From: Acidobacteriota bacterium
GTDB lineage: Bacteria > Acidobacteriota > Vicinamibacteria > Vicinamibacterales > UBA2999
Length of the DNA: 64,000 bases
Direction: 5' to 3'
Assembly: GCA_021731165.1 (NCBI GenBank)
Contig: JAKFXY010000074.1
Location: 2,861 to 66,860, forward strand
Shown here: piece by piece, positions 1 through 64,000 of the stretch
Numbering within the stretch: the stretch's first letter is position 1
Layout of the letters: each line of letters starts with the position of its first letter
Made by a program: the position numbers and the translations under genes
The notes under the pieces: model-generated
The model's database searches: none
Seen by the model: only the letters and a program-made list of their open reading frames with translations
What the model was told of the DNA's origin: nothing

Positions 1-789
1 CGTGCCGACACGGTGACTGATCTGAACAACGAGGGCAACGGCGGCGTGCCGGCGCTGTTCAAGTCCTTCACGGCACAAGCCGGACTCGACTACGACGTGT
101 ACCTCGAGACGCGAGGTGGCAGCGGCCTGGAGTTCCACCTCGAGAACAAGCTCGGGGTCATCGGCAGGCGTCCCTGGGACACGGTGGTGATGCAGGGCCA
201 GAGCACGCTCGACTTCGACAAGCCTGGCGATTCCGCCAAGATCATCAGGACCAGTCGGCAGATGGCCGACTTCCTCCATGGCCGCAATCCGAAAGTGGAG
301 ATGTACTTGATGGCGACATGGTCGCGCGCGGACCAGACATACCCCGCCAAGGGCGCCTGGTTCGGCAAGCCCATCGAGGCGATGGCCCAAGACGTGCGCG
401 CCGCCTACGACAAAGCCGCCGCGGGCGCGCCGTCGGTCAAGTCAGTGATTCCGGTGGGCGAGGCATGGATGCGCGCCATGCAAGCCGGCATCGCCGATCC
501 GAATCCCTACGACGGCGTCGAGGCAGGCAAGATCAATCTCTGGACCTACGACCACTATCACGCCAGCGCGTACGGGTACTACCTCGAGGCGCTGGTCATC
601 TTCGGCAGCCTGACCGGACGCGATCCGCGCTCGCTCGGCGAGAACGAATGCTCGGCCTACGAGTTGGGATTGGCGCGTCCCGATGTCAGAAAGCTGCAGC
701 AGATCGCCTTTGAGCAGCTTGGTAGCGCAGTTACACCGGCTCCCCTGGTCGTGCCCAGTCCCAGCAGTCCTGAACGCTGCGGCCGGTAG
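1..789 (+). CDS. SGNH/GDSL-like hydrolase family protein, 5' end cut by window edge
   Basis: ORF 13..789 is open to the window start. The blocks VVMQGQS, YLMATWSRAD and a C-terminal D-x-x-H (YDHYHAS) resemble SGNH-fold esterases. The N-terminal catalytic Ser block is not in the window. Confidence 0.4.
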   Translation, partial: RADTVTDLNNEGNGGVPALFKSFTAQAGLDYDVYLETRGGSGLEFHLENKLGVIGRRPWDTVVMQGQSTLDFDKPGDSAKIIRTSRQMADFLHGRNPKVEMYLMATWSRADQTYPAKGAWFGKPIEAMAQDVRAAYDKAAAGAPSVKSVIPVGEAWMRAMQAGIADPNPYDGVEAGKINLWTYDHYHASAYGYYLEALVIFGSLTGRDPRSLGENECSAYELGLARPDVRKLQQIAFEQLGSAVTPAPLVVPSPSSPERCGR

Positions 790-892
790 ATGGCCGGGCT
801 GGGGTCCCTGGTGGTCCTCGATCTCCACGGCTAGGTTGCACATCGACCGAGGGGCTACTCGAACACGAAGCAGCCCCTTGCCTTCGTGAAAG

Positions 893-3208
893 TCAGAATC
901 GCAGCAGGCGAGTGATCTTGAGCGCCAGGGAGCGATTGACCAACCGTGGCGCGTCAGGGGCCAGCGTGTCGCGGCCGTCGCTGTAGACCAGGAACAGTTC
1001 GCTGCCGGGGCGGTATTCCCAGCGCAACCTGGCGCTGGAGGTCAGTGAGTGCGTCGCGGCGTTGAACTGCACCAGGCTGCTCACGACCATCCGCGCGTTC
1101 GGTGTGATGATCGTCCTCGCGCCCAGAACCCTGGCCGTGAACTGGCCATAGGGCAGATCGACCCAGGCGAGTGACATCGTCGGCTCGATGGCAAAGTGGG
1201 GGCTGAGCCCGATGTAGCCGTCGTAGCTGGCTTCCGTCTTCGTGCCGTCCCCGTAGAACGATCCCACCGTAATGGCGGCCCGCCCAGACACTCTGCGCTG
1301 CTGCCCGATGTTGTACGTGAACCGCGCATTGGAGTAGTCGTAGCCACCTTGCGGCACGACGACGCCGGTCGCAATCGTGAAGTTCCTGGGGAGGTACTCG
1401 TACTCGCCGCGGTACTCGACGGCGAGCGAATCGCCGCTGTTGAACTCGATGCCGAAGCTGCCGAATGCCGAGCGGTTCTGCACGAGGGTGCGGCCGGCGT
1501 TCTCGATATAGTCGAAGCTCGCCTGCCATGTCAGCTTGCGCATCAGGCGGCTCGACGGCGTGCGAGGGCTGAATCTGACGCGCCCGAAGCTGCGCCGGAA
1601 GTCGGTGCGTCGCACGTAGCCGACCTCGGGGTTGAACTGCGGTCCGATCGCCAGGTGTTCGGCCTCGAGTCCGTACCGATCGCCCCCATACTCGAAGAAC
1701 CCACGGTAGCTGTCGTTGTTTCCGTCCGCCACGCTCGAACTGGTCGTGGCATAGAACCCACCCACGCTCACGTTCTGAAAGAAACCGAAGTTCGCGTCGA
1801 TGCCGCCGGCCCCGTTCGAATCGTCGCCGACGATCGTTGGCGCCCGACGGGTGGCGATCATGCCCACCGTGCTCCGGCGGAAGACATTCCGTTTCAGCCG
1901 AACGACCGAGAAGTTGGTTGCCGTGGCGCCAATCGACGGCTTGTCATCGGTCTGAATGTTCAGCGCGCCGATGCTGTAGGCGCCTACCTGGCCGGCGACC
2001 CGTGCACCGGCCACGACCGGCACGGTCTGGCCGCTGCTCAAGCCGATCTGCCGGCTGAAGAAGATGACCGGGATTTCCCGTTCGGTGGTGCTGCTCGTCC
2101 CGAGCGGTGCGCCGCCGAAGGCAAAGATGCCCTGTCCTTCAAGGAAGAACTCGCGCTTCTCCGGAAAGAAGAGGCTGAAGCGGGTCAGGTTCACCTGCTG
2201 CAGGTCCTCTTCTACCTGGGCGAAGTCGGTGTTCGCGGTGATGTCGGCCGTCAGGCCACGCGTGATGCCGTATTTGAAGTCGAAGCCGACGTTCTTCGCG
2301 AGATGATTGGAATACGGCACCGTCGCGGCCCTGTCGGTTGCCAAGGTTGCCGCCACGTAGGGCTTCAGTTCCAGGTTCTTTGACTGTAGAGGGGTCTCCA
2401 CGCCGACCAGCGTGCCGGCGGCGTTCATCCGGTTCACGGCCCCCTGGCCGTAGGCAGCTGGTACGGCGCTCAGGTAGGAGTTCTCGTTCTTCCACTTCAC
2501 GATCCGCCGGACGTTGATCCCCCACACCTGTGGCCCGGACGTCCCATAGCGAAGCGACTTGAATGGAATCACCATCTCTATCGTCCAGCCCTGGTCGGAG
2601 CGCGCCGAGCGTGTGTCCCACACCGTGTTCCAGCTCGAGTTCAGCTGGCTGTCCACGATGGACTGGTCCCGAAGCGTGCCGAGCGGCCCGGTCTGGAACG
2701 TGAAGCCGTTCCGCCGATCGTAGAACGTGTCGAGCACCACGCTGAGGCTCTCGTTCTGGATGAGTCCGCTGTCATCCCGGCGCAGCTCCGTGGCAATCTC
2801 GCGTGCGGGCTGGCTGTCGAAGCATCGCGCGGCGATGTAGAGGTTCTCCTCGTCGTACATCACCCAAATCTCGGTTGGCTCGGTCGCTTGCTCACCCTCG
2901 GCGGGTACCTGCTGGATGAAGCCGCCTGCGCCCTGGACAGTCTCGTAGACTTCCTCGTCGAGGCGCCCGTCCAGTGTGAGCGGCGTGGCGATCCGGAAGG
3001 CGCGCATCGTCGCGCGTCCGTTCTCGTCGCGGTTGACGGTGGCCGGGGCCACAGGCGCCGGGGGGCCGTCGATTGGAGGAAGCGGCGCGGACTCCGGCCG
3101 TGCGATCGAGGTTGCTTGAGCGGCCAAGGCCGGTCGTGGTGCGCCGACCAAGCCGGCGGCCAGGAGCATGAGGGCACCGACGATGGCGGGCCTCGAGGAA
3201 CGACACAT
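893..3208 (-). CDS. DUF5916 / CBM9-like outer-membrane protein
   Basis: The internal ATG at 3208 gives a signal peptide (MCRSSRPAIVGALMLLAAGLVGAPRPALAAQ). A CBM9-like LDGRLDEEVY block and a long beta-rich body are present. The C-terminal ...LLRF ends in Phe, as is typical of OM barrels. The track start at 3295 would overlap lepB. Confidence 0.6.
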   Translation of the reverse strand: MCRSSRPAIVGALMLLAAGLVGAPRPALAAQATSIARPESAPLPPIDGPPAPVAPATVNRDENGRATMRAFRIATPLTLDGRLDEEVYETVQGAGGFIQQVPAEGEQATEPTEIWVMYDEENLYIAARCFDSQPAREIATELRRDDSGLIQNESLSVVLDTFYDRRNGFTFQTGPLGTLRDQSIVDSQLNSSWNTVWDTRSARSDQGWTIEMVIPFKSLRYGTSGPQVWGINVRRIVKWKNENSYLSAVPAAYGQGAVNRMNAAGTLVGVETPLQSKNLELKPYVAATLATDRAATVPYSNHLAKNVGFDFKYGITRGLTADITANTDFAQVEEDLQQVNLTRFSLFFPEKREFFLEGQGIFAFGGAPLGTSSTTEREIPVIFFSRQIGLSSGQTVPVVAGARVAGQVGAYSIGALNIQTDDKPSIGATATNFSVVRLKRNVFRRSTVGMIATRRAPTIVGDDSNGAGGIDANFGFFQNVSVGGFYATTSSSVADGNNDSYRGFFEYGGDRYGLEAEHLAIGPQFNPEVGYVRRTDFRRSFGRVRFSPRTPSSRLMRKLTWQASFDYIENAGRTLVQNRSAFGSFGIEFNSGDSLAVEYRGEYEYLPRNFTIATGVVVPQGGYDYSNARFTYNIGQQRRVSGRAAITVGSFYGDGTKTEASYDGYIGLSPHFAIEPTMSLAWVDLPYGQFTARVLGARTIITPNARMVVSSLVQFNAATHSLTSSARLRWEYRPGSELFLVYSDGRDTLAPDAPRLVNRSLALKITRLLRF

Positions 3209-3264
3209 GCGATCGGTTGTCGTCAAGGCAAGCCGGACCGCGGAAGCGAATGCCGGTCGGTTCC

Positions 3265-3879
3265 TCAGAAGACGCGAGCGGTGGGAATCGGCCACCAGCG
3301 GAGCTGGACCTTGCCGATGATGTACTTCTTCGGCACCATCCCCCAGTGACGGCTGTCCGAACTGTTGTTTCGATGATCCCCCATCACGAAGTAGTAGCCT
3401 TCCGGAATCACCGTGGGGCCGAAGTCGTCGTGGCTGCGGTACTCGGGCGGAACGAAGTCGTCGCGCATGGGCACGTCGTTCACGAAAACGCCCCCGTCCA
3501 CAATCCTGACGGTATCGCCTTCTTCAGCAATCACGCGCTTGACGAACGACTTGTCGGGGTTGAGCGGATAGAACAGCATCACGATGTCGCCCCTGCGGGG
3601 CGCGCCCATCCGATACGCGAACTTGTTGACGATGAGCCGATCCTGATCCGCGAGCGTCGGCGCCATGCTCAGCCCTTCGACCCGCGCGACCTGGAACCCG
3701 AAGGTCACGATCAGCGTGGCGTAGACGGCGGCCGAGGCCAATGTCTTGAACCAGGCGACGAACTCGTCCCGCCAGATGCCCAGGCGGCGCATCATGACGG
3801 TCGCCGGGTCTTCGAGCTCGAGGCGCACGTCCGCATGGGCCGGCATGGAGGGCAACTCGGCGGTGTCGCCCTCCTGCAT
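3265..3879 (-). CDS. lepB: signal peptidase I
   Basis: Ser box GLSMAPTL, Lys box KRVIAEEGD and the GDHRNNSSDSRHWG box are present. The start was moved to ATG 3879 so it does not overlap the upstream response regulator; the exact start is uncertain. Confidence 0.85.
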   Translation of the reverse strand: MQEGDTAELPSMPAHADVRLELEDPATVMMRRLGIWRDEFVAWFKTLASAAVYATLIVTFGFQVARVEGLSMAPTLADQDRLIVNKFAYRMGAPRRGDIVMLFYPLNPDKSFVKRVIAEEGDTVRIVDGGVFVNDVPMRDDFVPPEYRSHDDFGPTVIPEGYYFVMGDHRNNSSDSRHWGMVPKKYIIGKVQLRWWPIPTARVF

Positions 3880-3908
3880 CAGCAAGGGCTCCTCCGGGGC
3901 GGCGGGCG

Positions 3909-4697
3909 TCAGAGCTTCAGGTACTCTCGCAGCCGCTTCGTCTGCGATCGGCTGACCGGGATCTCCGTCGCCTTCGCGTCCTTCATCCGAAGGATGTAGT
4001 TCCTGCTGAACCAAGGGACAATCTCCTTGATCTTGTTGATATTCACCAGATGCGAGCGGTGGACGCGCCAGAACACGTCCGGGTCGAGTCGCGCCTGCAA
4101 GTCGTCCAACGTCCGATAGTTGGAGGTGCCGGAAATCTGGCCTGTCACTATGTTAATCGACTCGTCGGCCACTGAGGCGTAGATGACCTCGTCGGCCTGC
4201 ACCAGCAGGAACCGCTCGCCCGTCTTGACGGCGACCTGGTCCCGCCGGACATTCCGGCTAGAAACCAACTTTGCAATTCTGTCGAGCTGGTCCTTGAGGT
4301 CAGCCTGCCCGCCGGCCGGCCCCGCGCTGAGGCGGCGGCGGGCCCGCTGGATGGCTTGATCGAGGCGACTGGCCTCGACCGGCTTCAGCAGATAGTCCAC
4401 CGCGTTGACCTCGAACGCCTCGATCGCGTGCTGGTCATAGGCGGTGACAAAGATGAGCCCCGGCGAGTCCTCTTCGCGGGCCAGCAGCCGCCGCGCCACC
4501 TCGAAGCCGGTCAGCCCAGGCATCTGGATGTCCAGGAACACGAGGTCCGGACCATGGCGCTCGACCACCGTCAAGGCCTCTATTCCGTTACCCGCCTGCG
4601 CGATGACCTCCACCTCGCCGAGTTGTTCCAGCTGATAGCAGAGCTCCTCGCGGGCCAGCTGCTCATCGTCGACGACGATGACGCGGAGGGGGCTCAT
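3909..4697 (-). CDS. LytR/AlgR-family response regulator (receiver + LytTR DNA-binding domain)
   Basis: Receiver motifs (VVDDE, FLDIQMPGLTG) and a C-terminal LytTR block (FWRVHRSHLVNINKIKEI). A 4-bp overlap with the upstream kinase gene suggests an operon. Confidence 0.85.
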   Translation of the reverse strand: MSPLRVIVVDDEQLAREELCYQLEQLGEVEVIAQAGNGIEALTVVERHGPDLVFLDIQMPGLTGFEVARRLLAREEDSPGLIFVTAYDQHAIEAFEVNAVDYLLKPVEASRLDQAIQRARRRLSAGPAGGQADLKDQLDRIAKLVSSRNVRRDQVAVKTGERFLLVQADEVIYASVADESINIVTGQISGTSNYRTLDDLQARLDPDVFWRVHRSHLVNINKIKEIVPWFSRNYILRMKDAKATEIPVSRSQTKRLREYLKL

Positions 4698-6025
4698 GCG
4701 GTGATCTGCGCCGCGGCCATGAGCTCGGGAATCTCAATCCTGGCAATCGTGCCGCGCCCGGGCTCGCTGTTCATTTTGAGTTGATACGCCGCGCCATAGA
4801 TGACGCGAAGCCGCTCCCTCACGTTGGTGAGGCCGATGCCGCCGGACATCGGCTGGTCGAGGCGATCCATCACGAATCCCATCCCGTCGTCCTCGACCTC
4901 GATGAGCGCGCGGCCGTGCTCACGCCAGCTGCGAATGACGATCGACCCGGTACCGACCTTGCGCGCGAACCCGTGCTTGATGCAGTTCTCCACGAGCGGC
5001 TGCAGGATCATGCTCGGGACGATGATGTCCAGCGTGTCGGCACCGATGTCTTTCCTGACCTGGAGCTTCGGGCCGAAGCGAACCACCTCGATGTCGAGGT
5101 ACTCATCGATCGACTCCAGCTCGTCTCGCAGGGTGACGAAGTGTTCTTGGCTGCGCAGCAGGCGCCGCAGAAGGCCGGACAGCTTCGTGATGAGCGTGCG
5201 GGCGGTATCGGGTTGTGAACGGATGAGCGAGGAAATCGACGTCAGCGTATTGAAAAGAAAGTGCGGATTGATCTGGCTCTTGAGCGCCTCAATCTTTGCC
5301 GCCAGCAGGAGCTTCTCCTGCTCCTGCAGGCGATGTTCGATGCGCGCGCTGTTCCAGATCTTGATGGGCGTGGCCACGGCCAGCACCGTGGCGAGGACCA
5401 CGAGCAGCACCATCCAGTGCGATGGGGAACCCAGGTAGAACAGCCGGCTGATGCCAAAGCGGATTCCGAGCGCCTGGCGCAGCAGCTCCAGGGCGATCGG
5501 GGCCAGCAGCAGGACGAACTGCCAGTTGGGCTCGAACTTCCGAATCATCTGCCAGACGTGTTTGGGAAGGTCCACGAACACGAAGGGCGTGAACTGCCAG
5601 ATGGCTTCCTTGGGGCACGCTTCACGCAGGCCGCCGCCGGCAAACCCGCATCCCACCGCGAAGGGGAGCGCGATGAACTCGCCCGCCACGAGCGCCGGTG
5701 CCGCCACCATGAGGCCGACCAGCGCCCCCGCGTACGGCCCCGCGATCAGTCCGGCGAGGAACGCCCCCTCGAGCGTGACATCGGCGGCCTGGTAGTTCAG
5801 CAGCAGCCTGGCCGTGACTCCCGCCATGAGCGGAATCCCGATCGACAGGGTGAAGACGAGCCGGTCCAGCCATCCACGTCGCTCGAAGATGAGGATGTGC
5901 CGGAACCGGCGATACCGCGCGAGCATCGTCGCCAGCACCGCGATGACGGCAAGCTTGACGATGAGCGTGGTCAGCAGGAACTGCGCGGCGGAGAGAAATC
6001 TGGCTTCCTGGAGCACCGCGCCCAT
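4694..6025 (-). CDS. LytS/YehU-type sensor histidine kinase
   Basis: Multi-TM N-terminus, an NPHFLFNTL H-box characteristic of the LytS-type His_kinase family, and a C-terminal HATPase (VEDDGMGF). Confidence 0.85.
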   Translation of the reverse strand: MGAVLQEARFLSAAQFLLTTLIVKLAVIAVLATMLARYRRFRHILIFERRGWLDRLVFTLSIGIPLMAGVTARLLLNYQAADVTLEGAFLAGLIAGPYAGALVGLMVAAPALVAGEFIALPFAVGCGFAGGGLREACPKEAIWQFTPFVFVDLPKHVWQMIRKFEPNWQFVLLLAPIALELLRQALGIRFGISRLFYLGSPSHWMVLLVVLATVLAVATPIKIWNSARIEHRLQEQEKLLLAAKIEALKSQINPHFLFNTLTSISSLIRSQPDTARTLITKLSGLLRRLLRSQEHFVTLRDELESIDEYLDIEVVRFGPKLQVRKDIGADTLDIIVPSMILQPLVENCIKHGFARKVGTGSIVIRSWREHGRALIEVEDDGMGFVMDRLDQPMSGGIGLTNVRERLRVIYGAAYQLKMNSEPGRGTIARIEIPELMAAAQITA

Positions 6026-6067
6026 TGTACCTACGGGCGCGAAATCCCAAGTCCCATGGACGGCTGT

Positions 6068-6628
6068 TTATTTGAGTCCCAACGGCTTGCCAGCCATGAG
6101 GAGGCGAATCGCCTCCTCATGGCGTCTGGCCTTCGTCTCCTCGCGCTTGGCCGACTCTATCCAGCCTATGTACTGTCTGCGATGTGAGGGCGCGAGCCCT
6201 TCGAAGTGCCGCCATGCCGCCGGATGCTTCCGTAGCGCTGCCCGGATGTGCGGTGGAGCGGTTGCGGGCGCTTGGAATCGTGGTGCTCGTGGCCCATGGC
6301 TGCGTCCCGTCGGTGCGCGGTCGATCCCACCTGGCTTCAACCTGCCACCGGACTTCAAGGCCGCGTAGCGCTTCCGATTGATAGCCGACCATCGGCTATC
6401 CGCCTTCCGCGGCGTGAACTTGCGCGCATAGCGCGAGTCATCGAGACGCTTGACCAGGCTATCTACCCAACCAAAGCACAGCGCTTCATCGAGAGCGTCC
6501 AGGTACGCAATCGATGCGACACCGGTGTGTAGCTTATGAAAGATGAGCCACACCTCGGACTCTGAGTCGTGGTGCTCGTCGAGCCACGTGCGCCACTGAT
6601 CAGCGGTCCGAGCGACAAAGGTCTTCAC
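6068..6628 (-). CDS. YdeI/OmpD-associated family protein (candidate last cassette)
   Basis: A GTG at 6628 with an AAGGA about 10 nt upstream gives VKTFVARTADQWRTWLDEHH, the usual N-terminus of this family. The C-terminal half (IGWIESAKREETKARR) also fits. Confidence 0.6.
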   Translation of the reverse strand: MKTFVARTADQWRTWLDEHHDSESEVWLIFHKLHTGVASIAYLDALDEALCFGWVDSLVKRLDDSRYARKFTPRKADSRWSAINRKRYAALKSGGRLKPGGIDRAPTGRSHGPRAPRFQAPATAPPHIRAALRKHPAAWRHFEGLAPSHRRQYIGWIESAKREETKARRHEEAIRLLMAGKPLGLK

Positions 6629-6697
6629 GGTTTGCGATCCTTGCCACGCTTGTCCTCCGAACGCGTCGCCTGTGTCGCGCGGTTCACAGCCACGTTC

Positions 6698-6757
6698 TAA
6701 CAACGGCGGCCGCGCCGGCTCCAGGCGCAATGAGGCAGCCGGCGCCGGATGTCAGCG
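6698..6757 (-). repeat. attC-like imperfect palindrome after DinB cassette (weak)
   Basis: Minus-strand GTTGTTA box at 6698-6704. The stem GCGCCGGCT / AGCCGGCGC has one unpaired G. No clear AAC box at the other end. Confidence 0.3.
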
Positions 6758-7237
6758 ACCTACGGCAGTCCGGATGCGCGCGAGGTGGTGCCAGCTGTGC
6801 CGAAGCGCGTGATCCTCGATGACGAACTGCGCGGTAACCGGGGCGCCGAAGCTCAGCGAGAACGGTGCCGCCCGATCCAGCTCTTCATCGCTGAAGGCGC
6901 GAACCGTTGCGGCCGCCTGGTGACTGTGCTTGCGCAACAAATCGAGCGCCTCCGCCTTCACGACCTTGGCGTGCTCGCGGGCGTGGCCGGCATTCAACTC
7001 GGCGACGACCTGCCAGGTCACATCGATGACCGCGTTCCCGCCGGCGACGGCGCGCGCCAGGTCGATCTCGATGGGGTAGACGAGTGCGACATGGTTCACG
7101 ATTTGGCCCACCGTCCGGCGGTCGGTGGGGGACGTTGGAGTTTCCCACTCAACGTCCGACAGCCCTTCCGCAAAGGCAGCCAGGCTGGCCGCACCGTCCT
7201 CGATGCGGGCGGCAAGTAATTCAGTGCGACGACTCAT
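6752..7237 (-). CDS. DinB-family (DinB_2 / MDMPI_N-like) metal-dependent protein
   Basis: 161 aa with conserved His positions (VNHVALV ... HALRHSWHHLARI), typical of the DinB four-helix bundle. Confidence 0.65.
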   Translation of the reverse strand: MSRRTELLAARIEDGAASLAAFAEGLSDVEWETPTSPTDRRTVGQIVNHVALVYPIEIDLARAVAGGNAVIDVTWQVVAELNAGHAREHAKVVKAEALDLLRKHSHQAAATVRAFSDEELDRAAPFSLSFGAPVTAQFVIEDHALRHSWHHLARIRTAVGR

Positions 7238-7315
7238 GCCATTGCTCCTCAGTGTCTGTGGCCGAATCTACTGCCAGCGTCGACGTGCTACATGACATGC
7301 CCCCGGATAAGTTGC

Positions 7316-7385
7316 GCCCAACGTCAGGCATCAGCCACGGCGTACCGACTCCAGATCGCGCCGTCGGCTGCAGGGCGTGTTCGGC
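7316..7385 (-). repeat. attC-like site A (after antitoxin/ParE cassette)
   Basis: Read on the minus strand: GCCGAAC ... GTTGGGC, where GTTGGGC is a perfect GTTRRRY. The imperfect stem has one extra C on the plus-strand 3' arm. It shares CGTCGGCTGCAG (7362-7373) with site B (8481-8492) at the same relative position. Confidence 0.55.
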
Positions 7386-7395
7386 GGCGCGTCGC

Positions 7396-7701
7396 CTATA
7401 AGATCGGCCCGGCGCCACGGCTCGAGTGCCACAACGCCAACACTTGAAGGACATCGCCAGTCACTCGGTAGTACAAGACGTAGCGAATTCGCGACAGCGT
7501 GACGCGTCGTACTCCGGCCAGCGTAGTCCTGCGTGCCCGCGTACCAAGTTCGGGTTGACCACGGAGCAGCTCGAGCGTGTGGTCGAGGTCCTCGAGCACA
7601 GCACCCGGTGCCCCCAGGCGATGCTGCGACCACCACGCAGCCGCCGCAAGGATGTGCTGCTGGGCCTGCTCGGTGATGTCGAGGCGTAGGGCACGGGTCA
7701 C
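7396..7701 (-). CDS. ParE/RelE-family type II toxin
   Basis: The C-terminal block RRVTLSRIRYVLYYRV...VLALWHSSRG is typical of ParE. The GTG start at 7701 overlaps the antitoxin stop (GTGA). Confidence 0.7.
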   Translation of the reverse strand: MTRALRLDITEQAQQHILAAAAWWSQHRLGAPGAVLEDLDHTLELLRGQPELGTRARRTTLAGVRRVTLSRIRYVLYYRVTGDVLQVLALWHSSRGAGPIL

Positions 7702-7919
7702 GCAAAGTGACGCAACCGCTCGCGCAGGGTCTCCCATGACACCACTTGGCCACGATCGGCCTGCGCGATGGCTTCAAGGAGCGCCCGTTCCTCGTCGACC
7801 GAAACTTCAAAGGTCTGCTCGTCGTCCCGCGCCACGACCGTGACGACCGAGCCCTCTGCCCACGGTTCGCCCTCGACGACGACCTTCCCTTCAACGATTC
7901 TGCCGGTGGCAACTCTCAT
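7698..7919 (-). CDS. putative antitoxin of the ParE module
   Basis: 73-aa acidic protein immediately upstream of, and translationally coupled to, the ParE-like gene. The family was not recognised beyond position and size. Confidence 0.5.
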   Translation of the reverse strand: MRVATGRIVEGKVVVEGEPWAEGSVVTVVARDDEQTFEVSVDEERALLEAIAQADRGQVVSWETLRERLRHFA

Positions 7920-7942
7920 GGATGGATCCTACACCCGGGGGA

Positions 7943-8008
7943 CCGGAACTGGCCCCGCGATAGCTCCTTGCGTTGATTCCGGGAGCTTCAGTCGGTCTGC
8001 GGTTCCTG
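7943..8008 (-). repeat. attC-like site C2 (after deleted DinB cassette)
   Basis: Plus strand: CCGGAAC ... GTTCCTG (boxes complementary at 6/7). Stem AGCTCC/GGAGCT plus imperfect outer pairing. The GTCGGTCTGCG next to the GTT box resembles GTCGGCTGCAG of sites A and B. The plus 3' arm is 2 nt longer. Confidence 0.45.
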
Positions 8009-8016
8009 TCCGCCTA

Positions 8017-8077
8017 GACAACGTCAGCGCTATCGCACACCGGCCGAGTGCTTCAATAACGCCTAGCTTTGTTGCGG
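8017..8077 (-). repeat. second, degenerate attC-like element overlapping the DinB pseudogene 3' end
   Basis: Minus strand: CCGCAAC ... CTGACGTTGTCT. It carries the 9-mer CAACGTCAG (plus, 8020-8028) also found in site A (7319-7327) and at 9699-9707. Stem pairing is poor. Confidence 0.3.
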
Positions 8078-8409
8078 AGCAAACTTGAACTCAAACCGCC
8101 CGCGTTCCTGGATCTGTTTCAGATGATGCCGCAAATGAACCAAGTAGTCTTCGACAAGAAAGCCCAAGCTGACCGCTGCACCCAAGCGTCTTGCTCGTAC
8201 CCAGGAAAGGAGCATTCTTTGGCCCGTTGAGCTCGGACGAATCGCTGGTGGTTATTGGCCGCCGAGTCAACCAGGTGACCAACGATTTCTTTAACGGACC
8301 ATACGTCAGGGCCGCGCTTCGAGGCCGCGACCGATTCATTGACCGTCCGGAGCTTCACCCCAGCCACGTCAATCACCCGGGTAAGTTCGTCGGCTAGTGA
8401 TTGAAGCAT
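8063..8409 (-). pseudogene. DinB-family gene with internal out-of-frame deletion
   Basis: The N-terminal frame (8409..) reads ...EIVGHLVDSAANNHQRFVRAQ...FPGYEQDAWV. The typical C-terminus LVEDYLVHLRHHLKQIQERG continues in another frame and ends at TAG 8063-8065. The roughly 60 aa normally found between these blocks are missing. Confidence 0.5.
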
Positions 8410-8431
8410 TGTGTTCGGAAGTGTGCGGCCA

Positions 8432-8505
8432 TATCAACGCTCGGCGCTCAGCCGCGAGCCGTCCGTCGTCGACCGCGGCTCGTCGGCTGCAGCGCCTTGT
8501 TAGAC
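8432..8505 (-). repeat. attC-like site B (after BrnT/BrnA cassette)
   Basis: Minus strand: GTCTAAC (perfect RYYYAAC) ... GTTGATA. Plus-strand arms are GGCGCTCAGCCGCGAGCC (8443-8460) and GGCTCG[T]CGGCTG[C]AGCGCC (8477-8496). They pair perfectly except for two extrahelical bases on the arm next to the R'' box. The brnA reading frame runs into the site. Confidence 0.6.
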
Positions 8506-8792
8506 CGCGTGTTGCCGATGGTCTCACGGGTCACACGGTCCGCCAGATACACCTTGAGCAAAGACTGGTACGGAACGTCACGCTTGTTCGCCAAGACCTT
8601 CAGATCGGACAAGAGCGCCGTCGGCAGTCGGAGCGAGATCGTCTCGGTCGAAGCCTTGAGATTCGGAAACACCACTTGGCGCGCGTTTGACCAGGTCACC
8701 ACGTCACCCGCATCGTGGGTTTCCCAGTATTCCCGCTCCGCATGCTCTGAGGCGAACGGCGGAACCACCTTAGCTGGCACTCGCTTGGCCAT
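8448..8792 (-). CDS. brnA: BrnA-family antitoxin (CopG/RHH-like)
   Basis: ...ISLRLPTALLSDLKVLANKRDVPYQSLLKVYLADRV matches the BrnA C-terminal RHH block. The ATG is preceded by GGAGGGG and overlaps the brnT 3' end. The C-terminal tail is encoded by the attC-like site. Confidence 0.7.
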   Translation of the reverse strand: MAKRVPAKVVPPFASEHAEREYWETHDAGDVVTWSNARQVVFPNLKASTETISLRLPTALLSDLKVLANKRDVPYQSLLKVYLADRVTRETIGNTRSNKALQPTSRGRRRTARG

Positions 8793-9099
8793 AACCCCTC
8801 CGCTCTCGCCGACTCATCGGCCTCACCGAGATCACCCGTAATAGCGAACCCCGAACAGTGAAGACCACTGTCAGCAGCCGCCCCGCGTCCGTTCGCCCGA
8901 ACGCGAACTGCCGGGATTCATTCTTGAACGGTGCCCCAGCTACCACGAGCGGGCGATTCAGAAAGACTTGCTCCGCTTCCGTCTGGCTGACCCGGTGACG
9001 CGTCCAGTTCTTCGACGCATTCCCCTCGTCCCATTGAAACCCCTCGATGGTCGGCAAGAACTCGGGACGAGATCCCACTGCAGGAGTATACGCCTGCAA
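8770..9099 (-). CDS. brnT: BrnT-family toxin (DUF497)
   Basis: FQWDEGNASKNWTRHRVSQTEAEQVF...VVFTVRGSLLRVISVRPMSRRER is the DUF497/BrnT signature. The start (TTG 9099 or a downstream GTG/TTG) is uncertain. Confidence 0.75.
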   Translation of the reverse strand: MQAYTPAVGSRPEFLPTIEGFQWDEGNASKNWTRHRVSQTEAEQVFLNRPLVVAGAPFKNESRQFAFGRTDAGRLLTVVFTVRGSLLRVISVRPMSRRERRGYGQASAS

Positions 9100-9150
9100 T
9101 ATACGCGACGCAACGAGTCGTAGCGACTCTGGAGTGCCGACCGATCAGCG

Positions 9151-9157
9151 GCCTAAC
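9151..9157 (-). other. attI-like core site GTTAGGC (minus strand)
   Basis: A perfect GTTRRRY heptamer lies between the intI remnant and the first cassette, about 50 nt upstream of brnT. Confidence 0.35.
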
Positions 9158-9200
9158 TACTATTCACCTGCAAGCGGCCGGCACGGGATTCGTCCCCGTA

Positions 9201-9224
9201 CGCTCGGTAATCCGGCACCGAGCG
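9201..9224. repeat. 24-nt hairpin, copy 1 (CGCTCGGTA-ATCCGGC-ACCGAGCG)
   Basis: 8-bp perfect stem CGCTCGGT/ACCGAGCG. Near-identical stem to the copy at 9309-9332. Confidence 0.6.
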
Positions 9225-9308
9225 CCCCGGTCATGACCCCATGTGCTTGATTCGGGGGGAGTTATAGATTCCTTGGCGGCAGCGCGTCAGCCAGGATATG
9301 CGCGTGGT

Positions 9309-9332
9309 CGCTCGGTAGCCGAATACCGAGCG
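9309..9332. repeat. 24-nt hairpin, copy 2 (CGCTCGGTA-GCCGAA-TACCGAGCG)
   Basis: Same stem as 9201-9224. It lies 17 nt downstream of the intI-remnant stop and could also act as its terminator. Confidence 0.6.
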
Positions 9333-9349
9333 GAAGAGCGGAACGATGC

Positions 9350-9612
9350 TCAGCCAAGCCCGTCAAAGGGACTGCGTACGCCCCGCCCACCTCGGTTGAG
9401 CACGTAGGTGTACACCATCGTCGTGCTGACGTCGCTGTGCCCCAGCAGTTCCTGAATCGTGCGGATGTCGCAACCGGCTTCGAGGAGGGGTGTCGCGAAT
9501 GAGTGTCTCAGGGTGTGACACGTCGCCGGCTTGGTCAGGCGGGCACGAAGTGCCGCATATGTATGGTGTGCCGCACCTGATCGAGGAGCTTCGGACGAAG
9601 AGGATCGGCCAT
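9350..9612 (-). pseudogene. intI: integron-integrase (IntI-type tyrosine recombinase) remnant with large internal deletion
   Basis: ATG 9612 gives [22 protein letters not shown], then a stop at 9535-9537. A different frame from about 9538 to 9350 reads [62 protein letters not shown]. Both ends match IntI N- and C-termini, and about 230 central codons are absent. Confidence 0.7.
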
Positions 9613-9822
9613 GCTGGGTCTAGGGCCGTTTCGCGAGCGAACACCGTGCCAGCGCCGCCGCGCCTGGATGACCGAATGAATCGCCAGATGGAGTCGTTCA
9701 ACGTCAGTACTTGTGCGATCCGCAGCCGCGCAGCCCATCGCGGAATCTTCCACGCCGAGGTATCGCGGAGTTCGCAGGGATAACTCACCGAGCGATGCTC
9801 CGACCTTCCGCTCTTGGGTTTA

Positions 9823-9850
9823 GGACTTGGGACTTGGGATCTGGGAATTG
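9823..9850 (+). repeat. 4 x 7-bp tandem repeat GGACTTG GGACTTG GGATCTG GGAATTG
   Basis: Read directly from the sequence. It ends 19 nt upstream of the nuoI ATG (9869). Confidence 0.7.
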
Positions 9851-9868
9851 ACCAGCTATGATCGAAGC

Positions 9869-10315
9869 ATGATTCGTCCGCTCCTCGTCGGCCTCGCCAC
9901 CACGTTCCGGCACATGTTCAGGAATAAGGTCTCGGTGAACTATCCGGATGAAAAGGTCCCGGTGTTTCCGAAGTACCGGGGCAAACAGGTGCTGATGCGT
10001 GACGAGAACGGGTTGGAGAAGTGCGTGGCGTGCGGTCTGTGCTCGGTGGCCTGTCCGGCCGACGCGATTTATCTCGAGGCCGCCGAGAACGACGGGACGG
10101 TCATGGCCGGCCCGCGGTACGCCAAGGTCTATCAGATTCACAAGACGCGGTGCATCTTCTGCGGCTACTGCGAGGAAGCATGTCCGGTCTCGGCCATTTT
10201 CATGGGGAAGGACTACGAGCTGGCCGTCTACAGCAAGGACGACTTCATCTGGGACAAGGCAGACTTGCTGGTCATGGCGCAGACAAACGCCAAGACCCCC
10301 GCGGCCACGCGCTAG
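9869..10315 (+). CDS. nuoI: NADH-quinone oxidoreductase subunit I-like 2x[4Fe-4S] protein
   Basis: MIRPLLVGLATTFRHMF...VNYPDEK N-terminus. Two CxxCxxCxxxCP motifs (CVACGLCSVACP, CIFCGYCEEACP). No other nuo genes in the window. Confidence 0.7.
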   Translation: MIRPLLVGLATTFRHMFRNKVSVNYPDEKVPVFPKYRGKQVLMRDENGLEKCVACGLCSVACPADAIYLEAAENDGTVMAGPRYAKVYQIHKTRCIFCGYCEEACPVSAIFMGKDYELAVYSKDDFIWDKADLLVMAQTNAKTPAATR

Positions 10316-10352
10316 TCGGCCCGACCGCCGAGCCCTACCGGCGCGAATCTGA

Positions 10353-12188
10353 ATGAAACCTTTTCTTGAAGCCCTTGGTGAGCGTGTTCTCGTCTGCGAC
10401 GGCGCGATGGGGACGATGCTCTATGCCAAGGGTGTGTTCATCAATCGCTGTTTCGACGCACTGAACCTGACCGACCCTGACCGTGTGGCGGAGGTCCACC
10501 AGGACTACATCCGCGCCGGCGCCGACGTCATCGAGACCAACACCTTTGGCGCCAACCGCGTGAAGCTGCGCGGCTTCGGCCTGGCTGACAAGCTCAGGGA
10601 CATCAACCTCGAGGGGGCACGGATCGCGAGGAATGCCGCGCGCGGCCGCGCCTACGTGGCGGGGGCCATCGGGCCGCTCGGCATTCGCATCGAGCCGTGG
10701 GGAAAAACAGGAAAAGACGAAGCGGAATCCTGGTTTCGCGAGCAGGCGCAGGCGCTGGTGGACGGCGGCGTCGATCTCTTCATCCTCGAGACGTTCCGCG
10801 ATCTGAACGAGATGGGCGCCGCCATCGCGGCCGTGCGCAGTGTGTGTGATCTGCCCATCGTGGCTCAGATGACGACCGAAGAGGATGGCAACAGTCTCGA
10901 CGGCACGGCCCCGGAGCAGTTCGCGCCCGCGCTCGTGCGGCTCGGTCCAGACGTCATCGGCCTGAACTGCAGCATCGGGCCCGCCCCGATGCTCGAGACC
11001 ATCGAGCGGATCCGTTCGCTCGCCGATGTGCCGCTGGCCGCGCAGCCCAACGCCGGCCGGCCGCGCGATATCGAGGGACGCAACATCTACCTGACGTCGC
11101 CGGAGTACATGGCGTCCTACGCGCGACGCTTCGTGGCCAGCGGAGTCCGCCTCGTTGGTGGGTGCTGTGGGACCACGCCGGAGCACATTCGTCAGATCAA
11201 GCTGGCAGTGACCAAGGCCGCGGCGACGGAGAAGCCCCGAGCGGCCGGTACCGCCGTGTCCCCGTCGGTCGCCGAACCGGCGGTGCCTTCCGTGCCGGTG
11301 CGGGAGCGCTCGCAGCTTGCGCGCGCGTTCAGCGAGCGGCGGTTCACGACGTCAATCGGCCTGCTGCCGCCCAAGGGGTATCGAGGCGACGAGGTCGTCG
11401 AGCAGGCGCGGATGCTCAAGGCCCATGGCGTGGATGCCGTGCACATCTCCGAGGGGCAGCGCGGCGCGCGGATGAGCGCACTGTCGCTTGCGGTGCTCAT
11501 CGAGCAGCGTGCGTCGATTGAAACGGTGCTCCATTACTCGTGCCGCGACCGCAGTCTCCTGGGGATGGAGTCCGACCTGCTCGGAGCGCACGCGATGGGA
11601 ATTCGCAACCTGGTGCTCGTCACCGGCGACGTACGGCCCGTCGGGGACTATCCGGATGCGACGGCAGTCTTCGACGTCGATTCCATCGGCTTGACGAACG
11701 TCGTGCGGCGGCTCAACCAGGGACTCGACATTGGCGGGCAGGGGATTGGCAGCCCGACTGCGTTCCACATCGGTGTCCAGGTGAATCCCGGCGCGGACGA
11801 TCTCGATAACGAAATCAGGCGGTTCGAGTACAAGGTTGAGGCTGGCGCGGAGTTCGTGGTGACCAGGCCGGTCTTTGACCTCGGGACGTTCGAGAGGATC
11901 TACCGGCGGCTCGAAGGTGCCGGATTGCCGGTCGTGGTGGGCCTGTGGCCCTTCGACAGCGTGCTGAACGCGGAGTTCATGGCCAACGAAGTGCCTGGAA
12001 TTTTCGTGCCCGACGGGGTGCTGGACCGCATGCGGAGCACTCGTGACGCGCGCGGTGCCGCCGCCGAGGGTGTGGCTATCGCGAAGGAGCTTGCCGTGGC
12101 CCTCAAGTGGACGGTTCAGGGGGTCCACATCGCGGCGCCCGCTGGCAGGATTGATGCTGCGCTCGAGGTACTGGCCGGTGTACGGTAG
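10353..12188 (+). CDS. bifunctional homocysteine S-methyltransferase / 5,10-methylenetetrahydrofolate reductase
   Basis: N-terminal Hcy-binding domain with the zinc Cys motif VGGCCGTTPEHI. The C-terminal ~290 aa are MTHFR-like (HYSCRDR..., VTGD). Confidence 0.8.
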   Translation: MKPFLEALGERVLVCDGAMGTMLYAKGVFINRCFDALNLTDPDRVAEVHQDYIRAGADVIETNTFGANRVKLRGFGLADKLRDINLEGARIARNAARGRAYVAGAIGPLGIRIEPWGKTGKDEAESWFREQAQALVDGGVDLFILETFRDLNEMGAAIAAVRSVCDLPIVAQMTTEEDGNSLDGTAPEQFAPALVRLGPDVIGLNCSIGPAPMLETIERIRSLADVPLAAQPNAGRPRDIEGRNIYLTSPEYMASYARRFVASGVRLVGGCCGTTPEHIRQIKLAVTKAAATEKPRAAGTAVSPSVAEPAVPSVPVRERSQLARAFSERRFTTSIGLLPPKGYRGDEVVEQARMLKAHGVDAVHISEGQRGARMSALSLAVLIEQRASIETVLHYSCRDRSLLGMESDLLGAHAMGIRNLVLVTGDVRPVGDYPDATAVFDVDSIGLTNVVRRLNQGLDIGGQGIGSPTAFHIGVQVNPGADDLDNEIRRFEYKVEAGAEFVVTRPVFDLGTFERIYRRLEGAGLPVVVGLWPFDSVLNAEFMANEVPGIFVPDGVLDRMRSTRDARGAAAEGVAIAKELAVALKWTVQGVHIAAPAGRIDAALEVLAGVR

Positions 12189-12282
12189 GCACGGCCGATG
12201 GGAGCCGGGGCAGATGAGGTATATTGCGACGTCCCTGCTACGACGAGCGGCCCGGGCGCGTTTCGGAAAGGACCTCCACTAG

Positions 12283-12969
12283 ATGGCGCTCTTTGAGCGA
12301 GATACCGAGGATTTTGGCACCGACGTTGCGACCCGCGCCCTGTCAGTGACCGCCGTCGAGAACGACTTCGTCGAACGCGTCTACGAAAAGCAGGCCAAGG
12401 TCTACGACCTGTTCTTCGGCCCCGCCCTGCATCCGGGGCGCCTCATCGCGATCGACCGCATGGGGCTCAAGTCCGGCGACCGCATTCTCGAGGTCGGGGT
12501 CGGCACCGGCATCAACACGGCGCTTTATCCGCGCGACTGTCACATCACGGGCGTTGATTTCTCCGCGCCCATGTTGGAGAAGGCTCGTGAGCGCGTGGAG
12601 CGTCAGGCGCTCCGCCACGTGCGCCTGCTGGAGATGGACGCCGCGCGACTGACCTTCGCGGACAACTCATTCGACGTCGTCTATGCGCCGTACCTGATCA
12701 GCGTCGTGCCGGATCCCGTGCAGGTCGCGCGCGAGATGCGCCGCGTCTGCCGACCGGGCGGCAAAATCATCGTGCTCAATCACTTCCGGAGCGCGAACGC
12801 GCTCCTCTCGCGCATCGAGCGCGCGCTTTCCCCGTTCACGGTCCACGTCGGCTTCAAGTCGGATCTCGATCTGCCGGCGTTCCTCGCGCAGGCGGAACTC
12901 AAGCCGGTGTCGATCGAGAAGGTGAACCGGCCGAAGATCTGGTCGCTCGTGACGTGCGTGAAGGACTGA
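12283..12969 (+). CDS. class I SAM-dependent methyltransferase (PmtA-like?)
   Basis: Motif I ILEVGVGTGIN. The N-terminal YEKQAKVYDLFFG block resembles small lipid N-methyltransferases; that assignment is tentative. Confidence 0.65.
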   Translation: MALFERDTEDFGTDVATRALSVTAVENDFVERVYEKQAKVYDLFFGPALHPGRLIAIDRMGLKSGDRILEVGVGTGINTALYPRDCHITGVDFSAPMLEKARERVERQALRHVRLLEMDAARLTFADNSFDVVYAPYLISVVPDPVQVAREMRRVCRPGGKIIVLNHFRSANALLSRIERALSPFTVHVGFKSDLDLPAFLAQAELKPVSIEKVNRPKIWSLVTCVKD

Positions 12970-14139
12970 TCAGAATTTCGCCTTCGGTCGTCCCCGCGGT
13001 TTCTTGGGCGGCTTGTCCAACGCCTTGAGGAGGAGGTCGGCGGCGACATCGGCGCCGTTGGTCTCGGGCTTCTTCTTGATCTTCGGCTGCGCCAGCAACT
13101 TGTCGAGCTGGCCTTCCCATTTCCCGCCAAACAGATCGTCCTGGCTGATGAACGCGCTGCGGAGATACTTCGGCATCTCCTCGACGAGGACGTCGTACTC
13201 GGGGAAGTGGCCGCGCGAAGTGTAGAGTATCGCCGCGTCGTTGGCGATGCATTCCGAGATGATCCCGTAGCCCGGCTTGGTGACGACGGCTTCGGCGGCG
13301 CCGACGAGGTCCTCGTAGCGCACTCCGGCGTTGTACATCGCCTCTTCGTTCACGCTGACGAACGAGCCTTTCCGCTCGGTTGGAGGCGTGTCTTTTCGGC
13401 CGCGGCCGACAGGCAAGTTGGCCGTTGTCACCACGGTGTACTTCTTGAACTTGGCCAGCACGTCGGTGTCGAGCCCGGGTAAGCCGTATCCACCGAAGGA
13501 GACCAGCACGAGCGGCTTGTCCGACGGCAGCTTGAGCAGCTTGCAGACTTCCGCGCGCGTCCGCGTGGCGTGCCGCGCGATGAAGGGAATGTCCTTGACG
13601 TTGTTGAAGGTCTCGAAACCGCCCGACATCGGGAGCCGCAGTGCCATCGAGCCTTTGCTATAAGCGGTACGAATCGCCGGCAGGAGCGACGGGGCGAGCC
13701 TCACACGTGGGTAGTCGGCGTAGATCCAGTCCCAGGTGAAGTTGCCGAGCCCGATGGAAGGGATCCCCGCCGATGCACCCACCGAGAAGGCCAGCGGGGG
13801 GAGATCGCCGACGATGAGCCCGGCGCCCAGCTCGCGCAGCACGCGGGTCTCGCTGGCGGCACGTGTCACGAGGTCGCTGTGGAAGGCCCAGGCCCGGCGA
13901 ATCGTGTCCGCCTCGTCGAGGCTCAGGGCGTCGATCTGGACGACACCGGTGTCGCACTCGAGCGTGCTGTAGGTGACCTTGCCCTTGACGCTGAGGTCAA
14001 AGAGCCACCGGGGCGCAGAGGTTCTGACGCCGATGCGCGTTTCCGGACGCTTGACCAGGATGGCGTTGATGACCTCGATACATCGTGAGGCGTGCCCGAA
14101 TCCATGGCCGGATACGTAGAAGACAATCGCTGCTGCCAC
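12970..14139 (-). CDS. GT-B fold glycosyltransferase (MurG/UGT-like)
   Basis: The start was moved to GTG 14137-14139, which overlaps the lon stop by one base (TAGTG), giving [19 protein letters not shown]. The longer track ORF would overlap lon by about 280 nt. Confidence 0.5.
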   Translation of the reverse strand: MAAAIVFYVSGHGFGHASRCIEVINAILVKRPETRIGVRTSAPRWLFDLSVKGKVTYSTLECDTGVVQIDALSLDEADTIRRAWAFHSDLVTRAASETRVLRELGAGLIVGDLPPLAFSVGASAGIPSIGLGNFTWDWIYADYPRVRLAPSLLPAIRTAYSKGSMALRLPMSGGFETFNNVKDIPFIARHATRTRAEVCKLLKLPSDKPLVLVSFGGYGLPGLDTDVLAKFKKYTVVTTANLPVGRGRKDTPPTERKGSFVSVNEEAMYNAGVRYEDLVGAAEAVVTKPGYGIISECIANDAAILYTSRGHFPEYDVLVEEMPKYLRSAFISQDDLFGGKWEGQLDKLLAQPKIKKKPETNGADVAADLLLKALDKPPKKPRGRPKAKF

Positions 14140-16505
14140 TAAGGTATTTTCGTCCCGTCTGGGAATGCGACCTTGATCACCTGTTCGAGGGTTTCCGCTG
14201 GCACGAAGGTCATGTCGCGCCGCAGTTCCTCGGGCAGCTCCGCGAGGTCGGGTTCGTTGAGCGCCGGCAAGATAAACGTTTTGATCCCAAACCGCCGCGC
14301 CGCGAGCGCCTTCTCGCGAATGCCGCCGACCGGGAGGACGAGCCCGCTGAGCGTGATCTCCCCGGTCATCGCCACATCCTGACGCACAGGGATGTTCCGC
14401 GCCGCCGAGAGAATCGCGCACGCAATGGTGACGCCAGCGGAAGGGCCATCCTTCGGAATGGCACCGGCCGGGACGTGCACGTGCAAATCATGCTTTGCCA
14501 GGAATTCTGGAGAAAGTCCCACATCCTGAGCCCGGGCGCGCAAGTGGCTGAGCGCGGCCCGCGCCGATTCCTGCATGACGTTGCCGAGCTGACCCGTGAG
14601 AATGATGTTCTGGTTCCCGCCAGGAAGCAAGGTGGCTTCGATAAAAAGTACGTCCCCGCCGACTTCCGTCCAGGCAACACCGGTCACCACGCCTGGCCGG
14701 GAGGTGCGGAACGCCACCTCCTTCCTGAACCGAGCCAGGCCGAGGTAGTCATCTACCTGATCCTTGTCGATCAGGGTCTTCTCGGGCGACTTCTCGGGGG
14801 AGTTGGGGTCAGGGGAGTGAGTCGCGAACTTCGCGGCCACTTTGCGCATGATTGCGCCGATCTGGCGCTCGAGGCTTCTGACCCCCGCCTCTCTCGTGTA
14901 CTCGGACACGACCAGTCGCAGGGCCGCGTCCGTGATTTCCACGGTGCCCGGCAGAAGGCCATGTTCAGTCATCTGACGTGGAATCAGATAATTACGGGCG
15001 ATGTGAGCCTTCTCTTCCTCGGTGTAGCCGCTGAGGGAGATGATTTCCATCCGGTCCAGCAGCGCCGGGTGAATCGTGCCGAGCTGGTTCGAGGTGGCAA
15101 TGAACAGCACCTTCGACAGGTCCACGGGCACTTCGAGGTAGTGGTCGCGGAAAGAGTGGTTCTGGGCCGGGTCGAGCACTTCCAGGAGCGCCGCTGCCGG
15201 GTCCCCCTGGTAGCCCGCGGAGACCTTGTCGATCTCGTCGAGCATGAACACCGGATTCATGGAGCCCGCCTGTTTCAACGCCTGGACGATGCGGCCGGGG
15301 ATGGATCCGATGTAGGTGCGGCGGTGCCCCCGAATCTCCGCTTCATCCCGGATGCCCCCGAGAGAGATACGGACGAACTTCCGGCTCATGGCGCGGGCGA
15401 TTGACTGGCCGAGTGACGTCTTGCCGACGCCGGGGGGGCCGACGAAGCACAGGATCGGCCCCTTCATGTCGCCTTTCAGCTTCCGGACGGCGAGGTGCTC
15501 GACGATGCGCTCCTTGACCTTGTCGAGATCGTAGTGATCCTCGTCCAGTACTCTGCGGGCTTCGGCGAGGTCGAGCCGGTCCTCGGTGACCACCGGCCAG
15601 GGGATGTCGAGGACCCAGTCGACGTAGGTCCGCAGCATCTGGTATTCGGGCGAGGCCGGCGACATCCGGGCAAGCCGATCGACCTCGCGCATGGCCACCG
15701 TGTGGACCGACTCGGGCAGCTTCGCGTCCTCGATGCGCGTGCGGATCTCCGCGAGCTCGTTTCCCTCTCCCTCACCCAGCTCCTGCTGGATGGCCTTGAG
15801 CTGCTGCCGCAGGTAGTACTGCCGCTGCGCGTCGGTCATCTCTTGCTGGGTCTGCGACTCGATCTTGCCCTTCAGTTCCAGTAGGGAGACCTCGCGCGCC
15901 AGCGCTTCCGAGATCATCTGCAGCTTCTTGAGGAGATCGGTAGCCTCGAGGATGCCCTGTTTGTCGGCCGGTTTCATGTCGAGAAGCGTGGCCAGGACGT
16001 AGGCCAGGCGCAGCGGGTCCTCGATGCTCATGACCACGCCTCGCAGCTCCTCGGAGAGTCCCGTGGAGAGCGACAACGCCTTCTCGATGAGTTCCTGGAT
16101 TCTCCGTACGTGGGCGTCGATTTCAATCGTCCGCTCGTAGGACTCAGGCAGGGGTGTGATCTGGGCGCGCATCGACGTGCCCGTGCGCGTCATCACGTCG
16201 GCGCGGACGCGTGCCACCCCCTCGACGATGATGTTGATGCCGTTTGCGACCTTGGCCATCTGGCGAATCGTCGCCACCGTGCCGATGCGGCGCACATCTT
16301 CGGGGCTGGGGTCGTCTTCCTCGTTTTCCTGGAGGACGAGCAGGATCAGCCGGTCGGAGCCCAGAGCCCGGTTGACCGATTCGATCGACACCGGCCGGTT
16401 GACCGCCAGCGGCTGCAGCGTCATGGGGAACGTGACCGTGCGTCGCAGCGGGAGAACGGGGAGCTCCGCTGGAAGGGCGGGAGGCGTGGGGTCGGGCAAG
16501 CCCAC
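14139..16505 (-). CDS. lon: ATP-dependent Lon protease
   Basis: Lon N-domain, Walker A GPPGVGKT, and protease Ser motif [10 protein letters not shown]. 788 aa. Confidence 0.95.
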
Positions 16506-16529
16506 AGTTTATCGTGGTACGCTTTCGTT

Positions 16530-16850
16530 GTGGACGAGCGTCAGTTCTTTACCGAGAAGCCCGAGCAGCGCCCCGCGCGATTTCAGTGCCCGCGCTGCCG
16601 GCGCACCAACGACTACAGCATCAGATGGATCCGCCGCACCAAGAAAGCGCAGATGCCTGGAGGCGGTGACGCGCGCGACCGCACGATCTTCGAAAAATCC
16701 AAGGACCACCTGATTCGCGTAGACACCGAAGTGGCCTGCAAGACCTGCGCGAAGCGTTTCGAGATTCCCTCGCACCGCACCCTCGTGTTCCTCGAGGAAC
16801 TGGAAGGTCTGCCGCGGGATGTGGAAGAGGACGAGGATGTAGAGGAGTAG
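16530..16850 (+). CDS. zinc-ribbon protein with acidic C-terminal tail
   Basis: GTG 16530. CPRC...CKTC pairs and the tail DVEEDEDVEE. Divergent from lon. No family recognised. Confidence 0.4.
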   Translation: MDERQFFTEKPEQRPARFQCPRCRRTNDYSIRWIRRTKKAQMPGGGDARDRTIFEKSKDHLIRVDTEVACKTCAKRFEIPSHRTLVFLEELEGLPRDVEEDEDVEE

Positions 16851-16906
16851 CAGCCTCGCGTCCGGGCGCTCGGCCGCGTGGCCTGGACTATACTGGCGGC
16901 ACTCTC

Positions 16907-19420
16907 ATGCCCCTGGCACGACGACTTCTGCTCGTGTCCGCGCTCCTGCTGGCGCTGGGTGCCAGTTCATCCAGCCAGACGCGCCCGGCTGCGGATGCGT
17001 CGCCTGCCGACGCGGCGGCTCGTGCGCTCAATCTCGGTCGCTTCGACCAGGTGGATGCGCTTCTCAGAACCCTGACCGACCCGCGCGCTCTTGTGCTGCG
17101 CGCGCAGGCCGACATCGAGCGAGGTCGCTACCCACAGGCGGAAATGCTGCTCGCGGCGCCGGCGTCCGCCAACGCGGGGGGCGATGCCGCTCTCGCACTC
17201 GGCCTGTTGCAGCTCCACCTGGGCCGCCGCGCGGATGGCACGCGGACGCTGCAGCGGCTGCTGGCGACCGCGCCGCAGTCCAGCCCAGCCGACCTCGTAC
17301 GGCTCGGCCGCGCCGCGCGGGCGCTCGGGGAGGTTCAAGAGGCCAACGGCTACTTCCGGGAAGCCAGCGCCTTGGCTCCTGACGACGTGGCGATGAATAT
17401 CGCATGGGGCGAGCTCTTCTTCGAGAAGTACAACCGCTCCGACGCGTTGAAATCGTTCCAGTCGGCGGTGCGCGTTGATCCCGACAATGTGCGCGCGCGG
17501 CTCGGGCTGGCCAGCGTAGTCGCGGACGAGGATCCGCCCGCCGCGCGCAAGGCGCTCGACGGCATCCTCGCGCTCAATCCAAACTCGGTGCCGGCCCACC
17601 TGCTGGTGGCCGAACTCGCGCTGGATGATCGCCGCCGCGGTGACGCGCGCGCCTCGATTCAGAAGGCGCTTCAGGTCAATCCCAACAGCCTCGAGGCCCG
17701 GTCCCTTGAAGGCGCCATCGCCTTTCTTGAAGGGCGTCCGGCCGACTTCCAGGCGCAGGCCGCGGAGGTTCTGAAGATCAATCCGACCTACGGCGAGGTG
17801 TACCGCGTCGCCGGCGACCACCTGGCGCGCAACTACCGCTTCGAGGAAGCGGTGGATCTCACCCGCCGGGCGCTCGCGCTCGATCGCGACAGCACGCGCG
17901 CCAACAGCGACCTTGGGATGCAGCTGTTGCGCATCGGCGACGAGCCGGGAGCCCGGCGCGCGCTCGAGGCGGCGTTCAAGGCGGACCCGTATAACGTCGT
18001 CAACTTCAACTCGCTGTCGCTCCTCGACACGCTGGACACGTTCGAAACGATCACCGACGGCAACATCATCATGCGGCTGCATCCCGAGGAGGCCGCGGTG
18101 ATGCGCGAGTACGCGATGCCGCTGGCCAAGGAGGCGCTGGCGACGCTGTCCACGCGCTGGAACTTCACGCCGGCGGGTCCGATTCTCATCGAGATGTTCC
18201 CGAAGCACGACGACTTCGCCGTCCGCACGCTGGGCCTGCCGGGCCTGGTCGGCGCGCTCGGCGTCTGCTTCGGCAAGGTGGTCACGCTCGATTCGCCACG
18301 GGCGCGTCCACCGGGTGAGTTCAGCTGGCAGGAAACGCTCTGGCATGAGCTGACGCACGTGATTACGCTGCAGCTGTCGGACAACCGAGTGCCGCGGTGG
18401 CTCACCGAAGGGATTTCGGAATGGGAGGAGCGGCGCGCGGGTCGCGACTGGGGCCGCAATATTCAGGTCCAGTTCGCACAGGCGCTCGAGGCCGGCAAGG
18501 CCCTGAAGGTCAAGGACCTCAACGACGGCTTCACCAATCCGCAGCTCATCTCGCTCGCGTACTACGAGGCGTCCATTCTCGTGGACCACATGGTTCAGAC
18601 CTATGGGGAACCCGGCCTGCGCACACTGGTGCGAGCCTACGCCCGCGGAGTGGAGACCGATGTCGCCCTGATGGAGGCCTACAAGATCACCGTTGACGAG
18701 CTTCAGACGACATTTGACGTCAGGCTAGAGCGCGACTTCGGTCCCATTCGCCGCGCGCTGAAGGGACCGGACGTACCTCAGGACGCCGGCGTCGAGATCC
18801 TTCGCGCGGCCGCCCAGGCCAACCCGGACAGCTTCCCGATTCGCATGCGGCTGGCAGCGGCGCTGCATGCGGCCAAGGACGCCGCGGGCGCGATTCGCGA
18901 GCTGGAGCGAGCGGCGCAGCTGCTTCCCGTCGCCGCGGGACCGGACAACCCGAACGCGATGATTGCGGCCATCGCGCTCGAACAGAAGGATTCGACGCGT
19001 GCCATCCAGGCACTCGACGCCGTGCTCAAGGTCGATCACACCGACGTTGAATCGGCACGCAGGCTTGCCGCGCTCGTCGCGCCGCTGAACGACCCGGTCC
19101 GAACCGGTGTGGCCTATGAGCGCGTGGTGGCCCTCGATCCGTTCGACGGCGTCGCGCAGGCGGTGGTTGGGCGTGTGGCCATGCAGCGCCGCGACGTGCC
19201 GCGGGCGCTGCGGGCGTTCCGTGCCGCACTCGCTGCCAACCCGGCCGACAAGGCTGTCGCGCACGTCGATCTCGCCGAAGCCTACCTGCTGAGCGGGGGG
19301 CAGGCCGAGGCGAAGCGCCAGACGCTGGCGGCCCTCGAGATCGCACCGTCGTTCGAGCGCGCGCAGGATCTGCTGCTGAGGCTCGTTGGCGAGACATCCC
19401 CCGGGGGCGGCGTGCGGTGA
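16907..19420 (+). CDS. TPR-repeat protein with embedded peptidase-MA-like (HExxH) domain
   Basis: Signal peptide, N- and C-terminal TPR arrays, central WHELTHV ... EGISEWEE (HExxH plus a downstream Glu). Confidence 0.7.
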   Translation: MPLARRLLLVSALLLALGASSSSQTRPAADASPADAAARALNLGRFDQVDALLRTLTDPRALVLRAQADIERGRYPQAEMLLAAPASANAGGDAALALGLLQLHLGRRADGTRTLQRLLATAPQSSPADLVRLGRAARALGEVQEANGYFREASALAPDDVAMNIAWGELFFEKYNRSDALKSFQSAVRVDPDNVRARLGLASVVADEDPPAARKALDGILALNPNSVPAHLLVAELALDDRRRGDARASIQKALQVNPNSLEARSLEGAIAFLEGRPADFQAQAAEVLKINPTYGEVYRVAGDHLARNYRFEEAVDLTRRALALDRDSTRANSDLGMQLLRIGDEPGARRALEAAFKADPYNVVNFNSLSLLDTLDTFETITDGNIIMRLHPEEAAVMREYAMPLAKEALATLSTRWNFTPAGPILIEMFPKHDDFAVRTLGLPGLVGALGVCFGKVVTLDSPRARPPGEFSWQETLWHELTHVITLQLSDNRVPRWLTEGISEWEERRAGRDWGRNIQVQFAQALEAGKALKVKDLNDGFTNPQLISLAYYEASILVDHMVQTYGEPGLRTLVRAYARGVETDVALMEAYKITVDELQTTFDVRLERDFGPIRRALKGPDVPQDAGVEILRAAAQANPDSFPIRMRLAAALHAAKDAAGAIRELERAAQLLPVAAGPDNPNAMIAAIALEQKDSTRAIQALDAVLKVDHTDVESARRLAALVAPLNDPVRTGVAYERVVALDPFDGVAQAVVGRVAMQRRDVPRALRAFRAALAANPADKAVAHVDLAEAYLLSGGQAEAKRQTLAALEIAPSFERAQDLLLRLVGETSPGGGVR

Positions 19421-20214
19421 ACGGGGCGGCCGTACTCGGCGTCGCGGCGCTGACGGCCAGCCTGGTTCTCGTCGGGCCCGCGCATCTCACCCAGGCCGTT
19501 GCCCAGGTGACGGCCCCGGATGACGGCCGCTTTGCCGGTCTGCGGTGGACCTTCGTGCGCGTGCGCTATTCCGCGTTCACGGTAGAGAGCCGCCTCCGCG
19601 AGGATGACTGGGGCGAGCCGTGGGCGATCGACGGCCCGGCCGCCGAACAGAATCTCTCCCGCCGGCTTCGCACGCTCACCGCGATCGACGTCAACGAGCC
19701 CATCACGATGACGCTCGACGATCCACGACTCTTCGAGCAGGGATGGCTGTACATGGTGGAGCCAGGCAACCTGCGGCTGCGGGCCGGAGAGGCAGGTATT
19801 CTTCGCGAGTTTCTCCTGCGGGGAGGAACGCTGACCTTCGATGATTTCCACGGCCCGTTCGAGTGGGACAACGTGGCAAGCGAGATGAAGCGTGTGTTTC
19901 CGGACCGTACCCCGGTGGATCTTCCGCTCTCGCATCCGATCTATGCAGTCTTCTACAGCATCAGCGCCTACCCGCAGGTCCCGGGGATCGGCTCCTTCCT
20001 TGCCGGCCGGACGTGGGAGAAGGGTGGTTTCGTTCCGCGCCTGCGCGCCATCCTCGACGACAGGGGACGCCCAATGGTGCTCATCAACTGGAACACCGAC
20101 ATGGGCGACGGTGTTGAGTGGTCGAACGCCGAAGAGTATCCCGGCTACGTGAAATACACGGCAGACGCGTACCGGATGTTCATCAACGAAATCATCTACA
20201 CGCTGACGCACTAG
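19417..20214 (+). CDS. DUF4159 domain protein
   Basis: GTGA start/stop overlap with the upstream gene. Signal/TM N-terminus, then VRVRYS...GEPWAIDGPAAEQNL...FDDFHGPFEWDN, which resembles DUF4159 proteins found next to MoxR/DUF58 genes. Confidence 0.55.
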   Translation: MNGAAVLGVAALTASLVLVGPAHLTQAVAQVTAPDDGRFAGLRWTFVRVRYSAFTVESRLREDDWGEPWAIDGPAAEQNLSRRLRTLTAIDVNEPITMTLDDPRLFEQGWLYMVEPGNLRLRAGEAGILREFLLRGGTLTFDDFHGPFEWDNVASEMKRVFPDRTPVDLPLSHPIYAVFYSISAYPQVPGIGSFLAGRTWEKGGFVPRLRAILDDRGRPMVLINWNTDMGDGVEWSNAEEYPGYVKYTADAYRMFINEIIYTLTH

Positions 20215-20262
20215 GCGGGCCGGCGCGCCCCGCAACTGGCATAGGCACGTTTCACAACGGAC

Positions 20263-21290
<1,028 letters not shown>

Positions 21291-21294
<4 letters not shown>

Positions 21295-22190
21295 GCGCCG
21301 CGGAGCTCCGGTTCCTCGATCCCGCCGTTCTGGCTCGGTTGGGGACGCTCGAGCTGAGGGCACGGACGGTCGTTGAAGGGTTTCTGTCGGGTCTGCACCG
21401 CAGCCCCTTCAGGGGTTTCAGCGTCGAGTTCGCCGAATACCGTCAGTATCTCCCCGGCGATGACCTCTCGACGATTGACTGGAAGGTCTACGCCCGCAGC
21501 GATCGCCACTACGTCAAGAAGTTCGAAGAAGATACGAACCTCGATTGCCACCTGCTGCTCGACCTCAGCGCGTCGATGGGGTACGGCTCGCGCGGCGTGA
21601 CGAAGCTGGAGTACGGCTCCATGCTCGCCGCGTCGCTGGCCTTCCTCATGCAACGCCAGCGCGATGGTGTGTCGCTGACGACGTTCGACGAGGCCATTGT
21701 TTCGCGGCTGCCGCCGAGCGCGCGTCCTGGACATCTGCGCGCCATCCTCGGGATGCTCGATCGCGTGCGGCTCGGCATGAGGACGGATGTGTCGAGGCCG
21801 CTGCACCTGCTCGCCGACGGCATCAGCAAGCGGGGGATGGTCGTACTCATCTCGGACCTTCTCGACGACCCGGCGCGCGTCGTGGACGGCCTGCGGCACT
21901 TCCGGTTCCGTGGCACCGACGTGATTGTCTTCCACGTCATGGACCCGGCCGAGATCACCTTTCCGTTCGAGCGTGCGACCCGATTTCGCGACATGGAGAG
22001 CGGAGACGAGATCGTGGCCGTTCCCGCTGTCATCCGCGAGCGCTACAGAGCGGCACTTCGTGCCGCGCAGGAGATCTACAGGGGCGAACTCGGGGCCGCT
22101 GGCATCGACTACCAGATTCTGGACACGTCGCGGCCGCTGGAGTTCGCCCTGATGGCGTACCTCTCCGCGCGAGGGCGAGGCAGGAAGTGA
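21291..22190 (+). CDS. DUF58 domain protein
   Basis: ATGA overlap with moxR. The HRSPFRGFSVEFAEYRQYLPGDDLSTIDWK signature is present. Confidence 0.8.
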
Positions 22191-22199
22191 CGTAGGGCG

Positions 22200-24134
22200 A
22201 TGTTCGGGCTGTCATTTCTATCGCCGCTGTTTCTCGCCGGCGCGGCCGCGGCGGCGATTCCGATCGCGCTGCACCTCTTCCACCGCCGCATCGATCCCGT
22301 CATCGATTTCGCCGCAATACGCTATCTGCGGGCGGCGACCGTCGAGCAGGCGAGCCGACGCCGGTTCAGGGAGCTCTTGCTGGTCGCGCTGCGCGTGGCC
22401 GCGCTCGTCATCCTGGCCGTTGCGTTCGCGCGTCCGTATCTCGCTGCATCGGCCGCCGATCTCGCGGCGCCAGCGACGCTCGTGCTCATCGATACCTCCG
22501 CGAGCCTGTCGGCGCCGGGCCAGTTCGCTCGCGCTCGAGCCCTTGCGACAGCGGCCATCCGCTCGGCGCCCGCCGGCCAGGCGGTTGGGGTCCTGACGTT
22601 CGGCAATGGCGCGGATCTCGTCGCGCCGCTCTCCCTGGATCGCGCGGGTGCCTTGGCCGCGGTGGAGGCGGTGACGGCAGGAGGCGGCGCCACGGGATAC
22701 CGCGCGGCGTTGGCTCGCGCCGCCGAAGCGCTCGGCGATCGGAGTGGACGCTTCCTTGTCATCACAGATCTCCAGAAGAGCGCGTGGGACACCGCAGGTG
22801 ATGGAAGCGTGTCGGGGCGGGTGAGCGTGGAGGTTATCGACGCCGGAGGCCCGGCCTCGAACGTCGGTATCTCGTCTCTCCATATCGACGTCTCCGGGGC
22901 CGTCGCGGTGGTGCACAACTATTCGCCACGCGCGGTCGAGCCACGTCTGGAATTCGCCATCGACGGCAGACACGCGGGATCCGTACAGGTGAAGGTCGGA
23001 GCGGGCAGTAGCGCCGAAGTGCGCTTCGATCTCGAGGGGCGCTCGGGCGGCGCGTTAACGGCCTCGGTCGGCGACACGGAGGGCTATGCCGCCGATAACG
23101 TGCGCTACGCGGTGATGGACGCCGCCGACAGGCCGTCAGTGCTCATCGTGACACCGTCCGGCGCACCGTCCGAGGCGTTGTATCTGAGCCATGCACTCGA
23201 GGTCACCGAGGGTGCGGGTGGCATCCGGCCGCGTGTGCTCAGCGGGTCGCAGTTCTCCGAACTTGCGCCGGAGAGGCTGGCTGAGGTGGACGCGCTGGCC
23301 ATTCTCGGCACGCGCGGGATCGGGCGTCGCGGCCGTGAGCTGCTGGCCGAGTACGTGAGTCAGGGCGGTGGACTGCTCGTCGGGGCTGGTCCGGCCGTCG
23401 ATCCGGTTGTCATCGAAGAGGCGCTGAGCGGCCTGCTTCGCAGCCGTTGGCGCCCGCGCGCGGCCGTGTCGCCAGACAAGGCGGTGCTTCGATTTGCCCC
23501 CGACGACATCCGCCATCCTGTGTTTCGTCTGCTTGGTGGCGTCGGCACTCTGACCAATGTGGCCTTCGAGCGCTCCGTACTCGTGGCACCTGGAGAAAAC
23601 GCTGACGTGATTGCCAGATTTTCCGACGGGAGCCCGGCACTGATCGACGAGCAGGTGGGGAACGGACGGGTGCTGATCTTCGCGTCAGACCTGAACCGTG
23701 AGGGGAACAGCTTTCCCCTTCAGCCGGCGTTCGTACCTTTCGTCGTGGAGTCGCTGCGCTACCTTGAGTTCTCGCGCGCATCAACCGGCGCTTCGACCGG
23801 CACCGCTACCAGATCGTCGCGGACGGAATATCTCGTGGGCGACCTGCCCGGCGCGGAGGGTGCGTCACCCGGCATCGTCCGTATAGGCGGTGCCGAGGGG
23901 CAGGGATCCGGTCGCCGCGTGGCGGTGAACGTGGATGCGCGGGAATCGGATCCGACGCGGATTGACGCCGATGCCTTTGGCGCCATGGTGTCGCGGCTGC
24001 AAAGCCGGGCAGCCCAGCGCGCCCGCGCCGACCTGCAGGATCGGGAGGACACGCTCCGGCTCTGGCAGTATGGTCTGGCGCTGCTCATCGTGAGCCTTGC
24101 CGCGGAGAGCGTGGTGGGGCGGAGGGTCGGATGA
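22200..24134 (+). CDS. BatA-N-terminal-domain / VWA membrane protein
   Basis: The N-terminus FLSPLFLAGAAAAAIPIALHLFHRR is the aerotolerance-regulator N-domain. MIDAS-like LIDTSAS is present, and there is a C-terminal TM segment. Confidence 0.65.
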   Translation: MFGLSFLSPLFLAGAAAAAIPIALHLFHRRIDPVIDFAAIRYLRAATVEQASRRRFRELLLVALRVAALVILAVAFARPYLAASAADLAAPATLVLIDTSASLSAPGQFARARALATAAIRSAPAGQAVGVLTFGNGADLVAPLSLDRAGALAAVEAVTAGGGATGYRAALARAAEALGDRSGRFLVITDLQKSAWDTAGDGSVSGRVSVEVIDAGGPASNVGISSLHIDVSGAVAVVHNYSPRAVEPRLEFAIDGRHAGSVQVKVGAGSSAEVRFDLEGRSGGALTASVGDTEGYAADNVRYAVMDAADRPSVLIVTPSGAPSEALYLSHALEVTEGAGGIRPRVLSGSQFSELAPERLAEVDALAILGTRGIGRRGRELLAEYVSQGGGLLVGAGPAVDPVVIEEALSGLLRSRWRPRAAVSPDKAVLRFAPDDIRHPVFRLLGGVGTLTNVAFERSVLVAPGENADVIARFSDGSPALIDEQVGNGRVLIFASDLNREGNSFPLQPAFVPFVVESLRYLEFSRASTGASTGTATRSSRTEYLVGDLPGAEGASPGIVRIGGAEGQGSGRRVAVNVDARESDPTRIDADAFGAMVSRLQSRAAQRARADLQDREDTLRLWQYGLALLIVSLAAESVVGRRVG

Positions 24135-26890
24135 CGGGCGAGCACTCGACCGAGATCTCGTCGATCCTGTCGGAGGCCAGGGCTCGCTGGCGCCGGCGCG
24201 ACCTGCTCGGGAGCGCGACAGTCGCGGCGTCGGCTGCGGCGATCGGGGTTGCGATTGCCCTTGCCGCAGACCGCTTCCTGGCGCCGCAGAGTCCGGCGTC
24301 CTTCGGTGTCTGGCTCGTGGCGGGTCTCGTTGCTCTGGCGTGCGTGGCGAGGATGAGTGTGCCGTTGCGGCGCGTCATCACTGACTCGCAGATCGCCCGG
24401 CACATCGAGGAGCGTTGTCCGGAACTGGAGGATGCGCTGATTAGTGCGGTGGCCGCGCGCAATGGCTCATCGCCCCGTGCCGTGGTGGCGGCCGTTGTCG
24501 GCGACGCCGCCCGGCGCACCCGTGGCCTGGACTTGGACCGCGTTGTCAGCCGATCGGATCTACGCGCGGCCTCGATGCGCGCCTTGGCGGCTACGCTGGC
24601 TCTTGTGATCGCATGCGGCGCCGCGGTTAGTCCCGCACGGCGCGCGTCGAGAGCCTTTGCCTTGTTCATGACCGCCGCCGGAGTTGCCTCGCGAGACCAC
24701 GCCGTTGCCGTCGCGCGGCCGCCGCGAGTGGAGCGTATCGATCTGCGCTACGAGTATCCGCCGGCGTTCAGGATGGACGCGCGAGTGGAGGAGGACGGCG
24801 GAGATATCTACGGGCCGCCCGGCACTCGCGTGCATCTGCTGGTCCATACGGATACGCCGGTGACCTCCGGTGCATTGATGGTCACTCCGGGTAACCGCGT
24901 GACACTCGCGGCGCGTCGCGCTGCTCCCACGGCAGACACCGCACCGGGAGACGGCACTGTCCTCGAAGGCGACTTGACGATTAGCGAAGACGGCTCCTAT
25001 CGGGTGGCGCTGTCCGATGAGGATGGCCTCAGCTCTCCTGGCGAGACCGAGTATTTCATCAGGACGTTCGAGGATCGTCCTCCCAACGTCAGGGTTCTGC
25101 GACCGACCGGCGATCGCAGGGTGACTCCGGTGGAAGAAGTGTCGATAGAGGCGAGCGCGGACGACGACGTCGGCGTGGCCGCTTTCGATCTCGTGTTCGC
25201 CGTCAAGGGTGGCGAGGAGCAGGTCGTGCCATTCACGCGCGACGGGTCCGGGTTGTCGGTTGTGGGGCATCGCACCATCAAGCTGGCCGACCTCAGGCTT
25301 CAGCTGGGCGACTTTGTCAGCTACTACGCCCGTGCGCGCGGCGTCGGCCGCGGAAAGCGGTCGAGCGAGGCCCGCAGCGATATTTACTTCCTCGAGGTGT
25401 CGCCGTTCAAGGAAGAGTTCGTCCCGCCAGAGGGTCAGCGGGCCGGCGGCGAAGACCGCGCGCTGGACGACCTCGTCGAGTCACAGAGGGAGATCGTGAC
25501 GGCCACATGGAGGCTGGATCGCGGGGGGCGCGACGCAGGGACACGCTCGCGGGAGGACGTTCGTACGGTGGCGAGGGCGCAGGCGGATCTGCGCGTGAAG
25601 ACGCTGGCGCAGGCCGCGCAGAGGGAGCAGCCCATCGATGCTACGAGTCGGGGCAACGGCGGCCGGCCACCCGGCGGTGTGTTGCCGCAGGAGACAACCG
25701 ACGACGCGATGGCCAAAGCGGCCGAAGCCATGCTGGGCGCGCAGCAGCAGCTCGATGCGTTGAAGACCGCCCCCGCGCTTCCCTTGGAGATGGCCGCCCT
25801 CGATGAGTTGATGCGCGCACGATCTGATGCGCGCCGCCGCGCCATCGAGCAGCAGCAGGACGGGCAAGGCGATGGCCCGGCCGGCAGCAGGCAGCCTCAG
25901 GATCTTTCGGCGACCTTTGACCGCGAGCTAGCTCGCCAACAGCAAACCAATTTTGAGACCTTGAAGGCAACGAGCGAATCACGCGACGGGGATGCGCCCG
26001 CCGAGACGCTCGACAGGATCAGGGAGCTGGCGAAGCGTCAGGAAGCGCTCAATCGCGAAGGACAGGAGCTGGCCCGTGAAGGCCACGCTGGCGAAGAGCT
26101 TCGGCGCGAGCTCGACCGGCTGGCGCGTGAGCAGTCCGAGCTGCGTCAACAGGCCGAGACGCTTGCCCGCCAGCTTCAGCAGGCGCAATCGTCCCAGGCC
26201 GGGGGACGGGGCAGGCAGGGTGGCCAGGACGGACAGCAGGGCCAGCAACATGGCCGCGCGATGCAGGAGATCTCGGAAGAGATGCGCGCTGCGGCCAGCG
26301 AGCTGCGCCGGCAGGATGCCAGTCAGGCAGGCGAACGCGGAGACCGTGCCGCGGAGCGGCTCCGCGAGTTGGAGCAGAGCATGCGCAGCTCGCGGCTTGA
26401 TGACGAGCTGTCCCGCGTACGTGAACTTCGCGATCGTCTCGCGGAGCTCGATCGCCGGCTGTCCGAGATGGCGCAGCAGGGCGGGCGTTCTGGCGGGGAA
26501 GGCCGTGGCCAGCAGGATGGCGGGAACGGCCAGGGTAGCGCTGACAGATCGCCCGGCGACGGCCCATGGGATGGCACCCGGCGATTGCTCGAGGATCTGC
26601 GCGGCGATAAGTCCCTTGGCCTCAGCCCTGGTCAGCTCAACGGGTTCAATCCTGGCTCGTCGGCCCCAGGCACGGAGGGCTTCAAGCAGGACTTCGCGCG
26701 TTGGGACGAGCTGAAGGAGCAGCTCGTGGCGGTGCTCGAGAGAGTCGAATCCTCGGCGGCCGCACGTCTCCGCGGGCAGGAGGCGACCGACCGATTGAAC
26801 ACGGGCGTCACGCAGTCCGTTCCGGAGCAATACCGCCGCCTCGTCGACCGGTACTACCGCGCGCTGGCGGGTACGGCGCAGGGGAAATAG
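24131..26890 (+). CDS. large membrane protein (DUF4175-like) with Q/R/E-rich coiled-coil region
   Basis: ATGA overlap with the upstream gene. Two N-terminal TM segments. The 919-aa protein has a low-complexity charged C-terminal half. The family call is tentative. Confidence 0.4.
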   Translation: MTGEHSTEISSILSEARARWRRRDLLGSATVAASAAAIGVAIALAADRFLAPQSPASFGVWLVAGLVALACVARMSVPLRRVITDSQIARHIEERCPELEDALISAVAARNGSSPRAVVAAVVGDAARRTRGLDLDRVVSRSDLRAASMRALAATLALVIACGAAVSPARRASRAFALFMTAAGVASRDHAVAVARPPRVERIDLRYEYPPAFRMDARVEEDGGDIYGPPGTRVHLLVHTDTPVTSGALMVTPGNRVTLAARRAAPTADTAPGDGTVLEGDLTISEDGSYRVALSDEDGLSSPGETEYFIRTFEDRPPNVRVLRPTGDRRVTPVEEVSIEASADDDVGVAAFDLVFAVKGGEEQVVPFTRDGSGLSVVGHRTIKLADLRLQLGDFVSYYARARGVGRGKRSSEARSDIYFLEVSPFKEEFVPPEGQRAGGEDRALDDLVESQREIVTATWRLDRGGRDAGTRSREDVRTVARAQADLRVKTLAQAAQREQPIDATSRGNGGRPPGGVLPQETTDDAMAKAAEAMLGAQQQLDALKTAPALPLEMAALDELMRARSDARRRAIEQQQDGQGDGPAGSRQPQDLSATFDRELARQQQTNFETLKATSESRDGDAPAETLDRIRELAKRQEALNREGQELAREGHAGEELRRELDRLAREQSELRQQAETLARQLQQAQSSQAGGRGRQGGQDGQQGQQHGRAMQEISEEMRAAASELRRQDASQAGERGDRAAERLRELEQSMRSSRLDDELSRVRELRDRLAELDRRLSEMAQQGGRSGGEGRGQQDGGNGQGSADRSPGDGPWDGTRRLLEDLRGDKSLGLSPGQLNGFNPGSSAPGTEGFKQDFARWDELKEQLVAVLERVESSAAARLRGQEATDRLNTGVTQSVPEQYRRLVDRYYRALAGTAQGK

Positions 26891-29125
26891 ATGCGGGTGG
26901 CCGGCGCGGTTCCCGTGTGGGTGGCCGTCCTTCTTGCGTCAGGGGCGCTCTTGCTGGCGTGGGGCGCATATTCGCGGCTCCTCGTACCACTCACTCGCGG
27001 ACGCCGCGTGATCCTCGTCGCTCTTCGTGCGACGACACTGCTTCTCGTGGTGGCGTGCCTTCTCGGCCCGGCGCGCGTCCTCCCGCCGGACGCCGCCACT
27101 GATCCCGTGGTTCCGATCCTGGTGGATATCTCGAGGAGCATGCGGCTCTTGGACGCCGGAAGCCGCTCGCGCATCGACGTCGCGGGCGAGATCGCCACGG
27201 TTGGGATTCCCGCGGCGTTGGCCGGCCGGTACGCGATGGAGATCTGGACGTTTGGCGAACAACTGGCACCTGCGCCTACGGGGCCGGATGGAGCGTCGCT
27301 GTCGGCGGACGCCTCGCGTAGCGACGTGGCCGGCGCGCTTCGAGCCGTACGGGAACGGTATCGCGATCGCCGCGTGCCCGGCATCATCCTGATTTCAGAC
27401 GGCGGTGATACCGGAGCCGAGGACGCGGGCGCGGTGGTCGAGGATGGAGCTGCGCCGGTGTTCACGGTGGGCGTCGGCGCGACCACGACGACCTCGGACC
27501 TCGCCGTGCTGGATGTGTCGGCGGGCGAGGCTACCCTGGCCGCGTCGTCGATCGATCTCACCGTGTCGGCGGTCAGCCGCGGCAACCCGTCGCCCTTTGA
27601 CGTCCGCGTGCTGGAGAACGGCCACCCGATCGATGTCAGGCGAGTGACGCCCGCCGCCGCGGGCAGCCCGGTGCGGACGGTGTTCGCCTTGTCGCCACCG
27701 CGCGATGCGGTGACGTTGTACACGATCGAGCTGCCGCCTGGCTCCGGCGAGGCGGTGCTCGACAACAACCGACGCAGCGTGCTGATTGAGCCGCCGGGCC
27801 GTCGGCGGCGCGTGCTGATTGTCGAAGGTGCTCCTGGGTTCGAACACGCCTTTCTGCAACGTGCCCTCGCCGCAGACGAGGGCCTCGAGGTTGATTCGGT
27901 TGTTCGCAAGGGACGCGACGCGCGGGGTGCGGCCACGTACTTTGTCCAGGCCGCGGAGGCTCGGGCACCGCAGCTCGCCTCAGGGTTTCCGTCCGATCGC
28001 GCGGCGCTGTTCACCTACGACGCGCTGGTGCTCGCCAATGTCGAGGCCACGGACCTCTCACGCGTGCAGATGGAGATGACGGCTGCGTTTGCCGGGGAAC
28101 GCGGCGGAGGCGTACTCGTGCTCGGCGCGCACTCCTTCGGCCCGCGGGGGTTGGCGGGCACCCCGATTGACGAGGTGCTCCCGCTCGAGCTGTCCAGACG
28201 GGGCAACAGCGTACTGCGCGCTCCTGGAGGGACCGGGCGTGGCCGCCAGCGACACGCCGTGACCGTAACGAGCGATGGCGTCGAGCACCCGGTGATGCGC
28301 ATCGGCGCCAACGCGGACGAGACCGCGCGGAGATGGGGCGCTCTGCCCCCGCTCACGGGTGTCGCCGAACTTGGCGGGCCGCGGTCTGGAGCGCAGATCC
28401 TTGCGCTGGCGCAGGCACCAGATGAGCTGCGCCCGCTCGTGGCGGTGCAGCGCTACGGTCAGGGGAGGTCGATGGTGTTCGCGGGCGAAGCGTCCTGGCG
28501 CTGGCGCATGCAGATGCCGTCGAGCGATCGCGCGTACGAGTTGTTCTGGCGCCAGGCGGTCCGGTGGCTCGCTGCCGGCACACCCGAGCCGGTGTCGATC
28601 GCGCCGTTGACCGCAATGGTTCCGCAAGAGGTCGCCTCGCTGGGGCTGGATGTCAGGGACGAGAGATTCAACCCGGTGCCGGACGCGAAGGTGTCCATGC
28701 GCGTGCGAATGCCCGGAAGCGAGGAGCGTGAGATCGCGACTACTCTCGTCGATTCGCGCACCGGCCGCTACGCTGGTGACATCAGAGTCGGGCAGCCAGG
28801 GGTATACAGAATCCGCGCCGAGGCGCATCGCGGCGGAGTTCTTCTGGGTGAAGCTGAACGGTGGGTGCTCGCTGGTGGCGAGGACCTGGAGACGGCCGAC
28901 CCACGCCTCAACGAGGCGGTGCTCCGTCGTATCTCGCGCGCGAGTGGCGGCCAGTACGTCGCGGCGGCGAACGTGTCGAGCCTTGCATCGCTGCTGTCCG
29001 TTCGTGAAGGGGAGCCGCCCGCCCAGCGGGTGGAGCCGCTCTGGCACAACGCGTGGGTGTTCGGCGCGGTGATCCTGCTGCTTGCGGCGGAATGGGTACT
29101 CCGTCGCCGGTGGGGGATGCGATAG
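26891..29125 (+). CDS. membrane protein with VWA-like and GATase1-like (DUF1355-type) domains
   Basis: The start abuts the previous stop. N-terminal TMs, MIDAS-like VDISRSM, a second alpha/beta block beginning RRRVLIVEGAPGFEH, and a C-terminal TM. Confidence 0.45.
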   Translation: MRVAGAVPVWVAVLLASGALLLAWGAYSRLLVPLTRGRRVILVALRATTLLLVVACLLGPARVLPPDAATDPVVPILVDISRSMRLLDAGSRSRIDVAGEIATVGIPAALAGRYAMEIWTFGEQLAPAPTGPDGASLSADASRSDVAGALRAVRERYRDRRVPGIILISDGGDTGAEDAGAVVEDGAAPVFTVGVGATTTTSDLAVLDVSAGEATLAASSIDLTVSAVSRGNPSPFDVRVLENGHPIDVRRVTPAAAGSPVRTVFALSPPRDAVTLYTIELPPGSGEAVLDNNRRSVLIEPPGRRRRVLIVEGAPGFEHAFLQRALAADEGLEVDSVVRKGRDARGAATYFVQAAEARAPQLASGFPSDRAALFTYDALVLANVEATDLSRVQMEMTAAFAGERGGGVLVLGAHSFGPRGLAGTPIDEVLPLELSRRGNSVLRAPGGTGRGRQRHAVTVTSDGVEHPVMRIGANADETARRWGALPPLTGVAELGGPRSGAQILALAQAPDELRPLVAVQRYGQGRSMVFAGEASWRWRMQMPSSDRAYELFWRQAVRWLAAGTPEPVSIAPLTAMVPQEVASLGLDVRDERFNPVPDAKVSMRVRMPGSEEREIATTLVDSRTGRYAGDIRVGQPGVYRIRAEAHRGGVLLGEAERWVLAGGEDLETADPRLNEAVLRRISRASGGQYVAAANVSSLASLLSVREGEPPAQRVEPLWHNAWVFGAVILLLAAEWVLRRRWGMR

Positions 29126-29140
29126 GGACGCGGAGAGCGC

Positions 29141-29812
29141 CTACGCGTCATTCCACCATTCGACGCGCTGACGTTCCGGCCGGCGAAAGATCATCACTCC
29201 GACGAGCCCGGCCGCGAAGCCTGCCACGTGCGCCCAGAAGGCGATGCCGCCACTTGGCTCCCCGCCCGTGGCAGCCGCGATCGATCCCACGCCGCTCAGC
29301 AACTGCATGAGGAACCAGATCCCAAGAAAGAAGATCGCGGGAATCTCGACGACGTGGAAGAAGAAGATGATTGGGATGAGCGTGACGATACGCGAGTGCG
29401 GGTAGAGGACGAAGTAGGCCCCCATCACCCCGGCAATAGCGCCGCTGGCTCCGACCATGGGCACGGGTGAATCGGGACTGACGATTGTCTGCGCGAGAGC
29501 AGCCGCGATACCGCAGAGCAGGTAGAACGCGAGGAAGCGGCCGTGCCCCATGCGGTCCTCGACGTTGTCGCCGAAGATCCAGAGATAGAGCATGTTCCCG
29601 CCCGCGTGCAGCAATCCCCCGTGCAGGAACATGGACGTGACGACTGTCATCCAGGAGAACGCCGCGGGGACCAGCCCGAAGGAGCGTGTGAAGTCGTTGA
29701 CGGCGTCACCCATCGAGAGTTCGAACAGGAAGACGAGGACGTTGACCGCGATGAGCGCGATGGTGACAACGGGCGTGGTGCGCGAGGGGATGACATCCCG
29801 GAGCGGAATCAT
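29141..29812 (-). CDS. rhomboid-family intramembrane serine protease
   Basis: Six TM segments, FLHGGLLHAGGNM (H...N) and the catalytic GASGAIAG. Start moved to ATG 29812 (MIPLRDV). Confidence 0.8.
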   Translation of the reverse strand: MIPLRDVIPSRTTPVVTIALIAVNVLVFLFELSMGDAVNDFTRSFGLVPAAFSWMTVVTSMFLHGGLLHAGGNMLYLWIFGDNVEDRMGHGRFLAFYLLCGIAAALAQTIVSPDSPVPMVGASGAIAGVMGAYFVLYPHSRIVTLIPIIFFFHVVEIPAIFFLGIWFLMQLLSGVGSIAAATGGEPSGGIAFWAHVAGFAAGLVGVMIFRRPERQRVEWWNDA

Positions 29813-29948
29813 GGGCTTCAGGTAATGTACTACCGCGTCTGGCCCTGAAACCGGACGCCCGTGAAAGCGGGCCTCCACCCATCGACGTGCTCGGGATGAC
29901 CCTGGGCCCGTCGAAGGGTCAGGTCCGCTTGGAGTCGAGAGCCATCAG

Positions 29949-30161
29949 ATGACCTGCACACACTGTGGCACCGAGATCGCCGCTAAGGCACTAATTTGCT
30001 TTCGCTGCGGACACGCCACGACAGAGCCGCGGGTGACGCCTCCGGCGACCGGCTCGATTCTCCGGCGCCGACGGCGGTCGCCACTGCCCGTCGTTGGCAC
30101 GATCCTGCTGGTCATCCTGCTGGGAGCACTGGCAGCGTGGTGGCTGGTCGTGTGCTGTTGA
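29949..30161 (+). CDS. zinc-ribbon membrane protein
   Basis: CTHCG...CFRCG zinc ribbon followed by one TM segment. Confidence 0.4.
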   Translation: MTCTHCGTEIAAKALICFRCGHATTEPRVTPPATGSILRRRRRSPLPVVGTILLVILLGALAAWWLVVCC

Positions 30162-30183
30162 GTGGCCGGGTGGGGAGAGTGGG

Positions 30184-30501
30184 ATGATGGCACGTGCGAG
30201 GCGTCGGACCACGATCCTCGTGAGCGTGGGTGCCGCATTCGTGGTGTTCTGCGGCGTCCAGGATCGCGAGAGGGCCCTGGGCGAGCGTCGGTATGTCGCA
30301 CTGCAGCGCGATGCGATCGCGGCCCACGGCCCGCTTGTCAGGATTGATGCCGTGATGGCGCCGGCGATTGCCAGAGGCGTGAGACAGGGGCTGCTTTGGG
30401 GAGCACTTACTCTGGGATTGGGGTGTGCGGTGGCCGTTGCGCCGCGTCTAGGCGGGTCCAGGAGACGCGGCGGCGAGGACGTCGTTCAACGACCCGAATG
30501 A
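30184..30501 (+). CDS. hypothetical membrane protein
   Basis: ATG 30184. Two predicted TM segments. No recognisable family. Confidence 0.3.
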   Translation: MMARARRRTTILVSVGAAFVVFCGVQDRERALGERRYVALQRDAIAAHGPLVRIDAVMAPAIARGVRQGLLWGALTLGLGCAVAVAPRLGGSRRRGGEDVVQRPE

Positions 30502-30615
30502 ATGGGGATCGAATCCTGCCATCGTCATACTCACGTCGATGAGGGAGCGAAAAGCATGCCGATGAATTGCGTGCCGACAGTGCGAGCGAATGCCCGCTGA
30601 GTACTCAGGAATAGC

Positions 30616-31689
30616 CTAGCGGCGAGTCGACAAGCGTTGCTCGATCTGCGGGAGGGCGTCGAGCACCACGTCGCCGACGATTTGCAGGCTTCGCGCGCTG
30701 ACGCGATCGAGGTCGTCCTGCGCGGTGTGCCACGCGGCGTAGTTCAGGTCGATGATATCGACCGACGGGACGCCAGCGCGGACGAATGGGAGATGGTCGT
30801 CTTCGATGGTGGTCAGGTCGTCCACGAACGTCGAGCGGTATCCCAGCTTCGTGGCTGACTGCCACACGATATCCACCAGCCACGGCGTGGAGTTCGCGTC
30901 ACGCCGGATGTCGAGATTGCGGTCTCCGATCATGTCCAGCAGTACCAGCGCCTTGAGACCGGCGAGCGTGCCCGCCGTACGCGCCTCTTGCACGTAGTGC
31001 CGGCTCCCGTAGGTATGGTCGTTGCCCCGCCATTCGACGACGGCTTCCTCGCCGTCGAGGAACAGCAGCTCGATGGTGTAGTCGCGCGGAATCGCCTTCA
31101 GCACGCGCGCGAGCTCGAGCACCGCGGCGGTAGAGGATGCGGCGTCGCTGGCGCCGACAAAACGGATGTCGCGGAAGAGCTTCGTGTCGTAGTGCGTGGC
31201 GATGACGATCCGATCGGCACGGCGTCCCGGAATGGTCGCGATGAGATTGACCATCGGGATGCGCCCGGTGGGGGCTTCGCCGTCGAAGGCCTGCTCGCGT
31301 GCCTCGAGCCCGATGGTCTTCAGCTCCGCCGCGATGTAACGGCGGCAGCCGGCCAGGGCCGCGGAACCGGACGGGCGAGGGCCAAGAGCCACCTGACGGC
31401 GAAGGTGTTCCCAGGCACGCCCACTATCAAATGCTGGAGTGGCTGAGGATTGCGCAATCGAGGATTGACCCGGTGCGAGGGCGCCGTCAGCGCTCCGCCC
31501 AACGGGAAAGTCACCCGGCAGTGCCGCGGCGCTACTGCCGACCGATGCGACGGACGCGTCGCTGACGGGTGATGCGTCTGGATGATCGGCGTCGGCACAT
31601 GCCAACCCGACGGACACGGCCAAGAACAATACGCCGCAGGCGAACGTTGACTGAGACCGTGCGGACGCCGGCTGGGATCGGCCTAGCAC
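30616..31689 (-). CDS. M28-family peptidase (glutaminyl-cyclase-like)
   Basis: Lipoprotein-like signal (FLAVSVGLAC) from GTG 31689. Metal-ligand blocks VIATHYDT and LLFLDGEE. Start uncertain. Confidence 0.7.
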   Translation of the reverse strand: MLGRSQPASARSQSTFACGVLFLAVSVGLACADADHPDASPVSDASVASVGSSAAALPGDFPVGRSADGALAPGQSSIAQSSATPAFDSGRAWEHLRRQVALGPRPSGSAALAGCRRYIAAELKTIGLEAREQAFDGEAPTGRIPMVNLIATIPGRRADRIVIATHYDTKLFRDIRFVGASDAASSTAAVLELARVLKAIPRDYTIELLFLDGEEAVVEWRGNDHTYGSRHYVQEARTAGTLAGLKALVLLDMIGDRNLDIRRDANSTPWLVDIVWQSATKLGYRSTFVDDLTTIEDDHLPFVRAGVPSVDIIDLNYAAWHTAQDDLDRVSARSLQIVGDVVLDALPQIEQRLSTRR

Positions 31690-31735
31690 CGGCGGGCATC
31701 CATCGAGTACCGCCGGTTGCCAGACCGCCTCATCA

Positions 31736-33022
31736 TTATTTGCGCTTGTCGAGGCCGACGTAGTCTCTGCGCGCCGAGCCGGCGTAAACCTGCCGCGGCC
31801 TCGCAATCTTCTGCTCCGGATCCAGCAGCATTTCCTCCCAGTGCGCGATCCAGCCGGCCGTGCGCGGAATCGCGAACAGCACCGGGAACATCGTCACGGG
31901 GAAGCTCATGGCCTGGTAGATCAGCCCTGAGTAGAAGTCGACGTTGGGATAGAGCTTACGGCTGACGAAGTAGTCGTCCTGCAGGGCGATGCGCTCGAGC
32001 TCCAATGCGATGTCGAGCAGTGGATTCCGGCCGGTCACCTCGAAGACGGCATCGGCCGTCTTCTTGATGATCTTGGCGCGGGGGTCGTACGACTTGTACA
32101 CGCGGTGGCCGAAGCCCATGAGCCGCCCTTCGCCCGCCTTGACGCGCTTGATGAAGCCCGGCACGTTGTCGAGGCTGCCGATCTCGCTGAGCATCCGCAG
32201 CACCGCTTCGTTGGCCCCGCCGTGCAGCGGGCCGTACAGCGCCGCGGCGGCGCCCGCCATCGCGGAGTAGGGATCCACGTGCGAGCTGCCAATGCTGCGC
32301 ATGGCCGTGGTGCTGCAATTCTGCTCATGGTCGGCGTGCAGGATGAAGAGCACCTCGAGCGCGCGTTCGAGCACCGGGTTGGCGGCGTACTTCGGCTCGG
32401 TCATCCGGAACAGCATGTTCAGGAAGTTGCCGGCGAAGCTCAGGTCGTTGTCTGGGTAGATGTAGGGGCGGCCGATGCTGTGGCGGAAGGCGTAGGCGGC
32501 GATGGTCGGGACCTTGGCAATCAGGCGGTGAATCTGCTTCTTTCGTGACTGCTCGTCGAAGATCTTCTTGGCGTCAGGGTAGAACGTGGAGAAGGCGCCC
32601 ACCGTGCTGAGGAAGACGCCCATCGGGTGAGCGTCGTACTGAAAGCCCTCCATCAGCTTCTTGATGTTCTCGTGGAGCATCGTGTGAAGCGTGATGTCCC
32701 TGATCCAGGTCTTGAGCTGGCTCTCGGTAGGCAGCTCGCCGAAGATGATGAGATACGCGGTTTCGAGATACGTCGAGTGTTCCGCGAGCTGCTCGATGGG
32801 GTAGCCGCGGTACTCGAGGATGCCTTTGTCGCCATCGATGTAGGTGATCCGGCTTCGACACGCGGAGGTGTTCATGAATGCCGGGTCGTACGTCATGAGC
32901 CCCTGGTCGTCTTCGCCCGTTTTCATCTGGCGGAGGTCCGTGGCCCGGATGGCGTTGTCCTTGATGGGCACTTCGTAGGTCTTGCCCGTACGGTTGTCGG
33001 TGATTGTCAGCGTATCGGCCAT
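31736..33022 (-). CDS. gltA: citrate synthase
   Basis: MADTLTITDNRTGKTYEVPI N-terminus from ATG 33022. Signature GFGHRVYKSYDPR. Confidence 0.9.
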   Translation of the reverse strand: MADTLTITDNRTGKTYEVPIKDNAIRATDLRQMKTGEDDQGLMTYDPAFMNTSACRSRITYIDGDKGILEYRGYPIEQLAEHSTYLETAYLIIFGELPTESQLKTWIRDITLHTMLHENIKKLMEGFQYDAHPMGVFLSTVGAFSTFYPDAKKIFDEQSRKKQIHRLIAKVPTIAAYAFRHSIGRPYIYPDNDLSFAGNFLNMLFRMTEPKYAANPVLERALEVLFILHADHEQNCSTTAMRSIGSSHVDPYSAMAGAAAALYGPLHGGANEAVLRMLSEIGSLDNVPGFIKRVKAGEGRLMGFGHRVYKSYDPRAKIIKKTADAVFEVTGRNPLLDIALELERIALQDDYFVSRKLYPNVDFYSGLIYQAMSFPVTMFPVLFAIPRTAGWIAHWEEMLLDPEQKIARPRQVYAGSARRDYVGLDKRK

Positions 33023-33033
33023 AGAAATCGTCG

Positions 33034-33222
33034 CTACTCGTCGTCTTGAGAGGCCGGGTCGTCGGACTCCAGCACCGCGTCGGCCGGCACGTGGTACCGC
33101 CCATCGGCCCAGCGTGCCAGGTCTTCGTTGCGGCAGCGCTCGCTGCAGAACGGCCTCCACCGCGGGTCCAGCGGACGCTTGCGGCACAGGACGCACAGTC
33201 GCGCCTCGCCCATCCGAAACAT
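33034..33222 (-). CDS. yacG: YacG-like zinc-finger protein (DNA gyrase inhibitor family)
   Basis: CVLCRKRP...RPFCSERCRNEDLARW matches the YacG CxxC...FCSxRC...DLxxW pattern. Start is ATG 33222 or 33213. Confidence 0.55.
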   Translation of the reverse strand: MFRMGEARLCVLCRKRPLDPRWRPFCSERCRNEDLARWADGRYHVPADAVLESDDPASQDDE

Positions 33223-33334
33223 TCTATATCCGGATGGGTGGTGGATGGCGGGCAGTTGGTTCTGGATGGCGCTGGGCGATGTGGCCAGGGGGGCGTCTGC
33301 CGCCGCCGACCTTCGACCCACCACCAACGATTAA

Positions 33335-34042
33335 CTACCCACCCCCGGGTTCCGAAGCGTGGTGGCGCACGTCGAGCGCCGACACCATGAAGATGACGTC
33401 CTCGGCGATGTTCGTGGCGTGATCGCCGATTCGTTCGAGGTGGCGGGAGATGAGGACCAGATCGAGGGCCGGTTCGACGGTCGTGGGATCCTCGATCATG
33501 AAGGTCAGCAGCTCGCGGAAGATCTTGGTCTTCAAGGCGTCGAGCTGATCGTCCTCGTTCAGCACCTGGTGGGCGAGGGCGGTGTCCCGGCGGACGAAGG
33601 CATCCAGGGCATCACGCAACATCGACTGCGCGATCGCACCCATCTGGGGGATATCGATCAGCTTCTTGACCGGTGCGTGCGTGATGTAGCGTGTGGCGGC
33701 CTCGGCGATGTTCACCGCCAGGTCTCCCACCCGTTCGAGGTCGGTGTTGATCTTGACCGCCGCCACGATGGCTCGGAGGTCGGTCGCCATCGGCTGGTAC
33801 AGGGCCAGGAGCCGGAAGCAGCGGTTGTCCACTTCGATGTGCAGCTCGTTGATTGGTTCGTCGCCGCCGAGCGCCCGCTCGATGAGGGCAGGGTCCCTGG
33901 ACACGAGTCCCTCGACGGCCGCCCGTACGCGCTCCTCCGCCAGGCCGCCCATCTCGAGCAGCCGGCCCTGGAGCGCCACGAGTTCCTCCTCGAAATGACG
34001 AACCTGCTTTTCCAACAGTCCCTCCGTAACCACGCACCGCAC
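33335..34042 (-). CDS. phoU: phosphate signalling complex protein PhoU
   Basis: Two PhoU repeats. Sits directly downstream of pstB. Confidence 0.85.
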   Translation of the reverse strand: MRCVVTEGLLEKQVRHFEEELVALQGRLLEMGGLAEERVRAAVEGLVSRDPALIERALGGDEPINELHIEVDNRCFRLLALYQPMATDLRAIVAAVKINTDLERVGDLAVNIAEAATRYITHAPVKKLIDIPQMGAIAQSMLRDALDAFVRRDTALAHQVLNEDDQLDALKTKIFRELLTFMIEDPTTVEPALDLVLISRHLERIGDHATNIAEDVIFMVSALDVRHHASEPGGG

Positions 34043-34092
34043 GACACCGGTGAGACCCTCAGTGCCTCTCGTGCCTGTCGTCGCTCCCGTGA

Positions 34093-34938
34093 TTATCCAA
34101 ACCGCCCGGTCACGTAGTCCTCTGTCAGCTTCTCGGCCGGAGCCGTGAAGATCTTGTCGGTCCGGTCGTACTCAATCAGGCGTCCCAGCCAGAAGAACGC
34201 GGTGTGGTCGGACACACGCGCGGCTTGCTGCATGTTGTGGGTGACGATCACGATCGTGTAGGCCTTCTTGAGGTCGTACACCAGCTCCTCGATGCGCTGG
34301 GTCGCGATGGGGTCGAGCGCCGAGGCCGGCTCGTCCATGAGCAGGATGTCCGGCCGCACGGCAAGCGCACGCGCGATGCACAGACGCTGCTGCTGTCCGC
34401 CGGACATGGCCAGGGCCGATTCCTGCAGCCGGTCCTTGACTTCGTCCCAAAGAGCCGCCTGACGCAGGCTCTCTTCCACGCGGCCGGCGAGCTCGGCCTT
34501 GCTCCCCGCCATCCCATTGATCCTCAGCCCGTAGGCGACGTTCTCGAAGATCGACTTGGGGAAGGGATTTGATTTCTGGAACACCATTCCGACTCGCCGC
34601 CGCAGACCCACGACGTCCACGCCAGGCGCGTAGATGTCGTTGCCGTCGATACGTGCCGTGCCTTCGACGCGAGCGCCGGGGATGATGTCGTTCATCCGGT
34701 TGAGGGTGCGCAGGAACGTGCTCTTGCCACACCCCGAGGGTCCGATGAACGCCGTCACGACGTTCGGGTGAATCTTGACGGAGATGTCCTCGAGTGCCCG
34801 CTTGGCCCCGTAGAAAAACGACAGGTGCTCGACGTCGATCTTGACGTCGCGCTCTCGGTTGGCGGCCCCTTCGGTCGGTCGGGCCGTCGGCGTGGGGGCC
34901 TTCAGGCGAATGGACGGGTTTGCGATCTGCCCAGTCAT
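34093..34938 (-). CDS. pstB: phosphate ABC transporter ATP-binding protein
   Basis: [22 protein letters not shown] and LLMDEP motifs, with a PstB-specific N-terminal extension. Confidence 0.95.
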
Positions 34939-34939
34939 G

Positions 34940-35788
34940 TCAGCGTCCCCGCATGTCGGCGACGCGTGAGGTCGCCAGTCGCGCCATGAGCGAGCAGATG
35001 AACACGATGGTGACCAGCACGAGCGCGCCGGCCCACGCCTGGCGCTGCCAGTCCTCGTAGGGCGAGATGGCGTAGGTGAAGACCTGCACCGTCACCGACG
35101 AGATCGGCTGCGTCAGCTCCGTCGTGAAGAAGCGGTTGTTGAACGAGGTGAAGAGGAGAGGGGCCGTTTCGCCGGCCACGCGCGCAAGTGCCAGCACGAT
35201 GCCGGTAATGATACCCGGCAGCGCTGCGGGGACGATCACGGTGAACACCGCGCGTGCCCGTGTGGCGCCAAGCGCGAGCGCTCCCTCGCGCAGCGCCCCT
35301 GGCACCAGGAGCAGGAGTTCTTCGGTCGTGCGCGCGATGATGGGAATCATCATGATGCCGAGCGCCAGGCCGCCCGCCAGCGCGCTGAACTGCCGGAAGG
35401 GCAGCACCGCCACGCCGTAGGCGAACACGCCGATGACGATCGACGGCACGCCATTCAGCGTGTCCGCGGCGAATCGGACAATCGAGGTGAACCTGGACCC
35501 GGGGAACTCGGAGAGGTAGACGCCGCTCATCACGCCGACCGGCACGGCCATGAGTGCCGCCAACCCCGTGAGAATGAGGGTGCCGACGATGGAGTTGGCC
35601 ATGCCGCCGCCGGACTCGCCGACGGGAAGCGGCATGTGAGTGAAGAAATCGAGGTTGAGCGCCTGCACCCCACGGCTGAGGACGAAGAAGAGCACGAAGG
35701 CCAGCGGCACGAGCGCGACCAGTACGGCAATCGCGCACGCGCCGACGAACAGAGACGACAGCATCCGCCGCCAGACCATGCGGGTCAT
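34940..35788 (-). CDS. pstA: phosphate ABC transporter permease PstA
   Basis: Six-TM BPD_transp_1 permease. Position in the pst operon. Confidence 0.9.
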
Positions 35789-36699
35789 GCGGCAGCCCTG
35801 CCCGACTTCCGGCCGGCCATCGTCCAGATGAGCCCGCGCGAGAGGCCGTTGACGACGAGCGTGATGATGAAGAGGACGAGGCCGATTTCAACCAGCGCGG
35901 CAAGATACAGCTCGTCGGCGGCCTCGGTGAACTCGTTGGCAATGACCGCGGCCATCGTGTACTGCGGCGCGAAGAGCGACGCCGAGACCTGCGGGTTGTT
36001 GCCGATGACCATCGTGACTGCCATCGTTTCACCGAGCGCGCGGCCGAAGCCGAGCATGACGGCGCCGACAATACCGGTGCGGGCGTAGAAGATCGCCGCG
36101 CGGATGGCCTCGAACTGCGTGGCGCCGAGCGCATAGGCGGCCTCGCGCTGGGCCAGCGGCACGGTGCGCAGGACCTCGCGTGCCACTGTGGAGGTGAACG
36201 GGACGACCATCACCGCGAGGATGAGAGCGGCCGAGAGCATGCCGACACCGAGCGGGGGGCCCGAGAAGAGCGGCAGCGCCCGCAATGAATCCGGGAGCGC
36301 GATTTCCAGAGAGCGAACGGCCGGCACGAGCACGAAGATGCCCCACAGTCCGTAGACGATTGAGGGGATGGCGGCGAGCAGCTCGGTGAGAAACACCAGC
36401 GGCGTGCGCAGGATGCGCGGGCAGAGTTCGGAGATGAAGACGGCGATCCCGATTGCAACGGGAGTGGCGATGAGGAGCGCCAGGATCGAGGAATAGAGCG
36501 TACCCCAGATGAACGGCAGCGCGCCGAACTGGCCGGCCACCGGATCCCAGGTGCTCGTCCGCCAGAAGTCGAAGCCGAACTTCTGAATCGACAGCATCGA
36601 CTGCCTCGACAACTCGAACCCGATGGCCACGACGATCGAGGCCAGCACGAAGGCGAATGCGCCGGTGCTCAGGCGGAAGCCGATGTCGCGCGAACGCAT
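35785..36699 (-). CDS. pstC: phosphate ABC transporter permease PstC
   Basis: Permease with a 4-bp overlap with pstA. Position in the pst operon. Confidence 0.9.
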   Translation of the reverse strand: MRSRDIGFRLSTGAFAFVLASIVVAIGFELSRQSMLSIQKFGFDFWRTSTWDPVAGQFGALPFIWGTLYSSILALLIATPVAIGIAVFISELCPRILRTPLVFLTELLAAIPSIVYGLWGIFVLVPAVRSLEIALPDSLRALPLFSGPPLGVGMLSAALILAVMVVPFTSTVAREVLRTVPLAQREAAYALGATQFEAIRAAIFYARTGIVGAVMLGFGRALGETMAVTMVIGNNPQVSASLFAPQYTMAAVIANEFTEAADELYLAALVEIGLVLFIITLVVNGLSRGLIWTMAGRKSGRAAA

Positions 36700-36731
36700 G
36701 GCAGGTTCGTAAGTGTGCGGCGTGCCCCGGC

Positions 36732-37841
36732 CTACGAGACCTTCACCCTATCGAGCGCCGCCATCTCCATCTGGACGACGGCGGAAGGGAGCTGGGCGTA
36801 GCCGAGCTCGGTGGCCTGCTTCTGCCCGTCCGTCAAGGCCCAACGCATGAAGTCCACCATGATCCGGCTGCTGGCCGCGTCCTTGGGTGCCTCGTAGAGA
36901 AGGATCCAGGTGAATGACGAGATGGGGTAGGCGCCGGCGCCAGGCGCGTTGGTGATCGAGACGCGGAAATCTGAGGGCATGCTGGCCGCCGCCCCCTCCG
37001 CCGCCTTCGTCACCGCATCCACCGAGGCCTTCACGAATTCACCGGCGAGATTCTGAACCGCGCCAAAGCTGATCTTGTTCTGGAGGGCGTAGATCAATTC
37101 GACGTAACCGATCGATCCGGGCGTCTGCGAGACCAGCCCCGCCACCCCCTCGTTGCCCTTGCCGCCCACGCCGGCCGGCCAGTTGACCGACGTGTTCACG
37201 CCGACCTTCTTCTTGAACGCAGGGGAGGTCTTCGAGAGGAAGTCCACGAAGATGTAGGTGGTCCCCGAGCCGTCGGACCTGTGCACCACCGTGATGTCAG
37301 TGGCCGGAAGCTTTACGCCGGGGTTGAGCTTCGCAATCGCCGGGTCGTCCCATGTCTTCACGGTGCCGAGGTAGATGTCGGCGATGAGCGAACCGCTGAA
37401 CTTCAGCTCGCCCTCGATTCCGGGCACGTTGTAAACCGGCACCACCGCGCCGAGCACCGCCGGGAGATGGAGGATCGGCCCTGGCGCGGATTTCATCTGC
37501 TCGTCGGTCATCGGGCCGTCGGTGGCCCCGAAGAAGACGGTCTGGTTCGTGAGCTGACGGATGCCTCCGCCCGATCCAATCGACTGGTAGTTGATCTGTA
37601 CTTCGGGATAAAGCTTGTTGTACTCGGAGAACCATTTCGAATAGATCGGATAGGGGAATGTCGCTCCCGCACCGTTGATCTGGACGTTGCCCGATGCGCT
37701 TGCTCCCGCCGCACCGGACGTGGACGCGGGCTCGGAGCTGTTGCCGCCACAGGCGGTGACACACACAACGACGATCGTGGCGCATAGAGAGCGAAGCGGC
37801 ATCTGAACCATGCTCTGAACGCTACCGAACGGGAATTTCAC
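36732..37841 (-). CDS. pstS: phosphate-binding lipoprotein PstS
   Basis: Lipobox VTAC|GG and the GAGATFPYPIYSKW phosphate-binding block. Start is GTG 37841 or ATG 37811. Confidence 0.9.
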   Translation of the reverse strand: MKFPFGSVQSMVQMPLRSLCATIVVVCVTACGGNSSEPASTSGAAGASASGNVQINGAGATFPYPIYSKWFSEYNKLYPEVQINYQSIGSGGGIRQLTNQTVFFGATDGPMTDEQMKSAPGPILHLPAVLGAVVPVYNVPGIEGELKFSGSLIADIYLGTVKTWDDPAIAKLNPGVKLPATDITVVHRSDGSGTTYIFVDFLSKTSPAFKKKVGVNTSVNWPAGVGGKGNEGVAGLVSQTPGSIGYVELIYALQNKISFGAVQNLAGEFVKASVDAVTKAAEGAAASMPSDFRVSITNAPGAGAYPISSFTWILLYEAPKDAASSRIMVDFMRWALTDGQKQATELGYAQLPSAVVQMEMAALDRVKVS

Positions 37842-37854
37842 AACCGTTTCCGCG

Positions 37855-37874
37855 GCGTTAAATCCGTGTAACGC
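37855..37874 (-). promoter_or_regulatory. candidate Pho-type operator upstream of pstS
   Basis: The plus strand reads GCGTTA-AATCCGTG-TAACGC. The minus strand reads TTACAC-ggat-TTAACG (hexamers 10 bp apart). It contains the 8-mer CGTTACAC, also present at 41639-41646 and 63660-63667. Confidence 0.3.
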
Positions 37875-38022
37875 ACCCGTCAGTGCGACAGCTCCCGCTT
37901 CGGGGTGGGAGGACCAATCTCCTGATGGACCGCGTAGTCGTGGTTGGCATCGGCCGCGTCATCGAGCAATCGTTGTCTGGGAGTTAGACCACCGCGAATG
38001 CCCCATCGTCTAAGCTCGTAGC

Positions 38023-38457
38023 ATGTCAGGCTCAGCGGCAGTAACACTTGCCATGATTCGGCGTCTGCTGCTGGCGTTGCTCGCCTGCGGGCTCATCGGC
38101 ACGGCCGCAGAGCTGTGGCTGATGGGACACCACGAGAGCGCCTGGCAGGCGGCGCCGTTTGCCGCGATGGCCTGTGCCCTCGGCGCCGGCGGCTGGTGTG
38201 CGCTGTCCGGGTCGGCCATCGCCGTCCGCGTCTTCCAGCTGGCCATGGCCCTCCTGATGCTCGCAGGGGTGACCGGCACCGTTCTGCACTACCGCGCCAA
38301 CATGGAGTTTCAGCTCGAGATGGACGCCTCGCTCGGCGGGTTCGCACTGTTGACGAGGGTATTACAGGCAAAAGCGCCGCCTGCGCTGGCACCCGGCAAC
38401 ATGGCGCTGCTGGGCCTCGTGGGTCTGGTCGCTACCTATCGCCTGACCCCTAAATAG
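38023..38457 (+). CDS. hypothetical 4-TM membrane protein
   Basis: Four hydrophobic segments. No family recognised. Confidence 0.4.
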   Translation: MSGSAAVTLAMIRRLLLALLACGLIGTAAELWLMGHHESAWQAAPFAAMACALGAGGWCALSGSAIAVRVFQLAMALLMLAGVTGTVLHYRANMEFQLEMDASLGGFALLTRVLQAKAPPALAPGNMALLGLVGLVATYRLTPK

Positions 38458-38493
38458 TCGTTCGATTCACCCTCTTTCCAAGGAGCACTATTC

Positions 38494-39132
38494 ATGCCTC
38501 GTCCCCATTTCTTCATCCCGGCCACGTTCGTCATGCTGCTGGCGCTGTTGCCTTCCCCCGCGCGTGCCCAGGTCGGCACGGGCATCCTCGACGCCAACAC
38601 GGTGGCCGAAGCGCAGCTGGCCGGGCTGCCGGGCATGACGCCGGCAGTCGCCAAGGCACTGGTAGCCGCCCGCCCCTTCGGGAGCGCGGTGGAACTCAAC
38701 ACGTTCCTGACGGGCCAGAAGCTGACCACCGAACAGATCGCGGCGTTCTACGGCAAGGCCTTCGTGCACGTGAATCTCAACACCGGCACGCGCGAGGACA
38801 TCCTGCTCATCCCCGGTGCCGGCAACCGCATGGCGCGCGAGTTCGCGGAGTACCGCCCGTGGAAGACCTGGGCGCAATTCGACAAGGAGATCAGCAAGTA
38901 CGTGGGCCAGCCGGAAACCGACCGGCTCAAGGGCTACGTGTTCATCCCGGTGAACCTGAACACGGCGAGCGACCAGGACATCCTGAGCATTCCTGGCGCC
39001 GGCGCCCGGATGGTGCGGGAGTTCAAGGAGTACCGCCCCTGGAAGACGAAGGAGCAGTTCGAGCGCGAGATCGGCAAGTACGTCGGCGCGAAAGAGGTGG
39101 CCCGCCTCTGGCGCTACGTCGTCATTGAGTAG
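38494..39132 (+). CDS. secreted helix-hairpin-helix (ComEA-like) repeat protein
   Basis: Signal peptide and three HhH-like units (LAGLPGMT, LLIPGAGNRM, LSIPGAGARM). The last two sit in a 60-aa tandem duplication. Confidence 0.55.
   Translation: MPRPHFFIPATFVMLLALLPSPARAQVGTGILDANTVAEAQLAGLPGMTPAVAKALVAARPFGSAVELNTFLTGQKLTTEQIAAFYGKAFVHVNLNTGTREDILLIPGAGNRMAREFAEYRPWKTWAQFDKEISKYVGQPETDRLKGYVFIPVNLNTASDQDILSIPGAGARMVREFKEYRPWKTKEQFEREIGKYVGAKEVARLWRYVVIE
38770..39129 (+). repeat. intragenic tandem duplication, 2 x 180 nt (60 aa)
   Basis: VNLNTGTREDILLIPGAGNRMAREFAEYRPWKTWAQFDKEISKYVG... versus VNLNTASDQDILSIPGAGARMVREFKEYRPWKTKEQFEREIGKYVG... Confidence 0.8.
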
Positions 39133-39159
39133 TCGCGACTGGTGCGCCTGGCGGAGGAT

Positions 39160-39181
39160 GGTGCGGCCCTACGGCCGCACC
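39160..39181. terminator. GC-rich hairpin between convergent genes
   Basis: GGTGCGGCC-ctac-GGCCGCACC, a 9-bp perfect stem. It overlaps the last codons of the minus-strand gene. No U-tract. Confidence 0.4.
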
Positions 39182-39801
39182 ACCTCGATCCCGTCCACAT
39201 GCACGTCGAGCAGGTGGTTCACGCGGGCGCCCGCGATGCCGTCCGTCTTGAGACTGGCCTTGGGTGCGGAGTGCACCACCGTGCCGTTGACCACGAATGA
39301 GACCGTGTCGCCGGCCACGCGAACCTCGAGCTGGTTGGTGGAGCGGCCGTCGGCGCCCGGCCGGCGGATCGCGTCGTGCGCCTTGCGCGGCTGAATGTCT
39401 GTCACCTGTTCGCCGGCCCGCTGACGGACGAGGAACGTGCCATTCTGGCCGACGAGGAAATAGGCGTAGGTCTCCGCCGCCCCGTCGAGCTGGGCGCCGC
39501 CGAAGATGAGGCCGTAGAAGTTGACGTGCCCGCTCGGCTTCATCAGATTGAACGTGCCGCGCAGCGTGTAATTGCCGGTAGCCGTCTGCGAGGGATTCCA
39601 GAACGTGCCCGCCGGCCCACCCGTGACGCGGTAGCCCTTCCCCAACGCCATTGTCTTCAGCTCTCGCGTGTCGTCGGGGTCCTCGGCACTGCGGCTCTCG
39701 TCGACCCGCACGCGCAGGCCAGTGGGCGCCTGTGCGCCAAGGGGAGCCACCATCAGGCCAACGAGCGCGACGATGGTGATGAACGAAATCAGATACGGCA
39801 T
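39169..39801 (-). CDS. secreted DUF1080/LamG-like domain protein
   Basis: ATG 39801 gives a signal peptide (MPYLISFITIVALVGLMVAPLGAQA). The beta-rich body resembles 3-keto-disaccharide-hydrolase-like domains. Tentative. Confidence 0.45.
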   Translation of the reverse strand: MPYLISFITIVALVGLMVAPLGAQAPTGLRVRVDESRSAEDPDDTRELKTMALGKGYRVTGGPAGTFWNPSQTATGNYTLRGTFNLMKPSGHVNFYGLIFGGAQLDGAAETYAYFLVGQNGTFLVRQRAGEQVTDIQPRKAHDAIRRPGADGRSTNQLEVRVAGDTVSFVVNGTVVHSAPKASLKTDGIAGARVNHLLDVHVDGIEVVRP

Positions 39802-39978
39802 GGACACGAATCCTCCCGCGAAAAGAGTGCACCGGCGCCTGGCAGCGCGCTCGGTCGCCACCTGCAAGAATGCTGAACGCCCGGTTAGACGCCGGCCCGG
39901 GCAATCTGGCCGCACCCGTGCAGGAAGGCCACCCGAGGTGGAACTCGAACAAGTTTGCAGGCGGTCGCGGACGTGGGC

Positions 39979-41616
39979 CTAGCGTCGCGCTGAGGAAGGG
40001 GTATTTCGCCACCTGCCGTTCGGTGTCGCACCCTTCCGAACCGGTTGAGCGCGGGTACCTCGAGCAGCATCCACACCCGCTCCAGTGCCGGTTTCGATCT
40101 CGATCGGTTTGCCGACCAGGCGTTCAAACGGGCTCTTGTGGCGGTTGGTGGCCCAGACCTCGAGCTCGGCGTCCCCCGACGTATGGAGGACGACGAGCAG
40201 GTCCTTCCCGCGATCTTGAAGATCGAGTCCGGAAATTGCCTGCGAGTGGCTGCGGTCGAGGCTCTCGGCCACGCGCAGGATCGATGCGAGCATCCGCACA
40301 GTTCGCCGCAGCGGCGCCGTCAGCAGCGCATACTCCTCGTGCGAGCGCTTGGGTGTCCCGCGTCGATGGTATCGCGCGACCAGAGCCATGACCTCGATCT
40401 CGTCTGGGCGAAATCCCCGCAGATCGCCGTTCTTGATCAGGTAGTACGAATGGCGATGGTGCCGGCTGTAGCTGATGTGGGTGCCGAGGTCGTGCATCAG
40501 CGCGGCGTACTCGAGCCACTCGCGCTCGCGATCCGTGAGGCCGTGAATGGCTCGCGTCTGATCGAACAGCGCCAGCGCGAGACGTGTCACCTGCTGGGCG
40601 TGTTCAGCGAAATAGTTGCACCGTTCAGCCAGCTCCAGCGTGCTCCGACGACGCACGTCGGGGATGCGATCGACCTGGGCAATCTGCCGCTTGTTGCGTC
40701 GGACGTAATCGAGGATCAGTCCCTCGCGTAACGCCAGGTCGCACAGGGTCAGCTCGCCGGCCCCGAGCCGCCTCAGAATGGTGTCCACCAGGACGGCGCC
40801 GGCGACGACGAGGTCGGCGCGTCTGGGGTCGAGGCCGGGCCACGCCAGGCGCTGCTCGATGTCGCACGCGACCATCTCCTTGCGGACCCGGCGGATCTGC
40901 TTGGCCGAGACGTGGAGGTTGCGCAGCTCGCCCGGGGGCGTGCCGCGCGACGTTGTCGCGGCCATGGCGCCCAGGCTCAGGATCGTCCCGGAGGTGCCTA
41001 TCACGCGGTCGAATCCGACCGCGGCGATTTGTTCGCAGTGGCGATCGATCTCGCCGAGGATGTGCCTCTCGAGTCGGCGCTCGTCGCGCGCGGAAACCGG
41101 ATCGCTCTTGACGAAGCGCTGGGTGAGCCGGATGACGCCGATCTTGAAGCTGCGTGCGAGGTGGATGGCGGTGGCCGAGCCGAGCGTGATCTCGACGCTG
41201 CCGCCGCCGACGTCGATCACGACCGCCAGGCCGCTGGCCACGTCTACACCATAGACCGCCGCCAGGTGAATGAGGCGTGCTTCCTCGGCCCCGGATATCA
41301 CCCGCGCGCGGATTCCGGTCTCGCGCTCGATCCGCGACAGAAACGCCCCGCCATTGTCCGCCTCGCGTATGGCGCTCGTGGCCGCCGCCAGGATTTCGTC
41401 CACGCCGTGCGATTCGGCGAGGCGCCTGAACTTCGAGAGCGCCTGAAGCGTTGCCGCCATCGCCTCCGCGGTGAGCGACCGGCCGTCGAGCCCGCCCGCT
41501 CCGAGGCGAACCATGGCCTTCTCACGGTCCACGACCTCGAACGAGAGGTCGGGCCGGACCATCACGATGATCATGTGGACCGAGTTGGTGCCGATGTCGA
41601 TCGCGGCGATCCGCAT
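39979..41616 (-). CDS. ppx: Ppx/GppA-family exopolyphosphatase with HD domain
   Basis: N-terminus MRIAAIDIGTNSVHM (actin-like ATPase fold). C-terminal HD region (ALMHDLGTHISYSRHHRHSYY). Confidence 0.85.
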   Translation of the reverse strand: MRIAAIDIGTNSVHMIIVMVRPDLSFEVVDREKAMVRLGAGGLDGRSLTAEAMAATLQALSKFRRLAESHGVDEILAAATSAIREADNGGAFLSRIERETGIRARVISGAEEARLIHLAAVYGVDVASGLAVVIDVGGGSVEITLGSATAIHLARSFKIGVIRLTQRFVKSDPVSARDERRLERHILGEIDRHCEQIAAVGFDRVIGTSGTILSLGAMAATTSRGTPPGELRNLHVSAKQIRRVRKEMVACDIEQRLAWPGLDPRRADLVVAGAVLVDTILRRLGAGELTLCDLALREGLILDYVRRNKRQIAQVDRIPDVRRRSTLELAERCNYFAEHAQQVTRLALALFDQTRAIHGLTDREREWLEYAALMHDLGTHISYSRHHRHSYYLIKNGDLRGFRPDEIEVMALVARYHRRGTPKRSHEEYALLTAPLRRTVRMLASILRVAESLDRSHSQAISGLDLQDRGKDLLVVLHTSGDAELEVWATNRHKSPFERLVGKPIEIETGTGAGVDAARGTRAQPVRKGATPNGRWRNTPSSARR

Positions 41617-41643
41617 GAACTGGGTAGGTAATCTCGACCGTTA

Positions 41644-41661
41644 CACTATCGATCTATAGTG
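41644..41661. promoter_or_regulatory. AT-rich palindrome CACTAT-cgatct-ATAGTG in the ppx/CHAD divergent promoter
   Basis: 6-bp perfect inverted repeat with a 6-nt spacer, immediately following CGTTACAC (41639-41646). It is one of the most AT-rich spots I noticed in the window. Confidence 0.35.
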
Positions 41662-41678
41662 ACGGGCGCCATCCTAAC

Positions 41679-42557
41679 ATGCCGCGTACACACCCATCGG
41701 AGCTTCTCATCCGCCAGCGTGTCGGGGCGTTGACCCGCAGCTTGCCGGCCGCACAGAAGGGCAACGCGGACTCGCTGCACCTCGCGCGGGTCGCCACGCG
41801 CCGTCTGAGGGAAGCGTTGCCGCTGGTCGCATCCGGCTCGAGGCAGCGCAAGCTCGAGCGCCAGGTCCGCGGCATGACCCGTGCGCTCGGACCGGTGCGG
41901 GAGCTTGACGTGGCGATGGACGTGCTGGACGAACTCGAGGCCGGCGGCGAGGTTCCGCGCGCCGCCCTTCTCCGCCTCCGCCGCGTGGTGAGCGATGAGC
42001 GGCGGGTGCTGCACGAGCAGATGCTCCGGCAACTCGGCAAGGTCGAGATTGAGAAACTTGGGAAGCGCGCGATCGCGGAAGCGCGAAAAGGCGCAGGCAG
42101 CGGTGCCCTGAGCGACGCCGAGCGAATCGCGACCGCGCGCGCCCGTGCGGCCAGACGTGCCGAAGCGCTCGAAGGCGCCATCGAGAACGCCTCCGGCATG
42201 TATCTCCCCGATCGCCTCCACGAGGTTCGCATCGCGGTGAAGAAGCTTCGCTATGCGTTGGAACTCGCCGGGGCGTTCAGCCGCTCACGCGCCGAGGCGA
42301 GACTTCGGACGTTGAAGAAGGCCCAGGATGTGCTTGGGCGCATGCACGACCTCGAGGTCCTCATTGCGCGAACCCGCGCGGTACAGGGCGCCCCTGGTGC
42401 GCCGACGCTGAAGCTCTCGGGAGATCTCGATCGGCTCGTGCGTGTCCTTGAAGCCGAGTGCCGCCGGCTTCACGGCCACTACATGGCGTCGCGCGCCTCG
42501 CTCACCACGATCTGCGATCACGTCGTGGCCGCCGCCGCACGCCGTCGTGCCGCCTGA
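41679..42557 (+). CDS. CHAD domain protein
   Basis: All-helical, Arg-rich, with a repeated LH..R...K.LRYALE block (LHEVRIAVKKLRYALEL). Confidence 0.7.
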   Translation: MPRTHPSELLIRQRVGALTRSLPAAQKGNADSLHLARVATRRLREALPLVASGSRQRKLERQVRGMTRALGPVRELDVAMDVLDELEAGGEVPRAALLRLRRVVSDERRVLHEQMLRQLGKVEIEKLGKRAIAEARKGAGSGALSDAERIATARARAARRAEALEGAIENASGMYLPDRLHEVRIAVKKLRYALELAGAFSRSRAEARLRTLKKAQDVLGRMHDLEVLIARTRAVQGAPGAPTLKLSGDLDRLVRVLEAECRRLHGHYMASRASLTTICDHVVAAAARRRAA

Positions 42558-42562
42558 GCCGG

Positions 42563-43066
42563 ATGCCGCACTGCGAGATCTCCATCGTCCGCCATGCCAT
42601 CGCCGCCGAGCGGGGCGAGGAGTGGCCCGACGACACCAAGCGGCCCCTGACAGAACAAGGCATCGCGCGGTTCAAGGAGGTCGTGCGAGGGCTGGCCTGG
42701 CTCGAGGTCGGCATTGACGAGATCTTCACGAGTCCGCTCGTCCGCGCGAGGCAGACCGCCGCGCTTCTGGCGGCGGGGATCTCCGGCAAGCCCAATATGA
42801 AGGTGCTGGAGTCGCTCGCACCAGGGCACTCGGTCGCAGCCGTGCTGCAGGAACTGGCTCAGACCGCGAGGCGCAAGCGGGTTGCCCTCGTGGGCCACGA
42901 GCCGGGTCTTGGCGAGCTTGCGGGACATCTAATCGGCACACGCCGCGCACTGCCGTTTCGGAAGGGTGGCGCCTGCCATATCCTGATCGAGAGTTTCAGC
43001 ACCCGTCGCGCGGGCGAGCTGCAATGGTTCCTTCCTCCGAGAGCCTTGCGGAAGCTTGGAAGATAG
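42563..43066 (+). CDS. sixA: SixA-type phosphohistidine phosphatase
   Basis: ATG 42563. IVRHAIA (RHG-type motif) and ALVGHEPGLGEL. About 167 aa. Confidence 0.7.
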   Translation: MPHCEISIVRHAIAAERGEEWPDDTKRPLTEQGIARFKEVVRGLAWLEVGIDEIFTSPLVRARQTAALLAAGISGKPNMKVLESLAPGHSVAAVLQELAQTARRKRVALVGHEPGLGELAGHLIGTRRALPFRKGGACHILIESFSTRRAGELQWFLPPRALRKLGR

Positions 43067-43133
43067 CAAGTCCCCTGGTCAAAGCATGCCGCCTGTCTAC
43101 AGGATTTGCCCGTTGCCCGTGGCCCGTTGACCC

Positions 43134-44030
43134 GTGTCTGTCGCCGTCATCATCAACCCCGTTTCCGGCACCGGCGGCGGCCCCGAGGCGGGGCGGCGGC
43201 GCGCGGAGCTCGCGGCGCGCGTGCTCGTGGCGCGCGGCTTCGAGCCGGTCGTCTATCTGACGGAACGATCCGGCCACGCCCGCGAGCTGGCACAGGTGGC
43301 CGTCAACCACGGTGCTCGTACCGTCGTCGCCTGGGGTGGGGACGGGACTGTCAACGAGGTCGCCTCGGCGCTGGTCTTCAGCGACGCCAGGCTTGCGATC
43401 GTTCCGAGCGGCTCCGGCAACGGACTTGCCCGCGAACTGCTCGTGCCCTTCGACCCGACGAGGGCTCTCGGCGTTGCCATTGGTCCTCACGAACACGCGA
43501 TGGATGCCGGGGAGCTGGACGGGCACCTCTTCTTCAACGTGGCCGGGATCGGCCTTGACGCGCGAGTGGCGCACCGGTTTGCGGAGCAGGGGCTTGTCGG
43601 GCGAGGCTTCTCTCGCTATCTCGCGATCACGCTGCGGGAGATCGTGCGGTACGAACCCGATGAGTACATCATCGTGGCCGACGACGAGCGGCTGCGATCG
43701 CGACCGCTGCTGATTGCCATTGCCAACGCCCGGCAGTACGGCAACGGAGCCCTCATCGCTCCACAGGCGCGACTCGACGATGGGCGCCTTGATGTCGTTG
43801 TCGTCGCGTATCGTTCGCCCATCCGGGCGCTTGTTCAGGCTCCGCGGGTCTTCCTGGGGCAGGTCGGGCGCGTGTCTGGCGTGACGATGCGGACGGCGGC
43901 TGAGGTGGAGATCCGCTCCGCGCGGCCGGTCGTGTACCACCTAGACGGTGAACCGCACGTTGGCGGCACCACCATTTCGGCGAAGGTCCATCCGCGTGCG
44001 TTGCGAGTGATGGTGCCCGGGCCCCGTTGA
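43134..44030 (+). CDS. YegS/BmrU-family lipid (diacylglycerol) kinase
   Basis: DAGK catalytic domain with VVAWGGDGTVNEV. Confidence 0.8.
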   Translation: MSVAVIINPVSGTGGGPEAGRRRAELAARVLVARGFEPVVYLTERSGHARELAQVAVNHGARTVVAWGGDGTVNEVASALVFSDARLAIVPSGSGNGLARELLVPFDPTRALGVAIGPHEHAMDAGELDGHLFFNVAGIGLDARVAHRFAEQGLVGRGFSRYLAITLREIVRYEPDEYIIVADDERLRSRPLLIAIANARQYGNGALIAPQARLDDGRLDVVVVAYRSPIRALVQAPRVFLGQVGRVSGVTMRTAAEVEIRSARPVVYHLDGEPHVGGTTISAKVHPRALRVMVPGPR

Positions 44031-44046
44031 CGCGCATCAGTCGGAA

Positions 44047-44072
44047 GGAGGCCTGAAGGCCTCCGATTGTTT
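44047..44072 (+). terminator. rho-independent terminator candidate
   Basis: GGAGGCC-tgaa-GGCCTCC followed by the T-rich GATTGTTT, 17 nt after the lipid kinase stop. Confidence 0.55.
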
Positions 44073-44087
44073 ACACAACGTTTACGC
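44071..44087 (+). promoter_or_regulatory. direct repeat TTACAC-aacgt-TTACGC (11-bp phasing)
   Basis: Read directly from the sequence. It lies upstream of the small ORF 44095/44125..44334. Confidence 0.3.
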
Positions 44088-44094
44088 GCGCCAG

Positions 44095-44334
44095 GTGGCT
44101 GAACCGGGTAAAGATCGGGATCCCATGTACGCTCGCGTTTTCACCAAAGCCGCTCACATCCGCCGATTCACAATTTCCGATATCGCCTCGTCGGGCTGGG
44201 AAGTCCGGGAGGAGCACGATTGGAACATCGTGCGCGCCGTCCGGTACCGCGACTGGCACCGCGTCGAGCGAGCCAAGCTCGCGTTCTCGCGTGAGGCGAC
44301 GACGTTGGCGCAGGCGGGGTGGATCGAGGCCTGA
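44095..44334 (+). CDS. hypothetical small protein
   Basis: 79 aa from GTG 44095, or 69 aa from ATG 44125. No family recognised. Confidence 0.3.
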   Translation: MAEPGKDRDPMYARVFTKAAHIRRFTISDIASSGWEVREEHDWNIVRAVRYRDWHRVERAKLAFSREATTLAQAGWIEA

Positions 44335-44362
44335 GACCGCAGGACTGTTGAGCCTGGGCGGC

Positions 44363-45058
44363 CTACTCGACGAACCGGTAGCCCAACCCGACCACCGTTT
44401 CAATCTGCCGTCCGGCGTCGCCCAGCTTGCCGCGCAGCCGTCCCACGTGGACGTCCACCGATCGTGTTTCGATCAGGCGCTCATATCCCCACACGCGTTC
44501 GAGCAGTCGGTCGCGCGAGATGACGCGATTCTTGTTCTCGACCAGGTACTTCAGCAGCTCGAACTCGCGGCGAGTCAGCTTGATGGGATCCCCGTCAACG
44601 GCGACGGAGATTGCGTCGAAGTCGGCCAGGATGTGCTTGCCGCGGTAGACCAGTGGTTTGGCGGGCGATTCGTCGGGCCGGCCGCGCCGCAGGACGGCTC
44701 GCACGCGGGCTGCGAGCTCGCGAGGGCTGAACGGTTTGGTGACGTAGTCGTCCGCACCGATATCGAGCCCCGTCACACGATCGCTTTCGCCAGTTCTGGC
44801 CGTGACGATCAGGATAGGGACGCGCGCCGTCTGCGCGCGCGAGCGGAGGATGCGGCAGACTTCCAGCCCGTTCAGGACCGGGAGATTGAGATCCAGGATG
44901 ATGACGTCGGGCGTCCGGACCGTGACGGCTTTGAGCGCCGCATCGCCGCTGCCGACGACCTCGACCTCCATCTCGCCGCTGCGCTCGAGCGTGTGCTTGA
45001 TCAGGCCGGCAATGTCCTGCTCGTCCTCGACGACCAGGACCCGCGGTGAAGGTGTCAC
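44363..45058 (-). CDS. OmpR/PhoB-family response regulator (no adjacent kinase)
   Basis: Receiver domain (VLVVEDE, ILDLNLP) plus a winged-helix C-terminus (TRREFELLKYLV...VVGLGYRF). Confidence 0.9.
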   Translation of the reverse strand: MTPSPRVLVVEDEQDIAGLIKHTLERSGEMEVEVVGSGDAALKAVTVRTPDVIILDLNLPVLNGLEVCRILRSRAQTARVPILIVTARTGESDRVTGLDIGADDYVTKPFSPRELAARVRAVLRRGRPDESPAKPLVYRGKHILADFDAISVAVDGDPIKLTRREFELLKYLVENKNRVISRDRLLERVWGYERLIETRSVDVHVGRLRGKLGDAGRQIETVVGLGYRFVE

Positions 45059-45103
45059 CCAGCCACCATATGGGCCAGGCGTTTCCTGGCGGTGACGCCG
45101 ACG

Positions 45104-45120
45104 TTAATTCTGCGTTACGG
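45104..45120 (+). promoter_or_regulatory. direct repeat TTAATT-ctgcg-TTACGG (11-bp phasing) in the regulator / spermidine-synthase-fusion divergent region
   Basis: Read directly from the sequence. Preceded by CG in both units (CGTTAA / CGTTAC). Confidence 0.3.
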
Positions 45121-45192
45121 TCCGGCGACGAGCGCGCCCGCACACCCCAGGAACGCGGGGGTTTCAGGGGACTTTGATAGTATTCGCGCCAC

Positions 45193-47622
45193 ATGACCGC
45201 TCTCTTGTTGCTGTTCATCGGCTCCGGCTGTGCCGCGCTTATTTACGAAGTCGTCTGGTTCCAGCTCCTCCAGTTGTCGGTGGGTTCGTCGGCGGTCTCG
45301 CTTGGGATTCTGCTCGGAATCTACATGGGAGGGATGTGTCTGGGCAGCCTCTTGCTCCCGCGACGGATCTCTGCCCGTCATCACCCGTTGAAGGTCTATG
45401 CGTGGCTCGAGCTCGGCATCGGTGTCTTTGGCCTGCTCGTGCTGTTCGCCGTGCCGCTCGTCGGCAGCGCCTACACTGCGATTGCCGGCAGCGGACCAAT
45501 CAACCTTGTCCTGCGCGCCGCCGTCGCCGGCATCTGCCTTCTCCCACCGACGCTCTTGATGGGTGCCACGCTGCCGGCCGTTGCGCGGTGGGTGGAGACC
45601 ACGCCGTCGGGGGTATCGTGGCTCGGTTATTTTTACGCCGGTAATCTGGCAGGCGCGGTGGCGGGAAGCCTGCTGGCGGGCTACTACCTCCTTCGCGTCT
45701 TCGACATGCCGACGGCCACATTCGTGGCGGTCGGTCTCAACGTGATCGTCGCCGTCCTTGCGCTGGTCGTCGCCGGGCGCACGGCGTACACCCCGGCCGT
45801 GACCACGCCGGCGTCCCGCGATGCCACCGTCCCCGGCGCGCGGCTCGTCTATGTGGCGATTGCACTCTCTGGATTGACGGCTCTTGGCGCGGAAGTGGTC
45901 TGGACGCGTCTGCTCTCGTTACTGTTCGGCGGCACGACCTACACCTTCTCGCTGATTCTGGCCGTCTTCCTCGTTGGCCTCGGGATTGGCAGCACCATCG
46001 GCTCCGAACTGGCGCGGCGGCTTCTGCATCCGCGGGCGGCGTTCGGCTGGTGCCAACTGCTCCTGTGCGTGACGCTGGCGTGGGCGGCCCACGTGGCGGA
46101 AGCGTCGCTGCCGTACTGGCCGATCAATCCGTCGATCTCGACCAAGCTCTCGTTCACGTTCCAGCTCGATCTGCTCCGGGCGCTCTGGGTGATGCTCCCC
46201 TCGGCCATCCTGTGGGGTGCGAGTTTCCCGCTGGCTCTCGCCGCGGTCGTGCGCGTGGGGCAGGATCCAGCCCGTCTCGTGGGCGGTGTGTACGCGGCCA
46301 ACACCGTGGGTGCGATCGTCGGCGCGCTGGTGACGAGTCTCGGACTCGTCGGGACGGTCGGCAGCCAGGTCGCGCAACAGGTGCTCATCGCGGTGGCGGC
46401 GCTCTCCGGCATGCTGATGCTGGCGGTCCAGGGACGAAGGGCGGAAGGCGACATTGTCGAGCAGGCGCGGAGTACGCCACCCGCCGCCAGCTTCGCCATC
46501 GTGGCGGTCGTGGTCGTGGCGGCGGGGCTGCTCGCGCGCACCGTGCCGCCGCTGCCAGGGATCCTCGTGGCCTACGGCCGGTACGCCGCCACCTGGGTCG
46601 GCTTCAACGAGATTATCTACGTTGGTGAAGGCATCACCGCGTCAGTTGCGGTGTCGCGCACGCCAAGCGGGGTGTTGAACTACCACAACGCGGGCAAGGT
46701 GCAGGCGTCGAGCGAGCCGCAGGACATGAAGCTGCAGCGCATGCTCGGCCACATCACGACGCTGGTGCCGAGGAACCCGGCCAAGGTGCTCGTGATCGGT
46801 TGCGGTGCCGGTGTCACGGCCGGCGCGGTGTCGATCGATCCGCTCGTCAAGGACCAGACGATTGCGGAGATCGAGCCGCTGGTGCCGCAGGTTGTCTCGA
46901 CTCACTTCGCCGCCCACAACTTCGACGTCGTCCGCAACCCGAAGGTGAAGGTGCACCTTGACGATGCGCGCCACTATCTGCTGACGACCAAGGAGACGTT
47001 CGACGCGATTACATCGGACCCGCTCGATCCGTGGGTCAAGGGCGCGGCGACGCTGTATACGAGGGAGTTCTTCCAGGAGGTCAGGAGCCACCTGAACCCT
47101 GGCGGGGCCGTGACGCTGTTCGTGCAGCTCTACGAGAGCAGTGAGGAAGCGGTCAAGAGCGAGGTGGCGACGTTTCTCGAGGTGTTTCCCGCGGGCGCGG
47201 TGTTCGCGAACACCGCCAACGGCCAGGGCTACGACCTCGTGCTCTGGGGACCGCTCGAGCCGACCAAGATTGACGTGGACGCCATTCAGGCGCGGCTGGC
47301 CAAGCCGGAGAATGACCCGATTGTCAAGTCGTTGCGCGAGATCGGCGTCTACTCGGCGCAGGACCTCTTTTCCACGTATGCCGGGCGGGCCGACGACATG
47401 GCCAACTGGCTGAAGGACGCCCAGATCAACACCGACCGGAACCTGCGGCTGCAGTACCTCGCGGGGCTCGGGCTGAACTTGTACCAGAGCGATCCAATCT
47501 ACAAGAAGATGATCGCGGACACGAAGTACCCCGAAGGACTATTCGAGGGGTCGCCGGAGACACTCGCGGCGATGCGTCAGAAGATCGAGTCGGCGCTGGC
47601 GCGGTCGAAGCCGCAGTTCTAA
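45193..47622 (+). CDS. fused polytopic membrane / spermidine-synthase-like protein
   Basis: About 480 aa of TM helices, then an aminopropyltransferase-like fold (VLVIGCGAGVTAG, DAITSDPLDPW), then a helical C-terminal region. Confidence 0.75.
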   Translation: MTALLLLFIGSGCAALIYEVVWFQLLQLSVGSSAVSLGILLGIYMGGMCLGSLLLPRRISARHHPLKVYAWLELGIGVFGLLVLFAVPLVGSAYTAIAGSGPINLVLRAAVAGICLLPPTLLMGATLPAVARWVETTPSGVSWLGYFYAGNLAGAVAGSLLAGYYLLRVFDMPTATFVAVGLNVIVAVLALVVAGRTAYTPAVTTPASRDATVPGARLVYVAIALSGLTALGAEVVWTRLLSLLFGGTTYTFSLILAVFLVGLGIGSTIGSELARRLLHPRAAFGWCQLLLCVTLAWAAHVAEASLPYWPINPSISTKLSFTFQLDLLRALWVMLPSAILWGASFPLALAAVVRVGQDPARLVGGVYAANTVGAIVGALVTSLGLVGTVGSQVAQQVLIAVAALSGMLMLAVQGRRAEGDIVEQARSTPPAASFAIVAVVVVAAGLLARTVPPLPGILVAYGRYAATWVGFNEIIYVGEGITASVAVSRTPSGVLNYHNAGKVQASSEPQDMKLQRMLGHITTLVPRNPAKVLVIGCGAGVTAGAVSIDPLVKDQTIAEIEPLVPQVVSTHFAAHNFDVVRNPKVKVHLDDARHYLLTTKETFDAITSDPLDPWVKGAATLYTREFFQEVRSHLNPGGAVTLFVQLYESSEEAVKSEVATFLEVFPAGAVFANTANGQGYDLVLWGPLEPTKIDVDAIQARLAKPENDPIVKSLREIGVYSAQDLFSTYAGRADDMANWLKDAQINTDRNLRLQYLAGLGLNLYQSDPIYKKMIADTKYPEGLFEGSPETLAAMRQKIESALARSKPQF

Positions 47623-47715
47623 CCTTCGGGGAGGGTTTCACGCTGCCGATGTCGTTTGCAGCGTACCTGCTGCGAACGACGACCCACCACCCGCCATCCA
47701 CCAACTGACGCTCGG

Positions 47716-48981
47716 CTACACCACCGTCCCGGGCTTGATGATTCCGCCCTTGGGAACCACGATGATCCCACCCCTGATGTAGTACCCCTCGCCGTCGGCG
47801 TGCTCGATGCCGGCGGCGTTGACCAGCCGTGCGCCGTCGCCGATGCGTGCGTTTTTGTCGATGATGGCCCGGTCGAGGACGACGTCTCGCCCGATGCCGA
47901 GTGACGGCTGGCCGGCGTCGCCGCGGCTGTCTTCGTAGACGTCTGCCCCGAGCAGCACCGAGCGCTGAATCTTCGAGCCCGAGTGGATGTGGCTGCGAAT
48001 GCCGACAACCGAGTCGGTGATCTCGCACCGGTCCAGGAAGCAGCCGTCGGCCACGATCGAGTCGCGTACATGGCAGTCCGTGAGCCGAGATCCTGGCAGG
48101 TGCCGCAAGTGGGTGTAGATCGGCTGGTGTGGATCCCAGAAGCGAAAGGGGGCTCCCGGCCGCCCCAGCATCACGTTGGCCTCGTAGAACGACTCGATGT
48201 CGCCCACGTCGGCCCAGTAGCCGCGGTAGAGGTACGACCGCACCTTGTAGTGGTCGAGCGCGTTGGGGATCACCTCGCGGCCGAAGTCGATACCGCGCTC
48301 ACGCTCGAGGATGTCGAGCAGGACATCCCGGGAGAAGACGTAGACGCCCATCGACGCCGTGAACGGCTGATCGTCGGTGTGGCGCGCGAAGACGGAGCCG
48401 TGCGGAATACTCCGGCCAATCTCCCGCAGGCGATCCGGCTTGGGTTTCTCCTCGAAGGCGGTGATCCGTCCGTCGCGGTCGAACCGGAAGATACCCATCT
48501 GGGTCGCTGTCTCGGGATCGACCGGCTGCGCGGCGATCGTGATGTCGGCGCGCACGTCCCGGTGCGCGTCGATCAGTTCCTGATAGTCCATCCGATAGAG
48601 GTGATCACCGGAGAGGATCAGGTAGTACTCGGCCTCGTGCTCGACAAAGTGACGGGCCGCCTGGCGCACGGCGTCCGCGGTCCCCTGAAACCAGTGTGGA
48701 TTGTCCGGCGTCTGTTCCGCCGCGAGAATCTCGACGAAGCCGCCCGAGAACATGTCGAGCTGGTAGGTGTGCGAGATGTGCCGGTTCAGCGAGGCCGAGT
48801 TGAACTGGGTCAGCACGAAGATGCGGCGGATGTCAGCGCGCAGGCAGCCGCTGATCGGCACGTCGATCAGCCGGTATTTTCCGCCGATCGGCACCGCCGG
48901 CTTGGATCGCGTGGCTGTGAGTGGAAAGAGCCGGGACCCCTGGCCCCCGCCGAGAATGATCGCGAGCGTGTCGTTCTGCAT
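47716..48981 (-). CDS. glgC: glucose-1-phosphate adenylyltransferase
   Basis: ILGGGQGSRLFPLT N-terminal motif. C-terminal left-handed beta-helix repeats. Confidence 0.9.
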   Translation of the reverse strand: MQNDTLAIILGGGQGSRLFPLTATRSKPAVPIGGKYRLIDVPISGCLRADIRRIFVLTQFNSASLNRHISHTYQLDMFSGGFVEILAAEQTPDNPHWFQGTADAVRQAARHFVEHEAEYYLILSGDHLYRMDYQELIDAHRDVRADITIAAQPVDPETATQMGIFRFDRDGRITAFEEKPKPDRLREIGRSIPHGSVFARHTDDQPFTASMGVYVFSRDVLLDILERERGIDFGREVIPNALDHYKVRSYLYRGYWADVGDIESFYEANVMLGRPGAPFRFWDPHQPIYTHLRHLPGSRLTDCHVRDSIVADGCFLDRCEITDSVVGIRSHIHSGSKIQRSVLLGADVYEDSRGDAGQPSLGIGRDVVLDRAIIDKNARIGDGARLVNAAGIEHADGEGYYIRGGIIVVPKGGIIKPGTVV

Positions 48982-49213
48982 GAGTGGATGTGGCCCGGGC
49001 CATCATTGGCCGGGCACCGCGTTTGTAACACACCACCCACCTGCGTACCTCATTTGACTCGTCCGTCACACCGTCGAGATCGCATTGTCACGGCAGCAGC
49101 CTATCGTGTGGGTGTATGCACGTGGGTATACCACGGCAGTGGGCACCAACCCGGGCGCAGCGGTGGCGCTGGCCCTCGACGATGCTCAGGCCATCCCGAG
49201 CAAGAGTCGAGGG

Positions 49214-49945
49214 ATGACAATCAGCGTCATTGTCTGCGCTCATAATGAAGCACGGTACCTGCCGGCCTGCCTCCATTCGCTCCTCGCACAGACGCGCATC
49301 CCCGACGACATTCTGGTCGTCAACAACGCGAGCACCGATGCCACACGCGCGGTCGCGGTGGCGATTCCGGGCGTACGCGTGGTGGACGAGCCGCGAAAAG
49401 GGCTGGTGGTGGCGCGCGAGGCCGGCCGCAACGCCGCTGTCGGCGAGCTCCTGGTCTACCTCGACGCGGACTGTCGGGCACCGCTCAACTGGCTCGAGCG
49501 GATCGAACGGCATTTCGAGCGCGACAGGTCCTTGCTGGCGCTGTCCGGCCCCTACCGGTTCTATGACTGGGACTGGTTCGGCCGCACCCTGATTCGGGCC
49601 TACGACTTCACGTTGGCGCCGGCGACCCAGTTCCTCGTGACGCGAGTGCTGCGTATCGGCACCATCTTCTACGGTGGCAATTTCGCCGTCCGCCAGGAGG
49701 CGCTCGCGGCCATCGGCGGCTTCGACACCTCGATCGAGTTTCATGGCGAGGACACCAACCTCGGGCGTCGCCTGTTCGCGACAGGCAAGGTGGCGTTCTG
49801 CTACGACTGTTACCTGTACACGTCGGCGCGGCGTTATGTCGCGATGGGGAAGGGCGCGGTGTTCCGGCTCTACGTCAGGAATTTCACGTCGGAGCTGCTG
49901 CACCATCGCCCGAAGGACACCACGCACGTGGACGTGAGAATCTGA
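49214..49945 (+). CDS. family 2 glycosyltransferase
   Basis: ATG 49214. ISVIVCAHNEARYL and the DxD motif YLDADC. Confidence 0.8.
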   Translation: MTISVIVCAHNEARYLPACLHSLLAQTRIPDDILVVNNASTDATRAVAVAIPGVRVVDEPRKGLVVAREAGRNAAVGELLVYLDADCRAPLNWLERIERHFERDRSLLALSGPYRFYDWDWFGRTLIRAYDFTLAPATQFLVTRVLRIGTIFYGGNFAVRQEALAAIGGFDTSIEFHGEDTNLGRRLFATGKVAFCYDCYLYTSARRYVAMGKGAVFRLYVRNFTSELLHHRPKDTTHVDVRI

Positions 49946-50697
49946 TGCCCGGCTACGAGCCGTTCCTGCTGTGCGATTTTCATGTGCACACGACGTGGAG
50001 CGACGGCGCTCTGACGTTGCGGGAGGTCGTCGATCTCTACGGCGCGACGGGGAAGTTCGACGTGATCGCGATTACCGACCATATCCTGATGAAGAAGGAC
50101 CTGATTGCCCGCGCGGGTCGCATCGTCACACTCGGCCGGCGCGCGTTCGGCGTTCGCGAGGAGAACTTCGAGGCTTATCTCGACGACATCCGAAAGGAGG
50201 CGGAGCGGGCGAAGGCGCAGTACGGGATGCTGGTGATTCCAGGCGCCGAGATCACGCAGAACCGGATCAGCGGCAAGGGCAAGAAGAACTCCCACATCAT
50301 CGCGCTCGACATCCAGGAGTACATCAGCGCCGACCAGGCCGCCGATGAGATCCTGCGCGACATTCGACGGCAGAACGGCCTGAGCATCGCCTGCCACCCG
50401 CACCACCGCACGACGCGGCGCATCGAGGTCAGCACCTGCTATCTCTGGGATCATCGCGAGGAGCTCGCAGGCCTCGTCGATGTCTGGGAGGCGGCCAATC
50501 GCGACGATCTCTTCTCGGTAACCAGCCTGAAGCACTATCCGTATGTGGCGAACAGCGACTTCCACAAGCCCAAGCATCTCTACTCATGGAAGACGCTCCT
50601 GCGCTGTGAGAAGAGCTGGCCGGCCGTGAAGGAGGCGCTCCGCCACAACGTGGACGTCGCCCTCACGCTCTTCCGTGACGGCTCGTCGGCCGCCTGA
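49945..50697 (+). CDS. PHP-domain metal-dependent phosphoesterase
   Basis: TGATG stop/start overlap with the GT2 gene. CDFHVHTTWSDG and later His/Asp ligands (ITDH, SHIIALD, ACHP). Confidence 0.7.
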   Translation: MPGYEPFLLCDFHVHTTWSDGALTLREVVDLYGATGKFDVIAITDHILMKKDLIARAGRIVTLGRRAFGVREENFEAYLDDIRKEAERAKAQYGMLVIPGAEITQNRISGKGKKNSHIIALDIQEYISADQAADEILRDIRRQNGLSIACHPHHRTTRRIEVSTCYLWDHREELAGLVDVWEAANRDDLFSVTSLKHYPYVANSDFHKPKHLYSWKTLLRCEKSWPAVKEALRHNVDVALTLFRDGSSAA

Positions 50698-50803
50698 GTC
50701 GCGGCCGTGCGCTCCGGTGGCGATACACCGTGTTGTTGCGGATGGCTCCATCAATTTGCAGCATCGAGACGCCCTCGTCACGACACCACCAGATACTGGG
50801 GTC

Positions 50804-51721
50804 ATGAAGCTTGACCTCCACGTTCACACCATCTTCTCCGGGCAGACGACGATCTACCCGCTGAGCCTGATCATGCGTGAGTCCTACAACTCGCCGGACG
50901 GCGTGCATCGCCGAGCCAAGGCGCGCGGCATGGATCTGGTCACCATTACGGACCACGACCGGATCGATGGCGCGCTGACGATTGCCGATCGGCCGGACGT
51001 CATCGTCGGCTGCGAGGTGACCGCCGTGTTTCCGAGTGACGGGGTACGGGTGCACCTCGGCGTGCTTGGCGTGACCGAGACGCAACATCGCGAGATCCAG
51101 CGGCTGCGCGGAGACGTTCGCGAGCTGCTCCCGTACCTCCGTCAGGAGCGGATCTTCAGCTCACTGAATCACGTCGCGTCGCGGATCAACGGCCAGGTCA
51201 CGGCGCCTCACATCGCGGCGCTGATGCCGTGGGTGGATGGTATCGAAGTCATCAACGGCTCGCGCCTCGCCACGCAGAACCGGACAGCCGCATGCCTTGC
51301 CGACGCCTGCGCGAAGGTGGGCGTGGCCGGCAGCGACTCGCACACCGGCCGCGGCATCGGCCGCACCTGGGTCGAGGCGCCGCACGCGACGACCCGGGAG
51401 GAGTTCCTGACGGAGCTTCACGCCGGTCGTGTGCGTGTCGGCGGCCGGCAGGGGCACTACTTCACGATGGCCTCCGACATGCTGCGTCTGGCCGCCGGCT
51501 TCTATCACGACCGGTTCATCCAGGCGGTGAAGGCGCCGCTCGACTGGAGGGCGCAGGCCTTCGTCCTGGGCGGGATCCTCGGTCTTCCACTCGTCTGCCT
51601 GCCGTTGGCCGGGGCGCTCGTGCACTTCATCCTCGAGGAGCGATTCAACCAGGCGCTCCTGTTCGACTTGGTGGCACGGCCGGCCGTCGCAAGGCTGGCC
51701 AGGGCGCCGGAGGTGGCCTGA
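50804..51721 (+). CDS. PHP-domain phosphoesterase with C-terminal membrane anchor
   Basis: ATG 50804. LDLHVHTIFSG, ITDHD, GSDSHT. A C-terminal hydrophobic segment AFVLGGILGLPLVCLPLAGALVHFIL. Confidence 0.7.
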   Translation: MKLDLHVHTIFSGQTTIYPLSLIMRESYNSPDGVHRRAKARGMDLVTITDHDRIDGALTIADRPDVIVGCEVTAVFPSDGVRVHLGVLGVTETQHREIQRLRGDVRELLPYLRQERIFSSLNHVASRINGQVTAPHIAALMPWVDGIEVINGSRLATQNRTAACLADACAKVGVAGSDSHTGRGIGRTWVEAPHATTREEFLTELHAGRVRVGGRQGHYFTMASDMLRLAAGFYHDRFIQAVKAPLDWRAQAFVLGGILGLPLVCLPLAGALVHFILEERFNQALLFDLVARPAVARLARAPEVA

Positions 51722-51722
51722 C

Positions 51723-52889
51723 GTGAACGTCGCGGTCTTCACCGACAACGACTTCGACAAGATCAACGGCGTCACGACGACGTTGACGGCGGCGCTGCAG
51801 CATGCGCCGTCGGACGTCCATCTCCGGATCTACACCGCTGCGACGCTCGGGGTGGCGGAGCCGCACTACCTTGCCCTCGAATCGGTCGGCGTGCCGATTC
51901 CGTTCTACGGCGAGATGCGCATGTACCTCCCACGTCTGGGCGCGTACGTCGAACACGCACGGCGCGACAGGATCGACGTCATTCATCTGACAACACCGGG
52001 GCCGCTCGGTCTGGCGGCGATGTACGTCGCCCGTCAGATTCGCCGGCCGATGATCGGCAGCTTCCACACCGACCTGGCCGCCTATACGGCCCTGCTCTCC
52101 GACTCACCGCGTCTTGGACGACTGATGGGCCAGTACATGCGGTGGCCGTACAGCAGGTGCGCCCGGGTCCTGGTGCCGTCCACGGCCACGCGCCAGTTGA
52201 TGGTCGCCTCGAAGAGCGATCCCGAACGCCTGGTCGTGTGGGCGCGAGGCGTGGACACGGATCTGTTTTCGCCCAGCCGGCGATCCTGGCGGCTACGCGA
52301 GGCGTGGCGGGTGGACGACCGGCGACCGGCAATCCTCTACGTCGGCCGTGTCTCGCGCGAGAAGGGACTGGCGATGCTGGAGCCGCTGCAGCGGGCGCTG
52401 CACGGGCGTCGGCTGGAGCACCGGTTCATCATCGTGGGCCAGGGACCGATGCTGCCCGAGCTGCGCGAGAAGCTGCCCGAGGCGGTCTTCACCGGGCCGC
52501 TCTCGAGGGATGCGGTCGCTGAGGCGTTTGCGTCGGCGGACCTGTTCGTGTTCCCGAGCCGCACGGACACCGCGGGAAACGTCGTGCTCGAGGCGCAGGC
52601 GAGCGGTGTGCCGGTGATCGTGTCGGCGGCCGGCGGTCCGAGTGAGAACCTCGTCGCCGGGGTCACGGGTCTCGTCTGCGCCACTGACGACGTGCATGAA
52701 TGGGCGGAAGCGGTGGTTTCGCTCCTGCACGACAACGCGCGTCGGCGGCAGCTGGGCCTGGCGGCGAGGGCGTACGCGGAAGGGCGGACCTGGCCTCGCG
52801 CGCTGGAGCCGCTCTACCGCGCCTACCACGACGTGTCGGCGCCGCACTCCGCGCGGGAGCACGTGCCGCTGCTGCCAGTCATGCCGTGA
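51723..52889 (+). CDS. family 4 (GT-B) glycosyltransferase
   Basis: GTG is 1 nt after the previous stop. E-x7-E region GNVVLEAQASGVPVIV. Confidence 0.85.
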   Translation: MNVAVFTDNDFDKINGVTTTLTAALQHAPSDVHLRIYTAATLGVAEPHYLALESVGVPIPFYGEMRMYLPRLGAYVEHARRDRIDVIHLTTPGPLGLAAMYVARQIRRPMIGSFHTDLAAYTALLSDSPRLGRLMGQYMRWPYSRCARVLVPSTATRQLMVASKSDPERLVVWARGVDTDLFSPSRRSWRLREAWRVDDRRPAILYVGRVSREKGLAMLEPLQRALHGRRLEHRFIIVGQGPMLPELREKLPEAVFTGPLSRDAVAEAFASADLFVFPSRTDTAGNVVLEAQASGVPVIVSAAGGPSENLVAGVTGLVCATDDVHEWAEAVVSLLHDNARRRQLGLAARAYAEGRTWPRALEPLYRAYHDVSAPHSAREHVPLLPVMP

Positions 52890-53368
52890 CTACCGTGGCT
52901 TTCTGGAACTACAAGTCGGCGCTGCTGAGCGCGGGCGTCCGCAGCCTGCTGTTCTTCTCGGCGAATCTCACGGCAGGCTATGAGGCCGCCGTGCAGGCGA
53001 TGGTCGTTGAGTACGTGTTCAGATTCGCCACGTCCGGATTCTATGGTGCGCTGACGCAGGCGTGCCGCGGCATCGAGCCCGCCAGGGCTGGAACCGTCGT
53101 CGCCGTCATCGCACTCCCCGTGGTGTCGCACTCGCTGGAGCTGGCGGTGCACTGGTCCCGTGGAACGCCCGCGCTGGCAGCGAGCATCGGCGCGTCCATC
53201 GCCCTCACGATTGTGTCAACGACCTTCAACCTGTTTGCGATGCGCCGCGGCGTCTTGGTGGTGGGTGCCGGGCAGCGGTCGCTCCTGAGCGACCTGAGAG
53301 AACTCCCCAGGCTGATGGCCTTGTTCGTCACCACCGCGGCGCGGACGTGCGTGAAAGCCTGCCTGTGA
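52886..53368 (+). CDS. small 4-TM membrane protein
   Basis: GTGA overlap with the upstream GT4 gene. 160 aa, four hydrophobic segments. No family recognised. Confidence 0.45.
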   Translation: MTTVAFWNYKSALLSAGVRSLLFFSANLTAGYEAAVQAMVVEYVFRFATSGFYGALTQACRGIEPARAGTVVAVIALPVVSHSLELAVHWSRGTPALAASIGASIALTIVSTTFNLFAMRRGVLVVGAGQRSLLSDLRELPRLMALFVTTAARTCVKACL

Positions 53369-54654
53369 CGACGGTGCACCTGACCAACGCCTACCACCCG
53401 ACGTCGGGCGGCATCCGTACCTTCTACGACGCGCTGCTCGAGGGGGGCGACCGCGAGAGGCGGCGGGTTGTGCTCATCGTGCCTGGAGCGAGGACGGATG
53501 TCCAGGACGTCGGCCGGTTCGGACGCATCCATACCGTGGCTGCGCCGCCGGCGCCGGCGTTCGATCGCCGATACCGGCTGATGCTGCCGTACCGTTTGTG
53601 GCCGGGTGGCATCATCGGACAGATTCTCGAGCGCGAGCGCCCCTCGGTTGTCGAGATCTGCGACAAGTACTCGCTGCCCTACCTGGCGGGAATGCTGCGG
53701 AAGGGATGGCACCGGGCCGTCGCCAGGCCCGCGCTGGTGGGGCTCAGTTGCGAGCGCTTTGACGACAACATGGCGGCGTATCTCTCGCGCCGGCCTGCGG
53801 CGAGGGCCTTCACGCAGTGGTACCTCCGCCAGATCTATGGCCCACCCTTCGACATCCACGTCGCGAACTCCGCGTACACGGCGAGCGAGCTCCACGAAGC
53901 TCTTCCCGATCGGCCGACGGGGTTCATTCGCGTGTGCCCCATGGGCGTCGATACAGCCGGATTTGGACCACACCGCGCCAGCGCCACGATGCGCGAGCGC
54001 ATGCGGGGCCTCGTGCGCGGAAGCCAGCGGTCGGTGCTGCTGTTTCACGCCGGCCGGCTCTCGCCTGAAAAGAATGTCGAGTTGCTCGTGGCGATGCTTC
54101 GCACGCTCGTCGAGGACCAAGAGCCGGGGTCCGACTATCGTCTGATCATCGCCGGCGACGGGCCGGAGGCCGGGTGGCTGCGCGCGCAGGCAACCGGCGC
54201 GCTCCGCGACCGGCTCGTGCTGGTCGGCAACCTCGCTCGCTCGACGCTGGCGGAGTGCTGCGCCAGCGCGGACGTGTTCGTGCACCCGAACCCGCGCGAA
54301 CCGTTTGGCATCGGTCCGCTCGAAGCCATGGCGTCCGGCGTGCCCGTGGTGGTGCCTGCCGCGGGGGGCGTGCTCGAGTACGCGACGGAGTCCAACTCCT
54401 GGCTGGCGGCGCCAACCGCGCGCGACTTCGCACGGGCGGTGCGATCGGCGCGCGACGGCGATGCGGCGCGGGTGGCCGCGGCGCGCGACACGGCGCGACG
54501 GTTTCAATGGGACCTGATCGCCAGGCGCTTCTTTGCGATCTACGACGAGGCGGCCGAGAGGTACTCCATGGCGCCTGCTCAGCGTCCAGCGGAAGCCTCT
54601 CGAGGGAACCGGTCGGGGTTGTCGGTGAAGACGGCATCCACGCCAAGGTCGTAG
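53365..54654 (+). CDS. family 4 (GT-B) glycosyltransferase
   Basis: GTGA overlap with the membrane protein gene. VHLTNAYHPTSGGIRTF N-terminus. FGIGPLEAMASGVPVVV. Confidence 0.8.
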   Translation: MTTVHLTNAYHPTSGGIRTFYDALLEGGDRERRRVVLIVPGARTDVQDVGRFGRIHTVAAPPAPAFDRRYRLMLPYRLWPGGIIGQILERERPSVVEICDKYSLPYLAGMLRKGWHRAVARPALVGLSCERFDDNMAAYLSRRPAARAFTQWYLRQIYGPPFDIHVANSAYTASELHEALPDRPTGFIRVCPMGVDTAGFGPHRASATMRERMRGLVRGSQRSVLLFHAGRLSPEKNVELLVAMLRTLVEDQEPGSDYRLIIAGDGPEAGWLRAQATGALRDRLVLVGNLARSTLAECCASADVFVHPNPREPFGIGPLEAMASGVPVVVPAAGGVLEYATESNSWLAAPTARDFARAVRSARDGDAARVAAARDTARRFQWDLIARRFFAIYDEAAERYSMAPAQRPAEASRGNRSGLSVKTASTPRS

Positions 54655-55514
54655 AGGTAGTACCGCATCTCTTCCGTCACGTCGGAGATTCGGCCTGGTG
54701 CGCGGGTCGTGAAGGTGTAGGGCGTCACCGTCAGGCCGGCCTCGTGTGCCATCCTCACAACCTCCGGGCGGCCGTCGAGCAACGCCTTGCCGGGCCCAAG
54801 ATCACTGGCGAAGGTCCCAGCCTCCTGCAATCCCTCTGGAGAGAGCCACCTTGTGCCGTTCCAAGGATCGATCAGGAGAGTCCGCGCGAGCCGCGGCAGC
54901 GCGGCGGTGACGTCCCGAAGCGCCCGCGGATCGAACGACTGCACCACGAGTCGCTCAGCCGGTGCGGCCGCGAGGTTGAGCCGCCGCAACGAGTCCACGA
55001 ACAAGCGGGTCATGTCGATACCGCGTTCCCGGTAGAGCGGGGGAGACTTCAGTTCCGGGTAGAGGCCGGCCGCGGTGCCGACAGCGGCGACAGCCTCCTC
55101 CCACGTCGGTATCCGCTCACTCGCGAATGTCGCGTCGAACCAGCTTCCCGCGTCGAGCCGCTTGAGCTCCGCCAGCGTGAAGTCCACTGCCAGCCAGCGC
55201 TGTCTCCCGGTGGAGGCATCGATCGTGCCGCGCGAGGGAAAGAGCTCCTCGACGTTCGTGGTCCGCTCGAGGGAGTCGTCATGCAGACAGATGAGCACAC
55301 CGTCGCGTGTGACTGCGAGATCCTGCTCGACGTAGTCGGCGCCCTGGGCGATTGCGAGCCGGTACGATGCCAGCGTGTGCTCGGGGGCGTAGGCGGACGC
55401 GCCGCGGTGGGCGATGAGTTTCTTGTGGCCGACCACCGATTCGCGTTCCTGCCCTGGGATTGTCACGCAGAGCAGGACCGTCGCGCACGCCGCGAGACTC
55501 ACAATCGATTTCAT
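54579..55514 (-). CDS. secreted glycerophosphodiester phosphodiesterase
   Basis: ATG 55514 gives a signal peptide. LIAHRGASAYAPEHT and YVEQDL GDPD motifs. ATGA overlap with the phytase stop. Confidence 0.85.
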   Translation of the reverse strand: MKSIVSLAACATVLLCVTIPGQERESVVGHKKLIAHRGASAYAPEHTLASYRLAIAQGADYVEQDLAVTRDGVLICLHDDSLERTTNVEELFPSRGTIDASTGRQRWLAVDFTLAELKRLDAGSWFDATFASERIPTWEEAVAAVGTAAGLYPELKSPPLYRERGIDMTRLFVDSLRRLNLAAAPAERLVVQSFDPRALRDVTAALPRLARTLLIDPWNGTRWLSPEGLQEAGTFASDLGPGKALLDGRPEVVRMAHEAGLTVTPYTFTTRAPGRISDVTEEMRYYLYDLGVDAVFTDNPDRFPREASAGR

Positions 55515-56605
55515 CGCGCAGCCTCCTTCGAGAGCCGTCGCTGGACGTCGGTCCACCGGTAGAACTGGAAGTTGCGGCCGCGGCTGTTCATCATCACCAG
55601 CAGCCCGCCGCGGAAATCGCCGGGCAGCCCGCCCGACACGATCTCGAGGCCGTCGGTGCTGTCTGCCGAGGTCACAATCGCCGTGCCGATGCCGTGGTCG
55701 TGTGGGCGCCCCTTCGTGCCCTCGCGTGGGTAGAGGCGAAGCTCGGTGGCTCCTTCGATTTGATCGCTCGAGGCCAGGAAACCGGTGCCGTCGCGCCGGC
55801 GGAAAATGCCGAGGCCTTCGCGCTGTTGCGTGAATCCCGTGAGGCCGAAGACCGCCAGCTCGCGGCCGGCGTCGCGATGGTCGGGGTCCGCGTGCCACTT
55901 GCGCAGCGCGTACTCTTCATCCGCGTAGTAGACGTACCCGAGCTCGTCGTCCACCGCCACGGCTTCGATTTCACCGCTGCCGCTGAAGGAACCGAAGCGG
56001 CGAACGAGCCTCCCATTGACACGGCCAGTGGCGGGATCCGTCTCGAGTCTGTACTGCCAAAGATAGTTCGTCAGACCGCCTGTCTTCGGCGCGACGATCG
56101 CGAATATCGCGCCGTCGCGAGGGCGTCGATACAGGGAGATGCCCATCGGCATCGCGGCCTCGCCAGCCTCGCCATCGAGAACCGGTACACCCGTTCCACC
56201 GTCGAGTGGTGCGAGTCCTCGCTCGTCAATGCGAAAGACGCGCAGCCGCCGCCGCAGCCGCTCGGTGACGACGGCGATGTCGATGGCGCCGCTGGCTGTC
56301 GGCATGCCGTACTCGACATCGACGTTGTTCGGACGGTCGAGTGGCGCGACCACCTGTTGCACCGCTCCATCGAGATCGAACACGTACAACGCACCTCCGG
56401 GTGCCGCGATCTTGTTCGTGCCGAGCACCAGGCTGCGTGTGGGGTCGCGTCTGTTGATCCACACGGCGGGATCGTCCGCGTCGTCGGCCACCGCTGAGCT
56501 GGATCGCACCGGTACGAGAGGTGCACTCGGCGACAGCTCGTCCGCTGGGCCTCGGACGATCACCGCCGCCACCGCAATGGGAATCAGCCACGGCCATGCC
56601 GACAT
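55511..56605 (-). CDS. beta-propeller phytase (3-phytase family)
   Basis: Signal peptide. DDADDPAVWINRRDPTRSLVLGTNK and repeated propeller blades, as in BPP phytases. Confidence 0.8.
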   Translation of the reverse strand: MSAWPWLIPIAVAAVIVRGPADELSPSAPLVPVRSSSAVADDADDPAVWINRRDPTRSLVLGTNKIAAPGGALYVFDLDGAVQQVVAPLDRPNNVDVEYGMPTASGAIDIAVVTERLRRRLRVFRIDERGLAPLDGGTGVPVLDGEAGEAAMPMGISLYRRPRDGAIFAIVAPKTGGLTNYLWQYRLETDPATGRVNGRLVRRFGSFSGSGEIEAVAVDDELGYVYYADEEYALRKWHADPDHRDAGRELAVFGLTGFTQQREGLGIFRRRDGTGFLASSDQIEGATELRLYPREGTKGRPHDHGIGTAIVTSADSTDGLEIVSGGLPGDFRGGLLVMMNSRGRNFQFYRWTDVQRRLSKEAAR

Positions 56606-56700
56606 GCCGCGGCATCATAGCGAGCCGGTACAACGCTGGCGTTACGACAACTTGATGCCGGCGTCACGCGCGCGGTAAATGGGGCCGATACGCTCGGCCC

Positions 56701-59388
56701 ATGCTCAAACAGATACTTCTTGCCGCCGCATTGCTGGCTCCCGTCGCCGCGATCGCACAAACATCCCTGGGGTCCATCTCCGGACAGGTCACCGACGCCG
56801 GTACCGGCGCGCCGCTCGCCGGTGCCAGCATCACAGTGGAGGGGATGCCGCTCAGCGCGGCATCCGATCGCGCCGGCCGCTTCAGCCTCGTGAACGTCCC
56901 GACCGGAACACACACGCTCGTGATCACCTACCTCGGTCACGGTGACGAACGTGCGCAGGTGATGGTCGCCGAAGGAGCGACCCTCGCTGTCGAGGTGCGG
57001 CTGAACCGCATCGCCTACTCGGAGCTCGTGCAGGTGACCGGGGAGTCAATCGGGGAAGGGCAAGCACAGGCGCTCAATCAGCAGAAGACGGCGCCCAACA
57101 TCACCAACGTGGTGTCTGCCGATCAGATCGGCAGCTTTCCGGATCCGAACGCCGCCGAGGCCGCGTCGCGAATCCCTGGCGTGTCGATCGCGCGCGACCA
57201 GGGAGAGGGTCGCTACATCCTGATTCGGGGCACCGAGCCGCGCCTCAACTCGGTGATGATCGACGGCGAGCGGATCCCGTCGCCGGAGGATACCCGGCAA
57301 ATCATGCTCGATGCCGTTCCGGCGGACCAGCTCCAGAGCATCGAGTTGTCGAAGGCGGTGACGCCGGACATGGATGCGGACTCGATTGGCGGTGCCGTCA
57401 ATCTCATCACCAAGCAGGCCGTCGGCAGGCCGACGATGCTGTTCTCGCTCGCGGGCGGGTACAACCCGCTGCAACGCGAGTATGGCCAGGGTCAGTTCAC
57501 CGCGACAGTCGGCCGCCGCGTCGCGAACGGGCGGGTCGGTCTCTTGGCAGGAGCCAGCGGATCCTCGCTGCACCGGGGCTCCGAGAACTTCGAGGCGACC
57601 TATGACGCCGGGAACCTCGCGGACCTGCAGCTGCGCGACTACCAGATTGCGCGTGAGCGGTACGGCGTCAACGTGTCGTCCGATGCCCGCGTCGGCAGCG
57701 GGTCGCTGACATTCAAGAGCATCTTCAACGAGTTCAAGGACTACGAGGTCAACAACCGAGAGCGGTTCAGGCCGGGCAACAGCCGCATCGAGCACGTGCT
57801 CAAGAACCGGCATCAGACCGATCACATCAGGTCCGTGTCCGGCGCCGGCCAGCATCTGATGGGATCGGGGACCACGCTCGACTATCGCCTGGCCTGGGCG
57901 CATGCGCGCGAGGATCAGCCGGACCGCCTCGACACGATCTTCAGGCAGAGCCGCATCAACTTCTCGCCGAACGTGTCGGCGTCGTCCATCGATCCCGGGA
58001 ACATTCAGCCGAATCCCTCCGCGGACAATCCTGCGGCGGCCACGCTCAATGCCTGGGAGACGGAGATCTTCGAGTCCAACGATCGCGACATCACCGGGTC
58101 CTTCAACCTCCGTGTGCCGCTGTCGTCGGGCGCCCGGATCGCCAGGTTCCTGAAGGTCGGTGCGAAGGTGAAGGACAAGCGCAAGACCAACGAGTTCGCG
58201 GTGACCACGGCGTCGCCGGTGTCGCCGGTGCTCTTCCCGGAGCTCCAGGACACGGGTTTCGACAACTCCCGCTTCCTCAGTTTCTTCCCGGCCGTCTATC
58301 CGAAGTTCCCCGGCATCAAGGCCGACGCCTCGCGAGCGATGTTCAACGCCCTGCCCGCCTCGCGCGTCGTCCTCGATCACGAAGGGGACGCGGAGAACTA
58401 TGAGGCGACCGAGCGCCTCTTCGCGGGCTATGCCATGGCCGAGATCTACGTCGGCGACAAGCTGCTCGTGCTGCCAGGTATTCGCTACGAGTCCACGAAG
58501 GTTGACTACCTTGGCTATCAGGTGCTCTACGACGACGGCGGCGACTACGTGTCAACCCAGTCCGTCACGGGGGGCGATACCCACGGATTCCTCCTTCCAG
58601 GCTTTCACGTCAGGTACAGCATCGACCCTTCGACGAACCTGCGCCTGGCGTACACCAGGACCCTGGCGAGGCCGAACTACTACGACCTCGTGCCATACCA
58701 ACTGGTGTTTCAGGAGGACGGGGAGATCTCGCGCGGAAACTCGACGCTGAAGCCGACGACCTCGAGCAATGTCGATGTGCTGGTCGAGCACTACCTCCAG
58801 TCGGTGGGTGTTATCTCCGGTGGCGTGTTCTACAAGAGGCTGAACGACTACATCTTCCCGTTCCGATTCCGGGAGGCCGCGTTCGGCGATACTTTCCAGG
58901 TGACGCAGCCGCGCAATGGCGACGCGGCATCGTTGTGGGGAGCCGAGCTGGCGTTCCAGAATCAGCTCCGGTTTCTGCCACGCCCGTTCGACGGACTCGG
59001 CATCTACGCGAACCTCACGCTGACGCATTCCTCGGCCGAATTCCCCGATCGCGATCAGCGGTCCACGCTGCCAGGGCAATCTGCCCGCCTTGGCAACATC
59101 GCGCTGTGGTACGAGAAGGCGGGGTTCTCCGCGCGCTCGTCCTGGAACTTCCACGGAAAGTACGTTGACGCCGTGGGCGACTCGGCGGCGACCGACGTCT
59201 ACTACGACGACCATGTCCAGTGGGACCTGTCGTTCAGCCAGCGCCTCCTGCGGCAGGCACGGGTTTACGTGGACGTCCTGAATCTGACGAACGCGCCGCT
59301 GCGCTACTACGAGGGGACGTCGAACCGCCCGATCCAAGAGGAGTACTATCGATGGTGGGCGAGCGTTGGCGTGAAGCTCAGCTTCTAA
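56701..59388 (+). CDS. TonB-dependent receptor with CarboxypepD_reg N-domain
   Basis: Signal peptide, a GQVTDAGTGAPLAGASITVEG regulatory-like domain, a plug, and a barrel ending ...VGVKLSF. Confidence 0.9.
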   Translation: MLKQILLAAALLAPVAAIAQTSLGSISGQVTDAGTGAPLAGASITVEGMPLSAASDRAGRFSLVNVPTGTHTLVITYLGHGDERAQVMVAEGATLAVEVRLNRIAYSELVQVTGESIGEGQAQALNQQKTAPNITNVVSADQIGSFPDPNAAEAASRIPGVSIARDQGEGRYILIRGTEPRLNSVMIDGERIPSPEDTRQIMLDAVPADQLQSIELSKAVTPDMDADSIGGAVNLITKQAVGRPTMLFSLAGGYNPLQREYGQGQFTATVGRRVANGRVGLLAGASGSSLHRGSENFEATYDAGNLADLQLRDYQIARERYGVNVSSDARVGSGSLTFKSIFNEFKDYEVNNRERFRPGNSRIEHVLKNRHQTDHIRSVSGAGQHLMGSGTTLDYRLAWAHAREDQPDRLDTIFRQSRINFSPNVSASSIDPGNIQPNPSADNPAAATLNAWETEIFESNDRDITGSFNLRVPLSSGARIARFLKVGAKVKDKRKTNEFAVTTASPVSPVLFPELQDTGFDNSRFLSFFPAVYPKFPGIKADASRAMFNALPASRVVLDHEGDAENYEATERLFAGYAMAEIYVGDKLLVLPGIRYESTKVDYLGYQVLYDDGGDYVSTQSVTGGDTHGFLLPGFHVRYSIDPSTNLRLAYTRTLARPNYYDLVPYQLVFQEDGEISRGNSTLKPTTSSNVDVLVEHYLQSVGVISGGVFYKRLNDYIFPFRFREAAFGDTFQVTQPRNGDAASLWGAELAFQNQLRFLPRPFDGLGIYANLTLTHSSAEFPDRDQRSTLPGQSARLGNIALWYEKAGFSARSSWNFHGKYVDAVGDSAATDVYYDDHVQWDLSFSQRLLRQARVYVDVLNLTNAPLRYYEGTSNRPIQEEYYRWWASVGVKLSF

Positions 59389-59402
59389 AGATTACGCCGA
59401 CG

Positions 59403-59440
59403 TAGCGGCGCCGTGGCGAGTCCTTCGCACGGCGCCGCTA
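59403..59440 (+). terminator. strong hairpin after the TonB receptor gene
   Basis: TAGCGGCGCCGTG-(12 nt)-CACGGCGCCGCTA, a 13-bp perfect stem starting 15 nt after the stop. No U-tract. Confidence 0.5.
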
Positions 59441-59447
59441 TCGTCGG

Positions 59448-60053
59448 GTGGTGCCTCAGACATTCCTCATTTCGCTCATCGTTGCCCTTGCCGTGGTGGT
59501 GCCGGCCGCGGGTGCCGCCACGGATACGTCCCCGTACCGGCGCGTTCGCCAGATGGATCTCGTCCTCGACGCGCTCGTTCACTCACTCGCTGACAGCTCA
59601 CCGACCTTGCGCGCCTCCATCGACGCGCTGGAGCGATCGGACCTGATCGTGCACGTGGTGCGGAGACGGCAGCCGGCCGGCATCATCGGCTCGACCGTAT
59701 TCGTCGTCGCGGCTGGCGGCGTCAGGTATCTCCGGATCGCCATCAGCCCTGACGTCGTGGGGGCAGCGGCGGTGTCGCTGCTCGGGCACGAGCTCCATCA
59801 CGCGGTCGAGATTGCGGCCGATCCCTCCGTGATCGACGCGGCGAGCCTCAGCGCCCTCTACGAGCGCATCGGAGAGCACTGCGGCTCGACGTGGCGGAAG
59901 GCGTACGACAGTCCGGCGGCTCGTGATGCCGGGCGGGATGTCGCCCTGGAGCTAAGGCGTGGACGGGTAGCCGTGGCCGCTGAATCGCGGCGCGTCCGAC
60001 ACGCGGGATTTACGCCGCCGCCGTCACCTCGACATCACGCGAGCGTAGAGTGA
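59448..60053 (+). CDS. secreted hypothetical protein with HExxH motif
   Basis: Signal peptide. LLGHELHHAVE. No family recognised. Confidence 0.4.
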   Translation: MVPQTFLISLIVALAVVVPAAGAATDTSPYRRVRQMDLVLDALVHSLADSSPTLRASIDALERSDLIVHVVRRRQPAGIIGSTVFVVAAGGVRYLRIAISPDVVGAAAVSLLGHELHHAVEIAADPSVIDAASLSALYERIGEHCGSTWRKAYDSPAARDAGRDVALELRRGRVAVAAESRRVRHAGFTPPPSPRHHASVE

Positions 60054-60307
60054 GTGCGAGGAAGAACGACATGATGCTTACAACCGCCAGTGTGGACGAG
60101 GGGATGAATGCGCCGTTCGCCGATGCAGTGCGCAGGGCGCGCGCGGAGTTTCTCGAGATGCCTGGCCTGCGGCTCACGCTTGCGCAGGCCGCGCGCCTCT
60201 GGGCCATGGACATCGACCTGTGCGAGGCGGCGCTCGCGACGCTCGTGGAAACCCGGTTCCTCGTGCGGACGTCGAAGGCACACTTCGCGCGCGCGACCGA
60301 CGCCTAG
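60050..60307 (+). CDS. small hypothetical protein, possibly winged-helix-like
   Basis: GTGA overlap with the upstream gene. FLEMPGLRLTLAQAARLW...LVETRFLVR. Start uncertain (internal Met residues). Confidence 0.35.
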   Translation: MSARKNDMMLTTASVDEGMNAPFADAVRRARAEFLEMPGLRLTLAQAARLWAMDIDLCEAALATLVETRFLVRTSKAHFARATDA

Positions 60308-60316
60308 CAGGGATGG

Positions 60317-61774
60317 TTAGAGCAGGAACGCGCTCGCCAGCCCCAGGAACAGGAAGAAGCCCGTGGCGTCGGTGATGAAGGTCAGCAGCACGCTCGAGCC
60401 CTGAGCCGGGTCACGACCGCTTGCGTGGAGGACCAGCGGAATCGCCACACCGGCCAGCCCGGCGACCACGAGATTCAATACCACCGCACCGCTCATCACC
60501 AGGCCGAGTCCCAGATTCCAGTAGAGCATCACGGCCACCAGTCCCACCACCACGCCCCACACCGACCCGTTCAAGAGGCTCACGGCGAGCTCCTTGTTGA
60601 CGAGCCGGCGGGCACCGCCCGGTTGAATGCGATCGACGGCAATCGCCCGGATGACCAACGCCATCGTCTGGTTACCGGTGTTGCCGCCGATGCTGGCCAC
60701 GATCGGCATGAGCGTCGCCAACGCGGCGAGCTGTTGAATGGTGCCCTCGAACCGGCCGATCACGCGGGACGCGAGAAATGCCGTAACGAGGTTGATGCCC
60801 AGCCACGGCCAGCGGTTTTTCGCGCTGGTCCATGGTGCCGCGAACAAATCCTCGTCTCCGCTCAGGCCCGCGTCCTTGAGAGCACGAAGGCTCGAAGCCT
60901 GTCGGACGTAGTCCATGACGGAATCGACGGTGAGCCGGCCCACCAGCTTGCCGCGCGCGTCCACGACCGGCGCCGACACGAGGTCGTAGCGTTCGAATGC
61001 CCTGACGGCGTCGCTGGCGGGGTCCCGCGGACCGAAGCGCACGTCGTCCTCGCGCAGCACCGCGACGATGGGGGAGGACGGCGCCTCGAGGAGCAGCGCC
61101 TGAAGCGGGACCGTCCCCCGCAGCACGTGGCGGCTGTCGACGAGGAATATACGGTCGGTCTGCGCCGGCAGCGTGCTGCGCTGCCGCAGCTCGTCAAGGG
61201 CCTGCTGAATCGAGTGCGTCTCCGGTAGTGCGACCCACTCACGTGTCATGTAGCGGCCGACGCAGTCGTCCTCGTAGCGAATCGAATCCTCGAAGGCCAC
61301 GCGATCGCTGGACTCGAGGCGACGGGAGACGTCGGCGAGCACGTCTTCGGGCAGGGAGTCCGACACGTAAGCGAGATCCTCTGGATCGAGAGTCGAGAGG
61401 CGGGCAATCAGGTCGTCGCGCGAGGAGGAGTCCACCAGGGAATCGCGCACCGCCTCCGACACCTCCACGAAGACGAGCCCCGCGTGCTCGGGACGAAGCT
61501 GCTCCCACACCGTCCGACGATCGTCCGGGGCCAGCGCCTCCAGTACGTACGCGAGGTCGGCGGCGTGCATCACGCGAAGGTGCTTCTGGAGCTCCGCCAG
61601 GTTCTGGCGCTGCTGGAGACTGTCAAGGAGGTCCTGGTTCGGAGCTGCCTGGCGATGGGTCAGCGTTTCGAGCACGCGGTGCCTCGACAGCAGCCGCGTA
61701 GTTTCGACAAGGCTCTCCTGCAGACGCGCATCGGAACGAATGCTGGTCATGGCGACACTCCTGAATGTCGCCAT
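60317..61774 (-). CDS. mgtE: magnesium transporter MgtE
   Basis: MgtE N-domain, a CBS pair, and five C-terminal TM helices (GNTGNQ block). Confidence 0.9.
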   Translation of the reverse strand: MATFRSVAMTSIRSDARLQESLVETTRLLSRHRVLETLTHRQAAPNQDLLDSLQQRQNLAELQKHLRVMHAADLAYVLEALAPDDRRTVWEQLRPEHAGLVFVEVSEAVRDSLVDSSSRDDLIARLSTLDPEDLAYVSDSLPEDVLADVSRRLESSDRVAFEDSIRYEDDCVGRYMTREWVALPETHSIQQALDELRQRSTLPAQTDRIFLVDSRHVLRGTVPLQALLLEAPSSPIVAVLREDDVRFGPRDPASDAVRAFERYDLVSAPVVDARGKLVGRLTVDSVMDYVRQASSLRALKDAGLSGDEDLFAAPWTSAKNRWPWLGINLVTAFLASRVIGRFEGTIQQLAALATLMPIVASIGGNTGNQTMALVIRAIAVDRIQPGGARRLVNKELAVSLLNGSVWGVVVGLVAVMLYWNLGLGLVMSGAVVLNLVVAGLAGVAIPLVLHASGRDPAQGSSVLLTFITDATGFFLFLGLASAFLL

Positions 61775-61837
61775 CTTTTACCGCACCCGTGTGGCGAATC
61801 GATGTCGTTGGAAGGGGCCGAGGTCGCTCACGCGTTG

Positions 61838-63496
61838 TTATCGCGACAGGCGCAGCGCGTGCGCCATCACGTGGAAGACGTAGTGCTGTTCCCGAACACC
61901 GTGGAACAGGTGCGAGGCCGGACCGCCGGCATAAATCGCGACGTCTTCCCCTGAGTGGGTCTCGCTCCCGAGTGGCACAGAGACCTCCTGCAGATAGTCC
62001 GGATCGGCCGTGTCGTGCCAGGTGAGGTCGGGGCGGCTCCGCGGCATGTCCGACACCGCCCAGGGCACGTGCGGGAACCGCTTCGGCCCTTCCGGCTGGG
62101 TGGGCGACCCACCCGAGAAACCGGGGCCATTGTGATACGCGAGCGTCGTGTAGGGTTTCCCGAGCAGGTCCAGCTCCGCGTACGCCGGCGACGTGCCGTC
62201 GGCGTTGTTATCCCGCGCCAGCCCGAGAATGGGATTGCCCCGCCTCGCCGACCCCGAAAGGGTCAGGCCATGGCTGTGATCCGCCGTGACGACAATGAGC
62301 GTGTCATCCCGCCACGTGCGCTGCATCGCCAGTCGAACGGCGTTCGAGAGCTCGATCGTGTCGGTGAGCGCCCTGAAGGCGTTCCCTCCATGGTGTGCGT
62401 GGTCGATGCGTCCGGACTCGACCATCAGGAAGTAGCCGCGCGGGTTACGCGACAGGATGTCGAGCGCCTTCGACGTCATCTCGGTCAGCGACGGCTCGCC
62501 CGCGGGGTCGCGGTTCCGATCGTGCTCGTACTGCATGTGGGACGGCTCGAAGAGCCCGAGCAGGTGATCAGTGTGCGTGGGATCGACCGCCCTGAACTGT
62601 TCCGCATTCCAGACATACTGGCCGTGATGACGCTGGCGTACCCACTCGCGCGCCAGATCGCGGCCGTCGAGGCGGGCACCGGTCAGCTTGGGGTACTCCG
62701 GATCGACGACGTCCTTGGGCAGGAAGGACAATCGTCCTCCGCCAAGCGCTACCTCGATTCCGTTGCCGTGATGGAACTCGGCGAACTGGCGCGCGATATC
62801 GGGATAGCCGGCCTTCCGCGCCGCCTCGGGCGTAGACGCATCGTCCTCCCAGTCACGATTCACGGTGTGCGCGTAGGTCGCGGCGGGCGTCGCGTGGGTC
62901 AGGCGCGCCGTGGACACGATGCCGGTGGAGAGCCCGGCGTCTTCGGCCAGCTCGAGCAGTGTGGCAAGCTCGTGTCCCGCCGCACTGGCGAAGTCGTCGT
63001 GCACGGCTGCCTGGTCGAGGGCGAGGATGCTGTCATTGGTCTTCACGCCCGTCACCATCGCCGTCATGGTGGGAGCGGAGTCGGAGACCTGTTGATTGAC
63101 GGAGTAGGTCTTCGACAGCGCAAGGTAGGGGAGCGTCTCGAACGCGAGTTGGTGGTCCTCGCCCCTGCCGCCCTGCATCTGTCCCTCGAGGATCCGCGAC
63201 GCGGTGACGGTGGAGACTCCCATCCCGTCGCCGACGAAGAGGATGACGTTTTTCGCCCGCACCCTCGGCTGGGTCATCTGCAGCGCGGCGTCGAGGGTCG
63301 CCTTCCCCTCGGCGTACCACTGGCTCGCGCTCTCCGTGCGCGGACCGTTCTGCGCCGCGCGCGCCGCCGGAAGCCATGCTCCGATGATGCCGCCAGCCAG
63401 GCCGGTTGCCACCATCAGCGAGGCAAGCCTGAACCGCCTGTGCCCGAGTCCGGCGCGCCGGACAAGGCCCGCCACACGCTCAAGAATCCGTTTCAT
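61838..63496 (-). CDS. phoA: alkaline phosphatase (PhoA family)
   Basis: ATG 63496 is preceded by AAGGA. Signal peptide. Active-site VSDSAPTMTA and metal ligands VVTADHSHGL. Confidence 0.85.
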   Translation of the reverse strand: MKRILERVAGLVRRAGLGHRRFRLASLMVATGLAGGIIGAWLPAARAAQNGPRTESASQWYAEGKATLDAALQMTQPRVRAKNVILFVGDGMGVSTVTASRILEGQMQGGRGEDHQLAFETLPYLALSKTYSVNQQVSDSAPTMTAMVTGVKTNDSILALDQAAVHDDFASAAGHELATLLELAEDAGLSTGIVSTARLTHATPAATYAHTVNRDWEDDASTPEAARKAGYPDIARQFAEFHHGNGIEVALGGGRLSFLPKDVVDPEYPKLTGARLDGRDLAREWVRQRHHGQYVWNAEQFRAVDPTHTDHLLGLFEPSHMQYEHDRNRDPAGEPSLTEMTSKALDILSRNPRGYFLMVESGRIDHAHHGGNAFRALTDTIELSNAVRLAMQRTWRDDTLIVVTADHSHGLTLSGSARRGNPILGLARDNNADGTSPAYAELDLLGKPYTTLAYHNGPGFSGGSPTQPEGPKRFPHVPWAVSDMPRSRPDLTWHDTADPDYLQEVSVPLGSETHSGEDVAIYAGGPASHLFHGVREQHYVFHVMAHALRLSR

Positions 63497-63568
63497 CGAT
63501 CGTCCTTCTCTCGGAGACCAGCATAAGAGCTGACGATGGCGCCGGTGCGACGACGGTACGACGGTCGT

Positions 63569-63591
63569 GTGATTCGGCGCCACCGAATCAC
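63569..63591. promoter_or_regulatory. perfect inverted repeat GTGATTCGG-cgcca-CCGAATCAC
   Basis: 9-bp arms with a 5-nt spacer, in the phoA / TonB-receptor divergent intergenic region. Confidence 0.4.
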
Positions 63592-63744
63592 GTCAGCCGG
63601 CAGCCATGCCGTCTTGATTCCCGTCTTTTAACGCGATCGGATCGACGGCGTCACGTCCTCGTTACACCCCCCGCCTAGGCTCGCTAGTGACGTCTGAGGC
63701 AGGCGTCTTCCGCGTGCCCCGCTGGCATGCCATCGGAGGAGTGA

Positions 63745-64000
63745 ATGAGGATGTTTCGCGAAATTGTGGCGGCGGTGCTGGTGGCGGCGGCGGTCGCCTC
63801 CACCGGGAGTTCGATCGCCGCGCAGGCCGGCGCTCAGGCCGTGCCGACGGCAGGAAGGGCTGGGCAAACGGTCCGCATCGTGGGCGTGATTCGGGACGAG
63901 GCGAACGGAATGACGCTGCCTGGCATCCCCGTCGAGGTCATTGACACCAAGCAGGTCGTGTATACCGACGTCGATGGCCGGTACATCCTCGATGTGGTGC
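63745..64000 (+). CDS. TonB-dependent receptor / CarboxypepD_reg protein, 3' end cut by window edge
   Basis: The frame is open from ATG 63745 (or 63751) to the window end and is not in the ORF track. GGAGGA lies at 63735-63740. Signal peptide, then VRIVGVIRDEANGMTLPGIPVEVIDT...TDVDGRYIL. Confidence 0.5.
   Translation, partial: MRMFREIVAAVLVAAAVASTGSSIAAQAGAQAVPTAGRAGQTVRIVGVIRDEANGMTLPGIPVEVIDTKQVVYTDVDGRYILDVV

Follow-up and report, generated by a model that had tools for sequence, protein, structure and literature searches.

The 3.76-kb interval between lytS and nuoI in the 64,000-nucleotide stretch analysed here (the window) is very probably a dead integron with the co-oriented layout (Treponema-type, 'inverted-integrase') that entered the lineage as one block. 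The order is intI, attI-like core, cassettes. The attC top strands and all ORFs lie on the minus strand, so that intI and the whole cargo are co-oriented. A first-pass annotation had read the interval as a decaying chromosomal integron in which all small genes are on the minus strand and intI points in the same direction as the cassettes. The ORF list bears out the orientation, and the overall reading is supported with corrections on the number of attC sites and on sedentary status.

The integrase remnant and the putative attI site

Parts of an IntI-type gene are present at 9350-9612, where such a remnant had been suspected.

9547 to 9612, minus strand: N-terminal intI remnant, 22 IntI-like codons with ATG at 9612, followed by an out-of-frame stretch up to the stop 9535-9537
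9350 to 9562, minus strand: C-terminal intI remnant, 70 codons in another frame than the N-terminus, stop at 9350-9352
9613 to 9813, minus strand: upstream flank of intI, part of the inserted block and presumed promoter region of intI
9151 to 9168, minus strand: candidate attI simple site, GGTGAAT-AGTA-GTTAGGC, recombination point between G and TT at 9157/9156

The translated N-terminal remnant matches the PKLLDxVRxxIRxRHYS N-terminus of full-length IntI relatives, and the C-terminal remnant keeps box II (HTLRHSFAT) and the region of the catalytic Tyr. Between the two, ~750 bp corresponding to ~250 internal codons are missing. In locus L105, window positions 9549-9594 are placed by blastn ~720 nt from the C-terminal part. 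With 12 full-length relatives as tblastn queries, only the last ~61-74 residues align to the window gene, while two longer alignments of lower identity (89 and 97 aa) extend into the N-terminal remnant. The deletion includes the IntI-specific extra domain between patches II and III, whose motif KYPNA..EW.WQWVFP is present in the full-length relatives.

Could the recombinase belong to another family? The interval would then be a small genomic islet in which toxin-antitoxin genes accompany the remnant of a recombinase of XerC/D or phage type, and its palindromes would be terminators or REP-like repeats. The C-terminal fragment speaks against this, as it scores 121.6 bits with the integron integrase model of NCBIfam (TIGR02249) versus 71.6 bits for XerD and 68.7 bits for XerC, a difference of 50 bits. 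The TIGR02249 alignment covers profile positions 231-315 of 315 and stays below the whole-protein cut-off of 265 because only 70 of ~320 residues remain. The nearest full-length IntI relatives, 77-84% identical over the fragment, reach 442-458 bits and adjoin attC arrays.

As intI is internally deleted and frameshifted, no recombinase can be made at this locus. A working platform needs an active IntI; here 22 codons of the N-terminus and, in a different frame, 70 of the C-terminus are left, and the element is therefore a remnant and not a working integron, in agreement with its proposed inactivation. Pseudogenes also make up around 20% of the related intI genes that could be evaluated. Decay is ongoing: in a 99.9%-identical MAG contig, a further 124 bp upstream of intI (9630-9753) are absent, with GCCG microhomology at the deletion ends.

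The GTTAGGC core (9157-9151, minus strand) was found as first described, 193 nt past the intI stop. Nine other co-oriented related loci carry a GTTAGRC/GTTGGGC core 154-227 nt past the intI stop, preceded by a weak (G)TCTAAT-like inverted box, and conservation outside the core is low. An attI site adjoins intI and has a GTTRRRY crossover core; judged by motif and position, GTTAGGC at 9151-9157 is a candidate attI docking site. A scan with the sigma-70 consensus, which may not suit this phylum, detects no cassette promoter (Pc) upstream of attI; the sole minus-strand sigma-70-like site (8437-8408) is weak and falls within the R' box of attC1.

attC sites and the units they delimit

Three attC covariance models (CMs) were built solely from arrays adjoining related intI genes in other contigs and are independent of the window. 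The first family set comprised 10 sites from loci L082 and L081 and yielded 22 pairs, 12 of them with compensatory changes. In a larger set of 30 sites, 96.2% of cells are paired and double changes occur in 14 of the 22 pairs, values reached by 0-1 of 500 shuffles. The models find exactly two attC sites in the window, both on the plus strand, which is the expected bottom strand for minus-strand cassettes.

8432 to 8505, plus strand (folding, bottom strand): attC1, with minus-strand R'' GTCTAAC and R' GTTGATA, overlapping the last 56 nt of brnA
7316 to 7385, plus strand (folding strand): attC2, with minus-strand R'' GCCGAAC and R' GTTGGGC

attC1 scores 54.6/55.6/58.4 bits (E 1e-10 to 3e-11) and merely 17-23 bits on the opposite strand (e.g. 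55.6 vs 17.5). Its extrahelical bases are C and T, 6 bp apart, and its DNA fold of -28.9 kcal/mol has a z of -3.7 against shuffled sequence. attC2 reaches 29.8/33.6/38.0 bits (E 9e-5 to 1.7e-6) and has a weakened basal stem; depending on the model, four to six of its stem positions are mispaired. Both sites share the L'' signature CTGCAGCCGACG and keep the family architecture: an AAC/GTT R box, a short unpaired spacer and a stem whose R''/L'' arm carries two extrahelical bases at a distance of 6 bp. Both are located at the 3' side of cassette ORFs, and their scores are strand-specific. The best unrelated matches in the window reach 12-18 bits. In a negative control of 1.41 Mb of related chromosomes, a single match reaches 28 bits and the next best 16.5.

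Five AAC/GTT-bounded palindromes had been proposed as sites, and only these two, recovered to the exact coordinate, stand. The candidates at 6698-6757, 7943-8008 and 8017-8077 score at most 15.8 bits, at or below background for models that a very different attC type would escape, and their folds are no more stable than those of shuffled sequences (z -0.9, -1.3 and +1.5). The interval 7920-8120 contains no CM match and no significant fold. No attC is found by CM (at most 15.8 bits) after YdeI, the last gene, or between DinB_2 and YdeI.

These results also bear on the islet reading. It draws some support from the three of five palindromes that are no better than chance, and from type II toxin-antitoxin and DinB genes being common outside integrons. 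Against it, two sites strand-specifically match a covariation-supported attC model, and neither the rest of the window nor 1.41 Mb of related chromosomes shows them as a common non-integron repeat; an attI-like core lies at the family-typical distance, and the block has no phage or transposon genes in the ORF and Pfam survey. A non-integron islet is largely refuted, and we give it next to no weight.

Read as an integron, the block carries the cargo that had been listed for it, as borne out by Pfam.

8438 to 9156, minus strand: cassette 1, 719 bp, brnT and brnA, bounded by the attI core and the attC1 R' box
8770 to 9078, minus strand: brnT, BrnT_toxin 1.4e-21, profile 1-77 of 77, looks intact
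8448 to 8792, minus strand: brnA, CopG_antitoxin 4.2e-26, profile 1-78 of 79, looks intact
7322 to 8437, minus strand: unit 2, 1116 bp, DinB_2 pseudogene, antitoxin and ParE
8063 to 8409, minus strand: DinB_2 pseudogene with internal deletion and frameshift; Pfam fragment 8119-8409, profile 16-66 only
7698 to 7919, minus strand: antitoxin, 73 aa, upstream partner of ParE
7396 to 7701, minus strand: ParE, ParE_toxin 2.3e-9
6062 to 7321, minus strand: terminal unit, DinB_2 and YdeI/OmdA
6752 to 7237, minus strand: DinB_2, Pfam 1.7e-8, intact
6068 to 6628, minus strand: YdeI/OmdA, OmdA 4.5e-20, intact

By Pfam, brnT and brnA form a type II toxin-antitoxin pair. The C-terminal HxxxH part of the DinB_2 pseudogene lies in another frame (8063-8215). 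About five cassettes had been counted. Since only two attC sites are demonstrable, the array consists of three attC-delimited units (BrnTA; DinB'-antitoxin-ParE; DinB-YdeI) and not of five proven cassettes. Unit 2 probably represents two former cassettes, with the attC between them decayed.

An array without its own integrase could still be mobilisable, with a functional IntI from another part of the same genome excising and re-inserting its cassettes. attC1 is structurally intact and scores like sites in arrays beside full-length intI, the same array is kept in the near-identical MAG contig, and mobilisation of cassettes in trans has been argued for clusters of attC sites lacking an integron integrase (CALINs; Cury et al. 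2016, PMC4889954). The array itself points the other way: attC2 is mispaired, the remaining junctions have no recognisable site, and in all six near-identical contigs recovered the array is identical, with no turnover. The 64-kb window, the part of the genome that is visible, holds no second intI and no other attC. We consider continued mobilisation unlikely.

The insertion between lytS and nuoI

The block occupies window positions ~6057-9813, and its left end lies within ~10 bp of the YdeI stop.

4694 to 6025, minus strand: lytS, left neighbour of the block
6045 to 6060, no strand: left arm of the host inverted heptamer-repeat hairpin, AATCCCAAGTCCCA, native lytS-side promoter DNA flanking the insertion
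9814 to 9850, no strand: right arm of the host inverted heptamer-repeat hairpin, TTGGGTTTAGGACTTGGGACTTGGGATCTGGGAATTG, overlapping the nuoI promoter-like site TTGGGA-17-TATGAT
9827 to 10315, plus strand: nuoI, right neighbour of the block

We compared the interval in 80 related Vicinamibacterales species, the closest ones included (LytS identity 68-85%). In 79 of the 80 loci, lytS and nuoI are directly adjacent with nothing between, and neither intI nor the cassette genes of the window occur there; the gene order of the window is not conserved. Homology to the relatives stops at ~6050-6056 on the lytS side and resumes only at ~9814-9820 on the nuoI side. The inverted heptamer-repeat hairpin is intact in relatives and split by the block in the window. 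The contigs that carry the integron at this site are all near-identical (99.9-100%) and stem from one MAG and four sequencing runs. The host is described as a soil Acidobacterium.

The block is a lineage-specific acquisition and not an ancestral sedentary integron. The first-pass annotation had called it sedentary, a term for chromosomal integrons that recur at one site throughout the strains or species of a lineage and mostly carry a large homogeneous array. This does not hold with the site empty in 79 of 80 relatives and an array of just two recognisable attC sites. That the block was ancestral to the interval and lost in the other Vicinamibacterales is highly improbable. Integron loss is documented, for example in Treponema (PMC3607928), and the block has a GC content (58-65%) similar to that of its flanks. 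Yet 79 relatives with no trace of intI, attC or cargo would require many independent clean losses, the block interrupts a hairpin that relatives keep whole, and the integrons of other Vicinamibacterales occupy different loci (e.g. L081).

Relation to known integrons and proposed history

Most relatives of this IntI have the co-oriented layout: in 24 related loci the attC sites are found downstream of intI and in its orientation, and in 5 they are divergent, as in the classical arrangement. The comparison with Treponema made at first reading is thereby borne out. The Treponema denticola integron has an atypical structure with intI transcribed toward the cassettes (PMC3607928). Both share an attI, a putative one in the window, past the 3' end of intI, and cassettes co-oriented with intI. 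They differ in that T. denticola carries tens of cassettes, compared with two recognisable attC sites here, and in that the window belongs to a Vicinamibacterales acidobacterium with a deleted integrase pseudogene.

CALINs were defined as a category of IntegronFinder, and an intI pseudogene was reported near 15 of 279 (Cury et al. 2016, PMC4889954). Such a CALIN is marked by two or more attC sites no more than 4 kb apart, the lack of an intact intI, and an intI pseudogene no further than 10 kb away. In the window, our CM matches place the attC sites 1.1 kb apart and the pseudogene 0.85 kb from attC1. Unlike in such clusters, pseudogene, attI-like site and first cassette are still contiguous here, so one can read directly from the sequence that a complete integron decayed in place. 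The element, an attC cluster with an intI pseudogene, belongs to a known kind and is a clear though unremarkable case of it.

Integrons had been thought little studied in this lineage, but the literature already covers integrons of Acidobacteria along with an attC class characteristic of them; the chromosomal attC sites of this group are homogeneous enough for a taxon-specific covariance model (Ghaly et al. 2021, PMC8352920). By description, the window sites resemble this class in belonging to a homogeneous family, one that is common to Vicinamibacterales and soil-metagenome arrays. Of the 30 sites in the modelled family, 29 have C as the extrahelical base closest to the R box, in contrast to the class 1 aadA attC (aadA1/aadA7), which has G there. 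Decayed chromosomal integrons are also said to occur in Xanthomonas, with intI reportedly inactivated by frameshifts or deletions and the integron beside ilvD, a site conserved throughout the genus. The window shares with Xanthomonas a chromosomal integron at a fixed site, an inactivated intI and a retained array; it differs in how widespread the occupied site is, genus-wide there but limited here to one of 80 sampled lineages.

We propose that the integron block entered the chromosome between the divergent lytS and nuoI promoters. Following established integron biology, IntI would originally have recombined folded bottom-strand attC sites with the attI ~190 nt past the intI stop. Because attI lies downstream of this stop, cassettes would stack downstream of intI in the same direction, and BrnTA, adjoining attI, would be the latest cassette to arrive. 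What remains today is an intI with an internal deletion and a frameshift; one DinB gene has eroded, as have the terminal attC and the junctions outside attC1 and attC2. The array is now probably a frozen set of ordinary chromosomal genes. BrnTA or unit 2 would be excisable only if a working IntI came from elsewhere in the genome, and the two toxin-antitoxin pairs, probably expressed from their own promoters, would oppose further deletion.

Gene content, integrase remnant and layout

All plausible genes between lytS and nuoI lie on the minus strand, and their description in the first-pass annotation is accurate: YdeI, DinB, antitoxin/ParE, DinB' and BrnTA are all recovered with Pfam, NCBIfam and the gene calls of a near-identical public contig.

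Features in and around the block. YdeI/OmdA, DinB_2, ParE, its partner, BrnA/CopG and BrnT are based on Pfam/NCBIfam and on the gene calls of a near-identical public contig; for the attC-delimited units the crossover is taken at G|TT.
4694-6025, minus: lytS (His_kinase/5TM-LYT), with lytT on the same side of the block
6068-6628, minus: YdeI/OmdA
6752-7237, minus: DinB_2
7396-7701, minus: ParE, overlapping its 73-aa partner
7698-7919, minus: 73-aa partner upstream of ParE
8119-8409, minus: DinB_2 fragment (DinB'), with its C-terminal His motif in a different frame (8063-8215)
8448-8792, minus: BrnA/CopG
8770-9078, minus: BrnT
9827-10315, plus: nuoI-type 2x[4Fe-4S] gene, the other flank of the block
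9156-8438, 719 bp: unit with BrnTA
8437-7322, 1116 bp: unit with DinB' and antitoxin/ParE
7321 to ~6062: unit with DinB and YdeI

The IntI-type recombinase remnant proposed at 9350-9612 is borne out by translation of the minus strand. An N-terminal piece of 22 residues starts with ATG at 9612, after which the frame meets a stop. A C-terminal piece in another frame ends with a stop at 9350-9352. The joined fragment favours the integron-integrase profile TIGR02249 with 121.6 bits (profile positions 231-315 of 315) over XerD with 71.6 and XerC with 68.7 bits. Metagenome contigs supply full-length ORFs with 77-84% identity to the fragment. These reach 442-458 bits on TIGR02249, where the cut-off is 265, and carry the extra-domain signature of IntI, ..KYPNA..EW.WQWVFP... 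When these relatives are searched against the window by tblastn, essentially just their last ~61-74 residues align. In L105, a related locus with intact intI, the DNA matches to the two pieces are ~720 nt apart, while the pieces abut in the window. Judged from these alignments and this spacing, intI is a frameshifted pseudogene. About 250 codons are gone from its interior, and with them the extra domain and box I. Production of a recombinase from this gene is impossible.

For comparison of the layout, 80 metagenome loci were fetched by the intI C-terminal fragment alone and counted together with L081 and L082, two loci found through relatives of the fragment. In 24 loci attC sites lie beyond the intI 3' end with cassettes co-oriented with intI, while five (L111, L123, L130, L132 and L154) have the classical plan with attC upstream and divergent. 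The co-oriented 'Treponema-type' layout has been described (PMC3607928), and 'inverted IntIs' have been reported (PMC8352920). The ratio of 24 to 5 makes this layout typical for relatives of this IntI. The window conforms to it, as its order of intI, attI-like core and cassettes is the co-oriented integron plan. The earlier assignment to the Treponema-type layout stands, and among these relatives that layout is the majority one.

The GTTAGGC core was found on the minus strand at 9157-9151, as annotated before. In nine co-oriented loci a GTTAGRC/GTTGGGC core is located 154-227 nt past the intI stop, usually with a (G)TCTAAT-like box 4-5 nt upstream; in a tenth locus, L087, the distance is merely 72 nt. 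The window reads GGTGAAT-AGTA-GTTAGGC with the core 193 nt past the stop. By position and motif alone, this site is probably attI. None of the 82 related loci shares cargo with the window at the DNA level, and the only cassette likeness among them is a 36% identical YdeI that adjoins intI in L104. An Rfam scan of window 5000-11000 gave zero matches.

attC sites of the array

The attC model was defined without window sequence. Look-ups of two relatives of the intI fragment led to L081, a MAG of Vicinamibacterales whose intI is split, and to L082, a contig of 4.7 Mb on which intI is a fragment of 131 aa. Both carry a row of small ORFs after intI on the same strand, and behind each ORF of L082 lies an element of 68-80 nt with the pattern RYYSAAC...GTTSGRC. 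The consensus fold of ten sites has 22 pairs with compensatory changes in 12 of them. Alignment A3, extended to 30 sites from nine loci (L081, L082, L084, L090, L091, L093, L108, L132 and L144), has 96.2% paired cells and double changes in 14 of the 22 pairs, and no slid register comes near these values.

On the folding (bottom) strand, the AAC(A)/(T)GTT R box and an unpaired spacer of 2-3 nt are followed by stem segments of 5 bp, 6 bp and at least 7 bp. An extrahelical C separates the first two segments and an extrahelical T the last two, and a variable loop closes the structure. We take this plan to be the canonical one, judged against the attC sites of aadA1 and aadA7. Of the two extrahelical bases, the one closer to the R box is C in 29 of the 30 A3 sites (window counterparts 8492 and 7372), where class 1 aadA attC has G. 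The second one is T, as usual, in 22 of 30. The C in place of G could reflect that the binding pocket of IntI has changed by co-adaptation in this clade.

Three covariance models, R1 with 10 sites, R2 with 30 sites and R3 with 54 sites from 27 metagenome loci (excluding the window, L081 and L082), were scanned across the whole 64-kb window with filters off. All three return the identical two significant sites. The match at 8432-8505 (attC1) scores 54.6, 55.6 and 58.4 bits (E 1e-10 to 3e-11) with R1, R2 and R3, and the match at 7316-7385 (attC2) scores 29.8, 33.6 and 38.0 bits (E 9e-5 to 1.7e-6). Cassettes on the minus strand predict matches on the plus strand, and both are found there at the predicted coordinates; the opposite strand of attC1 gives just 17-23 bits, and the best scores in the remaining 64 kb are 12-18 bits. 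Measured by these models, both attC sites keep the sequence and predicted structure of the family. In 1.41 Mb of related Vicinamibacterales chromosomal DNA lacking a nearby intI, the sole match is L051 3758-3827 (+) with 28 bits (E 0.007), the next score being 16.5; this match may be a lone attC or else spurious.

Five palindromes had been proposed as attC, and the other three (6698-6757, 7943-8008 and 8017-8077) stay at background with at most 15.8 bits, even with the broader R2 and R3. They may be eroded attC sites. A folding-energy test sets only attC1 apart from shuffled sequences (z -3.7), the other four palindromes not going beyond shuffles. Folding energy is uninformative at ~65% GC, as attC2 has a z of only -1.2 though it is a true match, and covariance models were used instead. 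By eye, an L''-like GTCGGTCTGC motif is seen within 7975-8000 and a GTTGTCT box at 8015-8021, both of which may be eroded attC remnants.

Beyond YdeI, no attC is found with the three models. The YdeI 3' end contains a perfect 15+15-nt palindrome at 6093-6123, GCCATGAGGAGGCGA T TCGCCTCCTCATGGC, with GTTGGGA 14 nt beyond it. It encodes ..HEEAIRLLM.. in the conserved OmdA domain and its DNA fold has a z of -4.5. Palindrome and GTTGGGA together were considered as the missing terminal attC and rejected, since the score is 9 bits and both extrahelical bases and an AAC box are lacking.

Following established integron biology, the array would have been built by IntI through recombination of attI with the folded bottom strand of attC. 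BrnTA, located beside the probable attI, would then be the last cassette captured. Excision of BrnTA or of the unit with DinB' and antitoxin/ParE might still occur if another locus of the genome supplied a working IntI. With its own intI lost, the array would have been frozen and then have started to erode, with the two type II toxin-antitoxin pairs probably slowing further loss.

Insertion between lytS and nuoI

A LytS search gave 80 loci with 68-85% identity, which belong to species of Vicinamibacterales and other Acidobacteriota. In 79 of them nuoI is directly beside lytS, with predicted gaps from a 35-bp overlap to 270 bp, and none has IntI or any cargo protein. Gene order of the interval as seen in the window is thus not conserved. 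DNA homology with relatives ends at ~6050-6056 on the left and restarts at ~9814-9820 on the right, which limits the block to ~3.76 kb consisting solely of intI with 200 bp of upstream flank, the probable attI and cargo. At its ends we find no target-site duplication or terminal (inverted) repeat, and the block contains no mobility gene. Its GC content of 58-65% is near that of the flanks. L081, another Vicinamibacterales integron, is in an unrelated gene context. The block is an insertion, and a sedentary integron in the sense of an anciently resident one, as first proposed, is not supported. The one related locus with a different lytS neighbour, L010, has no integron. In its positions 1-10000, a 953-aa ORF (6684-9545, minus) is found upstream instead of nuoI, with no intI or attC; this is a separate rearrangement of the interval.

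The block is centred in an inverted heptamer-repeat hairpin of the lytS-nuoI divergent promoter region, which is common in relatives. Where present, the Vicinamibacterales spacers (40-270 bp) often contain paired inverted arrays of short tandem repeats, mostly heptamers, that fold as a single long hairpin. In the window they are located at 6045-6060 and 9814-9850, and the motif does not occur elsewhere in the 64 kb. Just upstream of lytS (~locus position 10000) they are found in L006, L008, L020, L021, L022, L026, L027, L030-L032, L035, L043, L044, L051, L055, L075 and L076. The unit varies by genome, being TCCCAAC/GTTGGGA in several and AGCCCAA, AAGGCCT, CACCTGN or GGTTGGT elsewhere, while position and architecture of the hairpin recur. 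In L021 the repeat GTAGCCG forms a hairpin of -102 kcal/mol (RNA parameters). At the same time, the TTGGGA units provide a -35-like box to nuoI (TTGGGA-17-TATGAT) and, by eye, likewise to lytS (TTGGGA..TACAAT).

The TCCCAAC/GTTGGGA repeats of relatives resemble a core site. IntI-mediated insertion at a GTT secondary site of the hairpin was considered and rejected, since neither of the window's junctions, ..CCCAAG|AGCGG.. on one side and ..GTCCAT|GGGAC.. on the other, falls at G|TT. We consider it improbable that hypervariable palindromes of such length break readily and capture DNA, and that complete 'immobile' integrons are moved in this way between acidobacterial chromosomes without a transposon. 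If true, this would explain why integron loci differ in related genomes, as for the window and L081.

Decay and significance

Exact look-ups of DinB and BrnA recovered the same array, while that of LytS gave no identical record. The array is present in the MAG contig JBEBJJ010000077.1 (GCA_040079955.1, L163), which is 99.9% identical over window 752-9629. L163 lacks window 9630-9753, a stretch of 124 bp that directly precedes the intI remnant; GCCG microrepeats bound this deletion. Decay of the array is continuing between near-identical strains. Seven substitutions are found over 8.9 kb, five of them in 6520-6698 (YdeI 5' part and upstream spacer). The end of L163 falls within heptamer repeats, which probably caused an assembly break. 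A near-palindrome, GTTTCGCGAGCGAAC, at window 9629-9643 (17-31 nt upstream of the intI start codon) lies almost wholly inside the 124 bp missing from L163 and might be an operator of the one-time intI promoter.

Among the 82 related loci of the unbiased set, intI is intact in 54, cut by contig ends in 14 and decayed in 14 (six frameshifted, four internally deleted, four 5'-truncated), which makes the state of the window intI a common fate. In many intI relatives from soil metagenomes, the N-terminus of IntI (..KLLDxVRxxIRxRHYS) is fused in frame to the final 60-110 residues, and the junctions differ (proteins P0004, P0005, P0023, P0027, P0032, P0039, P0055, P0080 and P0101). The excess of such fusions in the first protein search is partly an artefact, because the query itself was the fused sequence. 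A conserved 'mini-IntI' was rejected as an explanation, as the unbiased sample shows varied junctions and internal deletion in 4 of 68 evaluable loci, in line with ordinary decay. In-frame internal deletions recur in this sample (L143 and L157). On an improbable reading, internal deletions sparing both intI ends would be favoured in co-oriented integrons because the intI promoter is kept as cassette driver.

The state of the window corresponds to the class of CALIN with a neighbouring intI pseudogene (PMC4889954). Cury et al. proposed the route from a complete integron to such clusters but found an intI pseudogene near just 15 of 279 (PMC4889954). Chromosomal integrons of Acidobacteria and their characteristic attC class are already described (PMC8352920). 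The finding is real and its interpretation as an integron essentially right; the element belongs to a known kind.

Its main value is as annotation and worked example, and knowledge of integron mechanism is unchanged by this remnant. It provides a base-by-base record of a complete co-oriented integron turning into an attC cluster without integrase, through deletion inside intI, erosion of attC sites, decay of a cassette gene to a pseudogene and ongoing micro-deletions between near-identical strains. The insertion site at the centre of a hairpin is the one unexpected detail. The window adds a new Vicinamibacterales case of an integron without mobility genes that is clearly a recent acquisition and not an ancestral resident, and this case bears on the movement of 'sedentary' integrons.

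What the first reader, a model, noticed from the sequence alone, without database searches (positions are those of the whole stretch)
7316..8505. attC-like sites A and B are homologous and carry extrahelical bases on the canonical arm
The plus-strand right arms align: A is CGCCGTCGGCTGCAGGGCGT-GTTCGGC (7359-7385) and B is GCTCGTCGGCTGCAGCGCCTT-GTTAGAC (8478-8505). They share the 12-mer CGTCGGCTGCAG. The left arms share TCAGCC. In B, the arms 8443-8460 and 8477-8496 pair perfectly except for two unpaired bases (T and C), both on the arm adjacent to the R'' box of the plus strand. In A, one unpaired C sits at the equivalent place. C2 (7943-8008) has the variant GTCGGTCTGCG and a right arm 2 nt longer. 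Extrahelical bases on the R''/L'' arm of the bottom strand are the known polarity determinant of attC sites. Here they predict minus-strand cassettes, which matches the ORF orientation.
Basis: partly seen in the sequence, partly recalled or inferred. Interest (0 to 1): 0.7.

Follow-up and report, generated by a model that had tools for sequence, protein, structure and literature searches.

The report
Decayed chromosomal integron with attC sites
The two repeats are genuine integron cassette recombination sites (attC) in a small, decaying gene-cassette array of a soil Vicinamibacterales (Acidobacteriota) genome whose integrase gene is mostly deleted; this is an ordinary example of a well-known system.

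Summary
Sites A (7316-7385) and B (8432-8505) are real and are attC sites.

- **Site B is textbook.** It has a 20-bp stem and bulged bases C8490 and T8483 at positions 16 and 23 from the 3' end, separated by 6 bp. It folds far better than shuffles (z -4.05).
- **Site A is slightly degraded** (z -2.35).
- **Both belong to a cross-phylum attC class.** An exact pattern found 118 or more 8-kb stretches, mostly in soil, sediment and freshwater MAGs. A covariance model built from that class scores B at 66 bits and A at 47.7 bits on +, but only 20 and 12 bits on -. Nothing else in the 64 kb scores significantly.
- **An integrase remnant lies upstream on the - strand.** About 230 codons are deleted (9612-9350). 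An attI-like site with crossover GTTAGGC follows at 9152-9158.
- **There are three cassettes:** BrnT/BrnA, a frameshifted DinB_2 fragment, and a ParDE-like pair.
- **C2 (7943-8008) is not an attC.** It lies in the leader of the ParDE-like cassette. The real but dead site is 8016-8077.

Verdict: a new member of a known kind, of low interest.

The parts
9535..9612 (-). Integron-integrase (intI) remnant, N-terminal piece: ATG at 9612, [22 protein letters not shown], then out of frame to a stop at 9535-9537
   Evidence: Three-frame translation. It matches the N-terminal ..PPKLLDRVREAIRVRHY.. of the intact IntI in L117.
9350..9556 (-). intI remnant, C-terminal 67 codons (..[48 protein letters not shown]). 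The deletion junction lies at about 9542-9558. About 230 codons are missing between the two pieces, which are in different frames.
   Evidence: TIGR02249 integron integrase positions 251-315 of 315, E 1.4e-32, 113 bits, against 70 bits for XerD. Pfam Phage_integrase. 74-79% DNA identity to intI genes that sit next to attC arrays.
9151..9172 (-). attI-like simple site GCAGGTGAATAGTAGTTAGGCC (read on the - strand). The crossover G|TTAGGC is at 9152-9158, and cassette 1 starts at 9157.
   Evidence: Alignment of the DNA downstream of the intI stop in the 10 co-oriented relatives. Eight of them (L050, L051, L055, L060, L101, L108, L113, L117) show a conserved (C)CTAAT/CTAC-N5-6-GTTAGGC about 190-260 nt after the stop.
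8438..9157 (-). Cassette 1 (720 bp): BrnT toxin (9078/9099-8770) and BrnA/CopG antitoxin (8792-8448). The BrnA ORF runs into attC B.
   Evidence: Pfam BrnT_toxin 1.4e-21 and CopG_antitoxin 4.2e-26. Homologous cassettes with 82-89% DNA identity occur in L049, L050 and L090, and their homology starts at the R' crossover, 8435-8442. This is the last of 5 cassettes in L050 but the first here.
8432..8505 (+). attC B; the + strand is the bottom strand. R' is TATCAAC (8432-8438) and R'' is GTTAGAC (8499-8505). The 20-bp stem pairs 8443-8462 with 8475-8496. Extrahelical bases are C8490 (position 16) and T8483 (position 23).
   Evidence: Model R1: 66 bits, E 1e-16 on +, against 20 bits on -. Fold z -4.05. 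The positions and the 6-bp spacing match the canonical description (PMC5027507).
8064..8409 (-). Cassette 2 cargo: a DinB_2 pseudogene. The N-terminal ~80 codons are in one frame and the C-terminal ..FLVEDYLVHLRHHLKQI.. is in another.
   Evidence: Pfam DinB_2 hit covers only profile positions 16-66 of 128. Three-frame translation.
8016..8077 (+). Degenerate attC of cassette 2: AGACAAC-GTCA-GCGCT...AGC-TTT-GTTGCGG. The outer boxes fit the family, but the inner stem is lost.
   Evidence: The outer parts match the R1 consensus by eye. No fold: z +0.83. The boundary is supported by the lengths of homologous ParDE-like cassettes and by the shared GGCGGACA at the cassette start.
7943..8008 (-). It is not an attC. 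It is part of the 100-nt leader (8021-7920) of the ParDE-like cassette and contains the palindrome AGCTCC..GGAGCT.
   Evidence: R1 gives 0.6 bits for 7943-7982 and nothing for 7943-8008. Fold z -1.0 and -0.55. Homologous cassettes have leaders of similar length that also contain palindromes.
7322..8021 (-). Cassette 3 (700 bp): leader, antitoxin (7919-7698), ParE-family toxin (7701/7737-7396) and attC A.
   Evidence: Pfam ParE_toxin 2.3e-09. 23 metagenome loci encode relatives. In at least 13 of them an R1 attC follows ParE within 12-20 nt in the same polarity.
7316..7385 (+). attC A; the + strand is the bottom strand. R' is GCCCAAC (7316-7322) and R'' is GTTCGGC (7379-7385). Bulge-equivalent bases are C7371 and T7364/C7365. 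A G-to-A change at 7337 shifts the second bulge by 1 nt, and there are two mismatches in the basal helix.
   Evidence: R1: 47.7 bits, E 2.6e-11 on +, against 12 bits on -. Fold z -2.35. Homologous ParDE-like cassettes start with TTCGGC, the complement of this R''.
6752..7237 (-). DinB_2 family gene (161 aa). It is probably the first gene beyond the array and not a cassette.
   Evidence: No significant attC lies downstream: 6656-6736 scores 10.5 bits, E 2.3, and the 6697-6756 hairpin has z -0.8. Close homologs in L144 and L145 have no R1-type attC nearby.

Best explanation
The region 7316-9612 is the remnant of a sedentary chromosomal integron in a Vicinamibacterales (Acidobacteriota) genome. 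Read on the minus strand, its order is:
1. an integron-integrase gene with about 230 internal codons deleted and the two ends out of frame;
2. an attI-like site with crossover G|TTAGGC;
3. three cassettes.

The three cassettes are BrnT/BrnA ending in attC B, a frameshifted DinB_2 fragment ending in an attC that can no longer fold, and a ParDE-like pair ending in attC A.

**Mechanism (inferred from the established integron mechanism, not shown here).** When the + strand of A or B becomes single-stranded, it folds into a hairpin. The AAC of R' lies on the 5' arm and two extrahelical bases lie on the 3' arm. An IntI dimer binds this bottom-strand hairpin, guided by the extrahelical bases, and cleaves between A and C of AAC. 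It exchanges that strand with attI or with another attC, so cassettes insert in one orientation, here with their genes on the minus strand.

The local integrase is dead and the middle attC is destroyed. The array is therefore frozen unless an integrase encoded elsewhere acts in trans. The two toxin-antitoxin cassettes probably help the remnant persist.
For: **Anatomy of the sites**
- B has R boxes, an unpaired spacer, a 20-bp stem and bulges at positions 16 and 23 separated by 6 bp. This is what PMC5027507 describes, except that position 16 is C instead of the usual G.

**Family**
- An exact 23-base pattern derived from A and B hit 118 or more 8-kb stretches across many phyla. I estimate only about 1-2 chance hits.
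- 119 of 139 of the hits that could be extended carry an AAC 7-13 nt upstream that the pattern did not require.
- Stem pairs outside the pattern show 30-34 double changes among 76 sequences.
- An independent sample of 33 sites, collected through ParE protein homology, is 96% paired in the long helix. 13 of its 17 pairs show compensatory changes. The bulges are T in 27 of 33 and C in 29 of 33.

**Strand**
- Model R1 scores B at 66 bits on + against 20 bits on -, and A at 47.7 against 12.

**Context**
- The intI C-terminus matches TIGR02249 at E 1.4e-32, and an N-terminal piece is present.
- A conserved attI-like motif is present.
- In 15 of 15 relatives with IntI, the integrase is at the upstream end of the array.

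**Cassette mobility**
- The BrnTA cassette with its attC recurs at 82-89% identity in other MAGs and at a different array position.
- ParDE-like cassettes of 707-712 bp recur, each with an attC in the same polarity.

**Not dispersed**
- No other significant site occurs in the 64 kb.
Against: - No recombination was observed; the mechanism is inferred by homology.
- Model R1 was built from sequences found with a pattern taken from A and B, so their high scores are partly circular.
- A has mismatches in the basal helix and a shifted bulge. B's R' (TATCAAC) pairs poorly with its R''. That is expected, because in an array R' comes from the neighbouring cassette.
- IntegronFinder's own attC model could not be run.
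- The distal end of the array and the status of DinB_2 (6752-7237) are not settled.
Confidence: 0.9

Rival explanations
1. A and B are copies of a generic repetitive extragenic palindrome (a REP/BIME-like element) with no link to integrons.
For: They are GC-rich imperfect palindromes in short intergenic gaps. They share a 12-mer.
Against: - Only two copies occur in 64 kb, 1.1 kb apart on the same strand.
- Elsewhere the motif occurs in arrays spaced by cassette-sized ORFs and next to intI.
- Conserved AAC/GTT boxes and bulges at fixed positions are present.
- An intI remnant and an attI lie adjacent.
Confidence: 0.02
2. The hairpins are primarily transcription terminators, or mRNA-stabilising stem-loops, for the toxin-antitoxin operons.
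For: Each follows the last gene of an operon. Stable stems are present.
Against: - No T-run is present, and the terminator scan found 0 sites in 7250-9700.
- The asymmetry between strands, the conserved R boxes and the bulges are not explained by termination.
- The same site follows unrelated genes in many phyla.
- A secondary terminator effect is not excluded.
Confidence: 0.03
3. The conservation of B reflects protein coding, because the BrnA ORF reads through it, and not a DNA structure.
For: ORF 8448-8792 covers B, and the C-terminal tail NKALQPTSR..RRRTARG is similar in L050.
Against: - A and most family members are non-coding and keep the same motif.
- The changes are compensatory in the stem rather than synonymous.
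- The Pfam CopG_antitoxin match ends at residue 85 of 114, before the attC.
Confidence: 0.03
4. The array is still active. Cassettes at A and B are mobilised in trans by an intact integrase elsewhere in the genome, so this is a working satellite array (CALIN) and not a fossil.
For: B is structurally intact and A nearly so. Half of all CALINs lie in genomes that encode IntI (PMC4889954).
Against: No second intI occurs in the 64 kb. The middle attC is dead and one cargo gene is a pseudogene, which points to decay. The rest of the genome was not available.
Confidence: 0.25

Closest known systems
Sedentary chromosomal integron that has lost its integrase (a CALIN with a neighbouring intI pseudogene, in the sense of IntegronFinder; PMC4889954)
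   Same: It has at least 2 attC sites on one strand within 4 kb, cassette-sized ORFs, toxin-antitoxin cassettes, and a recognisable IntI C-terminal pseudogene less than 10 kb away. Cury et al. found the last feature near 15 of 279 CALINs.
   Different: Here the attI and both ends of intI survive, so the origin by internal deletion of a complete integron is directly visible. One of the three attC sites has also decayed.
attC sites of class 1 mobile-integron cassettes (for example attC of aadA genes), as dissected by Nivina et al. 2016 (PMC5027507)
   Same: R'/R'' boxes RYYYAAC/GTTRRRY, an unpaired central spacer, extrahelical bases at positions 16 and 23 separated by a 6-bp stem, a conserved T at position 23, and a variable terminal loop. 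From my own memory, the aadA1 bottom strand ..GCGGCG-T-CGGCTT-G-AAC..GTTAGAC has the same layout.
   Different: Position 16 is C and not the usual G: 29 of 33 in the independent sample. The inner box CAGCCG/CGGCTG and the flanking GC-rich stem are much more conserved than in the mobile-integron sites.
[quoted passage not shown]
   Same: The intI remnant is on the same strand as the cassettes, with attI downstream of its 3' end. The same arrangement occurs in 10 Acidobacteriota or Rokubacteria relatives.
   Different: The same attC class also occurs next to divergently oriented intI in Proteobacteria, in Verrucomicrobiota and in one Acidobacteriota locus. The phylogenetic position of this IntI was not determined.
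Taxon- and environment-specific attC classes (Ghaly et al. 2021, PMC8352920)
   Same: That work built covariance models of attCs for 11 taxa, Acidobacteria among them, and found that attCs cluster by environment more than by phylogeny. The cross-phylum spread seen here fits that picture.
   Different: I could not compare my model with theirs, so whether this class equals their Acidobacteria model is untested.

Membership tests
Integron attC site | Inverse core boxes: 5'-RYYYAAC-3' (R') and 5'-GTTRRRY-3' (R'') at the two ends of the bottom strand | tested here: met
   A: GCCCAAC ... GTTCGGC (one off the consensus). B: TATCAAC ... GTTAGAC. AAC and GTT are invariant. R' is supplied by the neighbouring cassette, so imperfect pairing is expected.
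Integron attC site | Imperfect hairpin of 57-141 nt with an unpaired central spacer and a variable terminal structure | tested here: met
   A is 70 nt and B is 74 nt. Fold z is -2.35 for A and -4.05 for B. In B the spacer is 4-5 nt on the 5' arm and 2-3 nt on the 3' arm.
Integron attC site | Extrahelical bases on the arm opposite the AAC of the bottom strand, at about positions 16 and 23/24, separated by a 6-bp stem | tested here: met
   B: C8490 is position 16 and T8483 is position 23, with 6 bp between them. A: equivalents lie at positions 15 and 21/22 because the spacer is 1 nt shorter and a G-to-A change shifts the bulge. Position 16 is C instead of the usual G.
Integron attC site | Occurs in same-strand clusters no more than 4 kb apart, separated by cassette ORFs | tested here: met
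   A and B lie 1.1 kb apart on the same strand, with cassettes of 416-720 bp. Relatives form arrays of up to 9 sites.
Integron attC site | Detected by the curated attC covariance model of IntegronFinder | not testable with these tools
   That model is not available here, and Rfam gave no match in the window. A model built here scores both sites highly, but it is partly circular.
Integron attC site | The bottom strand is bound and recombined by an integron integrase | not testable with these tools
   This needs a conjugation/recombination assay or EMSA.
Complete integron | Intact intI gene next to attI and at least one attC | tested here: not met
   Only about 22 N-terminal and 67 C-terminal codons remain, in different frames.
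CALIN (cluster of attC sites lacking an integron integrase) | [quoted passage not shown] | tested here: met
   There are two significant attC sites and intI is a deletion remnant.
REP/BIME-type dispersed repeat | Many copies dispersed in intergenic regions genome-wide, unrelated to cassettes | tested here: not met
   There are 2 copies in 64 kb.
Intrinsic terminator | GC-rich stem followed by a T-run | tested here: not met
   No terminator-like sites in 7250-9700.

The most novel reading that the evidence does not exclude
The motif defines one very widely shared attC class of soil, sediment and freshwater bacteria. Its marks are position-16 C, the CAGCCG/CGGCTG box and a GC-rich stem. It serves integrons with both co-oriented and divergent integrases in Acidobacteriota, Nitrospirota, Gammaproteobacteria, Planctomycetota, Verrucomicrobiota and others. 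Cassettes such as BrnTA and ParDE would then circulate between phyla, and even integrase-less remnants like this one would remain donors in trans.
Probability: 0.4. Interest if true: 0.35.

Novelty: new member of a known kind. Interest (0 to 1): 0.2.

Why it matters
This is a clean, fully dissected example of how a chromosomal integron decays. The steps visible here are an internal deletion of intI, loss of one attC stem, a frameshifted cargo gene, and survival of the toxin-antitoxin cassettes. It shows directly one route by which clusters of attC sites without an integrase arise.

It also shows that extrahelical-base polarity alone predicted cassette orientation correctly from raw sequence.

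Nothing here changes what is known about integrons. The cross-phylum spread of this attC class and the co-oriented integrases of the Acidobacteriota are minor additions to existing surveys.

Tried and rejected
- **RNA scans.** Rfam gave no match at gathering thresholds and ARAGORN found no tRNA, so there is no tRNA-linked island.
- **Source contig.** Exact-protein look-ups of NuoI and the MetH-like protein found nothing on record. The locus was found through BrnA and DinB_2 in MAG GCA_040079955.1. A source names that MAG's DinB protein as Vicinamibacterales.
- **C2 as an attC.** Rejected.
- **A collapsed attC at 8054-8077.** Model R1 gave only 5.5 bits. I now read it as the R'' half of the degenerate site 8016-8077.
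- **A terminal attC after DinB_2.** The candidates are 6695-6756 and 6656-6736. Neither is significant: 10.5 bits, E 2.3, fold z -0.8.
- **DinB_2 (6752-7237) as a cassette.** Homologs in L144 and L145 have different neighbours but no R1 attC, so this is not supported.
- **Borderline hit 59389-59454.** It is a perfect intergenic palindrome without R boxes or bulges, so it is not an attC.
- **Promoter scan.** There was one weak hit that overlaps B's R', no better than shuffles.
Full report
**1. Observation**

- The 12-mer CGTCGGCTGCAG occurs exactly twice in the 64-kb window, at 7362-7373 and 8481-8492, both on the + strand.
- Both left arms carry TCAGCC.
- Folded as single-stranded DNA, B (8432-8505, + strand) forms a 20-bp stem. 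Its only unpaired bases are T8483 and C8490, on the 3' arm next to GTTAGAC. The energy is -25.5 kcal/mol, z -4.05, and 0 of 200 shuffles fold as well.
- A (7316-7385) forms a shorter stem with C7365 bulged on the same arm. Here z is -2.35 and 5 of 200 shuffles fold as well.

**2. Gene map (all on the - strand)**

| Feature | Coordinates | Evidence |
|---|---|---|
| BrnT | 9078/9099-8770 | |
| BrnA/CopG antitoxin (runs into B) | 8792-8448 | |
| DinB_2 fragment, N- and C-terminal parts in different frames | 8409-8064 | |
| Small antitoxin | 7919-7698 | |
| ParE-family toxin | 7701/7737-7396 | |
| DinB_2 | 7237-6752 | |
| YdeI/OmdA gene | ~6628-6068 | |

Between BrnT and the flanking nuoI-like gene (9827-10315, +) lie two pieces of an integron-integrase gene on the - strand.
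- The first piece starts at ATG 9612 and encodes [22 protein letters not shown]. This aligns with the N-terminus of intact relatives (..PPKLLDRVREAIRVRHY.., L117).
- The second piece is a 67-codon C-terminus that ends at the stop at 9350-9352. It matches TIGR02249 (integron integrase) positions 251-315 of 315 at E 1.4e-32 and 113 bits, against 70 bits for XerD.
- The two pieces are in different frames and join at about 9542-9558, so roughly 230 codons are missing.

**3. attI**

I aligned the DNA downstream of the intI stop in the 10 co-oriented relatives. Eight of them show a conserved (C)CTAAT/CTAC-N5-6-GTTAGGC about 190-260 nt after the stop. The window has GGTGAATAGTAGTTAGGCC at the matching place (+ coordinates 9151-9172). 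This is the architecture of an attI simple site. It places the first cassette boundary at G|TTAGGC (9158|9157).

**4. The family**

- A 23-base exact pattern taken from A and B (TCAGCC-N15-45-CGTCGGCTGCAG-N-GC-N1-3-GTT) hit 118 or more 8-kb stretches in one genome per species. I estimate 1-2 hits by chance.
- The hosts span many groups: Acidobacteriota (Vicinamibacterales, Thermoanaerobaculia, Bryobacterales, Terriglobia), Gammaproteobacteria, Nitrospirota, Nitrospinota, Gemmatimonadota, Verrucomicrobiota, Planctomycetota, Rokubacteria, Acidimicrobiia, Cyanobacteria and Desulfobacterota.
- 119 of the 139 hits that could be extended carry an AAC 7-13 nt upstream that the pattern did not require. 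They end in GTTRRRY. A few hits in Bradyrhizobium, Oceaniovalibus and similar genomes are coding-sequence coincidences.
- Several loci hold arrays of 6-9 sites spaced by 0.4-2 kb.
- The consensus is GCCTAACG-n3-6-GCGCT-CAGCCG-CG[variable hairpin]CG-T-CGGCTG-C-AGCGC-n2-3-GTTAGGC.

**5. Structure and covariation**

- On 76 non-redundant sites (alignment A1), 88.5% of cells pair, against 26-51% when the partners are slid. The four stem pairs just inside the fixed motif, which my pattern did not constrain, carry 30-34 double changes among 76 sequences.
- A second sample does not depend on the DNA pattern: 33 sites next to ParE homologs, fetched by protein similarity from metagenomes. In that sample the long helix is 96% paired and 13 of 17 pairs show compensatory changes, including the CAGCCG/CGGCTG box (GAGCCG/CGGCTC, CACCCG/CGGGTG and others). 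The first bulge is T in 27 of 33 and the second is C in 29 of 33.

**6. Scan of the window**

- The covariance model R1 built on A1, run with filters off over both strands, gives B 66 bits (E 1e-16) and A 47.7 bits (E 2.6e-11) on +.
- The same sites score 20.2 and 12 bits on -.
- The next hit is a perfect intergenic palindrome at 59389-59454 (16 bits, E 0.047). It has no R boxes or bulges.
- The element is therefore not dispersed in this window.
- Caveat: R1 descends from a pattern taken from A and B, so their absolute scores are partly circular. The strand asymmetry, the features outside the pattern and the independent sample are not circular.

**7. Polarity**

- According to Nivina et al. 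(PMC5027507), the bottom strand has the AAC in R' and the extrahelical bases on the opposite arm. Position 16 is usually G and position 23/24 is a conserved T, with a 6-bp stem between them.
- Counting from the 3' end of B's + strand, C8490 is position 16 and T8483 is position 23, with 6 bp between. The + strand is therefore the bottom strand, and the cassettes read on the - strand.
- Three independent checks agree: the ORF orientation; the intI remnant and attI at the upstream end on the - strand; and 15 of 15 related loci with IntI, in which the integrase lies upstream of the array on the strand defined this way.
- A is a slightly decayed copy. Its right-hand spacer is 1 nt shorter. A G-to-A change at 7337 moves the bulge from T7364 to C7365. 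Two basal pairs are mismatched.

**8. Cassettes are mobile units**

- The BrnTA cassette, including its attC, recurs at 82-89% DNA identity in L050 (Vicinamibacterales), L090 and L104 (Acidobacteriota) and L049 (a MAG labelled Nitrospirota, so binning caveats apply). The homology starts at the R' crossover.
- In L050 it is the last of five cassettes downstream of an intI. Here it is the first.
- ParDE-like relatives occur in 23 metagenome loci. Where the downstream sequence is present, an R1 attC follows ParE within 12-20 nt in the same polarity.

**9. C2 is not an attC**

- R1 gives 0.6 bits for 7943-7982 and nothing for 7943-8008.
- In L129, L132 and L134 the distance from the end of the upstream attC to the end of the cassette's own attC is 707-712 bp. 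In the window this predicts a boundary near 8023-8028.
- At 8016-8022 lies AGACAAC followed by GTCA-GCGCT, which is the R'-spacer-L' start of the family. At 8064-8077 lies AGC-TTT-GTTGCGG, which is the L''-spacer-R'' end.
- The 33 nt between them no longer pair (fold z +0.83).
- The homologous cassettes start G|TTCGGCGGA.., and TTCGGC is exactly the complement of attC A's R''. The window retains GGCGGACA a few bases inside this boundary.
- C2 therefore lies in the 100-nt leader of the ParDE-like cassette. Homologous leaders are of similar length and also contain palindromes.
- I infer, without testing, that these palindromes are promoter or operator elements. TA cassettes are known to carry their own promoters (PMC13108822).

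**10. End of the array**

- No significant attC follows DinB_2 (6752-7237). The region 6656-6736 scores 10.5 bits, E 2.3, and the 6697-6756 hairpin has z -0.8.
- Relatives with 83-91% identity are very common. In L144 and L145 they have different neighbours and no R1 attC.
- I take attC A to be the last site and DinB_2 to be flanking DNA, with moderate confidence.

**11. Comparison with what is known**

- Operationally this is a CALIN with a neighbouring intI pseudogene. Cury et al. saw that situation near 15 of 279 CALINs and proposed it as one origin of CALINs (PMC4889954).
- The co-orientation of intI and cassettes corresponds to the inverted integron-integrase arrangement, which the same paper describes as paraphyletic.
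- Co-orientation is the rule in the Acidobacteriota and Rokubacteria relatives seen here (10 loci). The same attC class sits beside divergent intI in Alkalilimnicola, Rubrivivax, a gammaproteobacterial locus, a Verrucomicrobiota locus and one Acidobacteriota locus.
- Acidobacteria attCs have already been modelled, and attCs are reported to cluster by environment more than by phylogeny (PMC8352920).
- The only mild departure from the textbook site is C instead of G at position 16.

**12. Verdict**

The locus is a decayed chromosomal integron, a new member of a known kind. Interest is low (0.2).

Noticed in passing
window 59389-59454: A perfect GC-rich palindrome (GACGTAGCGGCGCCGTG...CACGGCGCCGCTATCGTC) fills the 60-nt gap between ORFs 56701-59388 and 59448-60053. 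It has no T-run, no AAC/GTT boxes and no bulges. It was the best non-attC hit of the model (16 bits, E 0.047).
   Followed up: partly
L050 88-229 and 5494-5635: In a Vicinamibacterales relative, a 142-bp direct repeat (91.5% identity) brackets the intI gene plus its five cassettes. The repeat covers the 5' part of a histidine-phosphatase-like gene. It looks as if the whole integron sits inside a partial gene duplication.
   Followed up: partly
window 8448-8505 (also L050 5347-5404): The BrnA antitoxin ORF reads through attC B, so its last ~19 residues (NKALQPTSRGRRRTARG) are encoded by the recombination site. The same tail is present in the L050 homolog, although the Pfam domain ends at residue 85.
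   Followed up: partly
window 6752-7237; L144 and L145 4001-4486: This 161-aa DinB_2 protein has more than 100 cluster representatives at 83-91% identity, all the same length. In two long contigs it has entirely different neighbours, and homology ends within about 35 nt of the ORF. No attC of this class is nearby. It behaves like a mobile unit of unknown kind.
   Followed up: partly
L050, L051, L055, L060, L092, L097, L101, L108, L113, L117 versus L039, L058, L067, L093, L106: The same attC class lies beside an integrase co-oriented with the cassettes in Acidobacteriota and Rokubacteria loci. It lies beside a divergently oriented integrase in Proteobacteria, in Verrucomicrobiota and in one Acidobacteriota locus.
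   Followed up: partly
window 6707-6745: A 9-bp perfect stem (GCGCCGGCT / AGCCGGCGC) with a 16-nt loop lies just downstream of DinB_2, with TTCTAAC on one side. Its left arm is conserved in L145 but its right arm is not. It is not significant as an attC or as a fold.
   Followed up: partly
L068 1526-1657; protein hits: Another Acidobacteriota locus keeps only a C-terminal intI fragment next to an attC. The best database matches to the window's IntI C-terminus are almost all proteins of 65-118 aa. Truncated integron integrases may be common in these soils, or the effect may be an artefact of short contigs.
   Followed up: no

Follow-up and report, generated by a model that had tools for sequence, protein, structure and literature searches.

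The two remaining ends of an integron-integrase gene at the head of a small cassette array in a Vicinamibacterales genome

The locus is part of the MAG GCA_021731165.1 of a soil Vicinamibacterales bacterium (Acidobacteriota), which comprises 3.0 Mb in 161 contigs and is 86.7% complete. The analyzed DNA, referred to as the window, is a stretch of 64,000 nucleotides of the 66.9-kb contig JAKFXY010000074.1. Between positions 9350 and 9612 it carries the remnant of an integron-integrase gene (intI), which stands at the head of a small array of about five cassettes pointing in the same direction; two attC sites of this array are firm. The remnant, every cassette ORF and both attC sites are located on the minus strand, and the array lies below position 9350 (Table 1). 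The search of the genome with the integron-integrase profile TIGR02249 revealed no other IntI match on this contig.

Table 1. Features of the inserted DNA in the window
Feature	Position	Strand	Evidence
Right end of the insertion, upstream of the remnant	9613..9812	-	contains a 124-nt indel polymorphism (9630-9753)
intI 5′ remnant, start and 21 codons	9547..9612	-	equivalent to residues 1-27 of the intact paralogue
Deletion junction	9546..9548	-	codon-by-codon alignment to six intact intI genes
Out-of-frame end of the N-frame (VPA) with its early stop TGA (9537-9535)	9535..9546	-	translation
intI 3′ remnant, 65 codons and stop	9350..9547	-	TIGR02249; identity to the paralogue
attI-like region	9150..9343	-	twin hairpins; GTTAGGC core 9157-9151
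Cassette 1: BrnT (8770-9099) and BrnA/CopG antitoxin (8448-8792)	8432..9156	-	PF04365 E 1.4e-21; PF12441 E 4.2e-26
attC closing cassette 1	8432-8505	-	model R1 79.6 bits, E 5e-18; site in model seed
Cassettes 2 and 3: frameshifted DinB-type gene; antitoxin (7698-7919) and ParE toxin (7396-7737)	7386..8431	-	DinB_2 partial; ParE_toxin E 2.3e-09
attC closing the ParDE-like cassette, GCCGAAC...GTTGGGC	7316..7385	-	model R1 61.1 bits, E 2.9e-13; site in model seed
Cassettes 4 and 5: DinB (6752-7237), YdeI/OmdA (6068-6730)	6057..7315	-	DinB_2 E 1.7e-08; OmdA E 4.5e-20; left limit set by homology of the flank to relatives

The array and the remnant are flanked by the gene of a LytS-type histidine kinase (lytS, 4694-6025) and by nuoI (9869-10315). 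In 79 of 80 species representatives, most of them labeled Vicinamibacterales, Vicinamibacteria or Acidobacteriota and a few carrying other labels, these genes face each other head to head across a gap of 7-312 nt, and the same arrangement is found at 28 of 29 loci of relatives. Neither an IntI match nor an attC site was detected between lytS and nuoI in those related species. In the window, the two genes are separated by 3,843 nt. The homology of the flanks with the relatives ends at about 6050, just past cassettes 4 and 5, and resumes at 9820-9857. The empty site in 79 related species shows that this lineage acquired the integron as a whole; the entire unit of 3.8 kb that separates lytS from nuoI is an insertion specific to this lineage. 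The ancestral spacer contains inverted heptamers, TCCCAAG/TCCCAAC on the lytS side and CTTGGGA/GTTGGGA on the nuoI side, and these sets now flank the inserted DNA (window 6041-6056 and 9813-9850; L047:1460-1540 in a relative). Since GTTGGGA resembles the GTTRRRY core, the spacer might be a secondary integration site, or the repeats might be regulator sites.

For the attC sites, the strict search (RYYYAAC...GTTRRRY with a folding filter) returned no site, because the real sites depart from the strict boxes, and motif search, alignment and a covariance model were used instead. The motif search identified two sites in the window and four on contig C119 of the same genome, with the consensus GTCTAACAAGCGCTTGCAGCCG...CGGCTGAAGCGC..GTTAGAC. 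The aligned sites fold into a bulged hairpin of 22 pairs, 8 of which show compensatory changes, with two unpaired bases on the 5′ arm. The covariance model R1, built from these six sites, detected nine sites outside its seed in the genome (three on C119, three on C14, one on C89 and two on C146) and dozens of sites next to the IntI genes of relatives. Elsewhere in the 64-kb window it found nothing significant, and in 553 kb of lytS loci from the 80 species it found nothing. Two further candidates in the array, a degenerate one at about 8020-8082 and a divergent hairpin at about 6698-6757, scored at most 9 bits. The DinB-type gene of the second cassette is split over two frames, with its N-terminal part at 8119-8409 and its C-terminal part in the ORF 8063-8215, and is the second damaged gene of the island. 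In the last codons of the YdeI/OmdA gene, a perfect palindrome of 15+15 nt (GCCATGAGGAGGCGA T TCGCCTCCTCATGGC) occupies 6093-6123. A GTTGGGA heptamer (6074-6080) lies 12 nt past this palindrome, near the left end of the insertion.

The region between the remnant and the first cassette has the appearance of an attI site. It contains twin hairpins of the form GCTCGGTA-N6-TACCGAGC at 9309-9332 and 9201-9224, and its GTTAGGC core is situated about 195 nt past the stop codon of the remnant, with the presumed crossover G↓TT between 9157 and 9156. Searches of positions 5000-11000 against Rfam and for tRNA and tmRNA genes gave chance-level matches only and no tRNA.

The remnant itself consists of two pieces that are read in different frames. 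The ATG at 9612 opens a frame of 25 residues, which is ended by the TGA at 9537-9535 and which comprises 22 IntI N-terminal codons followed by the three junk codons VPA. The second frame, from 9538, encodes 62 residues, starts with LTKPATCH and ends with the stop codon at 9352-9350. Homology to the IntI C-terminus begins three codons (RAR) before LTK, at 9547, and the segment 9547-9350 represents the final 65 codons of IntI, shifted by one base against the frame of the N-terminal part. Both frames had been recognized in the preliminary description of this DNA, the first as an IntI N-terminus and the second as a segment with the HxxR motif, the catalytic Tyr and an IntI-like tail, and their coordinates and translations proved to be exact.

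The C-terminal part matches TIGR02249 over positions 256-315 of 315 (E 1.9e-31, 109.6 bits), and the match reaches the end of the profile, including the IntI-like tail. The IntI equivalog model NF011946 scores 87.7 bits, XerD 68 bits and XerC 67.9 bits; Pfam reports only the generic Phage_integrase domain. The N-terminal part of 25 aa gave no match in the HMM libraries, for which it is too short, and it was therefore compared directly with intact IntI proteins of relatives. A stretch of 17 residues is identical at 14 positions to the IntI N-termini encoded at G057:C72 and G030:C5, with BLAST E values of 8e-13 and 4e-12 in a set of ten intact IntI sequences. On the DNA level, the first ten bases of the remnant, ATGGCCGATC, are identical to the start of an intact paralogue in the same genome. 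The two genes are colinear at 26 of 33 nt in the LLD..VR region (E 0.005) and are 78% identical in a stretch of 161 nt in the 3′ part (E 2e-33). Both pieces are colinear with IntI, and neither contains a further stop or frameshift. The C-terminal part has kept HxxR, the second (GH) His and the catalytic Tyr of MVYTYV. Compared with 29 intact family members, the retained pieces are altered at 2 of 41 strongly conserved columns, in both cases at an invariant His (H283P and H311Y in the numbering of the paralogue). The curated TIGR02249 cut-off of 265 bits is reached neither by the C-terminal part nor by both parts read through the junction (115.7 bits); TIGR02249 is the best-scoring family for the remnant by about 40 bits.

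These results bear on the possibility that the fragments stem from a non-integron tyrosine recombinase, be it a phage integrase or XerC/D. All tyrosine recombinases have the C-terminal catalytic region in common, and the Xer models match it at E 1e-19. Such an origin is, however, extremely improbable: the integron-integrase model exceeds any Xer model by about 40 bits and is aligned to the profile end, the N-terminal part matches IntI N-termini, and the attC array is adjacent and co-oriented, as it is where relatives have an intact IntI gene. Descent from an IntI gene agrees with the closer match of each terminus to IntI than to other recombinases and with the neighboring attI/attC array. The fragment-by-fragment comparison proposed in the preliminary description thus ended in favor of IntI for each piece, and best matches to non-integron recombinases, which it had named as contrary evidence, were not seen. 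Profile and protein comparisons confirm that both fragments are integron-integrase ends rather than Xer or phage-integrase ends. The full catalytic set of the tyrosine recombinases (Arg I, Lys, His II, Arg II, His/Trp III, Tyr) is not present, and the IntI-specific domain between patches II and III is absent from the remnant.

The deletion can be placed almost to the base. The homology of the N-frame stops at TTC (9549-9547), a Phe codon in the position of the Tyr of RHY, and that of the C-frame opens with CGT GCC CGC CTG ACC AAG (RARLTK, from 9547), which corresponds to RAGLTK. The codons TTC and CGT (9547-9545) have base 9547 in common, and the overlap at the junction is at most 1 nt. The deletion and its site had been proposed beforehand and were borne out, with one correction: because the homology of the C-frame extends three codons further upstream, the junction is moved from 9535-9545 to 9548-9546. 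Missing are residues 28-263 of the paralogue, corresponding to 236 codons plus 1 nt or about 709 nt, which is about 70% of the gene (some 236 of about 330 codons). The loss of 236 codons and one base explains the frame shift, in agreement with the earlier estimate of about 230 missing central codons and with the claim that the deletion is out of frame. The deleted stretch includes Arg I (GLRLLE), the Lys of the beta2-beta3 hairpin (GKGGKDR) and the IntI-specific domain, which occupies approximately profile positions 190-250 of 315, the remnant resuming at 242-256; the absence of the first catalytic Arg and of the IntI-specific insertion had been anticipated correctly. The IntI-specific domain grips folded attC sites by binding their extrahelical bases. 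A programmed frameshift or an alternative genetic code was rejected as an explanation, since about 236 codons are physically absent.

The locus is very probably a dead integron-integrase gene, that is, an intI pseudogene. The internal deletion, perhaps in a single event, removed the central part of the gene and shifted the frame. Translation from the preserved start ends after 25 residues, and with Arg I, the hairpin Lys and the IntI-specific domain missing, this locus cannot give rise to a recombinase. The array would thereby be left without an integrase of its own and would be static in cis.

The preliminary description spoke of one internal deletion. The two clean, colinear ends agree with this, and a single event would be the most economical reading. 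No intact orthologue closer than 80-84% in the C-terminal part was found in 193 other family genomes; these best identities are no better than that of the same-genome paralogue. None of the intI remnants of relatives is syntenic with that of the window. A stepwise decay, in which at least two successive deletions, or a deletion after a frameshift, gave the present junction, is possible though not likely. In its favor, the surroundings of the remnant are still losing DNA: a 124-nt indel just upstream of the remnant is polymorphic in a sister population, the DinB cassette is damaged internally, a 172-nt deletion separates two strains at the attI-like copy of the polA locus, and relatives show all stages from single frameshifts to short C-terminal stubs. 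However, the sequence requires no second event, and the clean parts abut with an overlap of no more than 1 nt. One deletion would be the simplest history, and the loss may not be very old.

The reality of the deletion was assessed in a second assembly. The sister assembly GCA_040079955.1 was found by exact-protein look-up of the neighboring BrnA. Its contig JBEBJJ010000077.1 matches the window from 9629 to 5448 at 99.83%, with zero differences in 9350-9612; elsewhere it shows six SNPs and two indels, an extra base near 9334 and the absence of window positions 9630-9753. The order of the cassettes is the same, as expected for a static array. Contig ends of the window's assembly overlap by exactly 127 nt (91 of 322 ends have such a partner), and those of GCA_040079955.1 by 77 nt. 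This difference in k shows that the two assemblies are separate. A Logan contig from run SRR10388232 reproduces 9179-8067, spanning cassettes 1-2; an exact-match scan of JGI metagenome contigs did not find the deletion junction. An assembly artifact would mean that a full-length intI is present here and that its two ends were collapsed or mis-joined. The fragmentation and incompleteness of the MAG and the location of the other intI copy at a contig break speak for it. It is nevertheless very improbable, since the remnant lies inside a 66.9-kb contig, the identity to the other copy is only 78%, so that no long k-mer could bridge both, and a second assembly with another k-mer size and with SNPs and indels nearby has the same junction. 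At 78% identity, the remnant is a diverged copy and not a mis-join of the other intI. The deletion is taken as real: the artifact that the preliminary description had admitted as a way to be wrong very probably does not apply, as the remnant recurs base for base.

The 124-nt stretch 9630-9753 begins 18 nt upstream of the ATG of the remnant. It is absent from JBEBJJ010000077.1 and present in JBEBJJ010000290.1 (L208) of the same sister assembly. The 77-nt overlaps around it look bubble-like, and both alleles may exist in the sister population. No repeats of the segment were found elsewhere in the genome.

The attI-like region is a module with three copies in the chromosome, which lie at unrelated loci and follow the intI remnant, pepP and polA, respectively. 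The pepP copy (G000:C97:7940-8131, L195) is 94% identical over 195 nt and starts 48 nt past the pepP stop codon. The polA copy on contig C54 (G000:C54:23-68, L200) comprises the last 46 nt of the module; its counterpart in the sister assembly (L209:7526-7680) comprises 152 nt, and C54 carries the 172-nt deletion relative to it. The module ends with ...GAATAGTAG↓TTAGGCC. In every copy the homology ends exactly at G↓TT, and a different co-oriented gene then follows. At the other side, the homology among the copies starts 7 nt after the stop codon of the remnant. Debris of intI is found only at the copy in the window; the pepP and polA copies are without intI coding sequence. The module was not found in the 193 other family genomes, and beside the intact intI only an 11-nt chance-level match was detected. 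A scan of JGI metagenome contigs did not find the attI-like core, and the exact look-up of the pepP protein gave no match. The module copies are either three paralogous platforms with unequal loss of intI or a copied docking module. A distributed integron, in which integrase-less landing pads, copied or kept by selection, are served in trans by one integrase from another locus, is a scheme that we regard as unlikely.

An IntI match is present in 22 of 36 sampled family genomes, and a match to the C-terminal part in 102 of 194. Among 25 C-terminal matches of relatives that lie in short frames, six genes are full length with frameshifts only, two show two-ended internal deletions and 17 have only the C-terminal part; these proportions are biased because the copies were selected by a C-terminal query. 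Independent two-ended remnants are found at G003:C51:22657-23017 (L040), with residues 4-34 and 246-329, and at G195:C2 (L097), with approximately residues 1-181 and 239-342.

The survey raises the question of whether the ends are kept by selection, either because the intI promoter and the 5′ end drive read-through into the cassettes or because the 3′ end carries a cassette promoter or part of attI. The prevalence of C-terminal stubs in relatives (17 of the 25 surveyed) points in this direction, as do an unbiased HMM scan, which found more 5′-truncated than 3′-truncated intI copies, and the conservation of 39 of 41 columns in the retained parts. Selection on the ends is still quite improbable. 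Two further copies of the module in the genome have no intI coding sequence upstream, which shows that the 3′ coding end of intI is not needed for the module. Moreover, the allele of the sister population deletes 124 nt just upstream of the ATG, no promoter-like site is present in the remnant (a promoter and terminator scan of 5900-9900 gave nothing in or upstream of it), and the 25 copies were picked by a C-terminal query.

The TIGR02249 search revealed two more intI pieces, both at contig ends: one on C43 (profile positions 1-250, 303.7 bits) and one on C119 (210-315). Joined by an exact 127-nt overlap, they form one open ORF of 334 codons, the product of which scores 438.2 bits over the whole profile, above the cut-off of 265. 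This second intI is apparently intact, as judged from the overlap of two contig ends rather than from one contig. It is assumed that the 6.4-kb contig C119 belongs to this genome; the binning is supported by the recurrence of its cassettes in the sister MAG. The array on C119 contains seven attC sites of the same family as the two in the window, and intI and the array are co-oriented, as in the window. A GTTAGAC motif about 190 nt after the intI stop codon is followed by the first cassette and its attC, and this spacing, which matches that of the attI-like region in the window, indicates that intI and the cassettes are co-oriented. In this MAG and in GCA_040079955.1 and GCA_040081675.1 (L210, L211), contigs break between or beside the intact intI and the first cassette. 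The shared breaks may reflect variable content at the attI of the intact integron in the population. A third intI vestige is located at G000:C14:34287-34421. It covers 45 residues, equivalent to residues 231-275, and behind it, in the same orientation, lie three attC sites of the family found in the window (C14:35210-35273, 37749-37843 and 38464-38540).

The presence of the second integron qualifies the claim that the array can no longer be rearranged in cis, which is literally right and yet incomplete, as an apparently intact intI with the same attC family exists elsewhere in the genome. Integron integrases recombine diverse attC sites. Since both arrays use attC sites of a single family, it is plausible that the cassettes of the window could still be excised in trans by the IntI encoded on C43/C119. 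The attI-like regions of the window and of the intact integron are unrelated in sequence, which makes an insertion at the attI-like site of the window by the other IntI doubtful.

Dead integrases beside surviving arrays are well documented, and the remnant is an ordinary genomic fossil. About one third of intI genes are pseudogenes, including some with major deletions (Nemergut 2008, PMC2426708), and two or more intI genes occur in over one fifth of the integron-bearing lineages, in some cases a live copy together with a dead one from a different clade (PMC2426708). The locus resembles these pseudo-integrons in its major deletion and frameshift, in the coexistence of a dead and a functional copy of different IntI lineages in one genome, and in a decay that appears recent, the retained parts being still well conserved (PMC2426708). 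It differs in the extent of the lesion, as about 70% of the gene is lost here, more than in a point lesion; the survey covers six phyla, and Acidobacteria do not occur in its text (PMC2426708). Chromosomal attC sites of Acidobacteria have been used for a taxon-specific model (PMC8352920). The literature search on integrons in Vicinamibacterales found little.

An intI pseudogene was reported near 15 of 279 CALIN, which are clusters of attC sites lacking an integron integrase (Cury 2016, PMC4889954). Like these, the window has no more than five cassettes, no working integrase adjacent and intI debris at less than 10 kb, and a complete integron of the same genome may act in trans (PMC4889954). 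A difference is that only two inter-cassette sites of the array are firm attC sites. The two sites (8432-8505 and 7316-7385) lie within 4 kb of each other, no functional intI belongs to the cluster, and the attC nearest to the pseudogene is 845 nt away, well within 10 kb. The cross-talk between CALIN and complete integrons has been discussed by Cury et al. (PMC4889954). Their pseudogene screen is keyed on the IntI-specific domain, which is deleted here, and would probably miss the remnant; it relies on intI_Cterm matches that cover more than 50% of the profile, a coverage that would probably not be attained here.

On its own, the remnant carries little weight; it is a clean, well-bounded intI fossil in Vicinamibacterales. 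It yields an exact deletion junction together with an empty site in 79 related species, and in the sister population small deletions are still eroding the integron platform. The coexistence of a live integron and a dead one that share an attC family within one genome may be useful for studying how chromosomal integrons die or persist, and the three-locus attI-like module is possibly useful for studies of the persistence of chromosomal integrons.

The orientation of the locus corresponds to that of the inverted integrons, of which the integron of Treponema denticola is an example. The inverted intI genes, co-oriented with their cassettes, form a sub-clade of soil and freshwater IntI (PMC8352920). 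As in these, intI and the attC top strands of the window run in the same direction, and the array follows the 3′ end of intI; the integrase of the window, however, is dead. Class 2 intI2, which has an internal stop codon (cited in PMC2426708), is likewise a naturally inactive integrase; it heads a stable array on which an integrase can act in trans. However, intI2 is full length and can be rescued by suppressing one stop codon, in contrast to the remnant, which is without most of the protein. Within the family, most loci are co-oriented with attC downstream (L012-L015, L019, L020, L024, L028, L039 and L075), and the classical layout, with attC upstream on the opposite strand, is found at L016 (G005:C36) and L017 (G012:C16).
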